A DNA stretch of 64,000 bases. Source: Rhodospirillaceae bacterium (GTDB lineage: Bacteria; Pseudomonadota; Alphaproteobacteria; Rhodospirillales; CALINB01). The number at the start of each line of letters is the position of its first letter. The stretch's first letter is position 1. The notes under the pieces are model-generated. The model was not told the DNA's origin, did not search any database, and was given only the letters and a program-made list of their open reading frames with translations. Location: the NCBI GenBank assembly GCA_038114465.1, contig JAYNQW010000014.1:13453-77452 (forward strand). The letters run 5' to 3'. Of this stretch, positions 1 to 64,000 are shown piece by piece. The position numbers were made by a program, and so were the translations under genes.

Positions 1-2
1 AA

Positions 3-1097
3 GCAGAACCGGGGCGGTTTCAAGGAATTCATCCGACTGGGCCGGTTACCGCATCGCTTCTGGCCGTCGGTGAGACCACACACCGCTCGGGCCGCGACAT
101 CCTGACCGCCTATCACGTTGGCGTGGAAGTTGCCTGCAAAACTTTCGAAGCAACCCATGTCGATCATATTCTCAACGGCTTTCACTCGACCGGCACCTGC
201 GGCATGCTCGGTGCTGCGGCCGGCATCGGCAATCTTTACGGCGTCGACACTGACACGGCACGCCAAGTCATCGGCATTGCCGCTGCACAATCGTGCGGCC
301 TGCAAGCCAACTTCGGCACGATGACAAAATCTTATCATGTCGGACGCTCTGCAGAATGTGGCATCCTCTCGGCGGACCTCGCAACCCGAGGCTTTACCGC
401 ATCAATAATCAGTCTTGAATCCGACCGCGGCTTTTTTCAAGCCGAAGGCGGCGGCATTGAAGAACACCGCATTCGCGGCAAGCTCGGCAATCCCTGGTCT
501 TTTGCCGATAGGGGTATTTGGATCAAGCCGTGGCCGACTGGCAGCCTCGGTCATGCCGCCATGACCCTGATGCTTGAACTCGTCGAAAAACACGACATCA
601 GGCCGGATAATGTCGAACATGTTGCGGTTAAAACTAGTGACAACATCCATCATACACTGCTTCATCACCGGCCCAAAACCGAACTTGAAGCGAAATTTAG
701 CCTCGAGTTCTGTCTTGCAGCACTCCTCATTGAGCGCAAACTAACCCTATCCGATTTTACCGACGATTATGTGCTCCGCCCTGACATCCAAAACGCTATC
801 GAGCGGATGGAATACAACACGTTCTCGCAAGCGGAATCAAAGGAACACGGATACGGCATCATCACGTCCTTCATCGATATCGAGTTAAAAGACGGCACAA
901 AAATTTCCGAACGCTGCGATTTCGGCAAAGGCAGCAAGGCTAACCCGATGTCATTTGAAGAGGTCTCAAATAAATTCCGTGATTGTGCGGCCTTCGCAGA
1001 TTGGCCGAAGGATAAAACCGAAACGGCGATTGAACTCGTCGCGACCCTTGAAGACGTGCCCGATGTCGCCAAGCTTACCGAAGCCCTCGGTGCATAA
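3..1097 (+). CDS. MmgE/PrpD family protein (2-methylcitrate dehydratase-like), 5'-truncated by the window edge
   Basis: The frame is open from nt 3 with no stop, so the listed ORF 123..1097 is only the Met-initiated part. Motifs such as HSTGTCGMLGAAAG and SYHVGRSAECG are typical of the C-terminal half of MmgE/PrpD proteins. Confidence 0.8.
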   Translation, partial: AEPGRFQGIHPTGPVTASLLAVGETTHRSGRDILTAYHVGVEVACKTFEATHVDHILNGFHSTGTCGMLGAAAGIGNLYGVDTDTARQVIGIAAAQSCGLQANFGTMTKSYHVGRSAECGILSADLATRGFTASIISLESDRGFFQAEGGGIEEHRIRGKLGNPWSFADRGIWIKPWPTGSLGHAAMTLMLELVEKHDIRPDNVEHVAVKTSDNIHHTLLHHRPKTELEAKFSLEFCLAALLIERKLTLSDFTDDYVLRPDIQNAIERMEYNTFSQAESKEHGYGIITSFIDIELKDGTKISERCDFGKGSKANPMSFEEVSNKFRDCAAFADWPKDKTETAIELVATLEDVPDVAKLTEALGA

Positions 1098-1108
1098 AAA
1101 AACACGCC

Positions 1109-1975
1109 TTAGGTATCGAAGCCGTAAAGCTTGCCTGGATTGTCAACAAAGATCATTTTGCGGGTCACTTCATTTGGCACCCACTCTTCCATGATGTCGA
1201 CAAAGTCCGCCGCATCCGCGCCGGCTTGATCCTCATAATCCGGGAACGGCCAATTCAACGCCCAAACCAACCGGTCCGGGCGAGCCTCGACCAATATTCG
1301 GATGCGCTCGGCGGCATCCTCAAAACGGGGCGGTCCGGATTGGGAAGAATAATAGACGCCTGATATCTTGACCCAGACCCGGCCTGTCTCGATCAACTTA
1401 ACGATAGCCTTAAACTCGTCGTCATCCGCACCGACTCCACGCGGTGTGCGGCCAATGTGATCGAATATCAGCGGCACCGGCAAGTTCGAGAGACTGGGTG
1501 CGGCCTCCGCGATCCAGCGGTCCCGGCTGTCCTGAATTTGAATGACCCACCCGAACGGTTCGATCAAACGGGCAATCTGTCCCGCCGAGTCAGGTGAAAG
1601 CTCGTCGCCCGAATGCGATATTCGAATGCCGCGGATACCGCCAGCGTGCAATTCTTCAATTTCTTTTTTTGTCGCGTTGGGCTTAATCACCACTGTACCG
1701 CGCGCCCGGTCCTGACCTAACACTTTGATCGCATCGAGGGTACAACGGTTATCGAAGCCATAGAGCGACGGTTGAACGATAACGCTGCGCTCGATACCCG
1801 TGCGCGTCAGCATATCCCGATAAGCTTCAAGCGGTGCGTAACGCGATTCACGACCTTCGACGTGCGGATACTCATCCTGCAGGCCGTATATATGCGAATG
1901 CGTATCGCAGGTATACCCAGGCAGCTTTAAGCGAGGCTTTCGGCCGTGATCTTCAGTGCGATTGACGGCGAACAT
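1109..1975 (-). CDS. Amidohydrolase-2 family protein (LigI-type lactonase-like)
   Basis: 288 aa with an N-terminal CDTHSHIYG metal-binding motif and a DH..GR motif. The fold is the PF04909-type. It is a paralog of 5363..6238. Confidence 0.7.
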   Translation of the reverse strand: MFAVNRTEDHGRKPRLKLPGYTCDTHSHIYGLQDEYPHVEGRESRYAPLEAYRDMLTRTGIERSVIVQPSLYGFDNRCTLDAIKVLGQDRARGTVVIKPNATKKEIEELHAGGIRGIRISHSGDELSPDSAGQIARLIEPFGWVIQIQDSRDRWIAEAAPSLSNLPVPLIFDHIGRTPRGVGADDDEFKAIVKLIETGRVWVKISGVYYSSQSGPPRFEDAAERIRILVEARPDRLVWALNWPFPDYEDQAGADAADFVDIMEEWVPNEVTRKMIFVDNPGKLYGFDT

Positions 1976-3503
1976 AACGCCTACCCTGTCCGTACAAATA
2001 ATAGGCGTCTGCGGTATCTTTGGGTTTTTTTATCCGGTTCATAATGAGACGGAATGTCGGGGCTACGGCGACCAAAACAGCCAAGGCCAACATGACGGCT
2101 GAAATGGGTGATGTCAGGAAGATCATCGGATCACCGTTATTCCCCATTAACGCCCGCCTGAAATTGGTTTCCATCATCGTTGCCAACACCAAGGCCAATA
2201 CAATCGGTGCCGGGTGGATATCCACTTTGCGCATCAAGTAACCGGCAATCCCGGCAATGATCATGACCCAAACCGGGTACATGCCGTTTTCGTTGGTGTA
2301 GGCGCCAAGAATGCAGATAGCGGTAATCCCTGTGGCAAGCGCACCAGTCGGAATCAAGGTAACTTTTACCCATAACCGAATTCCGAACAGCCCCAGCGCT
2401 AACATGACCGGCAAGCCGACCAACAACGAAGCAAAAATTGCATACGGGAACGTCGGGTTGTCGACGAACAACATCGGACCCGGTTGGATACCCTGAATCA
2501 TCAAGCCGCCGATCATGATCGCCGTGCTGGCAGAACCAGGAATACCGAGTGTCAGTAACGGCGCCATCGCGCCGGACACAGCGGCATTGTTCGCAGTTTC
2601 CGAGGCGACAATACCACGCGGATTACCCGTGCCATACGTTTCCGGGTCTTTCGCCGTTCGCTTCGCTTCAGCATAACTGGTCAACGCTGCAATCGTCGCA
2701 CCGGCACCCGGCACCACGCCAATCACATAACCGATGACTGCGGAGCGAACGAGGTGAAATTTCATCCCGCGGAACAAATCAAAAGACATCGCAATCTTAG
2801 GCGTCTCTTTCATTTCCGGCGGTTTGCGGCGAATGGTCTCCAACATGAAGAACACTTCGGAGAGCGCAAATAAGCCGATCAGAGCCGGCAGTAGCGGGAT
2901 ACCGCTGAGCAACGATTCCGTAATGGTAAACCGCGCATTACCCGAGATCGGGTCCAGACCGATGGTCGCAAGCAACAAACCAAACAACAGGCCAATAAAG
3001 CCTTTCAAAAACGAACCGCTACTGAGCACACCGACCAAACTGAGGCCGAGCACAGCGAGCGCAAAATATTCCGGCGGACCGAAAATAATAGCGATCTTGA
3101 CGATCCACACAGCTGTAAAAACAAGTAAAATCGTTCCGACCAAAGAACCAAATCCTGACCCCAAAATCGAATAGGTCAGCGCTTTACCGGCTTCGCCTTT
3201 AACCCGCATCGGATATCCATCGAAGGCCGTTGGCGCCGCGGCAGGCGTACCAGGTGCATTTGCCAAAATAGCGGGGATTGCGCCTGAATATTCGGAAGCC
3301 ATATAGATAGCAACCATCAGCACGATGGAAGGCACCGGCTCCATATGAAAGGTGAAAGGAATAATAACGGCGAGGGCGATACTGGAAGTCATGCCGGGAA
3401 TTGCGCCAACGACATAACCGATCAAAGTTCCGATAAAAAGAGCCGTGAGGGCATTGGATCTGAATACCAGATCAAAGCCACCCATGAAATTTTCAATGAT
3501 CAT
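1953..3503 (-). CDS. tctA: Tripartite tricarboxylate transporter large permease TctA
   Basis: 516 aa polytopic membrane protein with TctA-type motifs (GxxxGxxPGxG repeated). It sits downstream of tctC and tctB. Confidence 0.9.
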   Translation of the reverse strand: MIIENFMGGFDLVFRSNALTALFIGTLIGYVVGAIPGMTSSIALAVIIPFTFHMEPVPSIVLMVAIYMASEYSGAIPAILANAPGTPAAAPTAFDGYPMRVKGEAGKALTYSILGSGFGSLVGTILLVFTAVWIVKIAIIFGPPEYFALAVLGLSLVGVLSSGSFLKGFIGLLFGLLLATIGLDPISGNARFTITESLLSGIPLLPALIGLFALSEVFFMLETIRRKPPEMKETPKIAMSFDLFRGMKFHLVRSAVIGYVIGVVPGAGATIAALTSYAEAKRTAKDPETYGTGNPRGIVASETANNAAVSGAMAPLLTLGIPGSASTAIMIGGLMIQGIQPGPMLFVDNPTFPYAIFASLLVGLPVMLALGLFGIRLWVKVTLIPTGALATGITAICILGAYTNENGMYPVWVMIIAGIAGYLMRKVDIHPAPIVLALVLATMMETNFRRALMGNNGDPMIFLTSPISAVMLALAVLVAVAPTFRLIMNRIKKPKDTADAYYLYGQGRRYVRRQSH

Positions 3504-3517
3504 TTAAACCGCACCCC

Positions 3518-4039
3518 TTACGGCAGATTAGCGCTGAGAACGCGCTCAAACACGAAGTGAGCAACGAGTAGTGTCAAAATTGTCAAAGAAACAATCCATT
3601 TCCAACTACGTATTCCAGACAATAATAGGACAAGAGGCGCCCAAACGATTGTCGCAACATAATAGGTCACGAACGGCATTGAGAATGCGTAAAGCACCGT
3701 TAAAAGAATTGTTCCAATTACATTCAAGGGCTCGGTGATAGAGATCCCTTCCCCTTTCTCGCTGCTGAACATTCGAAAAATTCCGAAGAGCAAAATAGCA
3801 ATGGAGCAAGCCAACAGTGCCCACGCCATCGTGTCCGGGAACGCAGCCGTACCTGGATCGGTAGGGTTAAAATTGGAATCAGGAAGGTCTTTGCCGAGAA
3901 GCAGGAAATAACCGGCAATAGCAGAAAAAGCGAGGCCTGTAAGAACTTCCGCCAGGCCACGCCCAATTTTCCAGTGTGTTTCGTCGGCTTGGGGAAGCCC
4001 CGTTTGGGGCTCCCCCTCGCTTTGAGACGGTGAAGTCAT
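3518..4039 (-). CDS. tctB: Tripartite tricarboxylate transporter small subunit TctB
   Basis: 173 aa protein with about 4 transmembrane segments, positioned between tctC and tctA as in canonical TTT operons. Confidence 0.65.
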   Translation of the reverse strand: MTSPSQSEGEPQTGLPQADETHWKIGRGLAEVLTGLAFSAIAGYFLLLGKDLPDSNFNPTDPGTAAFPDTMAWALLACSIAILLFGIFRMFSSEKGEGISITEPLNVIGTILLTVLYAFSMPFVTYYVATIVWAPLVLLLSGIRSWKWIVSLTILTLLVAHFVFERVLSANLP

Positions 4040-4078
4040 CGTGCCAAACTTTCCGTTAATTGACTCTATTGGCTCCGA

Positions 4079-5101
4079 TTACTTCTTTTTCTTCTTTTTC
4101 TTCTTAAACACGCTCGGATCAAGATCCTTGACGTATTGGGCCGTGACTTTGTTCACGTGATGCGCAAACTTCGTGAACCGCTTCGGCCCATAGTTCATCA
4201 ACGTCTTACCCGTTTTGTTCAGCCACTTCGTAACACGCTCGCTTTTCATTGCTTTGATGAAAGCGGCATTGACTTTAGCTAAACGGTCTGCGGGAACACC
4301 TTTCGGCGCGACCAAGCCACGGAACTGCACAAAAGTGGAATCAACTTTTGGGTACCCCGCTTGATGAATAGTTGGCACCTTCGGGATAGCCGGTGAAGGC
4401 GACGTCGACATAATAGCTAGATAACGCAGATTTTTGGCTCGAGCATGTTGCAAAGTAACGCCAACAAAGTTCACGGTCATATCCGCGTGTTTACCAACCG
4501 TTGCAACCGCTGCCGGCCCCATGCTGGTGTAAGGAACCCAAACCGCATTCGTCGGCTTGAAGCCAACACCATTGGCAAAGATGTTCCAGGCAATCCATTG
4601 TGCTCCACCGACGGCAAAACCGGCGATTTTGTGCTTGCCCGGATTGGAATTAATCATCTTCACAAAGCTTTTGAGATCTTTTGCCGGGCTATCTGTCGGA
4701 ACGGCAAAGACAAACGGATCCTGAAGCAAACCGGTCACCCAGGTGAAATCTTTAACACCAAAGCGGCCTTTAAATACCGTGTTCATCCGGCCGATCAAAC
4801 TGCCTGTAGTGGAACCGATGGTGTAGCCATCAGCTTTCGCGCCTTTCGTCAAATAACCCATTTGCTTGGCGCCACCGCCACCTTTCATATTCTGAACGAT
4901 GACCTTTTGACCAAGATGCTTCGCAGCGATGGGGGCGAGCAACCGTGCCATACGGTCCGTGCCGCCACCCGCACTGGAGTGAAGGACATAACGAATAGGC
5001 TTGGTCGGAAATTTATCCGCCAAGGCTTCTCCCGCCGTCATAACGGCAAGGCCGCCGATACCCATAACGGAGGCGACAACAACTTTAGTCCGACTTTTCA
5101 T
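4079..5101 (-). CDS. tctC: Tripartite tricarboxylate transporter substrate-binding protein TctC (Bug family), with a C-terminal octa-lysine tail
   Basis: 340 aa with a signal peptide, a Bug/TctC-like core (GGGTD..AR, GY.KVDS motifs), and a terminal ...VFKKKKKKKK. Confidence 0.9.
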   Translation of the reverse strand: MKSRTKVVVASVMGIGGLAVMTAGEALADKFPTKPIRYVLHSSAGGGTDRMARLLAPIAAKHLGQKVIVQNMKGGGGAKQMGYLTKGAKADGYTIGSTTGSLIGRMNTVFKGRFGVKDFTWVTGLLQDPFVFAVPTDSPAKDLKSFVKMINSNPGKHKIAGFAVGGAQWIAWNIFANGVGFKPTNAVWVPYTSMGPAAVATVGKHADMTVNFVGVTLQHARAKNLRYLAIMSTSPSPAIPKVPTIHQAGYPKVDSTFVQFRGLVAPKGVPADRLAKVNAAFIKAMKSERVTKWLNKTGKTLMNYGPKRFTKFAHHVNKVTAQYVKDLDPSVFKKKKKKKK

Positions 5102-5362
5102 GATATATTTCTCCCAGTCTTCCTAGTTTTCATTAAACATTGCAATTTCACTGCTTCCATCCCTGTTTTGGCTTTTGAAGCATCAGTAACGGTCGCTTGA
5201 AACGGCCAGATTATTAATCTTGGTAGAGTAACATAAACCAAATCCGGATCGGTAGCTATATTTAACACTGATCTTTTTAGTAATTGGTTCGATTTTTGAT
5301 TGATATTTGCCCTAGACTTAAGGTCCACGATCTTTGTCGAACACACAGGCACAAGATGGCCG

Positions 5363-6238
5363 TTAGACATCAAATCCGAAGAGTTTGCCCGGGTTCGTCG
5401 CTAAAATCATAGTTCGGGTTTCCTCGTCGACCTCCCAATTCAACAGCTGGTCAAGAAAATCGGCACTGTCGGCATCACGCCCGCAATCGAAGGGGTAATC
5501 CGGAAACGGCCAATTGAGAGCCCAAATGAGCCGGTCAGGGCGGGCATTAATTAGAATTCGCAGCCGCTCAGCCATATCTTCGTTAGCCGGATGCTGATCC
5601 TTCGAAGAATAATGGGCGCCAGAAATCTTGACCCACGCATTCCCCTTTTCAACCAGCTTGACCATGGCCTTGAACGCACTGCCGTTCACGCCTTCCTCGG
5701 GTGAAGTCCTGCCAAAATGATCGAACACAACCGGCACCGGTAATTGTGCGAAGGTTGATGCGTTATCCTCAATCCACGTTGGGCGTTTATCCTGAAATTG
5801 CAAAATCCAACCGAACGGTGCGACGATCTTGGCAAGATCGGCCGCACTCTCCGGCGATAGATCATCCGCACTTTTGGAAATTCGAACGCCGCGCATACCG
5901 GCATCATGGAGCCGTTGGATTTCCTGTTTCGACGTATCCGCCGGGATCACGCACGTACCGCGCGCGCGCTCAGGGCCTAACGCTGCGATAGCGTCCAGAG
6001 AACAAGTATTATCGAAACCGTAAAATGAAGAATGAACGATGACACAGCGCTCGACCCCGATCCGGTCCAGCATATCCCTATAAACTTCAAGCGGCGCATA
6101 ACGCGGCTTCAATCCCGGGCGCTGAGGATATTGATCAAGCGGGCCATAGATATGGGAGTGCGTGTCGCATGTCTTGGGCGGCGCCTTGAGTTTCGGCGTG
6201 CGTCCGTAATCCTCCGTTAGGTTGTGAATATCAAACAT
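5363..6238 (-). CDS. Amidohydrolase-2 family protein (LigI-type lactonase-like), paralog of 1109..1975
   Basis: 291 aa, colinear with 1109..1975. Roughly half the residues look identical by eye, including CDTHSHIYG, RYAPLE.YRDML, FYGFDN, LPVP..FDH.GR and ALNWPFPDY. Confidence 0.7.
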   Translation of the reverse strand: MFDIHNLTEDYGRTPKLKAPPKTCDTHSHIYGPLDQYPQRPGLKPRYAPLEVYRDMLDRIGVERCVIVHSSFYGFDNTCSLDAIAALGPERARGTCVIPADTSKQEIQRLHDAGMRGVRISKSADDLSPESAADLAKIVAPFGWILQFQDKRPTWIEDNASTFAQLPVPVVFDHFGRTSPEEGVNGSAFKAMVKLVEKGNAWVKISGAHYSSKDQHPANEDMAERLRILINARPDRLIWALNWPFPDYPFDCGRDADSADFLDQLLNWEVDEETRTMILATNPGKLFGFDV

Positions 6239-6241
6239 CGG

Positions 6242-6931
6242 CTACACAGCAACCAACTGACCGTTTTCCAACCGAACAGTGCGGTCCATCTTGCCGGCCA
6301 GAGTCGGGTTATGGGTAGCGATCAATGCCGCTAAACCGGCACCCCGGACCAATTTCATGAGAATGGCAAAGACTTCATCCGCCGTGTCCGGGTCGAGATT
6401 GCCGGTCGGCTCATCCGCTAATAATAATTTCGGTACGTTCGCCAGCGCGCGGCCAATAGCGACACGCTGCTGTTCACCACCCGACAATTGCCCGGGACGA
6501 TGCTTGGCACGCTCGGCCAACCCCATCCATTCGAGCATTTCTCGCGCTCGGGATTTCGACTCGTTTTTGCTTCGCCCGGCAATAATTTGCGGCATGGCGA
6601 TATTTTCTTCTGCTGAAAACTCGGGTAGCAAATGATGGTACTGGTAAACAAAACCGATGTTATGACGGCGCATATTTGTCCGCTCGTCATCGCTCAAATC
6701 GCCGCAGAACTTTCCGCAAATTTCAATTGAACCGTCGTTTGGTTTATCAAGCAGCCCGGCTATATGCAGCAGCGTCGATTTCCCCGCCCCTGACGGCCCG
6801 ACAAGGGCAACGATTTCTCCGGCGTGCACTTCGAGATTGGCACCCTTCAAAACTTCGAGTTTTGACCGGCCTTGCTTAAAAGTGTGAACGACACCTTTTA
6901 ATTGCAGCGTTACAGTGCTCATGGCCGGCAC
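6242..6931 (-). CDS. lolD: Lipoprotein-releasing ABC transporter ATP-binding protein LolD
   Basis: 229 aa with Walker A GPSGAGKST, signature LSGGEQQRV and Walker B LLLADEP. It lies immediately downstream of the LolC/E permease. Confidence 0.85.
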   Translation of the reverse strand: MPAMSTVTLQLKGVVHTFKQGRSKLEVLKGANLEVHAGEIVALVGPSGAGKSTLLHIAGLLDKPNDGSIEICGKFCGDLSDDERTNMRRHNIGFVYQYHHLLPEFSAEENIAMPQIIAGRSKNESKSRAREMLEWMGLAERAKHRPGQLSGGEQQRVAIGRALANVPKLLLADEPTGNLDPDTADEVFAILMKLVRGAGLAALIATHNPTLAGKMDRTVRLENGQLVAV

Positions 6932-8173
6932 CTACTCATAACGAAGCGCCTCCGCCGGATCGAGCCGGGCTGCCCGCCAGGAGGGATAAAGTGTCGCCAG
7001 AAACGATAAGCCGAGCCCCATCAAGACAACCGCCGTCACCTCCGTCGGATCGACCACGGCCGGCAATTGCGAGAGGAAGTAAATTTCGGCGGCGAACAGC
7101 TCCGTACCCGTCAGCCCTTGAATCCATTGGCGGACCGTTTCGATATTCATGGAAAACGAAAGTCCCAAGCCGAAACCCAACAATGTGCCGATTACACCGA
7201 CACAGCCGCCGGCCAGGAAAAAGATACGCATGATCATGCCGCGCGTCGCACCCATTGTTCGCAAAATTGCAATACTTCGCCCCTTGTCTTTCACCAACAT
7301 GATCAGGCTTGAAATAATATTGAACGCCGCTACCAAGATGATCAGCGTCAAAATCAGAAACATAACGTTGCGCTCGACCTGAATGGCATTGAAGAAACTT
7401 TTGTTGGCCTGCTGCCAATCGTGCAGCCGCCCGGTTCCCTTGACGGTTCGCAAAATCTTATGTCCGATATCGCGCGCGTCATCCGGCTTGGTGACGAAGA
7501 CTTCCAAGTTACTGACGGCTTTCGGCAATTGAAAATAAACTTGTGCCGCTTTTAACGGCATGAAGATGAAGCTCGAGTCGTATTCGTACATGCCGATGTT
7601 AAAGGTCGCCGCGACTTTGTATGCGCGCAACCGCGGCACCGAACCGAACGCCGTAACCTTGCCCTTCGGCGAAATGAGCGTGATCTTGCTACCGACACCG
7701 ATGCCGAGCTTCTGCGCCAGCCGCGAGCCGATCACGACACTGTTGCCGTTAAAGTCGGTAAGCTTGCCGGCCTGAATCTTGCTAGAAACCATTTCACGCC
7801 TCATCAAGTCTTTTGCGCGAATGCCGCGCACGACGGCCCCTGTCGCAACCCCGCGCGCGGTTGCCATGACCTGCCCTTCAATCAGGGGAATAACTTTGAC
7901 CACGCCGGGCACCTTGCGGACCCGGTCGGCCAACGGATCAAAGCCGCTCAGCCGGTGAGTATCGCCGTAAATACTGAGATGGCCGTTGATACCGAGAATG
8001 CGTGAGAGCAACTCTTCACGAAACCCGTTCATGACCGACATCACGATAATTAGCGTCGCAACGCCCAGAGCAATACCGATGAAGGAAAACAACGCGATAA
8101 CGGAAATGAAGCCGTCCCGGCGGCGGGAAAACAGGTAGCGAAGCGCGACCATCCATTCGAAGCGGGAAAACAC
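6932..8173 (-). CDS. lolC: Lipoprotein-releasing system permease LolC/E
   Basis: 413 aa with MacB/FtsX-type topology: an N-terminal TM segment, a large periplasmic loop and a C-terminal FtsX domain. It ends LDPAEALRYE. Its stop abuts the lolD start. Confidence 0.85.
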   Translation of the reverse strand: MFSRFEWMVALRYLFSRRRDGFISVIALFSFIGIALGVATLIIVMSVMNGFREELLSRILGINGHLSIYGDTHRLSGFDPLADRVRKVPGVVKVIPLIEGQVMATARGVATGAVVRGIRAKDLMRREMVSSKIQAGKLTDFNGNSVVIGSRLAQKLGIGVGSKITLISPKGKVTAFGSVPRLRAYKVAATFNIGMYEYDSSFIFMPLKAAQVYFQLPKAVSNLEVFVTKPDDARDIGHKILRTVKGTGRLHDWQQANKSFFNAIQVERNVMFLILTLIILVAAFNIISSLIMLVKDKGRSIAILRTMGATRGMIMRIFFLAGGCVGVIGTLLGFGLGLSFSMNIETVRQWIQGLTGTELFAAEIYFLSQLPAVVDPTEVTAVVLMGLGLSFLATLYPSWRAARLDPAEALRYE

Positions 8174-8187
8174 CGTCGCCTAACCCC

Positions 8188-9501
8188 TTATGCCGTTAGT
8201 TTCGATAACACGGAATCCAGCGAGACTTCCGCCCGTTCACCGGACCGCCGTTGTTTTAATTCGACGACATCGTTCTTCAGCCCCCGCGGTCCGACAACGA
8301 CTTGCCACGGCAAGCCGATCAAATCCATGTCCGCGAATTTAACCCCGGCGCGCTCGTCCCGGTCGTCATAAAGAACGCTGACACCGCTTTTTTTGAGTTT
8401 GTCGTATAAATCCGCCGCCGCTTGATCGCAGGTGTCGTCGCCGACTTTTAAATTCACCAGGCCAACTTTAAAGGGTGCCACGGAATCGGGCCAAATAATG
8501 CCGTCATCGTCATGGGACGCCTCGATGATAGCCCCCAGCAGTCTTGATACACCGATCCCGTATGACCCCATCTCGACAGCGATTTCCTCGCCGTCCGGGC
8601 CATTAACAACCGCGTTCATGGCTTTGGAATATTTCGTACCGAAGTAAAAAATGTGGCCGACCTCAATGCCGCGCGCGACCATCAGATCATCACCGAGCGC
8701 TTTTTCCTGCTCGGGATCACGCTGTTCGTCGGTTGCGGCATACTTCGAGGTGTATTGATCGACCTCAGATTGAAGATCCGAGTCGTAATTCATGTCGGCG
8801 CCACTTAAATCCATCGACAGAAAATCTTTATGACACGCGACTTCGCTTTCACCGGTCTCGGCTAAGATGACAAATTCGTGGCTCATGTCCCCGCCGATCG
8901 GTCCGGTATCGGCTTGCATGGGAATAGCCTTGAGGCCGAGGCGCTCGAACGTGCGCAAGTACGCCATAAACATTTTATTGTAGCTATGCTTCGCGCCGTC
9001 GTAATCGAGGTCGAAGGAATAGGCATCCTTCATCAGAAATTCGCGTCCGCGCATGATGCCGAAACGCGGGCGAACCTCGTCGCGAAATTTCCATTGAATA
9101 TGATAAAGACACTGCGGCAGGTCTTTGTAAGACCGAACCGAGGCACGGAAAATTTCCGTGATTTGTTCTTCATTGGTCGGCCCATACAGCATATCTCGGT
9201 CATGACGGTCGCGAATGCGCAGCATTTCCGGACCGTAGGCATCGTAGCGCCCACTTTCGCGCCAGATATCCGCCGATTGAATTGTCGGCATTAAGAGTTC
9301 CTGCGCACCTGTCGCATCCTGTTCTTCCCGCACGATGGCTTCAATGTTTTTGAGCACCCGAAAGCCGAGCGGCAGCCATGAATAGATCCCGGCGCTGGCC
9401 TGGCGAATCATGCCCGCACGCAGCATCAGCCGGTGTGACGCGATTTGCGCTTCCGACGGCGTTTCCTTGAGGGTCGGTAGAAAAAATTTAGAGCGGCGCA
9501 T
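8188..9501 (-). CDS. proS: Prolyl-tRNA synthetase (short alphaproteobacterial type)
   Basis: Class II aaRS motifs and ProRS-specific sequence ([38 protein letters not shown]). I chose the ATG at 9501 over the TTG at 9510. Confidence 0.95.
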
Positions 9502-9624
9502 GCAAATCAAATAATTTCAGTCGGATACGGGGTGTCTTTGCAATCTAGGGAATGACCCTTTGATTGTCGAGCCAAGATACGAACGCCATCGGAAACGGCA
9601 AAAGAACAGGAATAATGGGATTAA

Positions 9625-10053
9625 TCAGCGCTTGCCGGACAAGGCTTCACGGCATTTTTTGATGACCTCGGACTGGTCGATTCCACCCAAAGGTTTGCCG
9701 TTAAAATAAACTTGATTGCCACTAATTGAAATTTGGCCAATGACAGGCTCGCCAAAAGCTGAACCGAGATTACCCGTAGCCTTTGAAAGCCCTGGCAGGC
9801 TTTGTGTCAAATTAAACGTAATCACGTCTGGCACTTTGATGGGCGATGGATTGCCTAAATCGGCGGGCGCGACCTTTCGGCCAAAACCGCCATCACCGGG
9901 CTTATAATTTACATCCGGTGCGGGTTGATGGCGCACGATATTGGCGCAATCTTGTTTTGAGAACCGGACCGTCTCAGCAAACGCGCCCCCGGCCGGCACC
10001 CCAAGCAGCAAAAGATTAATACCAGCAACAATTGAAAGGTTCCGTAATAGCAT
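9625..10053 (-). CDS. Hypothetical secreted protein
   Basis: The ORF has a plausible signal peptide (MLLRNLSIVAGINLLLLGVPAGGAFA) starting from the ATG at 10053, and two Cys. I recognise no family. Confidence 0.5.
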   Translation of the reverse strand: MLLRNLSIVAGINLLLLGVPAGGAFAETVRFSKQDCANIVRHQPAPDVNYKPGDGGFGRKVAPADLGNPSPIKVPDVITFNLTQSLPGLSKATGNLGSAFGEPVIGQISISGNQVYFNGKPLGGIDQSEVIKKCREALSGKR

Positions 10054-10096
10054 CTGAAAACTATGATCGTGTAACGTTAACAATATACAAACGAGC

Positions 10097-10825
10097 CTAA
10101 AACGAAGGGATTAAGCGCACTTTTGTGCGATTACGGTGATCCACATATTCAAATTGTTTGTGCTGAAATGGCCGTTCCGGATAGTCCCGAATTTCGATGA
10201 TCGGGCGCACATTTCGCACCAGCTTATTTATTAAAGATTTTGCATTCTCAGCATGGGCATCCTTGACCAAAACATAGGTTGGATAATCTTCCGTTGTTAA
10301 TGCAAAAAAGTCATAACCCTCTTCAGCAACGAATTCATTGACGGCATCAACAACCCCAAATTGCAATTCCTGGACCTTTTTTTGGTTCGTATAGTCATGC
10401 CCCAATATTAAACCGTCATTTTTTAATTTTGGAGCAAATGCGCGCAAATCTTCCTTCACGGCCTCATAGGTATGCATTCCATCGAGGTAAATCCAATCAA
10501 AATAATTATCGGGAAACTGCGGGGCCGCTTCAGTCGATAATTCGCGATGCAACACAGCCCTGCCCTTCTTTTCGTGACGGCGAAATGCTCGCTTCACAAG
10601 TTGGTAGTTTTCTTCATGTTCTTTGTTTTGTGAGTTCGTTGGGTCATCCCGATAATCATCTCGATCGATAAACCGCCACGGATCAATTAAGTGAAATTTT
10701 GAAGGTTTGTTTTTCTTAAAAATTTCGCGCGAAAAATCACCCCGCCAAACACCAATCTCCGCAATCACACCCTGTTGAGGCAGTAAAGCCAAAAGATCGA
10801 CACGCGGCATGGGCAACAAATACAT
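10097..10825 (-). CDS. Class I SAM-dependent methyltransferase (TylF/Methyltransf_24-like)
   Basis: 242 aa with a SAM-binding-like VIAEIGVWRGDFS motif and IYLDGMHTYEAV...LILGHDY, as in sugar and macrolide O-methyltransferase-like proteins. Confidence 0.6.
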   Translation of the reverse strand: MYLLPMPRVDLLALLPQQGVIAEIGVWRGDFSREIFKKNKPSKFHLIDPWRFIDRDDYRDDPTNSQNKEHEENYQLVKRAFRRHEKKGRAVLHRELSTEAAPQFPDNYFDWIYLDGMHTYEAVKEDLRAFAPKLKNDGLILGHDYTNQKKVQELQFGVVDAVNEFVAEEGYDFFALTTEDYPTYVLVKDAHAENAKSLINKLVRNVRPIIEIRDYPERPFQHKQFEYVDHRNRTKVRLIPSF

Positions 10826-10875
10826 AACTAAATCCTAAAATTATTTAATCATTTTTGAAACACGACGTTAAAGCA

Positions 10876-11856
10876 CTAAGCATTTTGATTTTGATGCCAC
10901 TGCCAAGCCGTGCCGACAACGGTTTCAAGGTCGCTGTACTGTGACGACCATGAAAGCTCTTTTTGTGCCAGCGCCGTATCAGCAACAAGTGCGGCAGGAT
11001 CGCCGTCTCTACGCGGTCCAATTTTGACAGGAAAATCCCGGCCAGATATCTTTTTCACGCACGCAACAACATCCTTGACGGAAGAACCAATACCCGCGCC
11101 TAGATTGATAGCCGGCGGCAATTCACCAGTGATTAACTTTTCCATTGCCGTAACGTGCGCGACGGCTAAATCCGAGACATGAATATAATCACGCACGCAA
11201 CTACCGTCTTCAGTCGGATAGTCATCACCAAAGATTTTCACTTCTGGCAGCTGCCCCAATGCAGCACTAATAACCCGAGGGATTAAGTGTGTTTCCGGAT
11301 CATGATCCTCTCCGATTTCGCCCTCCGGATCGGCACCTGCTGCATTAAAATACCTTAGCGCAATTGAGTTCAATCCACCCGCTTGACGCTCTTCAGCCAA
11401 AATATTTTCGACCGCGAGTTTTGTTTCTCCGTACGGATTGATCGGCTGAACCGGCAAAGATTCATCGAGAACGCTTTGCTCAACATTTCCATAAAGCGTG
11501 CAGCTGCTCGAAAACACCATGACAGGACATTTCTTCGCCTTGATCACATCGATCAGGACTTTCGATCCATCTATATTGTTTCGTATATATTTTTCGGGAT
11601 CACGAACCGACTCTTCAACCAAACCGCAAGCAGCAAAGTGCAAAACCGCGACAGGTTGATAATCATTAAAAACACTTTCAAGAATTTCTTTTTCCAGCAG
11701 ATCGCCGAGCACTAAAGGCCCCCATTTGACCGCCCAATCGTGCCCCGTCGACAGATTATCATAGATCACCGGCTGATAGCCGTCTTCAAACAGGCGCTTA
11801 CAGGCATGACTGCCGATATACCCCGCACCACCAGTGACTAAGACGTGTTTTTTCAT
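10876..11856 (-). CDS. galE: UDP-glucose 4-epimerase
   Basis: 326 aa with an N-terminal GGAGYIGSH Rossmann motif and the YGETK catalytic motif. The architecture is that of an extended SDR. Confidence 0.85.
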   Translation of the reverse strand: MKKHVLVTGGAGYIGSHACKRLFEDGYQPVIYDNLSTGHDWAVKWGPLVLGDLLEKEILESVFNDYQPVAVLHFAACGLVEESVRDPEKYIRNNIDGSKVLIDVIKAKKCPVMVFSSSCTLYGNVEQSVLDESLPVQPINPYGETKLAVENILAEERQAGGLNSIALRYFNAAGADPEGEIGEDHDPETHLIPRVISAALGQLPEVKIFGDDYPTEDGSCVRDYIHVSDLAVAHVTAMEKLITGELPPAINLGAGIGSSVKDVVACVKKISGRDFPVKIGPRRDGDPAALVADTALAQKELSWSSQYSDLETVVGTAWQWHQNQNA

Positions 11857-11871
11857 CTTTATTCTGTTCGT

Positions 11872-12783
11872 TTATTGAAACGGCGCATCATCGTACCGAA
11901 GACGCGTCTTAACGGTACTATTTTGTGTTGTCGACAACGAAAATTCGCGGTTTTGAAAATCTTCTCCGGCCAGATGAACAATCCCCAACGGATGGAACGG
12001 CTCGTTCGGCTCGACCAGCAATCCGCTTTGAACATCGACCATGGGCGCTGCTAAGGCACAGAACCAATTGCACGTTGCCGGCAGCAATGCCGCGGGCGCC
12101 TTATCGCCGAAGACCACATGATTGATCGCCGTTTGTTCGACCAGCTTAAAATGCAAATACGGCCAGCCTTTACGCGGCCAAAGGGTTTTCCGGTGCAAGG
12201 CGCGCTTAATTGCATCGGCCCAAAGGCTCCAATGAGGAGCATCATGAGATAACGCGAACACGCCGGCATTGAGGATAGGATTGCGGCCCAGCCGGTCGGC
12301 TATTTTCCATCCGTAGGACCATTTGAAACTTTTAAAATTCTGCGTCCGGCCCAAGCGTTTCGGACGCTTGTAAAAAGTATTATAAGCCCGGTCGATTTGC
12401 GGCGTGATGGCCAGCTTCCCCTGCCGCGCCGCTTCGACATAAATTTCGACCGCCGACCAATCCTGAACCCAGGCATCGGCATCGATGAAATGATAAACAC
12501 CGTAGCCGGGGAAATAGCGCGGTAGGAAGGGGCGCGCAAGCAGTGCCCGAAAATGTGATGGAGCATTAAAACAAGTCGGGACGTCGATATCCCATTCGGG
12601 TTCAACACGATGAGCGACCCACGTGTCTAGCCATTCCGCCTGCTCTTCCGTAAACCCGAGATCGAGTACGGAAATCGGCACGGACTGCCCTTCAGGCTTA
12701 TCCTGAATCGACTCGATCAAGCCCTTCAAAAGATCGAAGTAATTTCGATCGGCTGCACAAACGATGGTAAAATTCTGACTCAC
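11872..12783 (-). CDS. Putative glycosyltransferase (GT8-like nucleotide-diphospho-sugar transferase fold)
   Basis: 303 aa with an N-terminal FTIVCAADRNY motif and a DxD-like IDADAW motif. It sits next to galE and a methyltransferase. The assignment is by motif only. Confidence 0.45.
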   Translation of the reverse strand: MSQNFTIVCAADRNYFDLLKGLIESIQDKPEGQSVPISVLDLGFTEEQAEWLDTWVAHRVEPEWDIDVPTCFNAPSHFRALLARPFLPRYFPGYGVYHFIDADAWVQDWSAVEIYVEAARQGKLAITPQIDRAYNTFYKRPKRLGRTQNFKSFKWSYGWKIADRLGRNPILNAGVFALSHDAPHWSLWADAIKRALHRKTLWPRKGWPYLHFKLVEQTAINHVVFGDKAPAALLPATCNWFCALAAPMVDVQSGLLVEPNEPFHPLGIVHLAGEDFQNREFSLSTTQNSTVKTRLRYDDAPFQ

Positions 12784-12792
12784 GTTTTGATA

Positions 12793-13359
12793 CTACTTCG
12801 TTGTTTCTTTATAAATGCTGAAGTCAACCTGCATCCAGGGCGGGTTTATATTGCTCAATTCTTTGTATACCGGGCAATCCTCTCGGTGGGCATTGGGTAA
12901 ATACCCAATACTCATTAGAAATTCACCGACGATTTCACCGCCCATAAACTTAAATTCTTTTTTACAAACTTTAACCCACTCGCTTTTGGGCAGTGGATGA
13001 TGAGATGCAATCCATTCGGCAAAACTATTGTGGGTTTCCCGAATATTTTGAATACGTTTCGCATTTTCGATAATGGAATTTATTTTTAACCGATTGCGGA
13101 TAATTCCTTCATTATTGAGCAGGCGCTTAATATCTTTGGCTTTGTAATTTGCGACACGGTCAACATCGAAACCATCGAAGGCATCAACCGTTGCCGAGCG
13201 CTTTTTGAGGACTAACAGCCAAGATAGACCCGCCTGAAATATCTCGAGAGACTGACGCTCGAACAAGGCCGCCTCACCGGTCAACGGAAAGCCGTATTCC
13301 TTGTCGTGATAAGGGCCATGCAAGGGATGGCCCGGCGCCGAGTCGCAATAAGAAGTCAT
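12793..13359 (-). CDS. tag: DNA-3-methyladenine glycosylase I
   Basis: YHDKEYGFP, LEIFQAGLSW and C-terminal Tag-like motifs are present. I chose the ATG at 13359, which matches Tag N-termini, rather than 13392, which would overlap the upstream gene. Confidence 0.85.
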   Translation of the reverse strand: MTSYCDSAPGHPLHGPYHDKEYGFPLTGEAALFERQSLEIFQAGLSWLLVLKKRSATVDAFDGFDVDRVANYKAKDIKRLLNNEGIIRNRLKINSIIENAKRIQNIRETHNSFAEWIASHHPLPKSEWVKVCKKEFKFMGGEIVGEFLMSIGYLPNAHREDCPVYKELSNINPPWMQVDFSIYKETTK

Positions 13360-13372
13360 TGTAATTAAAGAG

Positions 13373-13624
13373 CTATTTACCTTCCGGGCCAAAACCTATA
13401 TGACCGGCGTCAACCAACCAGTAAAACAAAGCAAAAACAGCAAGGGAAACCAATGTCGTCATCAGGGCTTTAAATAAAAGCCGTGCCTTTTTCGGCGCAC
13501 CGGCATCTTGACCTTGCAGAACATCATCGTGATCGATGACTTCACGCGAGCCGATGGGTAGGACCATAAAAAATATGAGCCACCACATAATGACAAAAAC
13601 GGCAATTGAACCGGTAACACTCAT
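13373..13624 (-). CDS. DUF1467 family small membrane protein
   Basis: 83 aa with two TM segments and MWWLIFFMVLPIG. It lies downstream of mce, as in other alphaproteobacteria by my recollection. Confidence 0.6.
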   Translation of the reverse strand: MSVTGSIAVFVIMWWLIFFMVLPIGSREVIDHDDVLQGQDAGAPKKARLLFKALMTTLVSLAVFALFYWLVDAGHIGFGPEGK

Positions 13625-14031
13625 TAAACTTCTTCCAACTCGATTAATGTGCCGTAAAAATCTTTTGGATGCAGAAACAGTATTTTTTTACCATGCGCTC
13701 CGACACGCGGTTCCCCATCACCTAATATACGCGCACCGTCCGCTTTAAGCTGGTCCCGCGCATCCATGATATTGTCCACCTCATAGCAGACATGATGAAT
13801 GCCACCATTCGGGTTGCGCTCAATAAAGTTTGCAATGGGTGATTTTTCCCCCAGCGCTTCCAACAATTCAATTTTCGTATTGCCGAGCGTTACAAACACG
13901 GTTGTAACACCTTGTTCAGGCATCGGCACAAACTCCGAAACCTCGGCGCCAAATTGATCGCGGTACAGATCTCGGGCCGCGCCCAAGTCCGGAACCGCGA
14001 TAGCGACATGATTTAAGTTTCCAATTTTCAT
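13624..14031 (-). CDS. mce: Methylmalonyl-CoA epimerase (VOC/glyoxalase family)
   Basis: 135 aa with LNHVAIAVPDL...GGIHHVCYEV...HPKDF.GTLIELEE, which is typical of Mce. Confidence 0.85.
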   Translation of the reverse strand: MKIGNLNHVAIAVPDLGAARDLYRDQFGAEVSEFVPMPEQGVTTVFVTLGNTKIELLEALGEKSPIANFIERNPNGGIHHVCYEVDNIMDARDQLKADGARILGDGEPRVGAHGKKILFLHPKDFYGTLIELEEV

Positions 14032-14034
14032 TTC

Positions 14035-15717
14035 TTACTCAATTTTTTTATTAACACGACTGACATGAACCATAGTGACGGGTTTCTTTTTTAAAGTCTC
14101 GCGAAAAGCCCGCCGGACCGCAATCCTCACGGCTTCATGAACGCTGGCATCATCCCGCCGTTCTTTCAGAGGCAGCCTTTTGACGGCCGCTTCGGCTATA
14201 TCGGGGATCATCAAATCGAAATCCTTATCTTCGTCTTCTAGCAATCCGACAGTCGATATCAGCGGATCTGCCAGGAATTTTCCATTTGAATCCAGTGTAA
14301 TCGAAACCGTAACCACGCCATTATAGAGCGCACGCTGACGGCTGCGCATTAAAGAACCGTCAATCGGTACCACCCGATTGCCCTCCAGCATCAAACGCCC
14401 CGACGGCACAGAATCAACAATACCGGATTCCCCCGGCCCCAGCCGGATCAACGAGCCGTTTTCCGGCACATGAACCGTTCGCACCTGACATGTTTTAGCT
14501 AGCTTTGCGTGTTCATGAAGATGGCGGGTTTCGCCGTGAACCGGTATCGAAACCTGCGGCCGAATGTAATCGTACATTTGCACCAACTCATCCCGGTTCG
14601 GGTGACCTGACACATGAACAAATGCTTCGTCCTCGGTAATTACGTCTATTTTCCGCCTGGCGAGTTCATTATGAACCCTGCTGATGGGAATCTCATTTCC
14701 CGGTATGATTTTCGAGGAACAGATAACCGTGTCGCCCTGGGATATGGAAACACGCGGATGATCGCCGCTCGCGATCCGCGACAGTGCCGCGCGTGGCTCA
14801 CCCTGGCTACCGGTGCAGATGATCAAGCATCTATCCTCTGGTAAATATCCAGCGTCTTCTTCATCCAGAAACGCCGGTACATCGCGTAAATAACCGTTTT
14901 CACGGGCCGCCTCGACAAACCGTTTTAAAGAACGACCGGCAAGGACGACATCACGGCCGTTTGCTTGCGCGGCTTTTGCAATGGTTTCGAGCCGCGCGAC
15001 ATTCGATGCAAAACACGTGACCAACACCCGCTGGGTACATTTTGAGATGATATCTTGAAGACTGCTCAACAAATCCTCTTCCGAGCCGGATGTCCCCGGC
15101 TGAAACACGTTAGTCGAGTCGCACACGATGGCAAGCACCCCGTCATCGCCGACACGACGCAAAGCCGCCTCGTCCGTAACCTCACCGATAACGGGGCCAG
15201 GATCCAGTTTCCAGTCCCCCGTATGCATCACAGTGCCAACCGGTGTTCGAATGGCGATGGCGTTAGGCTCCGGTATGGAATGCGTGAGTGTGATCAATTC
15301 CAAATCAAATTCACCAATCGAGAACCGCCCGCTGAGCTCAATTTCATGAATTGGAACCTCATCGAGGAGTCCGGCTTCATGAAGTTTCCGTTTTAATATC
15401 GACACCGTAAACGGCGTCGCGTAAATCGGGCACCTTAACCGTTCCCAAAGATAAGGTACCGCGCCTAAGTGATCTTCATGGGCATGGGTTAACACCAACG
15501 CATCGAGGCGTTCTCGCCGTTCGACGATATAACCGGGGTCCGGCATAATGACATCCACGCCCGGCGGAAAACCGTCGCCAAAGGTGACGCCCAAATCGAC
15601 CATAATCCACCGGTACTGATCCGGCAGACCATAGCCGTACAAATTTAAGTTCATACCGATCTCGCCAGCTCCGCCTAATGGCAGGAATACGAGTTCATCG
15701 GCCTTCTTGCGTGTCAT
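14035..15717 (-). CDS. rnj: Ribonuclease J
   Basis: 560 aa metallo-beta-lactamase/beta-CASP protein with HAHEDHLGA and an RNase J C-terminal domain. Confidence 0.9.
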   Translation of the reverse strand: MTRKKADELVFLPLGGAGEIGMNLNLYGYGLPDQYRWIMVDLGVTFGDGFPPGVDVIMPDPGYIVERRERLDALVLTHAHEDHLGAVPYLWERLRCPIYATPFTVSILKRKLHEAGLLDEVPIHEIELSGRFSIGEFDLELITLTHSIPEPNAIAIRTPVGTVMHTGDWKLDPGPVIGEVTDEAALRRVGDDGVLAIVCDSTNVFQPGTSGSEEDLLSSLQDIISKCTQRVLVTCFASNVARLETIAKAAQANGRDVVLAGRSLKRFVEAARENGYLRDVPAFLDEEDAGYLPEDRCLIICTGSQGEPRAALSRIASGDHPRVSISQGDTVICSSKIIPGNEIPISRVHNELARRKIDVITEDEAFVHVSGHPNRDELVQMYDYIRPQVSIPVHGETRHLHEHAKLAKTCQVRTVHVPENGSLIRLGPGESGIVDSVPSGRLMLEGNRVVPIDGSLMRSRQRALYNGVVTVSITLDSNGKFLADPLISTVGLLEDEDKDFDLMIPDIAEAAVKRLPLKERRDDASVHEAVRIAVRRAFRETLKKKPVTMVHVSRVNKKIE

Positions 15718-16488
15718 TTAGGCGTTTCGTTTGTGAATGAGGTAAAGCCCTTTGAGCGTCAAGTCCGGATCAGCGGCGGAAATGCAGTCAGTCGCGTTTA
15801 AAAAGAACGATGCCAGCCCCCCGGTTGCAACAACGTTCATTTTAGCACCGAATTCTTCTTCGATACGCCGAACCATGCCCTCAATCATGCTGACATAGCC
15901 CCAAAAAATACCGGATTTCATCGCCGGCACTGTGCTTTTACCGATAACCGAATCCGGTTTACTGACGGCTACGCGTGGCAATTGCGCCGCCGCCTGATGC
16001 AAGGCTTCCAATGATAAATTAATACCCGGCGCTATAACCCCGCCATAGTAATTACCATTTTGATCAATGACATCAAATGTTGTCGCCGTGCCGAAATCGA
16101 GAATGATTAACGGGCCGCCATGTGCATCATGCGCTGCGATAGCGTTTACAAGACGGTCCGAGCCCACTTCGCTCGGGTGATCGACCAAAACGTCTATACC
16201 AAGGTCAATATTGGCGTCACCAATCGTTAATGGATCGCAAGAAAAATACCGCTGACAAAGACTTTTCAAAGAAAACAACGTCGCCGGAACAACAGTCGCA
16301 ATAATAGCGGCGTCGATATCGCTTCGTTTTAATCCGTTCTCTTCCATTAATTGCGATAGCCAAACACTATATTCATCGGCTGTGCGATCGGCATTGGTCG
16401 ACGCGCGCCATTCACCACGTTTCTCGCCGTCATCATCAAAGATGGCAAAAACGATGTTGGTGTTTCCTGAATCAATGGCAAGCAACAT
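15718..16488 (-). CDS. coaX: Type III pantothenate kinase
   Basis: 256 aa with an N-terminal [10 protein letters not shown] and DFGTATTFD, which are CoaX hallmarks. Confidence 0.9.
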
Positions 16489-16494
16489 GCCCGA

Positions 16495-17280
16495 TTAATC
16501 CGCTATTTGTCGAACCGATGGGTCGAAGTAAACATCACCCGCGGCAATATGTCGACGGTTCCCGTGATCGTTAAGGATTAAAGAACCCTGCGGATCAAGG
16601 GTTTCAAAGACACCGGAATACGTTTCCGTCGCCAGACGAACCGTCGCCGTTTCACCAAAACCAAAGGCCTTGTCGAGCCAGGCTTGGCGAATTGTTTGAA
16701 ACCCCTCGGTCAGCCAGATGGCATACCAACGCGAAAATTGATCGCACAACATTTCAAGAAAGCTCTCGGTACTGACGTCACTCAAACCCTCTGCTTTTAG
16801 CGATGTCGCCTGAAATTCAGTATTAGTGGGAAAATGTTCGATATTGACACCGATACCAGCAACGATGCTGGCTTGGTCATGGTTGTTACGGGGAATCATT
16901 TCAAGAAGAATTCCTGAGGCTTTTTTACCACCAATCAAAACATCATTGGGCCATTTGCATTGAACATGATTGGCGATGTTTTGATTCTGAAATTGCTTAT
17001 CTATTGTTTTCGCAACACTAACAGCTAAAACAAAACTCAACTGCGATGCTTCATGGACCGGACGATCGGGCTTCAGGATAAACGAGCAATATAGATTTCC
17101 TGGATCTGAGACCCATGACCGGCCGCGCCGGCCATGACCTTGTTCTTGGGATTGAGCCCAGACCAGGGTGCCGTGCGCCGCACCGGTTTCAGCAAGACGT
17201 TTGGCTTCCTCATTGGTACTATCAATGGAATCGTAGGCAATGAGAGAAAACAATCCAGGCAGCTGGAGGTCGTTCATCAT
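16495..17280 (-). CDS. birA: Biotin--[acetyl-CoA-carboxylase] ligase
   Basis: 261 aa with GRRGRSW and KWPNDV motifs. It lacks an N-terminal HTH domain (group I ligase). Its start overlaps the nuoN stop by 4 nt. Confidence 0.85.
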
Positions 17281-18770
17281 CCAGCGAACAAAGCTTTCGC
17301 AGCCATTTGTGCGCTATTTAGCAGCGGGCCGGGGAAAGCAAAAAATAACAAGACGGCAATACTCGTGCCAGCCAAAACCCAACGGATTTCAGGGCCAATG
17401 GATTGATCCAAAGGCTCAACGACATCATCAAAATACATCACCTTAATGATCCGAAGATAATAAAAGGCGGCAACGACGCTGCTTAAAACGCCGATAACGG
17501 CCAGCAAATAAAGCTCGGCCTCGATCGCGGCGAGGAAAATGTAGAGTTTACCGAAGAATCCGGCCAGCGGCGGAATGCCGGCCATTGAAAACATAAATAT
17601 GGCAAAGGCAAAGGCCAGCATTGGATGGGTTTTCGATAATCCAGCCAAGTCATCAATGTCTTCGACCATACGATGACTTTGACGCATGCAAAGGATGCAT
17701 GCAAAGGTACCGATGCTCATGACAAGATAGATCGCCATGTAAATTAATACGCCCCGGACACCAACCTCATTACCGACGGCAATACCGATTAAGGCATACC
17801 CGACATGACCGATTGAGCTGTAGGCCATCAGCCGTTTAATATTGCGTTGGTTGATCGCAGCAAAAGCGCCGAGCACCATTGACGCCAAGGAGATAAAGAC
17901 AATGATTTGCTGCCATTGTGCCAAAAGGTCGCCAAAGGGCCCGATCATGACACGCAGGAATAGCGCTATGGCCGCGAGCTTTGGTCCAACAGCAAAAAAA
18001 GCGGTGACCGGTGTCGGGGCGCCCTCATAAACATCCGGCGTCCACATATGAAACGGCACGGCCGAAACTTTGAAGGCAAGGCCCGCTATGATAAAGACAA
18101 GCCCGAAGATAAGTCCGACACCAGGTGCCTGCCCTTGCTGTTCGGCAAAGAAAATCGCAAGCTGGGTGAAATTCGTCGTGCCGGTAAAGCCATAAACCAA
18201 CGAGCTGCCGTAGAGCAGCATGCCTGAAGCGAGCGCGCCCAGGACAAAGTATTTAAGCCCCGCCTCTGTAGAACGGGTATCTTCCCGCTGAAACGCGGCT
18301 AGCACGTATAACGACAAGCTAAGCATCTCAAGGCCAAGATAGAGAGAGATCAAATCATTGGCCGAGATCATCATCATCATGCCGATACTGGCAAACAGGA
18401 CCAGCACGCAAAACTCGTATCGGGCAATGCCATGACTTTCGAGGTACCGTTGCGCAATGACCAAGGTCAGCGCCGAAGCAATCAAAACAAAAAATTTAAA
18501 AAAGACCGCGAATGGATCCGTAATAAAGAGCTCATTGAATACGATCATGCGCCCGCCGGAAACGACCGGCCATAACAGCACCAACGTCAGCAATAGCGTT
18601 AAAATTCCAAGGTTGGTCACCATCCGGGAATTTTTGGCTTCCGTTTCGACTTCTTTGCTTTTTACACCGACATTTTGGAAGACACCGAGCATCAACAACG
18701 CCATGGCTACGGTTACCAGAAATAATTCTGGTATCGCCGGTGCTAAGTTGGGGATCGATGCGGGTAACAT
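17277..18770 (-). CDS. nuoN: NADH-quinone oxidoreductase subunit N
   Basis: 497 aa antiporter-like subunit and the last gene of the nuo operon. Confidence 0.95.
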
Positions 18771-18785
18771 GGTGGCTTCCTCTAT

Positions 18786-20297
18786 TTATTGGGCTGCGAG
18801 CATGGCGCCGCTCGCGGACTGGGCCACTTTCATTTGTTGAACAAGATTCTCGACCGAAACGTGCATAACATCGAGGAACGAGCTGGGGTAAATCCCCATC
18901 CAAAATACGAGAATGATGAGAGGCGCAAACACGGCGATCTCCCGAGGACTCAAGTCCTTTATCTTCTTAAGATTATCTTTTGTGAGCTCGCCGAAGATCA
19001 CTCGCCGATAGAGATACAGCATGTAAGCAGCACCAAGGATGACGCCCGTCGCGATCAAGGCGCAAACCCAAGCATTCACTTGAAAAACGCCGACTAGGAC
19101 TAAGATCTCGCCGACAAAACCACCCGTTCCCGGCAGGCCGACCGAAGCCAACATAAATATCATAAAGCCAAGAGCGTACACCGGCATCCGGTATACAAGC
19201 CCGCCGTAAGTCGCAATGTCTCGCGAATGCAAACGGTCATAAACCACGCCAACGACCAAGAACAAAGCCGCCGACACGATACCGTGGCTCAGCATTTGAT
19301 AAATGCCCCCTTCGATGCCCTGAACATTCAAGGTAAACACACCGACCGTGACGAAGCCCATATGGGCAACCGAAGAATAAGCAATGAGTTTTTTCATATC
19401 TTCCTGCGCCAAAGCGACAAGCGAGGTGTAAATCACCGCAATGACACTGAGGGTAAAAATCAGCGGTGCAAACTCAACCGTTGCATCAGGAAACATCGGC
19501 AGTGAAAAACGTATGAATCCATAACCGCCGAATTTCAGTAAGACACCAGCCAAAATAACCGAACCCGCCGTCGGTGCTTCCACGTGGGCATCCGGCAACC
19601 AGGTATGAACCGGCCACATCGGCACCTTCACGGCGAAGGAGGCGAAAAACGCCAACCATAGCCAGGTTTGCATGCCGACCGGGAAACTATACTTCATGAG
19701 TGTCGGGATATCCGTCGTGCCCGCCTTGAAGAACATGGCGAGAATGGCCAGCAGCATGAGAACCGAGCCAAGCAATGTATAAAGGAAGAATTTAAAGGAT
19801 GAATATACCCGGCGCGGCCCACCCCAGACGCCAATAACCAAGAACATTGGAATCAGCACGCCTTCGAAGAATATATAGAAGACGATTAAATCCAGCGCGC
19901 AGAACATGCCGACCATCATGGTTTCCATCACCAAAAAGGCGATCATGTATTCTTTCACGCGAACTTTAATGGATTCCCAGCTCGCCAAAACACAGATCGG
20001 CGTCAGCAACGTCGTCAGAAGCACAAACAGCATCGAAATGCCGTCGAGCCCCATATGATAGGAGATATTGAAGCCTGGCATCCATTCGACACGCTCCACG
20101 AATTGGAACGCCGATGTTGAACGGTCAAATTGGAACCAAATAATCAGTGACAGTAAAAACGTGATAACGGACGTCCAGAGCGCAACGTTGCGCGTATTCC
20201 GAATGACCGTTTCTTCATCGCCACGAATGGTGAGAATAAATAGTGCCCCGACCAGCGGCAGGAACGTGATAAGCGAAAGTAAGGGGATTTCTGCCAT
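18786..20297 (-). CDS. nuoM: NADH-quinone oxidoreductase subunit M
   Basis: 503 aa antiporter-like subunit in the expected operon position. Confidence 0.95.
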
Positions 20298-20301
20298 AAC
20301 C

Positions 20302-22260
20302 TTAGCTCACCAATGTAAAGAGATAGAAAGTGATCAACACGACAACGCCAATCAGCATGGCGAAGGCATAGTGATAGAGATATCCACTTTGTAGCGCGCC
20401 TGCTTTCTTCGCAACGGATTGGGTGGTTGACGCGATACCGTCCGGGCCGATCCCGTCGATAATATCACCGTCACCGGTTTTCCAAAGCCCCCGGCCCAAC
20501 CGGAATGCCGGACGAACAAACAGGGCATCGTACAATTCGTCGAAGTACCATTTGTTGAGCAGGAATTGATAAAGCTTTTGAAAACGCGCCGCGATACGGG
20601 ACGGCAGATCCGGTGCCATCACATAGAGAACAACCGCAAGGCCGATGCCCGCCGCACCGACAACCAGCGGCGATAATTTAACCCATAAGGGGACATCATG
20701 CGCCTTTTCAAGCGCGGTGTGTTCGGGGGAGACAAAGATCGCCGAAAGCCAGAAGTCGCTGGCACCCTGCCCGACAAAGGCTTCATAACCAATGTAACCG
20801 GCAAAACAAGCTCCGGTGGCAAGCAACATTAAAGGAATTAACATGACTTTCGGTGATTCATGCACATGCGCCATCACCGTTTCGTCAGCGCGCGGCGTAC
20901 CATGGAAAGTCATAAACAACAAACGCCATGAGTAAAACGCGGTCATGAAAGCTGCCAAAATCCCCAGCCAGAATGCGTAGTAGCCAACACCGGATTCGGC
21001 TGCGTATGCCGCTTCTAAAATAATATCTTTTGAATAGAAGCCGGCGAATGGCCAGACACCGGCCAGAGCTAATGAGCCGATCCACATGACCGCATATGTG
21101 ACCGGCACCATCTTCCAAATGCCACCCATTTTACGCATGTCCTGCTCATCGGACATGGCATGAATGACGGAACCCGCGCCCAAGAACAGTAAGGCTTTAA
21201 AGAATGCGTGGGTCATGAGATGAAACACACCGGCTGAGTACGCCGAAACACCGCACGCGAAAAACATGTAACCAAGTTGTGAGCAGGTCGAATAAGCAAT
21301 AACGCGTTTGATGTCGTTTTGCACACACCCGATGGTCGCTGCAAAAAACGCGGTCGATGCGCCGACAATGGTAACTGTGGCCAAGGCGACATCGGAAAAC
21401 TCGAACAGCGGCGATAGCCGCGCCACCATAAAGACGCCGGCGGTCACCATGGTAGCAGCATGGATGAGCGCAGAAACCGGTGTCGGACCTTCCATCGCAT
21501 CAGGCAGCCACGTATGCAGGCCCAATTGAGCGGATTTACCCATGGCGCCGACGAACAATAACAAGCAAATAATCGTGAGGGCGTGGAACTCGGTGCCAAA
21601 GATGTTCAGCGTCGCACCGGCTTTTCCTGGAGCGGCGGCAAAAATCGTATCGAGATTGATGGACTGGAATAGCATAAAGGTCGCGAAGATACCGAGCGCG
21701 AATCCGAAATCGCCGACCCGGTTGACCAAAAACGCCTTAATCGCAGCGGCATTTGCCGACGGCCGGTCATACCAAAAACCGATGAGCAAGTAAGATGCAA
21801 GCCCAACCCCTTCCCAGCCGAAGAAGAGTTGAACCAAGTTATCCGCCGTCACCAGCATCAACATAAAAAATGTAAACAGACTCAGGTAACAAAAGAACCG
21901 CGGACGGGCCGGATCGTGATGCATATAACCGATGGAATAGACATGAATGATGGCCGAAATGTTACAAACCACCAGCAGCATTACCGCGGTTAGTGTGTCG
22001 AGCTTCAGGGCCCAAGAAATTTCAAAAGCACCTGAATCAATCCAGGTGAACCAATGAACTGTACGGACATTGTCTTGAAAGACGACATCATAAAAAACAT
22101 AGATAGCGCAGGCAGCCGATAAAATCATAGCGCCGCAGGAAATGAGATAAGCCGTGCGTTCGGTTTTTTCCTTCGCGACATCGTCTTCGGGCGTCACAAA
22201 CGACAAACACCCGGCGATAAAAGAGCCAATCAGCGGAAGAAGGACACAAAGTGTTGCCAT
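20302..22260 (-). CDS. nuoL: NADH-quinone oxidoreductase subunit L
   Basis: 652 aa antiporter-like subunit with a C-terminal lateral-helix extension. Confidence 0.95.
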
Positions 22261-22265
22261 GCGGC

Positions 22266-22577
22266 TTAACCTTTCATCACATTCACGTCTTCAACCGCAA
22301 TGGAGCCACGATTACGGAAAAAGATAACAAGAATGGCAAGCCCGACGGCGGCCTCAGCGGCAGCAACGGTCAGCACAAACATCGCGAACACCTGGCCGAC
22401 CAAGTCATTAAGTTCGGCGGAGAATGCAACGAAATTAATATTCACGGCGAGCAACATCAGTTCGACTGACATCAGGATAATAATGACATTCTTCCGGTTC
22501 AGGAAAATGCCGAAAATCCCAAGCGCAAACAGGATTGCCGCAACAGTCAGATAATGAGCGAGGCCGACTTCTAACAT
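22266..22577 (-). CDS. nuoK: NADH-quinone oxidoreductase subunit K
   Basis: 103 aa protein with three TM segments in the expected operon position. Confidence 0.95.
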
Positions 22578-23191
22578 TAGACCCCCTCACCCGGCTTAAT
22601 TTGACGCACTTCGATCGTATCTTCCGGACGGCGTTTCAATTGATCGGAAATACGCTGACGGCGAACACCATCGCGGCGGCGGAACGTCAATACAATGGCG
22701 CCGATCATGGCGATTAAAAGAATAATACCGGCGGCCTGGAACAAATAAACATAATGCGTGTAAATCAACTCACCCAAGGCATGCGTGTTCGGCAGCAATT
22801 CCGGTGACGGCATGGGTGCCGCACCTTTTTTTGCCGCGACCGGTGAAATCACCCAGCCGCCGACAACAACAAGCAACTCAATAAGTAATATCAGGCCGAT
22901 CAAGCCGCCAATCGGCAGATATTGCAAAAAGCCTTCGCGCAATTCCGCAAAATTAATATCCAGCATCATCACGACAAAAAGAAACAGCACGCCGACTGCA
23001 CCGACATAGACAACAACCAAAATCATCGCCAGGAACTCGGCCCCCAGCAGCACGAACAATCCGCCGGCGTTAAAAAACGTCAGGATTAAAAACAGCACTG
23101 AATGCACGGGATTTCGCGCCGAGATAACCATCACGGCCGAAGCCACGGCGATCGTCGCGAAAAGGTAAAATGCGAGCGACTGTATAATCAT
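22577..23191 (-). CDS. nuoJ: NADH-quinone oxidoreductase subunit J
   Basis: 204 aa membrane subunit in the expected operon position. Confidence 0.9.
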
Positions 23192-23215
23192 TACTGTTTC
23201 CTCATGGCCACACCC

Positions 23216-23704
23216 CTAACGATAGGGAGCATCCATGCGTAACCTTTCAGCTATTTCAGTTTCCCAACGCTCGCCATTCGCCAGCAAGCGGTCTTTATCA
23301 TATAAAAGTTCTTCACGGGTTTCCGTCGCGAATTCGAAATTCGGCCCTTCAACAATGGCGTCGACAGGGCAAGCTTCTTCACAAAAACCGCAATAAATAC
23401 ACTTCACCATATCGATATCGTAGCGGGTCGTGCGGCGGCTATCGTCATCACGCGGCTCGGCTTCAATCGTAATCGCTTGGGCCGGGCAAATCGCTTCACA
23501 AAGTTTACAGGCAATGCAACGCTCTTCACCATTCGGATACCGCCTCAGCGCGTGCTCGCCACGGAAGCGTGGGCTCAATGGACCTTTTTCATAAGGATAA
23601 TTCAGAGTCACGCTTGGCTTGAACATGTAACGCAATGTCAGCGCCATGCCTGAGATCAATTCCCAAAGAAGAAATGTTCGTGCGCCGCGATCAATAAAAC
23701 TCAT
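23216..23704 (-). CDS. nuoI: NADH-quinone oxidoreductase subunit I
   Basis: 162 aa with two 4Fe-4S ferredoxin motifs ([12 protein letters not shown] and [12 protein letters not shown]). Confidence 0.95.
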
Positions 23705-23713
23705 GACGACAAC

Positions 23714-24730
23714 CTATCCTCTCACCGGAGCCATATCGAAGGCAATTAGAACACCGGCAACAATCACTACGCCCGCAAGTGACAACGGCAAGAAAACTTT
23801 CCAACCCAACCGCATCAGTTGGTCGTAGCGGTACCGGGGGAACGTTGCGCGGACCCATAAAAATAAGAACAAACAAAACGAAATCTTTAAAGCAAACCAA
23901 ACCGGACCCGGTACCCAGGTAAAGGGTGCAATATTGAAAGGTGGCCACCAACCACCCAGGAACAAGATACTGGTCATCGCCGACATCAAAATCATGAAGC
24001 CGTATTCCCCAAGGAAAAACAGCGCAAACGTCATCGATGAGTATTCGACGTTATAGCCTGATACCAGCTCGGCTTCGGCTTCCGGCAGGTCAAATGGGTG
24101 ACGATTGGTTTCAGCCAGCGTGGAAATGAAGAAGATTACGGCCATCGGCAATAAGGGAATAACGAACCACATATTTTTTTGTGCCATGACGATGTCACTT
24201 AAGTTCAGCGAGCCGACACACAACAGCACCGTGATGATGATAAAGCCCATCGAAACTTCATAAGAAACCATCTGTGCCGCCGAGCGGATGGCACCTAAAA
24301 ACGCATATTTGGAGTTACTCGCCCAGCCGGCCATCAAAATGCCGTAAACAGCAAGCGAAGAAATGGCGAACAGATACAGTATGCCAACATTGATGTCGGC
24401 CAGCACCAATCCATCGGAAAAAGGAATCACGGCCCATGCCATCATCGAAAGCATAAAAGTCACGCAAGGTGCCACAATGAAGACACCCTTGTTCGCGCCA
24501 GTGGGCACGATGGTCTCTTTCATGAACAATTTGAGACCGTCCGCAAGCGGTTGAAGCAATCCAAACGGCCCGACGACGTTCGGCCCCTTGCGCAATTGCA
24601 TAGCGGCAATGACTTTGCGCTCGGCGTACGTCAAATATGCAATTGCCAGAAGCAATGGCACGACGATCGCGAGGATCTTAATAACGATCCAAACGGTTGG
24701 CTCTACATATCCTGTCCAAAAACTAGCCAT
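23714..24730 (-). CDS. nuoH: NADH-quinone oxidoreductase subunit H
   Basis: 338 aa ND1-like membrane subunit. It overlaps nuoG by 8 nt. Confidence 0.95.
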
Positions 24731-26792
24731 CGGTGCCGGTTTTCTCCGTTTGCTTCAAATAAGTTTCTGCGCACTGCGCCATCGTAACGGAAGCCCGGCT
24801 GATCGGGTCTGTCATGTAAAAATTATTGATTGGCGAAACGAACGGTGCGTTATCCATTGCCCCTTCCGATCCGAAGGTTTCCCAAGACGTCGGTACAGTC
24901 GTATCCAACGCGTCATTAAAGTTGGCATTGACTTGCCCAAGCCGTTCTCGGACCTGTTCAATGGTGTCATAAGGCAATGCTTTGCCGAGTTTTTCGGAAA
25001 GGGCCCGGATGATTTTCCAATCTTCACGCGCTTCACCCGGCGGGAATGCCGCCAAACGGGCCCGTTGCACGCGCCCTTCGGTATTCACATATGTGGCGTT
25101 CTTTTCCGTATAAGCGGCACCGGGCAAAATAACATCGGCACGATTAGCGCCGGCATCGCCGTGATGCCCCTGATAAATAACAAAGGCATCGCCGAGACGG
25201 TCCATATCGATTTCATCGGCCTCTAAGAGATAAACAACATTCAAACCGCCGCCGCCGGCCGATTCATAAATACCGTCAAGGTCACGGCCGTTTTTCCCGG
25301 GCACGAAACCAAGCTCTAAGGCGCCGACCCGCGCTGCCGCCGTATGCAACACGTTAAAGCCCTTCCAATTATCAGCATCATTGATCACACCGATTTGCTC
25401 GGCGAGCTTCCGGGCCGCAGCAAGTACGGCAGCCCCATCAGGCCTTGCCAAAGCGCCCATACCGAGAATCAACATCGGTCGTTCGGCATTTTTCAAAACA
25501 TCGGTAAAACTATGTTGCCCAGCCAATAACTCATTTAATGTCGCCGGCCCTTCACCGAGGTACGTATTTTTGTAATTCAATTCGACATTCGGGCCGATAA
25601 CACCGACCGAAAAGTTGCCTTGCAGATAACGCTTACGGATACGCGCATTAATGATCGGCGCTTCCCATCGCGGGTTCGTGCCAATAAGCAACAGAGCGTC
25701 GGCCTGATCGATGCCGGCAATTGTCGAATTAAAGAGATAACCCGAACGCTTATCCGGTTCAATTTTGGCGCCGTCCTGGCGGCATTCCAAATGAGGCGAA
25801 CCTAACGCAGTCATCAGATCCTTTAAGGCAACCATCGCTTCACAATCGGCTTGATCACCGGCAATTGCCGCGATTTGCGTGCCTTGAATAGCATTGAACT
25901 TTTCGGCAATGGCATCGAATGCTTCGTCCCAACTGGCTGCTTCCAACTTTCCATTGCGGCGAACGTAAGGCTGATCCAAGCGCTGGCGTTTTAATCCATC
26001 GCAAGCAAACCGGGTTTTATCGGATATCCACTCTTCATTGACGTCTTCGTTCAATCGCGGCAACACCCGCATGACTTCCATGCCGCGGGTATCGACACGA
26101 ATGTTACTGCCGACCGCGTCCATGACATCAACAGACTCGGTTTTTTTGAGTTCCCAAGAACGAGCAGCAAAGGCATACGGTTTGTTCGTCAAAGCGCCGA
26201 CAGGACAAAGATCAATGATGTTGCCTGAGAGTTCCGAAGTAAGTGCTTTCTCGACATAGGTGCCGACTTCCATATGCTCACCCCGCCCCGTCGCACCCAA
26301 TTCCGGCACGCCGGCAATTTCGGTCGCAAAACGGATGCAACGCGTGCAGTGAATGCAGCGGGTCATAATCGTTTTAACGAGCGGACCAATGTTTTTATCT
26401 TTCACCGCCCGCTTCTTTTCCTGATAGCGGCTAATGCCGAGGCCATACCCGAGGGCCTGGTCTTGAAGGTCGCATTCACCACCCTGATCGCAAATCGGGC
26501 AATCGAGCGGATGGTTGATCAGCAGGAACTCCATCACGCCCCGGCGCATTTTTTCGACCTCGGGCGTATTGGTGTAAATCACCATGCCCTCACCGACAGG
26601 CATCGCACACGACGCGACAGGCTTCGGCGATTTTTCCATAGCAACAAGACACATCCGGCAATTGCCGGCAATCGAGAGACGTTCGTGATAACAAAAACGC
26701 GGAATTTCAGCACCGGCTTGCTCGCAAGCCTGCAGGATCGTAATCCCTGCTTCGACTTCGATTTCTTTACCGTCAATGGTGACTTTCGGCAT
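24723..26792 (-). CDS. nuoG: NADH-quinone oxidoreductase subunit G
   Basis: 689 aa with an N-terminal 2Fe-2S cluster plus 4Fe-4S Cys clusters and a molybdopterin-oxidoreductase-like domain. Confidence 0.95.
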
Positions 26793-26806
26793 GTCTATCC
26801 TATTCC

Positions 26807-28096
26807 TTATGCCGCCGCGTTTACATTCGATGCGCCGTTATCGGCAATCCGTTTTTCCATTTCAGGCCGAAAATGCCTGATCAACCCTTGAACCGGCCAT
26901 GCCGCCGCATCGCCTAATGCACAAATCGTGTGACCTTCGATTTGGAATGTGACCTCTTCGAGCAAATCAATTTCTTCAATGGTCGCCGTGCCTTTGACCA
27001 TGCGGTCCATCATACGCGCAAGCCATCCCGTGCCTTCACGGCACGGCGTGCATTGGCCGCAACTTTCGTGCGTATAAAAATGCGACAATCGCGCAATAGC
27101 TTGAATAATATCGACGGATTGATCCATCACCATGACGGCGGCCGTACCGAGACCGGACTTCACTTCACGCAAGGAATCGAAATCCATCAAAACGGTATCG
27201 CAAATCGATTTTGGTAAAACCGGCACCGACGCGCCGCCCGGAATGATCGCTAATAAGTTATCCCAGCCGCCACGCACGCCGCCGCAGTGCTTTTCGATCA
27301 ATTCCTTCAGCGGTATGCCCATTTCCTCTTCAACCGTGCACGGGTTGTTGACGTGGCCCGATATGTTAAAGAGTTTGGTGCCGGTGTTGTTCGGTCGGCC
27401 CAAGTTGGCAAACCAAGAAGCGCCCCGGCGCATGATTTCCGGCGCAACCGCAATCGACTCGACGTTATTGACCGTGCTCGGGCAACCATAAAGGCCGACA
27501 TTGGCCGGGAACGGCGGCTTCAAGCGTGGCTGGCCTTTTTTGCCTTCAAGACTTTCAATCAATGCTGTTTCTTCGCCGCAAATATAAGCGCCGGAGCCAC
27601 GATGAACGAAGAAGTCAAAGTCCCAACCCGATCCGCAGGCATTTTTACCAATCAAACCGGCTTCATACGCTTCATCCACGGCGCGCTGCAATGCTTCCGT
27701 CTCGCGGTAAAACTCGCCACGGACGTAACAATAAGCGGCATTAGCGCCCATCGCGAAACTTGCAACCAATGCGCCTTCGATCAGCTTATGCGGATCATGG
27801 CGCATAATTTCACGGTCTTTACAGGTGCCCGGCTCACCCTCATCGGCATTAATCACCAAATAATGCGGACGACCGTCAGACTCTTTTGGCATAAACGACC
27901 ATTTTAATCCGGTGCTGAATCCGGCACCGCCACGCCCACGCAAGCCGGAGTCCTTAATCTCTTCGATAATCGCTTCGCGGCCTTTTGAGAGTATTTCCTT
28001 CGTGCCGTCCCAATCACCGCGGGCGCGGGCGCCGGCCAGGAACGGATCGTTTAACCCGTATATATTTGTGAAGATGCGGTCTTTGTCTTTCAACAT
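26807..28096 (-). CDS. nuoF: NADH-quinone oxidoreductase subunit F
   Basis: 429 aa with FMN/NADH-binding motifs (GRGGAGF) and the [12 protein letters not shown] 4Fe-4S motif. Confidence 0.95.
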
Positions 28097-28106
28097 TGCC
28101 TGTTAC

Positions 28107-28721
28107 CTATTCTTTACCCTTCACGGTTTCGAGTTCAGTGAGCGACGTTAATCCACCGACGGGCTCGCAGCTTTTCCGTCCAATCTGCGAACCGGGTTTC
28201 GGTGTACCGCCCGCCTTTAATACACTTAAAATCGATTCCGTGCTGTCGGCATCCAAGTCTTCGTAATAATCATCGTCGATTTGCATCATCGGCGCGTTGA
28301 CGCACGCGCCTAAGCATTCCATCTCATTAACCGTAAACTTGCCGTCTTCAGTTGTTTCGCCCGCACCAATGCCCAGAACTTTCTTGCAGGTTTTCATCAC
28401 CTCATCAGAACCGCGCAGCCAACACGGTAAATTTGTGCAGACTTGGACATGGTGCTTACCGATCGGATGCAGGTTATACATTGTGTAAAATGTCGCGACT
28501 TCGTAAACACGTATCACCGGCATATCGAGCATCTCGGCAATAACATCCATCGCGGGCTGTGAAACCCAACCGTCGTTTTGACGCTGCGCCAAATCGAGCA
28601 ACGGCATCACCGCGCTGGCCTGACGGCCTTCAGGATACTTGGCAATAATTGCTTTAGCCTTCTCGAGGTTTTCCTGCGAGAACGCAAAACTGGTGGGTTG
28701 CGAAACGGATTGATCCGTCAT
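28107..28721 (-). CDS. nuoE: NADH-quinone oxidoreductase subunit E
   Basis: 204 aa thioredoxin-like 2Fe-2S subunit (C..C...CLGAC). Confidence 0.95.
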
Positions 28722-29896
28722 CGGTCAATCTCCCCAAACACAATATCAAGCGACCCTAGGTTAGCGACAACGTCAGCAAGCATATGGCCTTTCGACATGT
28801 GCTCAAGTGCTTGCAAGTGCGGGAACCCTGGTGCGCGAATTTTGCAACGGTATGGACGGTTTGTGCCATCAGACATGAGATAAACGGCAAACTCTCCCTT
28901 TGGCGCTTCAACCGCGCCATAGGTTTCACCCGCCGGCACGTGGTAGCCTTCGGTATAAAGTTTAAAGTGATTAATTAACGCCTCCATGGAATGTTTCATG
29001 GATTCACGTGGTGGCGGCGAGATTTTGTGACTTTGCGTTTTCACCGGACCCGGCGGCATCGTATCAAGACACTGCTTCATTATCTTGACGGCTTCGCGCA
29101 ATTCGGCAACTCGGACCAAGTAGCGGTCATAGCAATCACCGTTTTTACCAATCGGTACGTCAAAATCCATGTCGGCATAACTGTCGTAGGGTTGCGCCTT
29201 TCGCAGGTCCCAAGGAACGCCGGATGCGCGCAGACATGGCCCGGTCAGCCCCCAATCAAGGGCGTCATCGGCCGAAATTATGCCGATATCGACGCAGCGT
29301 TGTTTGAAAATCCGGTTTTCCGTTAATAACGTTTCGACATCATCAATAAATGACGGCGCTTGCTCGATCCATTCATAGATATCATCGGCAAGGTCCGCCG
29401 GCATGTCGCGCGCCACACCACCGGGCCGGAAATACCCCATATGCAAACGCGCGCCACTGACCCGCTCGCAGAAATTCATCAGAATTTCTCGTTGTTCGAG
29501 TCCATACAACATCGGCGTCATTGCCCCGACATCCATCGCGAACGCAACGACATTGAAAATATGATTAAGTGAGCGGCCGATTTCGGCAAACAACACGCGG
29601 ATGTGTTGTCCGCGTGGCGGCACTTCGATACCGAGAAGATTTTCCGTTGCAATAGCAAAAGCGTGCTCTTGATTTTGCGGCGCGACGTAATCGAGGCGGT
29701 CGAAATACGGTACGGCTTGGAGGTAAGATTTGTATTCGATAAGCTTTTCGGTACCTCGATGCAGCAACCCGATATGGGGGTCGGCCCGCTCGATAATTTC
29801 ACCATCCATCTCTAGCACAAGACGGAGCACGCCGTGCGCCGCCGGGTGCTGCGGCCCGAAATTCAGTGTGTAGTTTTTGATCTGGGTTTCAGCCAT
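28718..29896 (-). CDS. nuoD: NADH-quinone oxidoreductase subunit D
   Basis: 392 aa 49-kDa-type subunit ([15 protein letters not shown]). Confidence 0.95.
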
Positions 29897-30525
29897 TAGC
29901 TGTCCCCCTCGGCCTGTTCTTGCGGCTCGGCTTTTTCATCACCTGGCAGCCGCACATCAACCCCTTCCCAGGGGCTTAGGAAATCAAAATTACGGAATTC
30001 CTGCGTTAATTTCACAGGCTCGTACACAACACGCTTTTGTTCATCGTCGTATCGTATTTCGACATAGCCTGTGAGTGGAAAATCTTTGCGAAGAGGATGC
30101 CCCTCAAACCCATAATCGGTCATGATGCGGCGCAAATCCGGATGGTCGGAAAACGGGATGCCGAATAAATCCCACGTTTCGCGTTCATACCAATTCGCCG
30201 CACTGAAAACCCCCGTCACAGACGGCACAGGCGTTGCTGCATCCGTTTCAATTTTGACGCGAATACGTTGATTTTGTGTCAGGCTTAATAGGTTATAAAC
30301 GACATCGAACCGGTTTTGCCGTTCCGGAAAATCGACACCGCAGACATCGACCAGTTGCTTAAACTGACAATTCGGCTCATCGCGCAAATAAGTTAGTACG
30401 CCAACGATTGATTCCCGCCGGACATATAGAATAAGCGCATTATTCTTGATTTCATGGCGCTCAACATCTTGCGGCAGTGCAGCTGCAATGTAGTCACCAA
30501 GTTCACGTAGTGGGGCCAAATCCAT
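29896..30525 (-). CDS. nuoC: NADH-quinone oxidoreductase subunit C
   Basis: 209 aa 30-kDa-type subunit, encoded separately from nuoD. Confidence 0.95.
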
Positions 30526-30576
30526 ACTGCTATTTCTATTCTTGCTTCGGGACGAGCCCCTCAGTTAACGCCAAAA

Positions 30577-31107
30577 TTATCGTCTCAACGTACCAGTGCG
30601 TTGAATCTTTTTCTGTAATTGCAATACGCCATACAGCAAGGCTTCCGCTGTTGGCGGACAGCCCGGCACATAAATATCGACCGGCACGACCCGGTCACAA
30701 CCGCGCACAACCGAATAAGAATAATGATAATAGCCACCGCCGTTCGCACATGATCCCATGGATATCACGTAACGCGGCTCTGCCATCTGATCATAAACCT
30801 TGCGAAATGCCGGCGCCATTTTATTGGTCAACGTACCGGCAACGATAATCACATCCGATTGACGCGGGCTCGGACGGAAAACGACGCCGAAACGGTCGAG
30901 ATCATAACGGCTCGCCGCCGTGTGCATCATTTCAACGGCACAGCACGCCAAACCAAATGTCATCGGCCATAATGAGCCGGTCCGTGCCCATGTCACGAGC
31001 TTATCGACACTGGAAACGATAAAGCCTTTATCTTGCAGTTCACCGGTGACGCGTTTTAACACGGCGTCTTGGTCGGCTCCGGGCGCTAACGGTTGTTCAG
31101 CGTTCAT
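30577..31107 (-). CDS. nuoB: NADH-quinone oxidoreductase subunit B
   Basis: 176 aa PSST-type subunit with GLACCAVEM and the CPP Cys motifs for cluster N2. Confidence 0.95.
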
Positions 31108-31115
31108 TTAAGCCT

Positions 31116-31481
31116 CTACTCCCATTCCAAGGCACCCTTCCGCCATTCATAAATAAAGCCGATGGTGAGTATGGCCAAAAAGACCATCATCGACCAAAAC
31201 CCGAAGACGCCTATTTTTCCGAGACTAACGGCCCAGGGAAACAAAAACGCGACTTCGAGATCGAAAATAATAAAGAGAATGGCAACGAGATAAAAACGAA
31301 CGTCAAATCGGTTGCGGGAGTCTTCAAAAGCCTCAAAACCGCATTCATACGCCGAGTCCTTTTCCGTATCAGGACGTTGTTTCGCTAAAATATAGGACCC
31401 GGCAACCATCGCGATCGTCAAACCGGCGGCTAGTCCGAGAAATATCAAAATCGGCAAGTATTCGTTAAGTATCGTGTTCAT
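31116..31481 (-). CDS. nuoA: NADH-quinone oxidoreductase subunit A
   Basis: 121 aa ND3-like protein and the first gene of the operon. Confidence 0.95.
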
Positions 31482-31555
31482 GGCCAGGTCCTTCGGATCA
31501 TTACTTTTCCGTTGTGGTCCTTCATTTTTGACCCGTCACCTTAACACGACGAGAG

Positions 31556-31632
31556 TGGCGGGAGCGACGGGACTCGAACCCGCGGCCTCTGGCGTGACAG
31601 GCCAGCGCTCTAACCAACTGAGCTACGCCCCC
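31556..31632 (-). tRNA. tRNA-Asp (anticodon GTC)
   Basis: I hand-folded the reverse complement. It has a 7-bp acceptor stem GGGGGCG/CGCTCCC with one G-U pair, an anticodon stem CTGGC/GCCAG with loop CTGTCAC, a TTCGAGT T-loop, discriminator G and an encoded CCA. Confidence 0.9.
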
Positions 31633-31639
31633 ATCTCAA

Positions 31640-31735
31640 AATTTCCCAGCCCTAAACGGTTTGGGCTTGGGTTCATGTACCCCTCCCCCAGAGGGGTGTC
31701 AAGCAACGTCACGGCTCCCGGATGACTGGGAAATT
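31640..31735. other. Structured intergenic element: a 10-bp inverted repeat enclosing internal hairpins
   Basis: AATTTCCCAG (31640-31649) pairs with CTGGGAAATT (31726-31735). Inside is a perfect 7-bp hairpin ACCCCTC-ccccа-GAGGGGT at 31679-31697, written here with loop cccca. The function is unknown. Confidence 0.3.
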
Positions 31736-31818
31736 CAAGGGTTTCAAAGGATTGAACGCCTCTTGATCTGTCAGGTTTGAGCGAATCGAGGATAGGTGCC
31801 AATAATCGGCGGAATTCC

Positions 31819-32934
31819 TTACTCAGCGGCACCCTTGAGAGCCGTTTGCGGCACAGTAAACCTGACAGGTTTTTCGAGCGCCAGGGATTCGAGTTTTTCC
31901 TCATCGACCTCAGGATAATACCCGGCGGGGATAATCATTTCTCCATGCTCGAATCGCAACCCTTCCTTGAAGATCTCATCATTGAGCTTGAGGAAGCCGT
32001 TATATTCTCCGGCATTGTCGATACAATCCTTGGCGACCGCCGCTTCCATCCAGTTGCCGATTTCCATGCCGGTACCGTCACCGAGGATGGCCTGCATACC
32101 GAGTTCCTTACACCGCTCAATCCCCTGCTTGAGTAATGTCAGGCTGCCGCTGCGTTTGAGCTTCACTTTGCACATGCCGACACCGTCGATCGTGCCCGCG
32201 CGTTCGACTTCATTCAGCGTCGAGATCGATTCATCGAGCATTAACGGCACCGTGGAAACCTTGGCGACGGCGGCGTTGTCGTCCCACGCATCCGCCGCAC
32301 AGGGTTGCTCAAAATGCATTATGCTATCGGGATCTAGGTTCGATGCGAATTCGCAGCCTTGCTCGCGGGTGTAGCCACGGTTTGCGTCCAGCCTTAATTC
32401 AGCACGGCCTTTATTCGCCTTTTGAATGGCGGCCATGTATTCGAGATCAATTTCTACCGTGTCACTCGGCTTACCGACTTTAATTTTTAAAGTTTTGTAT
32501 CCATCTTTGAGGTGCTGTTCGACTTCATTTTCGATGTCGTCGCCAAGGCGCGAATTAAACGGTGTTAGCAACGGCAGACGCGTTTCTTCGTTGAAATGCA
32601 AAATTGGATGATCTTCCATCATCTCAATCGCCGGCACGATGGCCGAAATCGCCATTTTGCTCTCGAGCAACTGCTCCAACAGCATTTTTTTGGCGTCTTC
32701 ACTATCCATGCCGGCGATTTTTTCCGCCGCATCAAGAGAAAATTGATAGCCGCTTTCCGGGGTTTCCTTACTTGCCCCCGGTGAAATGTTCGATTCACCC
32801 CAGCCGATCCGGCCATCGGCCCCGCGCACCTCGACGATCACCGGATCAAACGTGGTGTACGTTTTATAAGCCACCGCATAAGGCGTATGCAGCGCCATGC
32901 TGATCTTATGAATTGTGACTTCCTGGATTTTCAT
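31819..32934 (-). CDS. Enolase-superfamily enzyme, MLE subgroup (dipeptide epimerase / N-acylamino-acid racemase-like)
   Basis: KxK motif LKIKVG, metal ligands in RLDANRGY, FEQPC and LMLDES, and a second catalytic Lys in KVKLKRSG. I chose the ATG at 32934, which is preceded by GAGGGAG, over 32982. Confidence 0.8.
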   Translation of the reverse strand: MKIQEVTIHKISMALHTPYAVAYKTYTTFDPVIVEVRGADGRIGWGESNISPGASKETPESGYQFSLDAAEKIAGMDSEDAKKMLLEQLLESKMAISAIVPAIEMMEDHPILHFNEETRLPLLTPFNSRLGDDIENEVEQHLKDGYKTLKIKVGKPSDTVEIDLEYMAAIQKANKGRAELRLDANRGYTREQGCEFASNLDPDSIMHFEQPCAADAWDDNAAVAKVSTVPLMLDESISTLNEVERAGTIDGVGMCKVKLKRSGSLTLLKQGIERCKELGMQAILGDGTGMEIGNWMEAAVAKDCIDNAGEYNGFLKLNDEIFKEGLRFEHGEMIIPAGYYPEVDEEKLESLALEKPVRFTVPQTALKGAAE

Positions 32935-32988
32935 CGTTGCGCTCCCTCGGTTAATGCACCCAAACCCTAGCAACCCCGCCAAAACGGG

Positions 32989-33867
32989 TCAACGCGCCAT
33001 CGCATCATATTGTTCTTCAAGCGCACGGACCTTGTCCCACTCGACGACCTTTTCCAAATCTTCGAACGTGGAAAGTTGATCCATCACACCGCCGAGACTC
33101 CCTGTATTGTATACTTCTTCTAATACGGCGCCGCAGGCTTTCATGGCGGCAAACATCAAGGCCGTTGGATAAATTACCAACTTGTGGCCGCAATCGGCGA
33201 GTTCCTTGATATCCATATCCGGAGATCGACCACTTGAATCGCGATGAAACATCAACGGTATATTAAAACGCCCTTTGAGACTTTGAATTTGCTCGACCGT
33301 TAACGGCGGCACGATAAAAAGCATATCCGCTCCCGCCTCTTCAAACGCATGGCATCGGTCCATGGCTTCATCGAACGTGTCGATGTGGGCCGCGTCGGTC
33401 CGTGCGATAACGAGAAAGTCCGGATCGGTCCGCGCGTCCAACGCGGATTTCACTTTACTCAGCATTTCTTCCAAACTGATAAGTGCCTTGCCTGCCAATA
33501 ATCCGCAACGCTTCGGTGATTGCTGGTCTTCGATATGCACACCGGCGACACCGGCGCGCTCGAATGCCCTGACCGCCCGGCGCACGTTCAACGCGTTGCC
33601 GTAACCATTGTCCGCATCTGCCACGAGAGGGAGCCCCGTCGCGGCCACGATGCCGGCCGCGTGATCGACCATTTCATCCATCGTGGTAATGCCGACGTCG
33701 GGACTTCCCAGAACCACCGCTGTGGTTGCCGTGCCACCCATATAAAGCACATCAAACCCCTGCCGGGCAGCGATCTGCCCCGTTAACGCATCAAACACGC
33801 CGGGGGCAGTTATGATGTCATTCTGTTTAAGAAGTTTTCGAAGCCGTGTTGTCGTTCTTTCAACCAT
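32989..33867 (-). CDS. Isocitrate lyase/PEP mutase family protein (2-methylisocitrate lyase / oxaloacetate decarboxylase-like)
   Basis: 292 aa with DADNGYGNALNV, GVHIEDQ..PKRCG and IARTDA motifs characteristic of the ICL/PEPM superfamily. Confidence 0.8.
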   Translation of the reverse strand: MVERTTTRLRKLLKQNDIITAPGVFDALTGQIAARQGFDVLYMGGTATTAVVLGSPDVGITTMDEMVDHAAGIVAATGLPLVADADNGYGNALNVRRAVRAFERAGVAGVHIEDQQSPKRCGLLAGKALISLEEMLSKVKSALDARTDPDFLVIARTDAAHIDTFDEAMDRCHAFEEAGADMLFIVPPLTVEQIQSLKGRFNIPLMFHRDSSGRSPDMDIKELADCGHKLVIYPTALMFAAMKACGAVLEEVYNTGSLGGVMDQLSTFEDLEKVVEWDKVRALEEQYDAMAR

Positions 33868-33941
33868 GGTATTTCCAACGATTTGTTAATGATCAATTGT
33901 TAGCATCATTCACGAGACACTCCCTCACGGCAAGGCGCTAA

Positions 33942-34334
33942 ATGCTGAAACTCTGCAATCTTGAAGAAATTCCGGACGGTGAAGCTCGCGGCTTTTGCGT
34001 CGAAGGCCCTCAGCTCGCTCAACGGCTTATTGTCATTCGTCAAGGCCAGGAAGTATTGGGTTATGTCGATTATTGCCCGCATACGGGATCACGGCTCGAC
34101 CCAGGCCGAAATAGATTTTTAGATGACGCCGGCATATTCATCTGCTGCGCCATCCATGGTGCTTTATTTAAAATCAAAGACGGTGAGTGTGTTGACGGGC
34201 CGTGCTTTGGCGACAAGCTGATCCCCGCTCCGGTTCAAGCTAAAGACGGCAGCATCTATTTGGAACACGATAACGTCGAACTTGTCGACGAACTCTCTCA
34301 GTGGATGTCGGATTTAGAACCAAAAACCGGCTGA
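33942..34334 (+). CDS. Small Rieske [2Fe-2S] domain protein (ferredoxin-like)
   Basis: 130 aa with C-P-H ... C-A-I-H Rieske ligand motifs (YCPHTG ... CCAIHGALF). There is no oxygenase catalytic domain. Confidence 0.8.
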   Translation: MLKLCNLEEIPDGEARGFCVEGPQLAQRLIVIRQGQEVLGYVDYCPHTGSRLDPGRNRFLDDAGIFICCAIHGALFKIKDGECVDGPCFGDKLIPAPVQAKDGSIYLEHDNVELVDELSQWMSDLEPKTG

Positions 34335-34388
34335 CACTCTATTTGCCCTTCGGTGGACAGTCCCAACGCCCCATGTCATGATTGCCGT

Positions 34389-35651
34389 ATGGCGCGCTTG
34401 AAAGACATCCCCGAAGGCGAACGCGATATGTTGCAACGCTTGCCGTTGCCGCAATTCGACAGCACCCCGTTCGTAAAAGGACCGGTGCTGGCAAAGCGCC
34501 GGGTTTCGATCGTTTCGACGGCGGCCCTGCAAAAGCGCAACGACAAGCTCTTTTATAAAGGCGAAGCCAGTTATCGGGTTATCCCGGGCGATACCGATCC
34601 AAACGACATCATCATGGCGCACACCTCGGTCAACTTCGACCGTTCCGGCTTTCAACAGGACCTGAATATTTGTTTTCCCTTGCAACGCCTCCATGAGCTC
34701 GTCGATGAAGGCTTGATCGGCTCGGTCGCGGATTATCATTACACCGTGATGGGCGGCGTCGAGCCCGAGCGCAACGAAGACACCGCGCGCCAAATCGCCG
34801 CCATGATGAAACGCGAAGGCGTCGATACGGTTCTCCTGGTGCCGATCTGACCGAAATGCACGCGCGCCGTCGGCGGGCTGGCCCATTACTTCGAACAGGA
34901 AGGTCTTTCTACCACGCAAATCAGCCTGATCCGCGAACACAGCGAGGCGATTAAGCCGCCGCGCGCGCTGTGGGTGCCGTACGAGCTCGGCCGTCCGCTG
35001 GGCAAACCCAACGACAAAGATTTTCAAAACCGGGTCCTTCGAGCCTGTCTAGAACTGTTGAGTGCTGACAGCGGCCCCGTGCTCGAGGATTATCCAGAAG
35101 ACGTCCCCGCCGAAGCCGCAAACGATGACATGACCGGGATGGTCTGCCCGATTGATCTACCTGCACCGCCGTCGGACGACAGCGAATTGGTGCAAAATCT
35201 TTTGACGGAGATCGGGCAAATCGCGCCCTGGTATCAGATCGCCGTGCAGGAACGTGGGCGCACCACGGTCGGCATCAGCACGCTCGACATCGAAGACGCC
35301 GCGCGTTTCCTGGTCGATTTTATCGAAGACCCGACAACCACAAGCATCGTCGAAAAATTCAAAACCGGGCCGTTGCTCAAATTCGTCTGTGAAGACCTTA
35401 AGGCGTTTTATTCCGAAGCGATGTCGGCGCAACCAGGCATGTCGTCGAGCCTCGCAGTCGAGAACTGGCTGTGGAACGACACCGTGCTCGGCAAAACGCT
35501 TTGGAAGTTCCGCGACGAGAACCTCGATCACCCGGATGCCTACACGCAGTATTTTGCGCGCCGCTCGCTCATACCGGATCGGCAAATTCATTTCAAAGGC
35601 GCGGCGCACTTCGAAACATTGCAACCGCTCGATAAACAGAGCGCGTCTTAA
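34389..35651 (+). CDS. GrdB/PrdB-family (glycine/sarcosine/betaine/D-proline reductase component B-like) putative selenoprotein; in-frame TGA at 34848-34850 read as Sec (U-P-K-C)
   Basis: ORFs 34353..34850 and 34974..35651 share one frame and are separated only by a single TGA, with no other stop between them. The joined sequence GVDTVLLVPI-U-PKCTRAVGG...PPRALWVPYELGRPLGKP parallels, from memory, the clostridial GrdB region VDAVILTST-U-GTCTRCGA...GANRIVP..IPHPLGNP. The start could be the ATG at 34389 or the GTG at 34353. Confidence 0.7.
34858..34882 (+). promoter_or_regulatory. Candidate bacterial SECIS-like hairpin downstream of the UGA
   Basis: A hand-folded imperfect GC-rich hairpin has the core CGCC-GUC-GGCG (34865-34875). 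Flanking pairs are interrupted by one G.G mismatch and bulges. The apical loop sits about 19 nt after the UGA. No folding calculation was run. Confidence 0.3.
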
Positions 35652-35677
35652 CGTAATTTAATTTACTAAATTTATTT

Positions 35678-35941
35678 CTACGGGTTCGTCTTCGGTGAGA
35701 TTTCGCCGTCGGCTTTTAACTTCCACCACATCCTGAGGCATTGTGTGCGGGTGGGATTCACAACTCCGTCAAGCAGGAACTTCGCTTTGACTTGTCCTTG
35801 TACGACAATGGTTGGCAAACCTGTTTGTTTGCTTAAGTCTTTTTCCATCCAGATGCACGGACTAAAGCTCTCGTAGCGGTAATAGGTCGCCGCCGAGCCG
35901 AAGATTAAAATACCAACGATGATAATAGCTGCCGTCTTCAT
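35678..35941 (-). CDS. Small membrane-anchored hypothetical protein with two Cys
   Basis: 87 aa with an N-terminal TM or signal anchor (MKTAAIIIVGILIFGSAATYY) and Cys at positions 29 and 68. Its ATG lies 3 nt after the stop of the upstream DsbA-like gene. Confidence 0.5.
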   Translation of the reverse strand: MKTAAIIIVGILIFGSAATYYRYESFSPCIWMEKDLSKQTGLPTIVVQGQVKAKFLLDGVVNPTRTQCLRMWWKLKADGEISPKTNP

Positions 35942-35944
35942 TAA

Positions 35945-36580
35945 TTATTCTTGTTGTTCTTTCTCTTTCGCTTTTTCCATCACGGCTTGCACGAATTGCT
36001 CGAGGTTCTCATAAGGCTGCGCGCCGACGAGGCCGTAACCTTGGGCAACGAATGTCGGTACGCCGGTTACGCCGTAATCGCGCGATTTCTGCCAATCGGC
36101 GTCGACGGCACTTTTATACGTCCTTTCATCGACAACTTCTCTGGCTTGATCGACCAGCAAGCCGACCGACTTAACGATCTCCATTAAAATTTCGACGTCG
36201 GCGATGTTTTTGTTATCGACGAAATATGCCCGAAATAAGGCATCGTGCAGGGTCTCACCATTTTCCTGGGTATCGGCCCAAACGCCGAGTTCCTGGGCGA
36301 GTCGGCTGTTATAGGTATGCGTCCGATACCCATATGGCAGGCCTTCGGCGTCCATCTGCGCCTTCATTTCGGCATTTTTTTGATCGATATCCCAGCCACG
36401 GGCGGCATAAAACTCTTTCATCCCCCGGCCCTCCTGCGGCGTGTCGGGATGAAGTGGAAAATGCACCCACTTGGTTTTAATGTCGAACGACTTTTTGAGT
36501 TTTTCTATACGCCCGGTACAGAGATAACACCACGGTCAGACGTAATCGGAAAAAATCTCCACGGTAATCGGTTCGCTCAT
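35945..36580 (-). CDS. DsbA/FrnE-like thiol:disulfide oxidoreductase, putative selenoprotein; in-frame TGA at 36536-36538 (minus strand) read as Sec (U-P-W-C)
   Basis: The listed ORF 35945..36466 lacks the thioredoxin-fold N-terminus and active site. Extending it upstream in frame gives MSEPITVEIFSDYV-U-PWCYLCTGRIEKLKKSFDIKTKW-VHFPL... with the ATG at 36580. The UGA falls exactly where the first Cys of the family's F.D..CPWCY CxxC motif would be. Confidence 0.75.
36512..36535 (-). promoter_or_regulatory. Candidate SECIS-like hairpin downstream of the UGA (weak)
   Basis: A hand-folded minus-strand stem CC(g)UGGUGU / GUACCGGG has several G-U pairs and a 7-nt loop UAUCUCU directly after the UGA. 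The loop has no G, so the match to the bacterial SECIS model is poor. Confidence 0.2.
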
Positions 36581-36592
36581 TTTTAACCCTTC

Positions 36593-37381
36593 TTATTCAA
36601 AGCGAATTGAAATCGGTTCGAGTTCAGAGAAACGAGCTTCGAACGTATCGCCCGCCTTAATCGGTGTCAGCCCCGTCATGGAACCGCTGATGATAATCGC
36701 ACCGGCGGCAATGCCTTGGCCTGTTTTTGCAAGCTTATTAGCAAGCCATACTAGCGAGTTAACCGGGTTATCCATCACCACCGAACTGTTGGCTTCGACT
36801 TTAACCTCGCCATTATGCAAAAACGTGCAATCGATATTCCCCAAATCAATGTCCTTGTTGAACGGCCGGACCATGCCCGTCACGTAACCTGCTTGAACGC
36901 CGTTATCGCAAATCATCTCCGGAAATCCGACTTTCCAATTTTGGGTTCGCGCATCGACGATCTCGAACATGCCGAGCACGCCGTCGATGGCATCAAGCGC
37001 GCTTTCGAGCGTTACGCCGGGACCGTCGAGGTCCCTGCCGAGCCTTAAGCCGATTTCGCATTCTATTTTTGGGTCGATCAGTGTCGCGCAATCGATCGAT
37101 CGTCCGGAAACCGTGCGTCCGGCGCCGAAGGTGTGACCGTATACCGGCTCATCAACACCAAAACGTGCCTGCGACTCCGCACCCGTCGCCCCGACCTTGA
37201 AACCGGCGACCTTGCCGCCGGCGGACACTTTTTTAGCGACATAAACATCTTGTGCCGCGTAACAATCTTCAACCGAAAGGCCGTCGAATTCCGAGGAAAT
37301 CGGCGCAATCGGTTGGCGTGATGTTTCGGCTTCGAGAAACCGCTCGGCAATAGTATCGAGTGTGGATGGATCGGCGGACAT
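36593..37381 (-). CDS. 2-keto-4-pentenoate hydratase / 2-oxohepta-3-ene-1,7-dioate hydratase family protein (MhpD/HpcG-like)
   Basis: 262 aa with AGFKVGATG...PVYGH...IECEIG motifs typical of MhpD-like FAH-fold hydratases and decarboxylases. Confidence 0.75.
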   Translation of the reverse strand: MSADPSTLDTIAERFLEAETSRQPIAPISSEFDGLSVEDCYAAQDVYVAKKVSAGGKVAGFKVGATGAESQARFGVDEPVYGHTFGAGRTVSGRSIDCATLIDPKIECEIGLRLGRDLDGPGVTLESALDAIDGVLGMFEIVDARTQNWKVGFPEMICDNGVQAGYVTGMVRPFNKDIDLGNIDCTFLHNGEVKVEANSSVVMDNPVNSLVWLANKLAKTGQGIAAGAIIISGSMTGLTPIKAGDTFEARFSELEPISIRFE

Positions 37382-37426
37382 GCGTGATCTTCCTGACTAA
37401 CGTTTTGCTATGAAGGTCCTAACGGC

Positions 37427-39811
37427 TCAACGCAGCCGTTGCAAGCTCGCTTGCGCAGCGGCTTCGACGATGGCGTCCGTATCAATCCGGTAATGATGAT
37501 AAAGATCGGGGACATCGCCGCATTGACCGAACTTTTCGACCCCCAAGGGTACGACGTGGTACCCGCCGGTCGCGCCGAGCCAATCAAGCGTTGCGGGATG
37601 GGCGTCCAACACCGTCACCAGAGAAGCATCGGGTGCGATAACCGACAATATGCGTTCGATGTGCGCGCTGGCGTTTTGATCGCCCGCCTGGCGTGCTTTC
37701 GATGCCGCCGTCCATCCTTTGTGCAACCGGTCGGCGGATGTGATGTTCAACAACCCGGCACCGGGAACATCTTCGATAACTGTTTCATAAGCCTCAATCG
37801 CCTCGGGTGCGACGGGCCCTGAAAACGCAATGACAAGCTCGCCGCCCGGCGCCGGTTCACGCAGCCAATAAGCGCCGGCGAGAATGTTTTCTCGCAACTC
37901 GACGTTCATGTCCCGTTGCGGCTGATCAATAGGCCGGGTCACCAGACGCAGGCAAACCGACGCCCCTTCCGGTTTTTGCATGTGCTCGAACCCCCAGGCC
38001 ATCATGACGGCCACTTCATCGGCGAAGGCCGGTTCGAACGCTTCCAACCCGTCCTGGCCCATGGTGATGAGGTTCGTATAATTCGATTGATGCGCGCCCC
38101 CTTCTGGCGCGAGCGCCAAGCCCGACGGAGTCAGGATCAGCATAAACCGCGAGTCTTGGTAGCACGCGTAATTCAGTGCATCCAAACCGCGGCCGATAAA
38201 AATATCATAGAGTGTGCCGATGGGCAGCAGACGCGCGCCGAAGAGATGCTCGGACACACCAAGCTCGGCCAACAGCGTAAAAAAGTTGTTTTCCGCGATA
38301 CCCAATTCGATGTGCTGACCGCTCGGCGATTTTTCCCATTTCTGCGGCGACGGCACCTGTTCGTTGCGAAAAGCATCCGGTTCCTCTCGACGATGAAAAA
38401 CACCTTTACGGTTAACCCAGCCACCGAGGCTGGTCGAGACCGTCACGTCTGGTGATGTCGTCACAATGCGTTTCGTAAACTCGTTATCCTGACGGCCAAG
38501 TTCGGTCATAATCCGCCCAAAGGTTTCCTGCGTCGAAAGCTTCGCTCCTTCTGGGGTTTCTATCCCCTTTGCCGGAATTACCGGTGCCCAGGAAACTTCC
38601 TTCTTGCGGGTTCGTTCGCGTAAACGCTCGATAATGCCGTCGAACTCATCATCGGTCATTTCAAGGCCCGCCAAGGGATCCCACTCCTGCCCCTTGGGAA
38701 TTTTCAGCGACTCGCGGAACTGATCGATTTGCTGATCGGTCATCAACCCAGCGTGGTTATCCTTGTGACCCGCAAACGGCAGCCGGTGACCTTTAATCGT
38801 ATAAGCAACAAAACAATGCGGCGCTTCACTATCGACGCTGTGAAATGCTTCAAGCAAGGTTTCCATGTCATGGCCGCCGAGGTTCGTCATTAAGGCATGC
38901 AATGCCGCATCGCTATGACTATCGAGCAGTTCCTTGAGACCACTGGTCCCTTTCAAGTCATGGGATAAATGCTCGCGCCAGGATCGCTCGCCCTGAAACG
39001 AAATCGCCGAATACAGCATGTTCGGACAGGTTTCGATCCATTGACGTAACGCTTCACCGGCAGGCCCTTCAAAGGCTGCTTCGAGGAGCTTGCCGTACTT
39101 CAGAACCTTGACTTCCCAGCCGACGGTGCCGAAAAAGTCGTGAATGCGTTGCGACAGATAATCGTGTACGACACCATCGAGGCTTTGGCGGTTGTAATCG
39201 ATAATCCACCACGTATTGCGGATGTCATGCTTCCAGCCTTCCAGCAAAGCTTCGAAAATGTTGCCTTCATCGAGTTCCGCATCGCCGGCGACGGTAATCA
39301 GCCGGCCCATTTCATTCTCGGGCGGGACGAGTTTCTGCAAATGAACATAATCTTGCGCCAAGGACGCGAATAGCGTCGCGGCGACAGGAAGCCCCATCGA
39401 GCCGCCGGAGAAATCGACCGCGAACTTATCTTTCGTGCGCGATGGATACGATTGCACGCCGCCGAAGGCGCGAAAGCTTTCCAAATCTTGTTGCGTCAAT
39501 TCGCCCATCAAATAAAGCAACGAATGCAATGTCGGGGCACCGTGGGGTTTCAGCGCCACGCGGTCCTTCGGTTTGAGGACGTCCATCAATAACGCCGTAT
39601 GGATCGTATTGGCCGAAGCGACTGAGGACTGGTGGGCACCGACTTTCAAACCGTCCCGCTTCGGGCGGATGTTATTGGCGTGGTGGATCATCCAGCACGC
39701 CAACCACAGTAACTTTTGCTCGAAGGCCTGAAGCTCGGCAACCGTCTGCGGTGTGACCAAGTTCCCTTTGGCCCCAGCTTTAACCGGAAACGGTGTAATG
39801 GATGCGTTCAT
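37427..39811 (-). CDS. AceE-like ThDP-dependent enzyme (homodimeric pyruvate dehydrogenase E1 / transketolase-like), divergent and short
   Basis: 794 aa. The N-terminal region (HHAN...GAHQSS.AS...HGAPTLHSLLYLMGELTQQDLESFR..GG.QSYPS...FSGGSMGLP) parallels the AceE ThDP-binding region. The central and C-terminal parts are transketolase-like. Confidence 0.65.
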   Translation of the reverse strand: MNASITPFPVKAGAKGNLVTPQTVAELQAFEQKLLWLACWMIHHANNIRPKRDGLKVGAHQSSVASANTIHTALLMDVLKPKDRVALKPHGAPTLHSLLYLMGELTQQDLESFRAFGGVQSYPSRTKDKFAVDFSGGSMGLPVAATLFASLAQDYVHLQKLVPPENEMGRLITVAGDAELDEGNIFEALLEGWKHDIRNTWWIIDYNRQSLDGVVHDYLSQRIHDFFGTVGWEVKVLKYGKLLEAAFEGPAGEALRQWIETCPNMLYSAISFQGERSWREHLSHDLKGTSGLKELLDSHSDAALHALMTNLGGHDMETLLEAFHSVDSEAPHCFVAYTIKGHRLPFAGHKDNHAGLMTDQQIDQFRESLKIPKGQEWDPLAGLEMTDDEFDGIIERLRERTRKKEVSWAPVIPAKGIETPEGAKLSTQETFGRIMTELGRQDNEFTKRIVTTSPDVTVSTSLGGWVNRKGVFHRREEPDAFRNEQVPSPQKWEKSPSGQHIELGIAENNFFTLLAELGVSEHLFGARLLPIGTLYDIFIGRGLDALNYACYQDSRFMLILTPSGLALAPEGGAHQSNYTNLITMGQDGLEAFEPAFADEVAVMMAWGFEHMQKPEGASVCLRLVTRPIDQPQRDMNVELRENILAGAYWLREPAPGGELVIAFSGPVAPEAIEAYETVIEDVPGAGLLNITSADRLHKGWTAASKARQAGDQNASAHIERILSVIAPDASLVTVLDAHPATLDWLGATGGYHVVPLGVEKFGQCGDVPDLYHHYRIDTDAIVEAAAQASLQRLR

Positions 39812-39901
39812 CGAATTCCCTATTCGGAATCACATTTTACCCGAATTTCAGAGCCAACAGAATTAGGTTGTAACTATCTGAAAATATTAGAATAAAGGTA
39901 A

Positions 39902-42010
39902 CTACGACAATATCAGGAGCGACGGCCATTTGAGCGACGGCATCGGTTCGATGGCAATGCCCGCGCCATCTTTGTCTTTTTTCCAGGAAACATCGATGAG
40001 TTCGCCGGTTTCGAGGTTCCCCCAATGCGCCCGGCCTGATTTTCTCAGCAAGGATGACGGATCGATCAAGTCTAATAAGCCATCACCTGATACTGAGCCC
40101 GGTAACAATAAATAAATGTCCTGATCGCCGGCTTTCATTGAGCAAACCGAACCAGCTTCATTCGATTGCCGGTCCAATAATTCCACATCTTCATTCAAGA
40201 CGGACATGAAGCTGTTGAGATGCTGGAAGACGAAACTCGTCGGACGCGGATTGAAACGCCGGTCGAACAGTCCCCGGCGGGGGAAATATCCCCGATCGAC
40301 ATCGATAAAGGTGTCGAGAAACACATCGACATTATCCAAAGCGAATGCCGCGGCGATGGCTTCGGATATTTGGCTTGCGTTGAGCTGATCATCCGCGTTT
40401 TCGGTGGCCGGGTTTTCCGTCGCCAGGCGAATATTGACGACAGCTTTAAATTCACGTGCCTGGGCAAGCTCACTGATCTCTTGAATTTCCGACCAGGGCG
40501 ATTTATCCAGGCCGACACGGAGGATAAACCCGTCGGCGGCATCACCTGCCCCATCGAGGGCACGAAATTCGTCGATGTCAGCGACTTCCGAGGCCCTGAA
40601 ACCGTAACTCACAAAATGGCTGAACTGCGAGCCAGCCCGTTTTTTATCGGCAGACGTTTCGATTTTAGCCAAATAAATAGGTACGCCCGTTTCCTGTTTA
40701 ATCTTTGTCAGCGCGGGGATCATGCCACCCTTGTGCCGCCATTGAACGATGACTTCCAAGACATCAACGATATCCCGGTAGTTGGTTAAAGCTTCCCGCG
40801 CCCGGCCAACAGGAGGTTCAAAGGAAAACACCGTGATCTGATGGCCAATCCTTTTTAGTGCCGCCAACCGGTTTCGGGTCCGCTCCTCTAAAAGTTCAGT
40901 TAATGGCACGCGGATTTTTTGGATACCGAGTTCCCAAAGGGCAAGCAAAGTATAGTCGTTGCGCACCCGTTTGCGAGAAAACTCTTCCATCGGCCCGTTG
41001 TAGGGAAGATCGCTCACTTCATTCCAAGGATGACGTAGATGCACACCGACAGGTGCGCTCGAGATTTCCTTCGCATGATACGTGCTGATCTTTGGCGCCG
41101 GTGGCGCGATTTTTTCACCAAGTGCAATTTCTTCGCCATTGGTGCGGATTAATCTTGCGGCATGGCCGTTTTCGTAAACGTTGACCATAAAAAATCCGAG
41201 CTTATCGGTATCGTTTCGGCCGAATTGATCGGCAGGTCCGATCCGAAACAACTCCGAATAGTCTTGCCTGAAAAAAGACGTCGCCGGCAGGATGTAGGAT
41301 TCGGCGTCCGCCAACCGGTTATAGAAAAACCCGTGAACGTGACCGCAAAACAAAGCTTCGACCGAATATTTTTCGATTAGGCGCAATAGCCGCGAACGGC
41401 CCGGCTCATCGATGTTGTCGTAATGGGAAGCCTCTTCGGGCGAACGAATATAAGGCGGGTAATGGGTGCAAAGAAAAATGCGCTTACCGTCGTGATCGGC
41501 AAGATCACGCTCAAGCCATTCCCATTGAATACCTTCGCATTTAAAGCCTGAGTTGATGATCTGCGCATCAATCATCGTGAAGTGACAATCTCCGTGATCA
41601 AAAGACAAATAATCGGCGCCGAAATAACGCTGATATTGATCGACGAATTGTTCTTCGATTTGTCCCGCCGGCATTTGATCGTTCGGTTTATCACCCACAT
41701 CATGATTGCCGGGTATAAAACGGATATCCTTATTGAGTTTAACGAAAGCCGCCTTGGCCGCCTCGCAGGCCGGCCCATAGGTCGGCAGTTCGGGCACCGG
41801 ATGAACAATGTCTCCGAGATGTATAACAAATTCAGGATCAAGCTGATTGAGAAGCTCAATCACATAACGAGTCCGGCCGTTGGCGTGCAGATTAACCTCG
41901 AACGGAGACGATTCATCGCCCTCTTCCGGACGCATATGCGTATCGGCAATGACGGCAAAGGTAAAAAGATGCCCGCCTAAGGATGGATTGGTACGCTTGT
42001 CGGTTTCCAT
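39902..42010 (-). CDS. Metallophosphoesterase-domain protein fused to a large uncharacterised C-terminal region
   Basis: 702 aa. The N-terminal ~300 aa carry calcineurin-like motifs (ADTH, GDIVH, GNHD, CTHYPP, GHVHG). I recognise no family in the C-terminal ~400 aa. Confidence 0.6.
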   Translation of the reverse strand: METDKRTNPSLGGHLFTFAVIADTHMRPEEGDESSPFEVNLHANGRTRYVIELLNQLDPEFVIHLGDIVHPVPELPTYGPACEAAKAAFVKLNKDIRFIPGNHDVGDKPNDQMPAGQIEEQFVDQYQRYFGADYLSFDHGDCHFTMIDAQIINSGFKCEGIQWEWLERDLADHDGKRIFLCTHYPPYIRSPEEASHYDNIDEPGRSRLLRLIEKYSVEALFCGHVHGFFYNRLADAESYILPATSFFRQDYSELFRIGPADQFGRNDTDKLGFFMVNVYENGHAARLIRTNGEEIALGEKIAPPAPKISTYHAKEISSAPVGVHLRHPWNEVSDLPYNGPMEEFSRKRVRNDYTLLALWELGIQKIRVPLTELLEERTRNRLAALKRIGHQITVFSFEPPVGRAREALTNYRDIVDVLEVIVQWRHKGGMIPALTKIKQETGVPIYLAKIETSADKKRAGSQFSHFVSYGFRASEVADIDEFRALDGAGDAADGFILRVGLDKSPWSEIQEISELAQAREFKAVVNIRLATENPATENADDQLNASQISEAIAAAFALDNVDVFLDTFIDVDRGYFPRRGLFDRRFNPRPTSFVFQHLNSFMSVLNEDVELLDRQSNEAGSVCSMKAGDQDIYLLLPGSVSGDGLLDLIDPSSLLRKSGRAHWGNLETGELIDVSWKKDKDGAGIAIEPMPSLKWPSLLILS

Positions 42011-42104
42011 AAACGCCCCGCTATCGTTTCTCTTAATATCTTTCCACTATCTATAACCGAGCAATACGCTCATAGAGCCAATAGGGATCATTAAACTGGC
42101 CACA

Positions 42105-43163
42105 TCAGCCATTCAAAACCCTTTGCGCGATCTCTTTGCCGAATTCATCGCAATTCATATCCCCGCCCAAGTCCCGGGTTCGGCGTGCCTGTAATTGCGC
42201 ATCCACCGCCGCCTCGATTGCCTGACCGGCTTCATTGAAAGCAGGATTGTTGTGTTTTGCCGCGAGCCACGTAAACAACATCCCGCACGAAAGGATCATA
42301 GCCGTCGGATTGGCAATGTTCTGCCCGGCGATATCGGGGGCTGAGCCGTGCGCGGCTTGTGCGATGCAATGATCGAGGCTTGAATTGATGGAACTGCCGA
42401 TGCCGAGGCCGCCCGACAATTCGGCCGTCAGATCGGAAAGCAGGTCACCGTATAAATTCGTCGCGACGATTAAATCGAAGCTTTCGGGCCGGCGGACGGC
42501 AAGCGCGAACATCGCATCCACAATGACCTCTTCCACCTCAACCTCAGGATAGTCTTTGGTAACATCCCGGGCCGCTTCAAGGAATAAACCGTCCGTCATT
42601 TTCATGACATGAACTTTGTGCAGCAACGTCACTTTTTTGCGTCGCTGCATGGCCAGTTCACAGGCTGCCCGCGTAATCCGGGCCGAAGCCTCATAACTGA
42701 TATTGCGAACGGCTTGAGCCAGTTTCGGAGTCACCATGAACTCACCATGGCCCGCGTACATATTCCGATCAGCATAAAATCCTTCGGTATTTTCCCGCGC
42801 CACGATTAAGTCCATTGCCTTAACATGAGCCGGCACGCCCGGACGCACCTTGCAGGGCCGCATATTGGCAAACAGGTCCATCTTCATACGAATGATGCTG
42901 GAAGGGTTCGGATAAGTTTGATGCTCCGCCGGATAAGAATTTGCATCATGCGGTCCCATGATGACACCGTCAGCGGCATGGCATTTTTCCAGCACCGAAT
43001 CATGAAAAGCATGCTGATGGGTCTTGATACCGGCATGACCGACGTCATCCTGTTCGAATCGCAATCCCAGACCGAATCGTTTTTCTGCTGATTCGAGTAC
43101 GGGCATCGATGCCGCGATGACTTCAGGACCGATTCCATCGCATTCGAGAATTAAAATGCGCAC
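42105..43163 (-). CDS. Isocitrate/isopropylmalate dehydrogenase family protein (tartrate dehydrogenase/decarboxylase-like)
   Basis: Begins VRILILECDGIGPEV and carries ENTEG.Y and NLYGD.LSD motifs. I chose the GTG at 43163, which has GGAG 9 nt upstream. The listed ORF start at 43298 would run through tRNA-Val. Confidence 0.75.
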   Translation of the reverse strand: MRILILECDGIGPEVIAASMPVLESAEKRFGLGLRFEQDDVGHAGIKTHQHAFHDSVLEKCHAADGVIMGPHDANSYPAEHQTYPNPSSIIRMKMDLFANMRPCKVRPGVPAHVKAMDLIVARENTEGFYADRNMYAGHGEFMVTPKLAQAVRNISYEASARITRAACELAMQRRKKVTLLHKVHVMKMTDGLFLEAARDVTKDYPEVEVEEVIVDAMFALAVRRPESFDLIVATNLYGDLLSDLTAELSGGLGIGSSINSSLDHCIAQAAHGSAPDIAGQNIANPTAMILSCGMLFTWLAAKHNNPAFNEAGQAIEAAVDAQLQARRTRDLGGDMNCDEFGKEIAQRVLNG

Positions 43164-43203
43164 TAATTGAGGCTCCGATTTGAAATTGAAAATCAACAAA
43201 TAA

Positions 43204-43279
43204 TGGTGGGCGGTGACGGGTTCGAACCGCCGACATCCACGGTGTAAACGTGGCGCTCTCCCAACTGAGCTAACCGCCC
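43204..43279 (-). tRNA. tRNA-Val (anticodon TAC)
   Basis: Hand-folded with acceptor stem GGGCGGT/ACCGCCC, anticodon stem CCACG/CGTGG with loop TTTACAC, a TTCGAAC T-loop and an encoded CCA. Confidence 0.9.
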
Positions 43280-43367
43280 GGAGGCGTGAAATTATCACAA
43301 CTACCCCGAAATACCATCCATAGAACCCTTGGAATTTCGGTCATTTTGAAAAAATATTCTCTGTCAG

Positions 43368-43405
43368 GCAAAAATAAACGGCCCTCGAGCAAACGAGAGC
43401 CGTTT
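43368..43405 (-). terminator. Rho-independent terminator downstream of hupB
   Basis: A 12-bp stem with one mismatch (43376-43387 pairing 43394-43405) is followed on the minus strand by AUUUUUG. Confidence 0.6.
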
Positions 43406-43427
43406 ATATGTAAGCTATTGAAATTGC

Positions 43428-43700
43428 TTAGTTTACAGCTTCCTTCAAGGCTTTGCCGGCTTTGAATTTCGGCTGGTTAGAAGCCGGAATTTGAATAGCT
43501 TCGCCTGTGCGGGGATTGCGCCCCGTTGTGGCGGCCCGGCGGCTAACGCTGAAGGTGCCAAAACCAACAAGACGAACTTCTGTTTTGGTTTTCAGTGAAT
43601 CAATGATGGCATCGATCACACCGTCAACAGCTTTCGTCGAATCAGCTTTTGATAAACCAGTGTTGTTAGCAACTGTAGCAATAAGATCGTTTTTGTTCAC
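43428..43700 (-). CDS. hupB: DNA-binding protein HU
   Basis: 90 aa starting MNKNDLI with GFGTF...R.GRNPRTGE..I, the canonical HU/IHF fold sequence. Confidence 0.95.
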   Translation of the reverse strand: MNKNDLIATVANNTGLSKADSTKAVDGVIDAIIDSLKTKTEVRLVGFGTFSVSRRAATTGRNPRTGEAIQIPASNQPKFKAGKALKEAVN

Positions 43701-43949
43701 TATGCGACCCCCCTCTCATGGAGATGAATAAAAATTGAAAAAACCGAGGTAACTTAAAACCTGACCATCAATAGTTTAGATCGTAAATTTTCACGGCGTC
43801 AATTGGAGAAGCGCAGATTTCCACAGTTTTTTAGGACTCTTTGATTTGTTTAAAAAATTTATTGCGCTTAAAAAAATTTTTAAGACCACAACAAATTAAT
43901 ACGTTGCATAGTGTGCACCGCTTGAGACGCGTATCTAATTGAAATTGCT

Positions 43950-43977
43950 CAAAAGCCAGATTCGCAATTCGCGAATC
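43950..43977 (-). terminator. Rho-independent terminator downstream of lon
   Basis: A minus-strand hairpin GATTCGC-gaatt-GCGAATC (43959-43977) begins 18 nt after the lon stop. It is followed by UGGCUUUUG. Confidence 0.55.
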
Positions 43978-43995
43978 GCTTACTGCGCCAATGAA

Positions 43996-46407
43996 CTAAT
44001 GGGTTCTCAGACCGCCAATATCGTCTTCATCACCGGAAGACTTCGAAAGTGAATTTTCTTCGGCATCGTCTTCTTCATTCCATTCAATCGGAGTCAGCGG
44101 GTGAGCGAGTGCATGTTCAAGCACCTCATCAACCGTGCCGACAGGAATGATCGTCAGACCCCTTTTCACATTATCGGGAATTTCGGCCAGATCCTTTTCG
44201 TTGTCCTTCGGAATAAGAACCTTTTTGATGCCGCCCCGTAAGGCCGCTAAAAGCTTCTCTTTAAGTCCGCCGATCGGCAGAACACGGCCACGCAGCGTAA
44301 CCTCACCGGTCATCGCCACATCCTTGACCACGGCAACGCCTGTGAGCACGGAAATGATCGAAGTCGCCATCGCCACACCAGCTGATGGTCCGTCTTTCGG
44401 TGTCGCCCCCTCCGGCACGTGAACGTGAATATCCTTGCGCCGGAAAAGCGTCGGCACGATGCCAAATTCGACGGCTCGCGACTGAACGTAGGATTTCGCT
44501 GCTTGAATGGATTCCTGCATGACATCGCCGAGCTTACCGGTGATCGTCATGCGGCCTTTACCCGGGACCATCACAGCTTCGATGGAGAGCAATTCACCGC
44601 CAACTTCGGTCCATGCCAGGCCTGTCGTGATACCAACCATGTCTTCCAGTTCGGCTTCGCCGTAACGGAAACGTCTGACACCGGCATACTTCCCTAAGTT
44701 ACGCCGAGTAACATGAACCCCTTCTTTATCGCTCATCAGAATATCTTTGATGGCTTTGCGGGCCAAGTTCGCGATTTCCCGTTCAAGATTACGAACGCCG
44801 GCTTCACGGGTGTAGTAACGAATGATATCGAGGATCGCTGAATCCGAAATCGACCATTCGTTTTCCTTCAAACCATGGTCCTTGATTTGCTTTGGAATGA
44901 GGTGACGTTTTGCGATTTCCACCTTCTCATCTTCCGTATAGCCAGACAAACGAATGGTTTCCATCCGGTCTAATAACGGCGGCGGAATGCGTAATGTGTT
45001 TGCCGTCGTCACGAACAAGACGTCCGACAAATCATAATCAATTTCCAAATAGTGGTCATTGAAGCTTGAATTCTGTTCCGGATCCAACACTTCCAGCAAT
45101 GCAGAGGCCGGATCACCACGCCAGTCCTGGCCCATCTTGTCGATTTCATCGAGCAAGAAAAGCGGATTGGAAGATTTTGCTTTTTTCATACCTTGGATGA
45201 TTTTACCCGGCATGGAACCGATATACGTGCGTCTGTGGCCGCGAACTTCGGCTTCATCACGTACGCCGCCCAACGACATGCGGACAAAATTCCGCCCGGA
45301 CGCTTTGGCGATTGATTTACCCAAGGACGTTTTACCGACACCCGGAGGCCCGACGAGACACAAAATAGGCCCGCGGACTTTCTTGGTCCGCTGTTGCACG
45401 GCAAGGTATTCAAGAATGCGTTCTTTGACCTTCTCAAGCCCATAGTGATCGGCATCGAGCACTTCCATCGCCTTATTGAGGTCTTTCTTCACCTTGGTCC
45501 GCTTTTTCCACGGAATACTGAGCATCCAATCGAGATAATTTCGAACGACTGTCGCTTCGGCGGACATCGGGCTCATATTGCGAAGCTTTTTGAGTTCCGT
45601 TTCTGATTTTTCTAGAGCTTCCTTGGAAAGCTTGGTCTCTTTGATGCGTTCTTCGAATTCGGCAATTTCATCACGGCCGTCTTCGGTTTCGCCGAGCTCT
45701 TTTTGAATCGCCTTCAATTGTTCGTTCAAATAGTACTCACGCTGGGTTTTCTCCATTTGACGTTTAACCCGGTTGCGAATTTTCTTTTCAACCTGCAACA
45801 CGCCAATTTCGGATTCCATAAACGAATACACCCGCTCAAGCCGTTCGGCAGTGGAAACAATTTCCAACAGCTCCTGCTTTTCGGGAATTTTCAGCGCCAA
45901 GTGAGATGCAACCGTATCGGCCAGTTTATCCGGTTCGGTAATCTGATTGATCGATACCAAGGCTTCCGGCGGTATTTTCTTATTCAGTTTGATGTATTGC
46001 TCAAACTGCGTCACCACCGAACGCGATAAGGCTTCGAGCTCACTGGGATCATCGATAACTTCTTCGATAATCTCCGCTTCGGCTTGGAAAAAATCTTCAT
46101 TATCCAAATAACGATTGATCCGGGCACGCTGACCGCCTTCGACTAGAACCTTGACTGTCCCGTCCGGTAATTTCAACAATTGAAGAACGGTCGCGACCGA
46201 TCCGACGTCAAAGATATCCTCTGTTTTCGGATCGTCCTGAGCGGCGTTTTTCTGAGCCACCAGCAGAATTTTTTTGTCGTCCTTCATCACATCTTCAAGG
46301 GCCCGCACGGATTTATCGCGGCCGACGAATAACGGCACGATCATATGCGGGAACACGACGATGTCGCGAAGCGGCAGAACGGGGAAAATATCAATTTGTG
46401 CGGTCAC
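43996..46407 (-). CDS. lon: ATP-dependent Lon protease
   Basis: 803 aa with a LON N-domain, AAA+ Walker A GPPGVGKTS, and the protease motif PKDGPSAG. Confidence 0.97.
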   Translation of the reverse strand: MTAQIDIFPVLPLRDIVVFPHMIVPLFVGRDKSVRALEDVMKDDKKILLVAQKNAAQDDPKTEDIFDVGSVATVLQLLKLPDGTVKVLVEGGQRARINRYLDNEDFFQAEAEIIEEVIDDPSELEALSRSVVTQFEQYIKLNKKIPPEALVSINQITEPDKLADTVASHLALKIPEKQELLEIVSTAERLERVYSFMESEIGVLQVEKKIRNRVKRQMEKTQREYYLNEQLKAIQKELGETEDGRDEIAEFEERIKETKLSKEALEKSETELKKLRNMSPMSAEATVVRNYLDWMLSIPWKKRTKVKKDLNKAMEVLDADHYGLEKVKERILEYLAVQQRTKKVRGPILCLVGPPGVGKTSLGKSIAKASGRNFVRMSLGGVRDEAEVRGHRRTYIGSMPGKIIQGMKKAKSSNPLFLLDEIDKMGQDWRGDPASALLEVLDPEQNSSFNDHYLEIDYDLSDVLFVTTANTLRIPPPLLDRMETIRLSGYTEDEKVEIAKRHLIPKQIKDHGLKENEWSISDSAILDIIRYYTREAGVRNLEREIANLARKAIKDILMSDKEGVHVTRRNLGKYAGVRRFRYGEAELEDMVGITTGLAWTEVGGELLSIEAVMVPGKGRMTITGKLGDVMQESIQAAKSYVQSRAVEFGIVPTLFRRKDIHVHVPEGATPKDGPSAGVAMATSIISVLTGVAVVKDVAMTGEVTLRGRVLPIGGLKEKLLAALRGGIKKVLIPKDNEKDLAEIPDNVKRGLTIIPVGTVDEVLEHALAHPLTPIEWNEEDDAEENSLSKSSGDEDDIGGLRTH

Positions 46408-46503
46408 GTAAACGTCCCTTTACACTAGTGGTAGAAGCTCATGCACGGAGGATATCAAGATTTAGACGTGTTTGGCGAATCCAGAAACTCAGTGACCCAA
46501 CAA

Positions 46504-46533
46504 AGATGGCCCCAAATATTAGAAAATCAAGGG
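46504..46533 (-). promoter_or_regulatory. Candidate sigma-32-type heat-shock promoter for lon
   Basis: The minus strand reads CCCTTGAT-N14-GGCCATCT, about 100 nt upstream of the lon ATG. It resembles the CTTGAA / CCCCATNT consensus. Confidence 0.35.
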
Positions 46534-46541
46534 ACAGCGGG

Positions 46542-47807
46542 TTAAGCACTGGTTTCCAGGTCATCCTTACGGTCAGCGTAGATATAGAGGGGTTTTGCTT
46601 GATCTTCGGCGACTTCGTGGTTGATCACGATTTCTTCGACACCATCCATCGCAGGCAAATCAAACATCGTATCAAGAAGGATGTTTTCCATGATGGAGCG
46701 CAGGCCGCGTGCACCGGTTTTTCGCTCAACTGCTTTCTTAGCAATTGAATCTAAGGCCTTGTCAGTAAAGGATAAATTAACATCCTCCATTTCGAACAGC
46801 CGTTGATACTGTTTGACCAATGCATTTTTCGGCCGGGTCAAAATCTCAATTAAAGCGTCCTGATCCAAGTCATTCAGAGTCGCGATGACCGGCAGCCGTC
46901 CGACAAATTCGGGAATCAAACCGAATTTCAAAAGATCTTCAGGCTCGACTTCGCTCAGGATTTCGCCGGTTTGGCGCTCTTCAGGCGGTGTAACATCAGC
47001 ACCGAAACCAATTGAGGTCCCCTTTCCTCTGGCCGATATGATTTTATCGAGCCCCGAAAAAGCGCCGCCGCAAATAAAGAGAATATTTGTTGTGTCGACC
47101 TGCAAAAACTCTTGTTGCGGATGTTTTCGCCCCCCTTGCGGCGGCACACTGGCGACCGTGCCCTCCATGATCTTGAGAAGCGCCTGCTGAACACCCTCAC
47201 CAGATACATCGCGCGTAATAGACGGATTGTCGGATTTACGGGAAATCTTATCAACCTCATCAATGTAAACAATGCCGCGCTGAGCTCGCTCAACATTGTA
47301 GTCGGCAGATTGAAGCAGCTTGAGAATGATATTCTCGACATCTTCACCGACATAACCGGCCTCGGTGAGTGTGGTCGCATCCGCCATCGTGAACGGCACG
47401 TCCAATATACGCGCCAGCGTTTGCGCCAGCAGCGTTTTGCCGCAACCGGTCGGGCCAACCAGCAAAATATTAGATTTTGCGAGCTCGACGTCGTTGTTTT
47501 TTGCACCGTGCGCCAGGCGCTTGTAATGATTATGCACCGCAACGGATAGAACACGCTTTGCCTGAACCTGGCCAATGACATAATCATTCAGAACCGTATT
47601 GATATCGCTGGGATTAGGGACCCCATCACCCGGTTTGACGAGGCTCGTCTTGTTTTCCTCGCGGATAATATCCATGCATAGCTCAACGCATTCATCGCAA
47701 ATGAATACGGTCGGCCCGGCAATCAGCTTGCGGACCTCATGCTGGCTTTTGCCGCAGAATGAACAGTAAAGGGTATTTTTGGAATCACCGCCGGCGGTTT
47801 TACTCAT
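46542..47807 (-). CDS. clpX: ATP-dependent Clp protease ATP-binding subunit ClpX
   Basis: 421 aa with an N-terminal zinc-binding C..C...C..C motif, Walker A GPTGCGKT, and a ClpX-type IGF-loop region. Confidence 0.97.
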
Positions 47808-48019
47808 TATTTCTCCAGTGATCGCGCAAGGACGTACAGGCCAATTCTAGGAATGATACTAACCGTAGTACTTTACGTCATACAAGCCCCCAAGACCGGG
47901 AGTTTCGCAGTATTTTTAATTTTTCAGACGTATATAGCCGATTAGTCGAAGCATTCCCCGGGCATACAATTATTACACGATAAAAGTTTACCAAACGTTG
48001 TCTTAAGCTTGGATTAATC

Positions 48020-48670
48020 CTAGTCGGATTTTGTGCTTTCATCACCGCCATCATAAGTGCCGGGCCGTTCGGTAACGACCTCATCGATCAAACCAAAATC
48101 GACCGATTCTTGCGGACTCATGTACTTATCGCGCTCGACCGCTTCTTCAATCACCTTAAGCGGCTGGCCAGTGTGATCTACATAAATTTGGTTCAACCGT
48201 TCGCGCAATGAGAGGATTTCACGGGCTTGAATTTCAATATCCGTCGCCTGCCCCTGAGCCCCGCCAGAAGGTTGATGAATCATGATCCGCGAGTTCGGCA
48301 AAGCATAGCGCTTACCTTTCGTGCCCGCACATAACAATAACGAGCCCATGGAAGCCGCCTGGCCGATGCACACCGTTGAAATATCGGGCCGGATATAACG
48401 CATGGTGTCGTAAATCGCGAGACCGGATGTCACAACCCCACCGGGTGAATTTACATAAAGGGAGATGTCTTTTTTCGGGTTTTCTGATTCCAAAAACAAT
48501 AGTTGTGCACAAATGAGACTCGAAACACCGTCATTGATGCCGCCGGTAATAAAAATGATCCGTTCTTTCAAAAGACGGGAATAAATATCGTATGCCCGCT
48601 CGCCACGGTTCGTGGTTTCAACCACCATCGGAACCAAATTGTTCATCGTAAATTCAAGCGGGTCGCTCAT
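48020..48670 (-). CDS. clpP: ATP-dependent Clp protease proteolytic subunit ClpP
   Basis: 216 aa with GQAASMGS (active-site Ser) and MIHQP (His) motifs. Confidence 0.97.
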
Positions 48671-48715
48671 CTTGATATTTCCTTTACTCGTTCGTACCGG
48701 TTTCGGTTTCCATTG

Positions 48716-48744
48716 ATATGGGAATACAGAGGCAGGCTTGGCAA
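48716..48744 (-). promoter_or_regulatory. Candidate sigma-32-type promoter for clpP
   Basis: The minus strand reads TTGCCA-N15-TCCCATAT, about 46 nt upstream of the clpP ATG. This is by-eye consensus matching only. Confidence 0.3.
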
Positions 48745-48748
48745 ATAA

Positions 48749-50164
48749 TTATTTTTTCTTTTTTGCAGCCTTCTTTTTAGCGGGTGCTTTCTTTTTGGCC
48801 GCCTTCTTTTTGGCTTTTGCCTTCGCCGGCTTAGCATCGCCCCCCTCATCGGGATCGGCCATAAGCTCCTCAAGCGAAACCTCTTTTTCGTTAACCTTGG
48901 CCAAAGCAAGAATGAAATCGACGACTTTGTCTTCGTAAATCGGTGCCGTCACAGCCTGCAAAGCCTCTGGCGAATTACGATACTGCTCCATGATTTCTTT
49001 TTCACGGCCCGGGTATCGGCTCGCCTGCGCCGAAACGGCGCGATTGATTTCTTCTTGAGTCAGCTCGATTTTATTCTGCCGGCCGACTTCCGCCATGATT
49101 AAACCAAGTTTCACGCGGCGATTGGCAATTTCCCGAAGCTCTTCTTTGCGCGTTTCATCGTCTTTTTCGTCATCTTTAAATTGATCGGGGTTTTGTTCGC
49201 GCTGCTTTTCAAAATCACCCCAAATCGATTCAAACTCGACTTCCAGCAAACGGGGTGGCAATTTGAGGTCGTATGCATTTTCCAGTTCATCCAGCAAGGC
49301 GCGCTTTAAGCGCATTTTCGAGATCTCTTGGTATTGCTTTTGTTGTTCCTCTCGAATGCCCCCTTGCAATTGCTCGACGTTCTCTTTGCCGAGTTTTTTG
49401 GCCAATTCGTCATTCACCTCAGGAGCGGCTTTTTCCTGAACCTCTTTGACCGTGACGTCGAAAACGGCGTCTTGACCAGCCAGATTTTCGGCCGGATAGT
49501 CTTCGGGGAACGCGATCTTGACCTCGCGCGCATCGCCGGCTTTCGCACCGACAAGCTGGTCTTCAAATCCCGGCACGAAGCTGCCCGTGCCCAATTCTAA
49601 AGAATAACCTTCCGCCTTACCGCCGGGGAACTCCTCCCCGCCCACTTTGCCGACAAAGTCGATCACGACGACATCGCCGTTTTGAGCTTCGTGATCGGCA
49701 CCGGCCGGCTTCGTCGAGCGGTAAGCATCGGCAAGCCGTTCGAGGGCCTGATCGACTTCTTTGTCCTCGACCTTGAAAACCATGCGTTCCAACTCGATAT
49801 TCGACAGCGCGCCAAGATCGACTTCCGGCATCAGCTCTATCGACAGCGAAAACTTGAGATCATCGCCTTGACTGTATTCCGTCATGTCAATTTTCGGCTG
49901 CATGGCGGGACGCAAATCGTTTTCAGAAATAACTTTGGTCGTCGCGGTCGATACGGTTTGTTGCAGCACTTCCTCTATCACGTGCTCGCCGTATTTTTTC
50001 CGCAAGATGGTCATGGGCACCTTGCCGGGGCGAAATCCTGGCATCGTAACCGACGAGGAGATCTCCTGAAGCTTGCCGATAACGTTTTGTTCGATTTCAT
50101 CGGCAGGTACCTCGACATCAAACTCGCGCAATAAATTTTCTGCTTTTGTTTCCTTAACTTCCAT
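48749..50164 (-). CDS. tig: Trigger factor with a Lys/Ala-rich C-terminal tail
   Basis: MEVKETKAENLLREF...GFRPGKVPM (ribosome-binding signature) followed by an FKBP-type PPIase domain. I chose the ATG at 50164 by alignment to Tig N-termini; the listed 50212 start is a GTG. The protein ends ...DAKPAKAKAKKKAAKKKAPAKKKAAKKKK. Confidence 0.9.
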   Translation of the reverse strand: MEVKETKAENLLREFDVEVPADEIEQNVIGKLQEISSSVTMPGFRPGKVPMTILRKKYGEHVIEEVLQQTVSTATTKVISENDLRPAMQPKIDMTEYSQGDDLKFSLSIELMPEVDLGALSNIELERMVFKVEDKEVDQALERLADAYRSTKPAGADHEAQNGDVVVIDFVGKVGGEEFPGGKAEGYSLELGTGSFVPGFEDQLVGAKAGDAREVKIAFPEDYPAENLAGQDAVFDVTVKEVQEKAAPEVNDELAKKLGKENVEQLQGGIREEQQKQYQEISKMRLKRALLDELENAYDLKLPPRLLEVEFESIWGDFEKQREQNPDQFKDDEKDDETRKEELREIANRRVKLGLIMAEVGRQNKIELTQEEINRAVSAQASRYPGREKEIMEQYRNSPEALQAVTAPIYEDKVVDFILALAKVNEKEVSLEELMADPDEGGDAKPAKAKAKKKAAKKKAPAKKKAAKKKK

Positions 50165-50277
50165 CGGATCGTCGATACCTCGTCCTAACAAATTTATGAC
50201 TTTTGCACTCACAAAGACCGTAAAGTCGCCCTAAGGAGTACGATGAGTGTCCCCACATCATAAGGACATTTTAAGCC

Positions 50278-50364
50278 TGGTGCGGGCGGAGGGACTTGAA
50301 CCCCCATGGCGTTGCCGCCACCAGGACCTAAACCTGGCGTGTCTACCAATTCCACCACGCCCGC
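50278..50364 (-). tRNA. tRNA-Leu (anticodon TAG)
   Basis: 87 nt with acceptor stem GCGGGCG/CGCCCGC, anticodon stem CCAGG/CCTGG with loop TTTAGGT, a long variable arm, a TTCAAGT T-loop and an encoded CCA. Confidence 0.9.
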
Positions 50365-50487
50365 GAGAAGCTTTATTTTGGGGCGGGGGCGAAACTCTAT
50401 ACCAAACGCCCTCGCTGTCAATCCACACAACCGGCTATTATTCTTGATTTTCTGCCGATAAATGCCGTTTTAGACATTCCTCAATGA

Positions 50488-51426
50488 TTAAACTTCCCGA
50501 CCGATCCCGGCTTCAATAGCCTTATCGTAGATCAGGCTGCCAAAGGCAACATCTTCGAACGCCAGGCCGAGCGAATGAAAGAACGTGATCTGATCGCCGC
50601 TTGTCCGTTTCGAGCACGTCTTTGAAACGATATCACCTAATTCGATCACATTTTTCCAAGGCAATTTATCCTGTTCGGCGAGATCCATCAGAATGCCCGC
50701 TTCAATATGGGCTTGTTCGAGATCATCGACGACGACCAGGTCAGCTGCCAAAACGGCCGCCTCATCGAACTCGCGGCGAATGCCATTATTTGCACCCGCC
50801 CCGTTGATGTGGACACCGGGCCTCAGCCATTCGCCCAGAAATACAGGATCTTTGGAATTTGTCGCTGTCGTGATGATATCGGCACCGCCGACACAGCTTT
50901 CGGGTGTCTCCGCCGCAACGATTTCGAAATCAAATTCCTGAGCTAACTCCTGGGCAAACTGATTGCGTTTATCAGCATTCCGGCTAAACACCCTCAGCTC
51001 TTGAAGATCACGCACGGCGGCGACGGCACGTACTTGATCTGGCGCAATACGGCCCGTACCGATTAATGCCATCACCTTCGCGTCTTCCCGCGCTAAGTAT
51101 TTTGTCGCCAACCCAGAAGCAGCCCCTGTACGGGTGCGCGACAGCCAGCGGCATTCGATCAACGCAATCGGTTCTTCGCGCTTCAGGGAAAGCAAAACCA
51201 GCAAATTAAATGGAATGGCCGAGGTATAACCCCGGTAGCCGAAAATATCGCTGCCCGGAATGGCTGCCGCCATGAGGTTGAAATATTTAACCGGTAAATC
51301 CAGCCGACGGCGCGGCAGATTCCCGCGAGACGGATCGTCCCATTGCCCGAACGCCGTTTCAAGCGCGGCAATGGAATCCTCCATGGTGACGAGGCTTTGA
51401 ACGTCTTCTTCAGTTAGATAAATCAC
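50488..51426 (-). CDS. Ornithine cyclodeaminase / mu-crystallin family protein
   Basis: 312 aa with a Rossmann motif (LIGTGRIA) and OCD-family architecture. Confidence 0.8.
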   Translation of the reverse strand: MIYLTEEDVQSLVTMEDSIAALETAFGQWDDPSRGNLPRRRLDLPVKYFNLMAAAIPGSDIFGYRGYTSAIPFNLLVLLSLKREEPIALIECRWLSRTRTGAASGLATKYLAREDAKVMALIGTGRIAPDQVRAVAAVRDLQELRVFSRNADKRNQFAQELAQEFDFEIVAAETPESCVGGADIITTATNSKDPVFLGEWLRPGVHINGAGANNGIRREFDEAAVLAADLVVVDDLEQAHIEAGILMDLAEQDKLPWKNVIELGDIVSKTCSKRTSGDQITFFHSLGLAFEDVAFGSLIYDKAIEAGIGREV

Positions 51427-51462
51427 GGAGCAGAAGAGCCTGATGAATAGAAATGATTAGGA

Positions 51463-52881
51463 TTAGAGGAGCGAACGAACCTCGCTTGAAGCAACAACCA
51501 CGCCGTTTGCCGTATACGTTTCGTGATTATTCTCGATATCGCTCAAATCGTAAACGTAATTCACCATCATACCCGCCGATTGGGACAGTCCCTTTTCAGA
51601 GGTATCGCCCAGCCAGTTGATCCGGTCGATCCGCGCCCCATTGGTCAGATGAAAATGCGTAACCGAATCCCGGGCTGTGCCGCTCGTACGTTTAGCTTGA
51701 ACAAGATAACACGCGCACAACCGCATCAGGGCCGGACGTAAGGCAAGCGCCAAATCGGCATCATTTCGCCAATCAGTATTGTTCAACACCGAACGGAGGA
51801 AGCCCCTGTTCTCGACCGCCTCACCCGCGACTCCTTTTAAGACCGCGCGCTCTTCGGCAAGCAGTAATTCCGAGCCATCTTCGTCTATCCGTTCGTCCAG
51901 CCAACGCCGAAATCCCGGTATGGGCGAGAGTGTCGCAAACGTTTTTATCTTCGGAAATTCACGGGTCAGTCGGTCGACAACCCGCTTAATTAGGAAGTTA
52001 CCGAAACTGATACCGGCCAATCCCTTTTGTGCATTGGTGATCGAGTAGAAAATGGCGGAGTCGGCTTCTGTCGTATCCGTTTGCGGCAACTCGCGGTCCA
52101 ATAGGACTTGGACATTATCCGCCATCCCGTTGACCAGGGCGACTTGAACGAAAATCAGTGGTTCATCCGGTATGCGGGGATGAAAATAGGCGAAGCACCG
52201 CCGGTCCGGTTCGAGCCTATTTTTCAAGTCATCCCAGCTCTGAATTTCATGCACGGCCTCGTACTCGATCAGCTTTTCCAACAATGCCGCCGAAGTCTCT
52301 TCCCAGGTGATTTGATTGAGCTCCAGAAAATCGACATCGAACCAGGTTCGCAGCAAGGCCCGCAGATCGTCATCCAATCCGCGCAAAGACGAAATGGAAT
52401 TTTTGAGCGCAATCAGCTCTGCGCGCATATCAACCAAAAACTTAACCCCTTGGGGTAAGCCATTGAATTGAGTTAATAATTTAATACGTGGCGCTTCCAG
52501 GCATTGACGAAGATCGCGCTCGGCCCGGCGCCGCGCAGCCTCATCATCAGCTCGTGAAACAGCCTTGGCCGCGAGGTCGACGGCCTCATGATCGACATCG
52601 AAATCTTCCGCCAAGACGGTCAGAAACCGGGCACGGCCTTCAGGATTTAAAGCCAGATATGCCTGCCCTAAGGATGCAGTCCGTGCCCGCGCGGACACCT
52701 CGCCGCCGGGCGCATTCAGACAGCTTTGCATCTGCTTGCGAAGGTCCTCGACGTCGCTATCGGGCAATTCAGGGCGCCGGGATGCGATATCGACACCATA
52801 TTCAGAACCGGCAATGGACCGCCACGCCGAGCGCAGGTTGCGCCAGGTACGATCAAAGAATGAGCCGCTCACATGATTCAT
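51463..52881 (-). CDS. Malonyl-CoA decarboxylase
   Basis: 472 aa with EAVHEI.SWDDLK.RL..DRRCFA.FHP..PDEPLIFV.VAL and ATLSPIPGF, as in the MCD (MatA/MLYCD) family. Confidence 0.8.
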   Translation of the reverse strand: MNHVSGSFFDRTWRNLRSAWRSIAGSEYGVDIASRRPELPDSDVEDLRKQMQSCLNAPGGEVSARARTASLGQAYLALNPEGRARFLTVLAEDFDVDHEAVDLAAKAVSRADDEAARRRAERDLRQCLEAPRIKLLTQFNGLPQGVKFLVDMRAELIALKNSISSLRGLDDDLRALLRTWFDVDFLELNQITWEETSAALLEKLIEYEAVHEIQSWDDLKNRLEPDRRCFAYFHPRIPDEPLIFVQVALVNGMADNVQVLLDRELPQTDTTEADSAIFYSITNAQKGLAGISFGNFLIKRVVDRLTREFPKIKTFATLSPIPGFRRWLDERIDEDGSELLLAEERAVLKGVAGEAVENRGFLRSVLNNTDWRNDADLALALRPALMRLCACYLVQAKRTSGTARDSVTHFHLTNGARIDRINWLGDTSEKGLSQSAGMMVNYVYDLSDIENNHETYTANGVVVASSEVRSLL

Positions 52882-52975
52882 AAAATTATGTCTAACCCAG
52901 GAATGTTGCGACGTTATGTATATTTCGTCATCTCATAAACGCATTTCAAGAAAATGACACCCGAATTCACGGTGA

Positions 52976-54445
52976 TCACACCCGATCTTTGCCATCAATC
53001 CCGGCCATGACTGCCGGTAATAATTTTGGAATATCTTCAGCGATAAGCCCCTTACCAAAACGAAGCCCTGCATCGCCATGCATCCATGACGCAGCACAAG
53101 CCGCCTCGAACATACCCATGCCCTGTGCCGCTAAACCTAAAATCATCCCGGCGAGAACATCTCCAGATCCGGCCGTGGCTAAAAAAGCTGAAACATGATC
53201 TGTAATGACGGTCCGGCCATCCGGTGCCGCGATCACAGTATCGCCACCCTTAAGCAAGAGCACCGCACCGCTTTGTTTTGCCGCAGCTTGGGTCCGCGCA
53301 AGTTTGCCGCCGGCAAGGTCTGGAAAGAGCCTTTTAAATTCACCTTCATGGGGTGTTAATACCGTCGGTGATTGGATCGCGCTAAACAATGTTTCGGCAT
53401 CCCCCTCATAGATACTGAGCGCATCGGCATCCAGAACCGTTTTCTTCTTAGCCTTCAAGGCAGCAACGGTCCTGGTTTTTGTTGTATCCGACACCCCGGC
53501 GCCGGGCCCGAGCAAAACGGCATTGCGCCTCGGATCTTCTAAAAAAACGGCGAACGCCTGATCATCCATGACGGGTTGAACAATCATCCCCGGCTCGGCA
53601 CTTGCATAAATCGGAAAAGTCTGCGGACTCGCGCAAATCGTGACGAGCCCGGCCCCAACACGCCGTGCGCCGAGAGCCGATAAACGTGCCGCCCCGGTCA
53701 TGACATCGCCGCCTAGAATCACTGAATGTCCGCGCGTATATTTATTGTCGGTAAGTTCGGGGCTGGGCAGCAAACCGCGCCACAAATCAGGATGATTCAG
53801 CTGCGTTTTCGGTTTGATCGTCTCGAGAACCGAGCGCGAAATGCCGATATTGATGACAGACACCTCGCCGGCGTACAGGCGGCCCGGCAGTAAAAACAAT
53901 CCGGGTTTCGGACGAAAAAACGTGACGGTCAATTTACAGTTCGGTGCCGCACCCATTACCGAACCGGTATCACCGTGAATGCCGCTCGGCACATCGATAC
54001 CGACACAATCCATCTGCCGGTCATTGATGGCTTCGATGATTGTTTGTGTCACGCCCTCAATAGGCCGGGTCAATCCGGCGCCAAACAATCCATCAATCAC
54101 CAGATTGCAATCGTTTAGCACATCCAGGGACAGCGCTTCGAATTTACCGGTCCAGCGTTCGGCATTGATCGCGGCGTCACCTTTTAAATTTTCTTTTTCC
54201 CCGAGCAAACTCAAACGTACGGGCCAGCCCAGTTCTGCTAGGTGCCGGGCGACGACAAACCCATCACCGCCGTTATTACCGGGCCCACACAAAATGGCGA
54301 CCGGTTGTTTTGTCCAACGTGACGCGATTTCCCGAGCCACACCGGCACCGGCAGCCTCCATCAAATCAATACTGGCAATACCGGCTTGTTCGGCAAGCCG
54401 GTCGGCTTGGTAACATTCGTCAACACTGAGCAAATACCGGTCCAT
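52976..54445 (-). CDS. nnr: Bifunctional NAD(P)H-hydrate repair enzyme (epimerase / ADP-dependent dehydratase)
   Basis: 489 aa with an N-terminal YjeF_N domain (CGPGNNGGDG) and a C-terminal carbohydrate-kinase-like domain (GSGDVLAG). Confidence 0.9.
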   Translation of the reverse strand: MDRYLLSVDECYQADRLAEQAGIASIDLMEAAGAGVAREIASRWTKQPVAILCGPGNNGGDGFVVARHLAELGWPVRLSLLGEKENLKGDAAINAERWTGKFEALSLDVLNDCNLVIDGLFGAGLTRPIEGVTQTIIEAINDRQMDCVGIDVPSGIHGDTGSVMGAAPNCKLTVTFFRPKPGLFLLPGRLYAGEVSVINIGISRSVLETIKPKTQLNHPDLWRGLLPSPELTDNKYTRGHSVILGGDVMTGAARLSALGARRVGAGLVTICASPQTFPIYASAEPGMIVQPVMDDQAFAVFLEDPRRNAVLLGPGAGVSDTTKTRTVAALKAKKKTVLDADALSIYEGDAETLFSAIQSPTVLTPHEGEFKRLFPDLAGGKLARTQAAAKQSGAVLLLKGGDTVIAAPDGRTVITDHVSAFLATAGSGDVLAGMILGLAAQGMGMFEAACAASWMHGDAGLRFGKGLIAEDIPKLLPAVMAGIDGKDRV

Positions 54446-54547
54446 ATGACTGCCGTACCCTCAAATTCAAAATCGGATAATACACGCCCTAGGATGCCCT
54501 TTCGGGCCATGATGATGCAAATTTGCCTATCCAGCGCGCATTTCTCC

Positions 54548-54577
54548 TTGACCCAGATCACTCCTTTTCGGCTATGT
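54548..54577 (+). promoter_or_regulatory. Candidate sigma-70 promoter
   Basis: TTGACC-N18-CTATGT lies about 40 nt upstream of the 54615 ATG. This is by-eye matching only. Confidence 0.25.
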
Positions 54578-54614
54578 GTTGATTATCAGCCCGCCATGAC
54601 AAGAAGGTTCAAGA

Positions 54615-55052
54615 ATGGATAAATGGGACCAGCGATTTATTGACCTCGCCAAATACATTTCTGAATGGTCAAAGGACCCTTCAACGAAAGTTGGCGCCGT
54701 CATCACCCATCCTGTGAGCAAAAAGATTATTTCGACCGGCTTTAACGGCTTTCCCGCCGGCGTCGAGGATACCGCCGACCGCCTCGAAAACCGCGATATC
54801 AAATATGAAATGGTCGTTCACGCTGAATTAAACGCGCTTTTATTTGCCGGAAATTCCGCCGAAGGCGCAACATTATATGTTTACCCCCTGGCTCCGTGCG
54901 CACGTTGCGCCGTTACCATTATTCAAGCCGGCATCAAACGCATTGTTACGCCGCGACCCGATTTTGAGCATGAACGTTGGGGGGCCACTCTTAAGGTCGC
55001 CCATGACCTTTTTACAGAAGCCAATCTGACCGTCGATTACCTCGACCTCTAA
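54615..55052 (+). CDS. dCMP deaminase / cytidine-deoxycytidylate deaminase family protein
   Basis: 145 aa with zinc-binding motifs HAELNAL and PCARCA. Confidence 0.8.
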   Translation: MDKWDQRFIDLAKYISEWSKDPSTKVGAVITHPVSKKIISTGFNGFPAGVEDTADRLENRDIKYEMVVHAELNALLFAGNSAEGATLYVYPLAPCARCAVTIIQAGIKRIVTPRPDFEHERWGATLKVAHDLFTEANLTVDYLDL

Positions 55053-55065
55053 AACATAATTCGTA

Positions 55066-56466
55066 ATGGAACAAAATTTGAAAACGGCTTTTCTGCAACC
55101 GGGCAGACTGTTTGCGCTGGTTATATTAGCTATTGTCGTCTCGGTATTTTTTATTCCTTTACCCGAAGGGTTTGATCCGAAGCTAACCAAAACCGCAGCC
55201 TTGGTCATTGCTGTCATGGTGCTGATCGTGACCAATGTCCTGCCCGAGCACATGACGTTTTTAGGGTTTATGTTGGCCATCGTTTTGACGGGGATCGCAC
55301 CGATTCAAGTTGCATTCGGCGGGTTCACTTCGAGCGTGATTTGGCTCGTATTCGGCGGCACGATGATTAGTCTCGCCATTCAACATACGGGGTTTTCAAG
55401 CCGTTTTCGCCTCATTGCCCAATCCATGGCATCGCTCAGTTACAACAAAATTTTAATTTTGGTCACATTTGGAGCATTTGCGAGCGGCCTCTTTATGCCC
55501 TCCTCCATCAGCAGGATCGCCATCCTCGTGCCTATTGCCCTAGCATTGGCTGAGCAACTCGGTTTTCGAGAAGGACGACCGGGCCGTCACGGTATTGCCC
55601 TGGCCGCCGGCATTGGTACCTATCTGCCAGGTGCAGGCATCCTGCCTGCCAATCTGCCCAATGTCGTTTTTGCCGGAGCCGTCGAAACGGCGCATGGCGT
55701 TCAACTCACTTACGGTGAATTTCTCCTTTGGCATTTTCCGGTGACCGGATTCATCAAAGCCTGCCTGCTCGTTGCATTGCTTGCTTATATGTATCCGGAT
55801 AAACGCGATGAAATCGACCAAACGACGGAAGCCATCGACCCCATCACGGGGCGGCAACGCATATTGCAATTATTGCTGTTCGCCACTGTCGCTTTGTGGG
55901 CGACTGACTTCCTGCACGGCATTGCGCCAGGTTATGTTTCATTGCTGGTAGCGCTGGTGATTATGCTGCCAATCCTGAACTTAAGCCCCAATGATGCGTT
56001 TGCCGGAAAGATGAATTTAATGCCGATGTTTATGCTGGCCGGTATTTTGGCTATCGGCGGTGTGGTGCAACACAGCGGCATCGGGGGGCATATTGCCACC
56101 AACTTGATTGAGTTCACCAATCCGCAGCCGAACGAACCTATTCGCAATTTTACAATTCTCGCCGGCTTGGCCAGTTTATTGACGGCGATCGCAACATCGC
56201 CCGGCGCACCGGTGATTATGGCGCCGCTGGCGCAGGACCTCGCCCAGGCCATGGGTCTACCATTGTTTACGGTTATCAATATGATGGTGTTTGGAATATC
56301 GATTCAAATTCTGCCCTATATCGGCACGCCATTCATTATCGCCATGAGTTTGAGCACGGCACCCATGCGGGACGGTGTGAGATTGTGCTTAACGATGGCG
56401 GCATTAAGCATTGTTGTTTTGGGGCCGCTAACGTTTTTGTGGTGGAAAATACTAGGTTTTATATAG
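55066..56466 (+). CDS. Ion-transporter-superfamily anion permease (SLC13/DASS- or ArsB/NhaD-like), tandem copy 1
   Basis: 466 aa polytopic membrane protein. It shares long colinear blocks with the next gene (YGEFLLWHFPVTGF, ILPANLPNVV, APGAPV, LAQDLAQA). Confidence 0.7.
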   Translation: MEQNLKTAFLQPGRLFALVILAIVVSVFFIPLPEGFDPKLTKTAALVIAVMVLIVTNVLPEHMTFLGFMLAIVLTGIAPIQVAFGGFTSSVIWLVFGGTMISLAIQHTGFSSRFRLIAQSMASLSYNKILILVTFGAFASGLFMPSSISRIAILVPIALALAEQLGFREGRPGRHGIALAAGIGTYLPGAGILPANLPNVVFAGAVETAHGVQLTYGEFLLWHFPVTGFIKACLLVALLAYMYPDKRDEIDQTTEAIDPITGRQRILQLLLFATVALWATDFLHGIAPGYVSLLVALVIMLPILNLSPNDAFAGKMNLMPMFMLAGILAIGGVVQHSGIGGHIATNLIEFTNPQPNEPIRNFTILAGLASLLTAIATSPGAPVIMAPLAQDLAQAMGLPLFTVINMMVFGISIQILPYIGTPFIIAMSLSTAPMRDGVRLCLTMAALSIVVLGPLTFLWWKILGFI

Positions 56467-57855
56467 ATGAAAGAATTTCTCACGAGCCCTAGCAGAGTCA
56501 TTGCAGCCCTCGCTGTGCTCGCCTCAACCATCGTGCTGCTGATACCGACTCCGGCTGGTCTCGATCCAAAGCTCGTTAAAGCAGGCGCTGTGTTATTCGC
56601 CGCCGTGGCCGTATATGCATCCCATGCCCTGCCTGATCATTTTACGTCTTTAAGTTTTATGCTCATGGCCGTGCTGCTCGGTGTTGCACCAGCGAATGTG
56701 GCCTTTTCCGGTTTTATGACCAGCGCTGTGTGGATGTTATTCGGTGGGTTGTTTATCGGCCTCGCCATCCAGCACACGGGCCTCACCGACCGTTTCGGTA
56801 AAATCGGCACCCGGCTTGGTCATCTGACCTACACCAAGGTTCTGCTGATCATTGTCTTCGCTTCATTGACGCTCGGCTTTTTTATGCCGGCTTCGATCAG
56901 CCGGGTCATCATCCTCGTTCCGATCGCATTTGCCATCGCCGCCGCGCTCGGTTTCGGCGAAGGCCGCCCCGGGCGCACGGGCATCGCCATGGCCGCCGGC
57001 ATGGGCACGTTCATTCCCGGTTCCGGCATTCTGCCGGCAAACCTACCAAACGTTGTGATGTCCGGGGCCAGTGAAGCGATTTACAAACTCCCGTTTACCT
57101 ATGGTGAATTTCTCCTTTGGCATTTTCCGGTCACGGGTTTTCTCAAGGCGATTATCCTCGTTTGGGTCATCAAATGGATGTATCCGGATGAAATCGACAA
57201 TAAATCCTCCCCGTCAAAGGTCGAGCCCATCACATCTAATCAGCAAATGCTGCAATTTATTTTGGCCGCGACGATGTGCCTTTGGGCAACGGACTTTCTC
57301 CATCGCATTGCGCCGGGACACATCTCATTGCTGGCCAGCCTTGTGATCATGATGCCGCTATTGAAACTTGTTCCGGATGATGCTCTGCAAAAACACATCA
57401 ATCTCACATCGTTTTTCTACGTTGCCGGCATTTTAAGTGTTGGCGCCGTGGTTCAGCACGTCGGCTTCGGTTCAACCATCGCTGCTTTCCTGATCGATGT
57501 CACCAATCCGCAACCTGGTGAAACATTTACAAATTTCGTTACCCTTTCGATGATGTCGATGATCCTTTGCGTATTTACGACGGCTCCTGGTGCACCCGTC
57601 GTTCTCGCACCGATGGCACAGGATCTGGCGCAAGCCGTTGGCATGTCACTGTTTACCGTGATCAACACCATGACCCACGGGTTTGCGACTATTTTGTTCC
57701 CCTACATTGGTCCGCCGTTCGTGATAGCGATTGCGATTACGAATACACCGGTTCGCGAGGGCTTGAAATTGTGCTTCGTGATGGCTGCAATCTCGATCAT
57801 CTTACTCATGCCACTGACCTATATCTGGTGGCAGTGGCTGGGTCTCTTTGGCTGA
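56467..57855 (+). CDS. Ion-transporter-superfamily anion permease (SLC13/DASS- or ArsB/NhaD-like), tandem copy 2
   Basis: 462 aa paralog of 55066..56466. Its ATG directly abuts the upstream TAG stop. Confidence 0.7.
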   Translation: MKEFLTSPSRVIAALAVLASTIVLLIPTPAGLDPKLVKAGAVLFAAVAVYASHALPDHFTSLSFMLMAVLLGVAPANVAFSGFMTSAVWMLFGGLFIGLAIQHTGLTDRFGKIGTRLGHLTYTKVLLIIVFASLTLGFFMPASISRVIILVPIAFAIAAALGFGEGRPGRTGIAMAAGMGTFIPGSGILPANLPNVVMSGASEAIYKLPFTYGEFLLWHFPVTGFLKAIILVWVIKWMYPDEIDNKSSPSKVEPITSNQQMLQFILAATMCLWATDFLHRIAPGHISLLASLVIMMPLLKLVPDDALQKHINLTSFFYVAGILSVGAVVQHVGFGSTIAAFLIDVTNPQPGETFTNFVTLSMMSMILCVFTTAPGAPVVLAPMAQDLAQAVGMSLFTVINTMTHGFATILFPYIGPPFVIAIAITNTPVREGLKLCFVMAAISIILLMPLTYIWWQWLGLFG

Positions 57856-58055
57856 TGCCTGCACCGGCACCCATTTAGAGACGCCCCTAGCTGCCGATTT
57901 CCGCCTCAATTAATGCTTTATTAACATAGAATTCCGCTTGCCATGCGCACAGTGCAATGCTGCTGCGCAATAAAACGTCTGGTGCGGGGGCGGAATAAGA
58001 TTAATTAACCGGCAAGACACAATGTCCTAAAAACAAAAGCAAAGGATAAAAGACC

Positions 58056-58271
58056 ATGGAAAATGTTTTACATCGTTCTCATCGAATTGAAGCGGGCTTT
58101 CCCTTCACTTCTCTTTGGCATGGAATTGCGCGGTTTTTTAAAGTCATCAACAACGCCATCGCCGTTCGGAACGAATACACACGGCTTTATGCCTACAGCG
58201 ATGCCGAGTTGAACAAAAAAGGCTTCGGCCGTGAAGAAATTGCGCAGTATATCGCTCGTAAATACTTCTAA
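58056..58271 (+). CDS. DUF1127-like small protein
   Basis: 71 aa with C-terminal ...RNEYTRLYAYSDAELNKKGFGREEIAQYIARKYF, which fits the DUF1127 pattern (L..LSD.EL.D.G..R.DI). It is followed by a strong terminator. Confidence 0.55.
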   Translation: MENVLHRSHRIEAGFPFTSLWHGIARFFKVINNAIAVRNEYTRLYAYSDAELNKKGFGREEIAQYIARKYF

Positions 58272-58343
58272 ATCAAAGCCCTAAACGGTTATCCCCAAAT
58301 GGTGTCTTAAGATTAAAAAAATACCGCTAAGGGATTTTACGAC

Positions 58344-58377
58344 AAAAAAAGCGCCGGAATCATCCGGCGCTTTTTTG
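58344..58377 (+). terminator. Rho-independent terminator (bidirectional shape)
   Basis: AAAAAAA-GCGCCGGA-atca-TCCGGCGC-TTTTTT. The 8-bp GC-rich stem spans 58351-58370. Confidence 0.85.
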
Positions 58378-58516
58378 TTAACCGGGTGATGGACAAATGA
58401 AAATTTGAATGAGCCTTGCATTGCTGCATTGCAGCAAACGCATTCAACCAACACCTATATTGTAACAGTGAAACGATAGTTTTCTCTTCACCTTTAACCC
58501 CTATCCACGGAGAAAT

Positions 58517-58744
58517 ATGATGACAATGACAGCTCAAGAACAAGCCTATGTCGCTCCCATCTCCAGCGGGTTCCGGCCTTTGAAAGCAATCAAAACATTT
58601 TTTCAAATTTTCGGTAAATCCGTCTCCGCATCTAATGAATACACGTACCTGTCGAAAATGTCCGAACAGGAACTCGCAAAACGCGGCCTTAAAAGAGAAA
58701 CCATCCCCGAATACGTCATTTCGTTGTATTTCAGCGAAGTTTAA
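58517..58744 (+). CDS. DUF1127-like small protein (paralog)
   Basis: 75 aa with C-terminal ...SNEYTYLSKMSEQELAKRGLKRETIPEYVISLYFSEV, the same pattern as 58056..58271. Confidence 0.55.
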   Translation: MMTMTAQEQAYVAPISSGFRPLKAIKTFFQIFGKSVSASNEYTYLSKMSEQELAKRGLKRETIPEYVISLYFSEV

Positions 58745-58752
58745 GCGCAAAA

Positions 58753-58790
58753 ACATAATCCCGAGGAGAGGCTCTCGGGATTATGTTTTA
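58753..58790. terminator. Bidirectional rho-independent terminator between convergent genes
   Basis: A perfect 13-bp stem ACATAATCCCGAG (58753-58765) pairs with CTCGGGATTATGT (58774-58786) around an 8-nt loop. It has T-rich flanks on both strands. Confidence 0.8.
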
Positions 58791-58805
58791 AGGTTGTCGT
58801 CAATA

Positions 58806-59924
58806 TTAAGTTTCTAACTTCGGTGCGACAGAGGTTACTGCCGGCTTCCAAAGTTTTGCCCCACCCCGTTCGTATTGCACCGGATACGGGATGTCCGCAC
58901 CAAGTGCGACGGCGGCGTGAAACGGCCAGCGCGGATTAAATAAGATACCGCGCGCCAAGGCGACCATGTCGACTTTACCCGATGCGACGGCTTCTTCGGC
59001 TTGATGCGCATCCACGATCATGCCGACTGTAGCCGTCGTGATTCCGGATTTCTTTTTGACGACTTCAGCAAATGGCATTTGATAGCCCGGGATAGCTTTG
59101 ATCGGTGCTTTCGGATCAACCCCGCCGCCGGAAACCGTAATCAAATCGAAGCCGATGCCTTTCAGTTCACTGGCTAACACGGCCGCATCATCCGCCGTCC
59201 AGCCACCGTCCACGAAGTCCGAACCATTAACTTTCATGCCAAGGGGTTTTTCGTTGGGCCAAGCGGCGCGCACATCTTGAGAGACCTCGAGTGCGAGGCG
59301 AATGCGATTTTCAAGCGAACCGCCGTATTCATCGTCCCGTTGATTGCTTAAGGGCGACATAAACGAACTGAGAAGATAACCGTGGGCGCCGTGCAGCTCG
59401 AGATAATCAAGGCCTAATCGATCGGCGCGCTTTGCCGTTTCGACAAAATCCTTCCGCAGGTCTTTCAATTCATCTTTGCTCATGACATGCGGCGTCGGCC
59501 AACCGTCAGTCAACGGTAACGGTGACGGTGCTTCGGTTTCCCACGCACCATTTTCTTCGGTCAGAAAACTGCGGCCATCCCATGGCAACTCACAGGATGC
59601 CTTACGTCCGGCATGACCGATCTGAATACCGATCGGGATATCGCTAACCGAACGGGCAAGCTTCAGGACCTTTGCCATTGCTGCTTCGTTTTCGTCCGAA
59701 TACAACCCTGTGCAGCCATGAGTAATCCGGCCTTTAGGGCGGACCGCCGTCGCTTCAATGCAAAACAACCCCGCCCCCGACATCGCCATCGATGGCACAT
59801 GCATCATATGCCAATCGGTCATATTGCCGTTTTCGGCACTGTATTGGCACATCGGCTCGACATAAATCCGGTTGGATAACGTAAGATTGCCGATCTCAAT
59901 CGGCGTGAACAGTTTGCTGCTCAT
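58806..59924 (-). CDS. NADH:flavin oxidoreductase, Old Yellow Enzyme family
   Basis: 372 aa with FTPI.IG...L.NRI...PM.QY and HGAHGYLL..F.SP..N.R.D.YGGS motifs. Confidence 0.85.
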   Translation of the reverse strand: MSSKLFTPIEIGNLTLSNRIYVEPMCQYSAENGNMTDWHMMHVPSMAMSGAGLFCIEATAVRPKGRITHGCTGLYSDENEAAMAKVLKLARSVSDIPIGIQIGHAGRKASCELPWDGRSFLTEENGAWETEAPSPLPLTDGWPTPHVMSKDELKDLRKDFVETAKRADRLGLDYLELHGAHGYLLSSFMSPLSNQRDDEYGGSLENRIRLALEVSQDVRAAWPNEKPLGMKVNGSDFVDGGWTADDAAVLASELKGIGFDLITVSGGGVDPKAPIKAIPGYQMPFAEVVKKKSGITTATVGMIVDAHQAEEAVASGKVDMVALARGILFNPRWPFHAAVALGADIPYPVQYERGGAKLWKPAVTSVAPKLET

Positions 59925-59942
59925 GATCTATCCTCTATGCGA

Positions 59943-60650
59943 CTATAGGTTTGCCATACCGACGCTTAGCCCGCCGTCGACAAAAATGGTTTGGCCGGTG
60001 CAAAAGGATGCTTCTTCCGACAAAAGAAAATGAATCATCGCGGCGATCTCACGCGGCTCGCCCAAGCGCTTCATCGGCACTTCGGCGGCAAAGGCATCGA
60101 GATCCGGATTGTTGAATTTGAGCATTTCCGTCAGCGTCGGTCCCGGCGCGACGACATTCGCGGTGATGTTATCCAACGCCAGTTCCAACGACCAACTCCG
60201 GGTCATGCCGAACATGGCGGATTTCGCAGCCCCATAGCTGGTGCGCGTGACACGCCCCAGGGCCGCCCGGCTCGAGATATTGATGATCCGGCCCCACTTT
60301 TGTTTGCGCATATGCGGCAAGCAGGCCTGCACCATCTGCACGGACGCACGCAGGTTGATTTCCATCACCTGATCGAACTGCTCGAGGGTAACGTCCCAAA
60401 TCATTTGCGGATTGGCGAGCCCCGCGCAGTGCACAACTTTGTCGACCTTATGATCGGTCGTGATTTGTTTCATCACGGCGGCAAGGTTTTCACGATCGAG
60501 CAAGTCGACTTTGTAAACATCGCCGGGAAAGTCCGGATCATCGTTGCGCGCAAGCGCAATCACATGGTGACCGTCTTCGGCTTCCATATCGGCCGTCGCC
60601 CGGCCGATGCCTTTGGTCCCGCCGCTGATGAGTGTCGTTCGTTTGGTCAT
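59943..60650 (-). CDS. Short-chain dehydrogenase/reductase (SDR) family oxidoreductase
   Basis: 235 aa with a GGTKGIG cofactor motif, a YGAAK catalytic motif and a classical SDR length. Confidence 0.85.
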   Translation of the reverse strand: MTKRTTLISGGTKGIGRATADMEAEDGHHVIALARNDDPDFPGDVYKVDLLDRENLAAVMKQITTDHKVDKVVHCAGLANPQMIWDVTLEQFDQVMEINLRASVQMVQACLPHMRKQKWGRIINISSRAALGRVTRTSYGAAKSAMFGMTRSWSLELALDNITANVVAPGPTLTEMLKFNNPDLDAFAAEVPMKRLGEPREIAAMIHFLLSEEASFCTGQTIFVDGGLSVGMANL

Positions 60651-60657
60651 AGAGTTC

Positions 60658-62181
60658 CTACCCTTCCGATGTCAGCAAGGAAACGCCGAGTATGGCGCGG
60701 CGAATGAGCCACGGGCTCGGGCGGTACCGGGGATCGCCATAAAAGTCATAAAGTTCGCGCAAAATCGCGAGGATGGTATCGGCACCTAGCTCATCGCCAA
60801 ACTCGAGCGGTCCTTTAGGATAGTTCAGCCCTAACTTGACCGCCGTATCGATATCGTTCGGGGTCGCGACCCGTTGCTGGGCGATATTGCACGAAACGTT
60901 CACGATCAGCGCAATAATCCGCTGCGTGATAAATCCGGGGCTGTCGTGAATAACCGTCACCGGGTTTTCGTCACCGGCCAGCAACCCATGAACCGCATCG
61001 CGGTGTTTCGCGTCCGTCACCGGGGTCGTCATGATCGTGCGCCGGCCTTCACCATTAAAGAGCATATCGACGGCAACCGTGCGCTTGGGATCGAGTTTTT
61101 CTGCAACCGCGGCGGTTGACGCATCCATGCCGATGGGCGCGACGACACAAACCGAGTCCTTGCCCGGTGTTTTGTCGCTATCGATATCCGCACCCGCGTC
61201 TTTAAGAATTTTACTGAGTGTTTTGTGCCCCGCTTTGTTGGCTTTGCTGATCCAAACTTTCGTTTTGCCCGCCTTGGGTGCCGCGGCTTCTTCAGGCACG
61301 ACCGGCTTGCCGTCTTCGTAAGCATAAAACCCAGCGCCCGTCTTGCGGCCGTGAACGCCGCCGTCCTTGCGTTGCTGGCCGATCACCGAGGGCTTGTACA
61401 TCGGTTCTTCGTAGTATTGGTGATAGATCTCTTCCATCACCGAGTGCGCGATATCGATACCGACGAGATCTAGCAATTCAAACGGACCCATCCGGAAACC
61501 GGCGGCTTCCTTCATAACCCGGTCAACATCGACATGCTCGCAAATGCCTTCACCGATGATACGCAGAGATTCAGGCCCATATGCGCGGCCCGCGTGATTG
61601 ACGAGGAAGCCCGGCGTATCCTGGCAGGCGACCGTGTGTTTACCCATGCGCGTGCCGATCACCATCAGGGCATCGACGACGGATTGATCCGTGCGCAGGC
61701 CACCGATCACTTCGACAAGCTTCATCAGCGGCGGTGGGTTAAAAAAGTGCAATCCGGCAACACGTTCGGGGTTTTCCGTGCCGGCCGCAATCGATGTTAC
61801 TGACAGAGACGACGTATTCGTCGCCAAAATGCCGTCCTTGGCGACGATGTTATCCAACTCGGCGAAGACTTTCTTTTTAATATCCAAGTCTTCGATGATC
61901 GCCTCGACCACCACATGACAGTCCTTGAAGCCATCCAGTCCATTGACGATTTCAATGCGGTCCGTTGCCGCTTTAGCGTCTTCCGCACTCATGCGGCCCT
62001 TCTCGGCGGCGCGATTGAGCATGCCGCCGATAAACTCGGCGGCTTTGTTCAGTTGTTCGGTGTTGGTGTCGAAGAATTTGACCGACATTCCGGCGACGGC
62101 TGAAACCTGAGCGATACCCCGCCCCATGGTTCCCGCACCCAGAACGCCGATGGTGAGATCGGAGCGTTGCGGATCGAGCAT
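60658..62181 (-). CDS. 3-hydroxyacyl-CoA dehydrogenase (NAD-binding domain plus duplicated C-terminal domain)
   Basis: 507 aa with an N-terminal GAGTMGRGIA Rossmann motif, HFFNP, and two 3HCDH_C-like regions (GF..NR motifs). Confidence 0.85.
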   Translation of the reverse strand: MLDPQRSDLTIGVLGAGTMGRGIAQVSAVAGMSVKFFDTNTEQLNKAAEFIGGMLNRAAEKGRMSAEDAKAATDRIEIVNGLDGFKDCHVVVEAIIEDLDIKKKVFAELDNIVAKDGILATNTSSLSVTSIAAGTENPERVAGLHFFNPPPLMKLVEVIGGLRTDQSVVDALMVIGTRMGKHTVACQDTPGFLVNHAGRAYGPESLRIIGEGICEHVDVDRVMKEAAGFRMGPFELLDLVGIDIAHSVMEEIYHQYYEEPMYKPSVIGQQRKDGGVHGRKTGAGFYAYEDGKPVVPEEAAAPKAGKTKVWISKANKAGHKTLSKILKDAGADIDSDKTPGKDSVCVVAPIGMDASTAAVAEKLDPKRTVAVDMLFNGEGRRTIMTTPVTDAKHRDAVHGLLAGDENPVTVIHDSPGFITQRIIALIVNVSCNIAQQRVATPNDIDTAVKLGLNYPKGPLEFGDELGADTILAILRELYDFYGDPRYRPSPWLIRRAILGVSLLTSEG

Positions 62182-62187
62182 CTCTTT

Positions 62188-62958
62188 TTACTTTCCTTTA
62201 TATGTTGGTTTTCGTTTCTCGATGAAGGCTTTGACACCTTCTTGCTTGTCTTCGGTTGCAAAGAGGAAATAGAGCGATTTCCGTTCGAGCTTGAGACCGG
62301 CATCGAGCGGCCCGTCGAGCCCCGTCAGCACGGTTTCCTTGATCATGCGCATGGAGAGCGGCGGCATCTTGGCGATTTTACCGGCAAGCTCGAGCGCGCG
62401 CGGCAGCACTTCATCATCCGGCATCACTTCACTGGCAAGACCGATGTTGGAGGCTTCCTGGCCGGAAATAAACCAGGCCGTCAGCATCATCTTCATCGCT
62501 TTGAATTTCCCGACCGCGCGCGGCAGCCGCTGCGTACCCCCGCCGCCCGGCAAAATGCCGATGCGCGCTTCCGGCAGACCCATCTGCGCGCCTTCGCCGG
62601 CGATGATGATATCCGCCGTCATCGCGAGCTCGAGGCCGCCGCCCAGGGCATAGCCGTTGATTGCCGCGATCACCGGCTTCGGAAACTTGGTCAGTATGTT
62701 GTAGTAGGTTTCGTTTTTGCGCATGAACGCATCGACCGGCGTCGCGTTTTCCATTTCCTTGATATCGGCGCCGGCGGCGAAGGCGTTTTCATCACCGGTC
62801 AAGACCACGCAGAGCACGGACGGATCGTCGGCCAGGCGGGTGTATTCTTCCATGAGGCGCGATTTGACCTCGGCATTGATGGCGTTGCGGGCTTCCGGGC
62901 GGTTAATCCGCAGGAGAACGACGCCCTTTTCGGGCTCTTCGACGAGTAAAACGGACAT
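62188..62958 (-). CDS. Enoyl-CoA hydratase (crotonase family)
   Basis: 256 aa with NRPEARNA, AAINGYALGGG.ELAM and ...EG..AF.EKR. motifs. Confidence 0.9.
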   Translation of the reverse strand: MSVLLVEEPEKGVVLLRINRPEARNAINAEVKSRLMEEYTRLADDPSVLCVVLTGDENAFAAGADIKEMENATPVDAFMRKNETYYNILTKFPKPVIAAINGYALGGGLELAMTADIIIAGEGAQMGLPEARIGILPGGGGTQRLPRAVGKFKAMKMMLTAWFISGQEASNIGLASEVMPDDEVLPRALELAGKIAKMPPLSMRMIKETVLTGLDGPLDAGLKLERKSLYFLFATEDKQEGVKAFIEKRKPTYKGK

Positions 62959-63082
62959 GATTTTATATTCTTGGTTTAAAGGGTGAACCGAAGGTTTAAT
63001 GTGCGGTTGATATTAGTGGCGGGTCTATTGTATTGCAACGTCACCACGCATCATCTCCACACAACTGCGATAAACCAAAATT

Positions 63083-64000
63083 ATGGCTCTCGATCAAGAA
63101 ACTCTCGATCAACTCATCGACACGGTTCAGCGGTTCGTCCAAGAACGCCTCATCCCGAATGAACGAAAAGTCGAGGAACTGAACGACATTCCGCCCGATA
63201 TCATGCAGGAGATGAAGGATCTTGGACTATTCGGCCTCACGATCCCCGAGGAATTCGGCGGCATGGGCCTCGGCATGGAAGAAGAAGTCCGGGTTATTAA
63301 CGAAATCGGCCGAGCGCACGGCTCGTTCCGTTCCGCTTTTGCCACCACCATAGGTATCGGCTCGCAAGGAATTGTCATCGACGGCACGGACGAGCAAAAA
63401 CAAAAATATCTGCCCCGCATGGCGACCGGCGAATGCATCGGTTCGTTTGCGTTGACCGAACCGGACTCCGGATCGGACGCGGCCTCGCTCCGCACCCATG
63501 CCAAAAAAGACGGCGACGATTACATCATCAATGGCTCCAAACGCTATATTACCAATGCCACACGAGCGGGCGTGTTTACCGTCATGGTGCGCTCCAACCC
63601 GGACGAAAAGGGTGCCGCCGGCATCACAGCATTTCTGGTCGAGGCCGGCACCAAAGGTCTTTCTATTGCTAAACCGGACGAAAAACTTGGCCATCACGGC
63701 ACGCTCACGAGTGATGTGAACTTCGATGACGTGCGCGTGCATAAATCCGCCATCGTCGGTGGCGAGGAAGGCATGGGCTTTAAAACCGCGATGAAGGTTC
63801 TGGATCGCGGACGGTTGCATATCGCCGCCGGGTCCTGCGGGGCAGCCAACAGGCTGATCGATGAATGTCTGAATTACGCCATCGACCGCAAACAGTTCGG
63901 TCAACCCATTGCCGATTTCCAGCTGGTTCAAGGCATGCTCGCGGATTCAAAAACCGAGTTGTACGCCGCCTGGTGCATGGTACTCGATGCCGCTCAACGA
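63083..64000 (+). CDS. Acyl-CoA dehydrogenase, 3'-truncated by the window edge
   Basis: This gene is absent from the ORF track because no stop is reached. My own translation from the ATG at 63083 gives MALDQETLDQLIDTVQRFVQERLIPNE...FALTEPDSGSDAAS...KRYITNA..., 306 codons open to nt 64000. These are canonical ACAD motifs. Confidence 0.85.
   Translation, partial: MALDQETLDQLIDTVQRFVQERLIPNERKVEELNDIPPDIMQEMKDLGLFGLTIPEEFGGMGLGMEEEVRVINEIGRAHGSFRSAFATTIGIGSQGIVIDGTDEQKQKYLPRMATGECIGSFALTEPDSGSDAASLRTHAKKDGDDYIINGSKRYITNATRAGVFTVMVRSNPDEKGAAGITAFLVEAGTKGLSIAKPDEKLGHHGTLTSDVNFDDVRVHKSAIVGGEEGMGFKTAMKVLDRGRLHIAAGSCGAANRLIDECLNYAIDRKQFGQPIADFQLVQGMLADSKTELYAAWCMVLDAAQR

Follow-up and report, generated by a model that had tools for sequence, protein, structure and literature searches.

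The "DsbA-like protein" selenoprotein family, in its "form 1", was described by Zhang, Fomenko & Gladyshev (2005, Genome Biol 6:R37) and is listed in later catalogues (PMC1794560, PMC9312934, PMC13188914); it was first found in marine metagenomes, the published representatives of form 1 are AACY01178397 and NIP15863.1, and homologs that carry cysteine (Cys) in place of selenocysteine (Sec) are widespread. In the literature, we have found no experimental detection of selenium in any member of the family, and the reviews credit bioinformatics for families of this kind; nor have we found, in the literature on this family, an account of covariation in the hairpin, of linkage to the selA, selB and selC genes, or of the Sec form being the predominant one in the clade. 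The bacterial SECIS element is described as a hairpin located right after the UGA codon, with a small apical loop that contains G (PMC1088965), and the same source reports that PrdB-like UxxC selenoproteins, i.e. relatives of a second gene that is considered below, occur in large numbers in the Sargasso Sea data (PMC1088965). The closest solved structure, by sequence, to the protein that we present here is FrnE of Deinococcus radiodurans (DR_0659; PDB 5cnw and 5cp1), a cytoplasmic disulfide reductase/isomerase.

Here, we have analysed a gene with an in-frame TGA codon, located on the minus strand of a stretch of 64,000 nucleotides, the whole of which is referred to as "the window". At a probability of about 0.9, judging from its sequence and those of its relatives, the gene would encode a cytoplasmic thiol-disulfide oxidoreductase of 211 residues, with Sec at position 15, that belongs to the FrnE subgroup within the DsbA family; by the definition of the domain (COG2761/PF01323) and of the motif (UxxC), the predicted protein belongs to the DsbA-like selenoprotein family.

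Reading frame and family of the predicted protein

The features of the gene are the following:
35945..36580, minus strand: full coding sequence of the predicted DsbA/FrnE-like selenoprotein, 211 residues including Sec at position 15, plus the TAA stop (conceptual translation)
36536..36538, minus strand: in-frame UGA, codon 15, putatively read as Sec, which replaces the N-terminal nucleophilic Cys of CPWC and gives U-P-W-C
36527..36529, minus strand: Cys18 codon UGU, for the putative resolving Cys of UxxC, with its third base on the 5' side of a covarying pair in the lower stem of the hairpin (alignment columns 10-12)
36587..36591, minus strand: Shine-Dalgarno-like AAGGG, with a 6-nt spacer to the ATG at 36580, as read from the sequence

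As the sequence-only reading had stated, the mechanical list of open reading frames (ORFs) holds an entry at 35945..36466 on the minus strand, 173 aa long, that starts at an internal GTG; in the public assemblies of the same sequence, the gene callers likewise give only the 3' part of the gene, of 158 or 173 aa. The translation of the minus strand from the ATG at 36580 to the stop at 35945 comprises 211 codons, with the TGA at 36538..36536 as codon 15, and reads MSEPITVEIFSDYV*PWCYLCTGRIEKLKKSFDIKTKWVHFPLHP..., in the same frame as the listed ORF, which confirms the earlier claim that the frame runs through the TGA into that ORF. The ATG sits 12 nt past the TAA stop of the upstream gene, and most orthologs begin with the methionine at -14, counted from the Sec codon.

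Apart from this codon, UGA is an ordinary stop: the long ORFs in the window end in TAA (28), TAG (15) and TGA (13). An alternative genetic code, with UGA as Trp or Gly, has been rejected, as table 11 keeps the long ORFs intact and 13/56 of them end in TGA. An error of sequencing or assembly, i.e. a TGA that stands for TGC or TGT, each of which is one base away, has a negligible probability, since four public assemblies of the sequence, independent of one another and from different samples (L001-L004; ENA, JGI, Logan), all have the identical TGA, and TGA also occurs in relatives at 61-85% identity (L038, L085, L167 and L168).

The alignment of the 211-residue protein with models of the DsbA/FrnE family, which had been proposed as a check, has given a match with Pfam DSBA (PF01323) from end to end: with U written as C, residues 6-197 are matched with positions 1-190 of the 191 of the profile (E 1e-36; 127 bits vs a gathering cut-off of 25.6). 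This full-length match is obtained only when the UGA is read through, and, as it passes through the start of the profile, the 38 upstream codons supply the β1 strand and the active-site helix that the listed ORF had correctly been said to lack. The best match in the PDB is FrnE (5cnw; E 3e-23, residues 2-194), with U15 placed on Cys22 of CPWC; the alignment, which is one of sequence only, spans the whole domain, and the GVTGVP motif is aligned with GITGVP of FrnE. The redox motif U15-P-W-C18 directly follows VEIFSDYV at the start of the first helix, with Sec in place of the first Cys; the placement of the TGA at 36536-36538 on the first Cys of the CxxC motif thus stands, as its column aligns both with Cys22 of FrnE and with the TGC/TGT codons of relatives.

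Two features of the FrnE subfamily (COG2761 / cd03024) are found in the predicted protein: the UPWC active site matches CP(W/F)C, and there is no signal peptide, for which room is lacking, as the protein begins 5 residues before β1. The C-terminus, ...QAVMEKAKEKEQQE, has no Cys beyond residue 21, and the CxxxxC of the FrnE subfamily is lacking; the same motif is also missing in FrnE of S. roseofulvus and in FrnE of D. maricopensis, and is therefore not subfamily-defining. As a separate candidate, the Rcas_1661/DsbG-like (seleno)lipoprotein family (NF041057) has been rejected, with a score of 38 bits vs a cut-off of 190 and a match of the C-terminal third alone.

The TGA column and the hairpin in related loci

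The search for orthologs with Cys or TGA at the active site has produced 163 related loci with a readable codon, of which, at one and the same column, 107 carry TGA and 56 carry TGC/TGT. The patterns used on the metagenomes were independent of the active site, and of the 80 best matches, 78 have TGA. The TGA loci are from the Alpha-, Beta- and Gammaproteobacteria and from the Acidobacteria, and TGA is carried by every N-truncated database ortholog with a retrieved contig (L085, L167-L171); the tree of the family was obtained by neighbour-joining with a midpoint root. No internal GTG start and no unrelated N-terminus were found among the orthologs: the same N-terminus is encoded, M-x-E-P-x-x-L-E-[IV]-F-[ST]-D-Y-V, with TGA or TGC/TGT as the next codon. 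The 14 codons before the TGA are conserved in relatives, with F-5 and D-3 invariant, and their variability by codon position (0.81/0.38/1.20 bits) is highest at the third position, as it would be in coding sequence.

According to a different explanation, the TGA is a true stop, and the gene is a pseudogene or has been truncated at its N-terminus, so that at most a 173-aa protein without the active site is made from the GTG at 36466. This genome uses UGA as a normal stop and the gene callers output just such a product (158 or 173 aa), but we consider this explanation extremely unlikely: a nonsense mutation would not persist at one column in 107 loci across four groups, a dead gene would keep neither the frame on both sides of the stop nor a covarying hairpin, and the 173-aa product would be missing two elements of the fold, the β1 strand and the active-site helix.

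In agreement with the decoding of the UGA as Sec, the prediction of a SECIS element downstream of the codon has found a hairpin, which is conserved and covaries in the TGA forms:
36499..36528, minus strand: SECIS-like hairpin within the coding sequence, from the fold of the window sequence and the comparative alignment
36528-36526 with 36501-36499, minus strand: lower stem GUU/AAC, 3 bp, starting 7 nt after the UGA (RNAalifold)
36522-36516 with 36510-36504, minus strand: upper stem UCUGUAC/GUAUAGA, 7 bp, starting 13 nt after the UGA
36515-36511, minus strand: apical loop CGGGC, 5 nt, located 20 nt after the UGA

The distance of 20 nt between the UGA and the loop is within the range of known bacterial SECIS elements. 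Taken alone, the hairpin of the window is no stabler than shuffled sequence (-9.8 kcal/mol, z = -1.0), and segments of 51 nt and 76 nt of the window give z = -1.0 and +0.1 against shuffles; the stability of a single sequence is thus uninformative, and the case for the hairpin rests on the comparative evidence. Across 83 distinct TGA-type sequences, 90.7% of the cells are paired, as compared with 17-52% in slid controls, with part of this conservation reflecting the constraint on the protein, as the hairpin is located inside coding sequence. In the same 83 sequences, compensatory changes are found at 5/8 of the upper-stem pairs, and both sides of a pair have changed in 29 cells vs 5.3 in shuffles, counted per sequence and not per independent event; the observed values are reached by 0/500 shuffles.

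The lower-stem pair 12-39 also covaries (C-G in 41, U-A in 25 and U-G in 6 sequences) and is formed between synonymous sites: column 12 is always the third base of a Cys UGY codon, and column 39 is the third base of a Lys/Arg codon. Relative to the consensus, the stem of the window has an A-U pair exchanged for U-A. The loop of the TGA forms is CGUGC in 59 and CGGGC in 17 sequences, with G always present. In 55 Cys-type sequences the hairpin is absent; the two apical pairs form in just 6/55 and 8/55 of them. The scan of the whole window at the Rfam gathering threshold has returned three tRNAs and nothing else; a permissive scan of 36380-36620 has returned matches with a CRISPR repeat and a snoRNA at the level of chance, and no match with a SECIS model.

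Selenocysteine machinery and neighbouring genes

In several related genomes, selA, selB and tRNA-Sec are located within 0.2-3 kb of the TGA-type gene. A tRNA-Sec is found near the gene in five loci (L009, L014, L095, L108 and L157), i.e. 5/14 of the tRNAs across all related loci; in two of these, L009 and L095, selA (E 1e-167) and selB (E 1e-127) are located upstream of the gene, and further linkage is seen with selB in L157 and with selA in L100. The selA match beside the orthologs exceeds the equivalog cut-off, and none of the Cys-type loci has an adjacent selA, selB or tRNA-Sec. The ORFs between selC and the DsbA-like gene in L009 and L095 have no Pfam match. Around the gene under study, neither the 64-kb window nor the 10 kb of the 137-kb scaffold beyond each of its ends has shown a selA, selB, selC or selD, with the Pfam labels of the window covering about 30 kb (26.6-47.4 kb and both ends); tblastn with the SelA and SelB proteins of L095 has given no match anywhere in the window, and the tRNA-Sec search of the window has found none.

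These results bear on the explanation that the hairpin aids a recoding of the UGA that inserts an amino acid other than Sec, i.e. Cys by a tRNA-Sec-like tRNA, or Trp/Cys at a low level by near-cognate tRNAs. A few bacteria have been reported in which selC-like tRNAs insert Cys at UGA in a SelB-dependent manner, the inserted residue is not distinguishable by sequence computations, and neither selD nor selA is seen in the 64 kb of this organism; nevertheless, such an insertion is very unlikely, as the tRNAs adjacent to the orthologs are typed as tRNA-SeC and stand beside a genuine selA above the equivalog cut-off, and as lineages that want Cys use TGC/TGT and lose the hairpin. For the insertion of Sec, which we prefer, further support comes from the last of the following neighbours of the gene:
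36593..37381, minus strand: upstream gene of the FAA-hydrolase family, 2-oxopent-4-enoate / 2-oxohept-4-ene-1,7-dioate hydratase-like, probably in the same operon
35678..35941, minus strand: downstream 87-aa hydrophobic ORF with no family match, starting 4 nt past the stop of the DsbA-like gene
34389..35651, plus strand: PrdB/GrdB-like gene, a convergent neighbour, with an in-frame TGA at 34848-34850 (VPI-U-PKC)

The PrdB-like gene, 1.7 kb from the DsbA-like gene, is a second selenoprotein candidate, and its own in-frame TGA supports Sec decoding in this organism. It matches NCBIfam TIGR04483 (PrdB) across the TGA, over residues 34-224 (E 2e-30), and the Pfam GRDB match stops 2 residues short of the TGA. 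In the scan of the whole window for genes interrupted by TGA, the DsbA-like and the PrdB-like genes are the sole credible candidates; a third match, at 404-402 on the minus strand, was rejected, being antisense to a gene of the PrdD/MmgE family.

The upstream gene matches NCBIfam TIGR03220 with E 2e-55, under the curated cut-off, and its pairing with the DsbA-like gene is also seen in L167 and L168; L085 has kept the 87-aa ORF behind the DsbA-like gene (61% identity), and in L167 the DsbA-like gene is followed by one of 89 aa. The adjacency of the PrdB-like and DsbA-like genes is confined to close relatives, and tblastn with 12 proteins of the window as queries against 160 related loci has found shared neighbours in the closest relative alone; as the PrdB-like gene is absent beside the L168 ortholog, a functional DsbA-like/PrdB-like pair is not supported.

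Proposed mechanism and comparison with known systems

We infer the following course for the binding of SelB and the insertion of selenium, and likewise for the catalytic cycle and the physiological substrates. During translation, the UGA at 36538..36536 would not be read as a stop; the hairpin at 36528..36499 of the mRNA would act as a bacterial SECIS element and would bring SelB-GTP with Sec-tRNA(Sec) to the ribosome, which would insert Sec and carry on translating. The product would work like FrnE: its selenolate would attack the disulfide of the substrate, Cys18 would resolve the mixed selenenylsulfide, and the resulting intramolecular Se-S bond would then be reduced by a cellular reductant, with the CxxxxC tail of FrnE lacking here. 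The proposal of a Sec/Cys exchange in the sequence-only reading has strong support, all of it from the comparison of sequences, and none of the checks that were run refutes it.

As this selenoprotein family has been known since 2005, the gene is mainly a correction of annotation, and its main value lies there: the public records of the sequence give a fragment of 158/173 aa without the active site. No dedicated NCBIfam model for the DsbA-like selenoprotein family was found, and a 2026 review gives PF01323 alone; given the lack of such a model and the fragment calls, hundreds of these metagenome genes are probably truncated in the same way. The covarying hairpin, its absence in the Cys forms and the proximity of the sel genes to some of the orthologs could help to build a family-specific model, and could also guide the choice of members for the biochemistry of Sec in a FrnE-type enzyme; the current understanding of selenoproteins is unchanged.

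A wider reading, which we hold to be unlikely as a whole, is that the Sec machinery of aerobic soil and marine Proteobacteria and Acidobacteria might have the FrnE-like protein as a principal client, passed on together with selA-selB-selC as one unit (several Burkholderiales-type genomes have these genes side by side). On this reading, Sec would be the ancestral and dominant state of the clade, with only occasional reversion to Cys; in the marine subclade of the window, the active site would have turned into UxxCxxC, a compensatory change of the SECIS stem having brought in the extra Cys21, and the protein of this subclade might act as redox partner of the neighbouring PrdB-like selenoprotein.

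With respect to the known systems, the neighbouring gene resembles the PrdB family in that it matches TIGR04483 across the UxxC Sec site, but its score of 106 bits is far under the equivalog cut-off of 300 bits, and it has a C-terminal extension of about 270 residues with no family match. The hairpin resembles the bacterial SECIS of the E. coli fdhF type and of the general model of Zhang & Gladyshev: it is part of the coding sequence, follows directly 3' of the UGA and has a small apical loop with G, in this family usually GU. In primary sequence it is particular to this gene family and has no match among the Rfam models, and SelB binding is a prediction. FrnE of D. radiodurans shares the CPWC-type site in place, the GVP (cis-Pro type) motif and the absence of a signal peptide; it has Cys22 where the protein of the window would have Sec, and its active site is regenerated by the C-terminal CxxxxC tail (239-244), whereas the protein of the window stops at residue 211 and has no Cys at its C-terminus. 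From form 1 of the DsbA-like selenoproteins, as the family is described, the gene shows no difference in kind: it shares with it the Pfam family, UxxC, a single Sec at the N-terminal position of the active site, and, after the UGA, a hairpin whose small apical loop contains G.

Reading frame and active site of the DsbA-like gene

The frame of the DsbA-like gene runs from the ATG at 36580 to the TAA at 35947-35945 and includes an in-frame TGA at codon 15; its translation, MSEPITVEIFSDYV*PWCYLCTGRIEKLKKSFDIKTKWVHFPLHP..., comes to a total of 211 residues, of which the mechanical ORF list holds only the portion past the first start codon 3' of the TGA. The sequence-only reading, which described an ORF starting at an internal GTG, an in-frame TGA and a join to the upstream ATG, is exact in its coordinates.

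Features of the DsbA-like gene
36580..35945 (-): DsbA-like gene; the stop of the preceding gene lies 12 nt before its ATG
36538..36536 (-): in-frame TGA, codon 15
35945..36466 (-): listed ORF, 173 aa, GTG start
6 nt 5' of the ATG at 36580 (-): Shine-Dalgarno-like AAGGG, read from the sequence

The host organism is an uncultured marine alphaproteobacterium, whose Lon protease shares 89-90% identity with proteins carrying the label 'MAG: Rhodospirillales bacterium'. The identical sequence, with the identical TGA, is found in four independent public assemblies (L001-L004), where the gene has been called as a 158- or 173-aa DSBA fragment.

With the TGA written as Cys, residues 6-197 match positions 1-190 of the 191 positions of the Pfam DSBA profile (PF01323, E 1e-36), and therefore the 38 codons before the listed ORF supply the domain start that the sequence-only reading had found lacking. 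By sequence, the solved structures nearest to the protein are those of Deinococcus radiodurans FrnE (PDB 5cnw and 5cp1; E 3e-23, residues 2-194 against chain residues 9-212) and SCO1869. In the FrnE alignment, GVTGVP is placed on GITGVP and EIFSDYV-U-PWCY on DIWSDIA-C-PWCY; residue 15 thus corresponds to FrnE Cys22, the first cysteine of 22-CPWC-25, and the TGA is located at the N-terminal cysteine of the CxxC motif, as had been proposed. FrnE is, according to its published description, a cytoplasmic disulfide reductase/isomerase; since there is no room for a signal peptide in the DsbA-like protein, its sequence indicates that it should be cytoplasmic. The NCBIfam search of the protein returned no fitting model, and the Rcas_1661/DsbG-like selenoprotein family was rejected as a weak match, far under the cut-off.

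The Sec/Cys codon and the hairpin that follows it

In the protein search, every one of the nearest relatives (69-99% identity) is an N-terminally truncated call, 155-189 aa long, and the farther ones (54-68% identity) are full-length proteins of ~200 aa. At the DNA level, we have read the codon aligned with 36538..36536 in 80 relatives from species-representative genomes and 80 from metagenomes: 107 loci have TGA, 37 have TGC and 19 have TGT, a count that takes in the window sequence in its four copies. The metagenome scan, whose patterns (YNSR[LF]AQE and [LV]VGAQPYE) lie well away from the active site, gave TGA in 78 of the 80 best matches; the patterns of the genome scan took in DYVCPWCY, which biases it towards Cys forms, and despite this bias TGA occurs in 25/80. 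Five more contigs of truncated orthologs (L167-L171) all carry TGA. The genomes of TGA-type loci are labelled as Burkholderiales, Rhodospirillaceae, Stellaceae, other Alphaproteobacteria, Pseudomonadales, Granulosicoccaceae, Gammaproteobacteria and Acidobacteria gp5.

The peptide 5' of the TGA is conserved (consensus M-x-E-P-[VI]-T-L-E-[IV]-F-[ST]-D-Y-V), and the mean variability of the upstream codons, which had been singled out as a point on which relatives should be compared, is 0.81, 0.38 and 1.20 bits at codon positions 1, 2 and 3 (96 distinct sequences); judged by this pattern, the stretch is a translated sequence under purifying selection. The truncated calls, the TGA column and the upstream conservation therefore exclude three other readings of the TGA: that it marks a pseudogene, given its presence in 107 loci behind a conserved peptide; that translation starts internally, for example at the GTG, given that the upstream peptide and the TGA/TGC/TGT column are common to the relatives; and that it is a sequencing error, given the TGA in the column of the relatives and in the four independent assemblies.

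Directly 3' of the UGA, we have found a conserved, covarying SECIS-like hairpin, for which the minus strand had been proposed as the place to look; numbering starts at the U of UGA as position 1.

Elements of the SECIS-like hairpin
36528-36526 with 36501-36499 (-): lower stem, positions 11-13 with 38-40, consensus G-Y-U with A/G-R-C
36522-36516 with 36510-36504 (-): upper stem, positions 16/17-23 with 29-35/36, consensus CUCAGUAC with GUAUUGAG
36515-36511 (-): apical loop, positions 24-28, CGGGC in the window; CGUGC in 59/83 and CGGGC in 17/83 sequences

Across 83 distinct TGA-type sequences, the upper stem has standard pairs in 90.7% of cells and compensatory double changes at 5 of its 8 pairs; both partners are changed in 29 cells, compared with 5.3 for shuffled columns, and none of 500 shuffles reaches 29. 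When the 3' arm is slid by 1-3 columns, pairing falls to 17-52%. The lower stem covaries as well: at pair 12-39, 41 sequences have C-G and 25 have U-A. Column 12 falls on the third position of the Cys18 codon (UGC/UGU) and column 39 on that of a Lys/Arg codon, and therefore protein selection cannot explain the covariation of this pair. The counts for both stems are per sequence and not per evolutionary event. The window hairpin alone has no stability above shuffled sequence (z = -1.0), and the Rfam search of the region matched no model. In the 55 Cys-type sequences the hairpin is not formed, the two loop-closing pairs being present in only 6/55 and 8/55; the peptide of this stretch is G-D-N-R-V-K-K-L or A-S-A-R-V-A-R-L in Cys forms and S/C-T-V/G-R-I-E-K-L in Sec forms.

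Relative to the consensus, the window stem has an A-U pair swapped for U-A (CUGUAC/GUAUAG against CAGUAC/GUAUUG); this swap replaces Ser21 with Cys21 and leaves Ile25 unchanged. The window protein consequently reads U15-P-W-C18-Y-L-C21 (codon 21, 36518-36520 (-)), and Cys21 is also found in the related loci L038, L085, L111, L120 and L167. Its codon, UGU in place of the Ser codon AGU, forms one side of the compensatory swap; Cys21 may have come with the RNA structure and not be a residue under selection.

Sec machinery, evolution and gene neighbourhood

There is no tRNA-Sec in the 64-kb window, no sel gene by Pfam labels in ~30 kb of the window and in the 10 kb of scaffold past each window end, and no tblastn match to SelA or SelB in the window; in a genome of several megabases, absence from the surveyed stretch carries little weight. 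UGA is otherwise an ordinary stop in the window, ending 13/56 long frames. Among related loci, six TGA-type genes are linked to sel genes: one from Burkholderiales (L009), one from Alphaproteobacteria (L014) and four on metagenome contigs.

Regions of sel genes near TGA-type genes
L009, 1-3048: selA, selB, tRNA-SeC
L095, 162-3475: selA, selB, tRNA-SeC
L157, 43-2004: selB, tRNA-SeC
L014, 3180-3273: tRNA-SeC
L108, 10-105: tRNA-SeC
L100, 1-1308: selA

The five tRNA-SeC (ARAGORN, anticodon tca), located 0.2-3 kb from the TGA-type gene, make up 5/14 tRNAs across all related loci. In L009 and L095, selA (TIGR00474, E 1e-167 and 3e-171) and selB (TIGR00475, E 4e-127), all above the equivalog cut-offs, are the two genes directly upstream of tRNA-SeC; the ORFs that separate selC from the DsbA-like gene have no Pfam match. 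Beside Cys-type genes, selA, selB or tRNA-Sec occur in 0/56 loci.

A rough neighbour-joining tree, built from the protein part after the active site and the SECIS region, gathers the 101 Sec forms into a single large clade, with three small Cys groups nested within it and a separate Cys clade, mostly Rhodospirillales, outside it; at least four changes of Sec/Cys state are required. Two TGT loci, L015 (5568-5615; CTCAGTACC...GCATCGAG) and L037 (1003-1050; CTCAATACCGGGCGCATCGAG), have kept most of the SECIS stem sequence, and these remnants suggest a recent Sec-to-Cys replacement.

Genes around the DsbA-like gene
36593-39811 (-): FAA-hydrolase-family hydratase (MhpD/HpaH-like, under equivalog cut-offs), preceded by a 794-aa E1-type (transketolase/PDH-E1-like) gene
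35678-35941 (-): 87-aa hydrophobic ORF, starting 4 nt after the DsbA-like stop
34389..35651 (+): PrdB/GrdB-like gene with in-frame TGA at 34848-34850, context VPI-U-PKC
33942-34334: Rieske ferredoxin gene, 54 nt upstream of the PrdB-like gene

We have found no neighbourhood conserved across the family. The order of E1-like dehydrogenase, hydratase and DsbA-like gene is kept in L167 (2595-5833, 794-aa gene included) and L168 (2370-3158), relatives of the window's marine lineage, the only one to conserve the pairing of hydratase and DsbA-like gene; no such retention is seen there for the PrdB-like neighbour. The 87-aa ORF, which has no match in Pfam or NCBIfam, is retained in L085 at 61% identity, and L167 has an 89-aa gene at the same place. 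L170, a relative with 69% identity, has another full-length DSBA-family gene ~5 kb downstream (region 10816-12188), which adjoins genes for a rhodanese and a Zn_ribbon_8 (FmdB-type) protein, two families that include known selenoproteins.

Proposed mechanism and comparison with known selenoproteins

Sequence comparison demonstrates the reading frame, the family, the Sec/Cys column, the covariation of the hairpin and the linkage of orthologs to sel genes, and from these a mechanism can be proposed: the hairpin would bind SelB with Sec-tRNA(Sec), so that the UGA is read as Sec; the protein would act as FrnE does, with a selenolate as its nucleophile, and Cys18 would resolve the mixed selenenylsulfide. 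A C-terminal CxxxxC, by which the active site is regenerated, is present in many FrnE homologs and absent from some; because the window protein lacks it, an external reductant would regenerate the enzyme.

In a whole-window scan for TGA-interrupted frames in redox-type contexts, only the DsbA-like and PrdB-like genes are credible. In the latter, the PrdB match (TIGR04483, E 2e-30) crosses the TGA, the Pfam GRDB match stops 2 residues before it, and ~270 C-terminal residues have no family match; public gene calls divide the gene into 153-aa and 225-aa products. PrdB-like UxxC selenoproteins are among the most abundant in Sargasso Sea marine data (PMC1088965), and the window gene is probably this known marine selenoprotein. 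The UxxCxxC spacing of the DsbA-like protein resembles the motif quoted for GrdB, and its hairpin resembles bacterial SECIS elements, which have a small G-containing apical loop directly 3' of the UGA (PMC1088965).

Automatic annotation truncates the predicted DsbA-like selenoprotein. Four further results have modest specialist value and leave the overall picture unchanged: the hairpin covariation in numbers, the linkage to selA, selB and selC, the prevalence of the Sec form across the DsbA-like clade, and the UxxCxxC variant arising via a compensatory stem change. A 'DsbA-like protein' selenoprotein family (COG2761, UxxC, predicted SECIS) was reported in 2005 with nine Sargasso Sea sequences (Genome Biol 6:R37), was listed in 2006 for Anaeromyxobacter, Desulfovibrio and Desulfotomaculum (PMC1794560), appeared again in 2022 (PMC9312934) and is named 'DsbA-like protein form 1, PF01323, UxxC' in a 2026 review (PMC13188914); according to reviews, bioinformatics is the basis for such families, and what they do is largely uncharacterised (PMC13188914). 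By its match with the published description (COG2761/PF01323, UxxC), the window gene is a predicted member of this known family.
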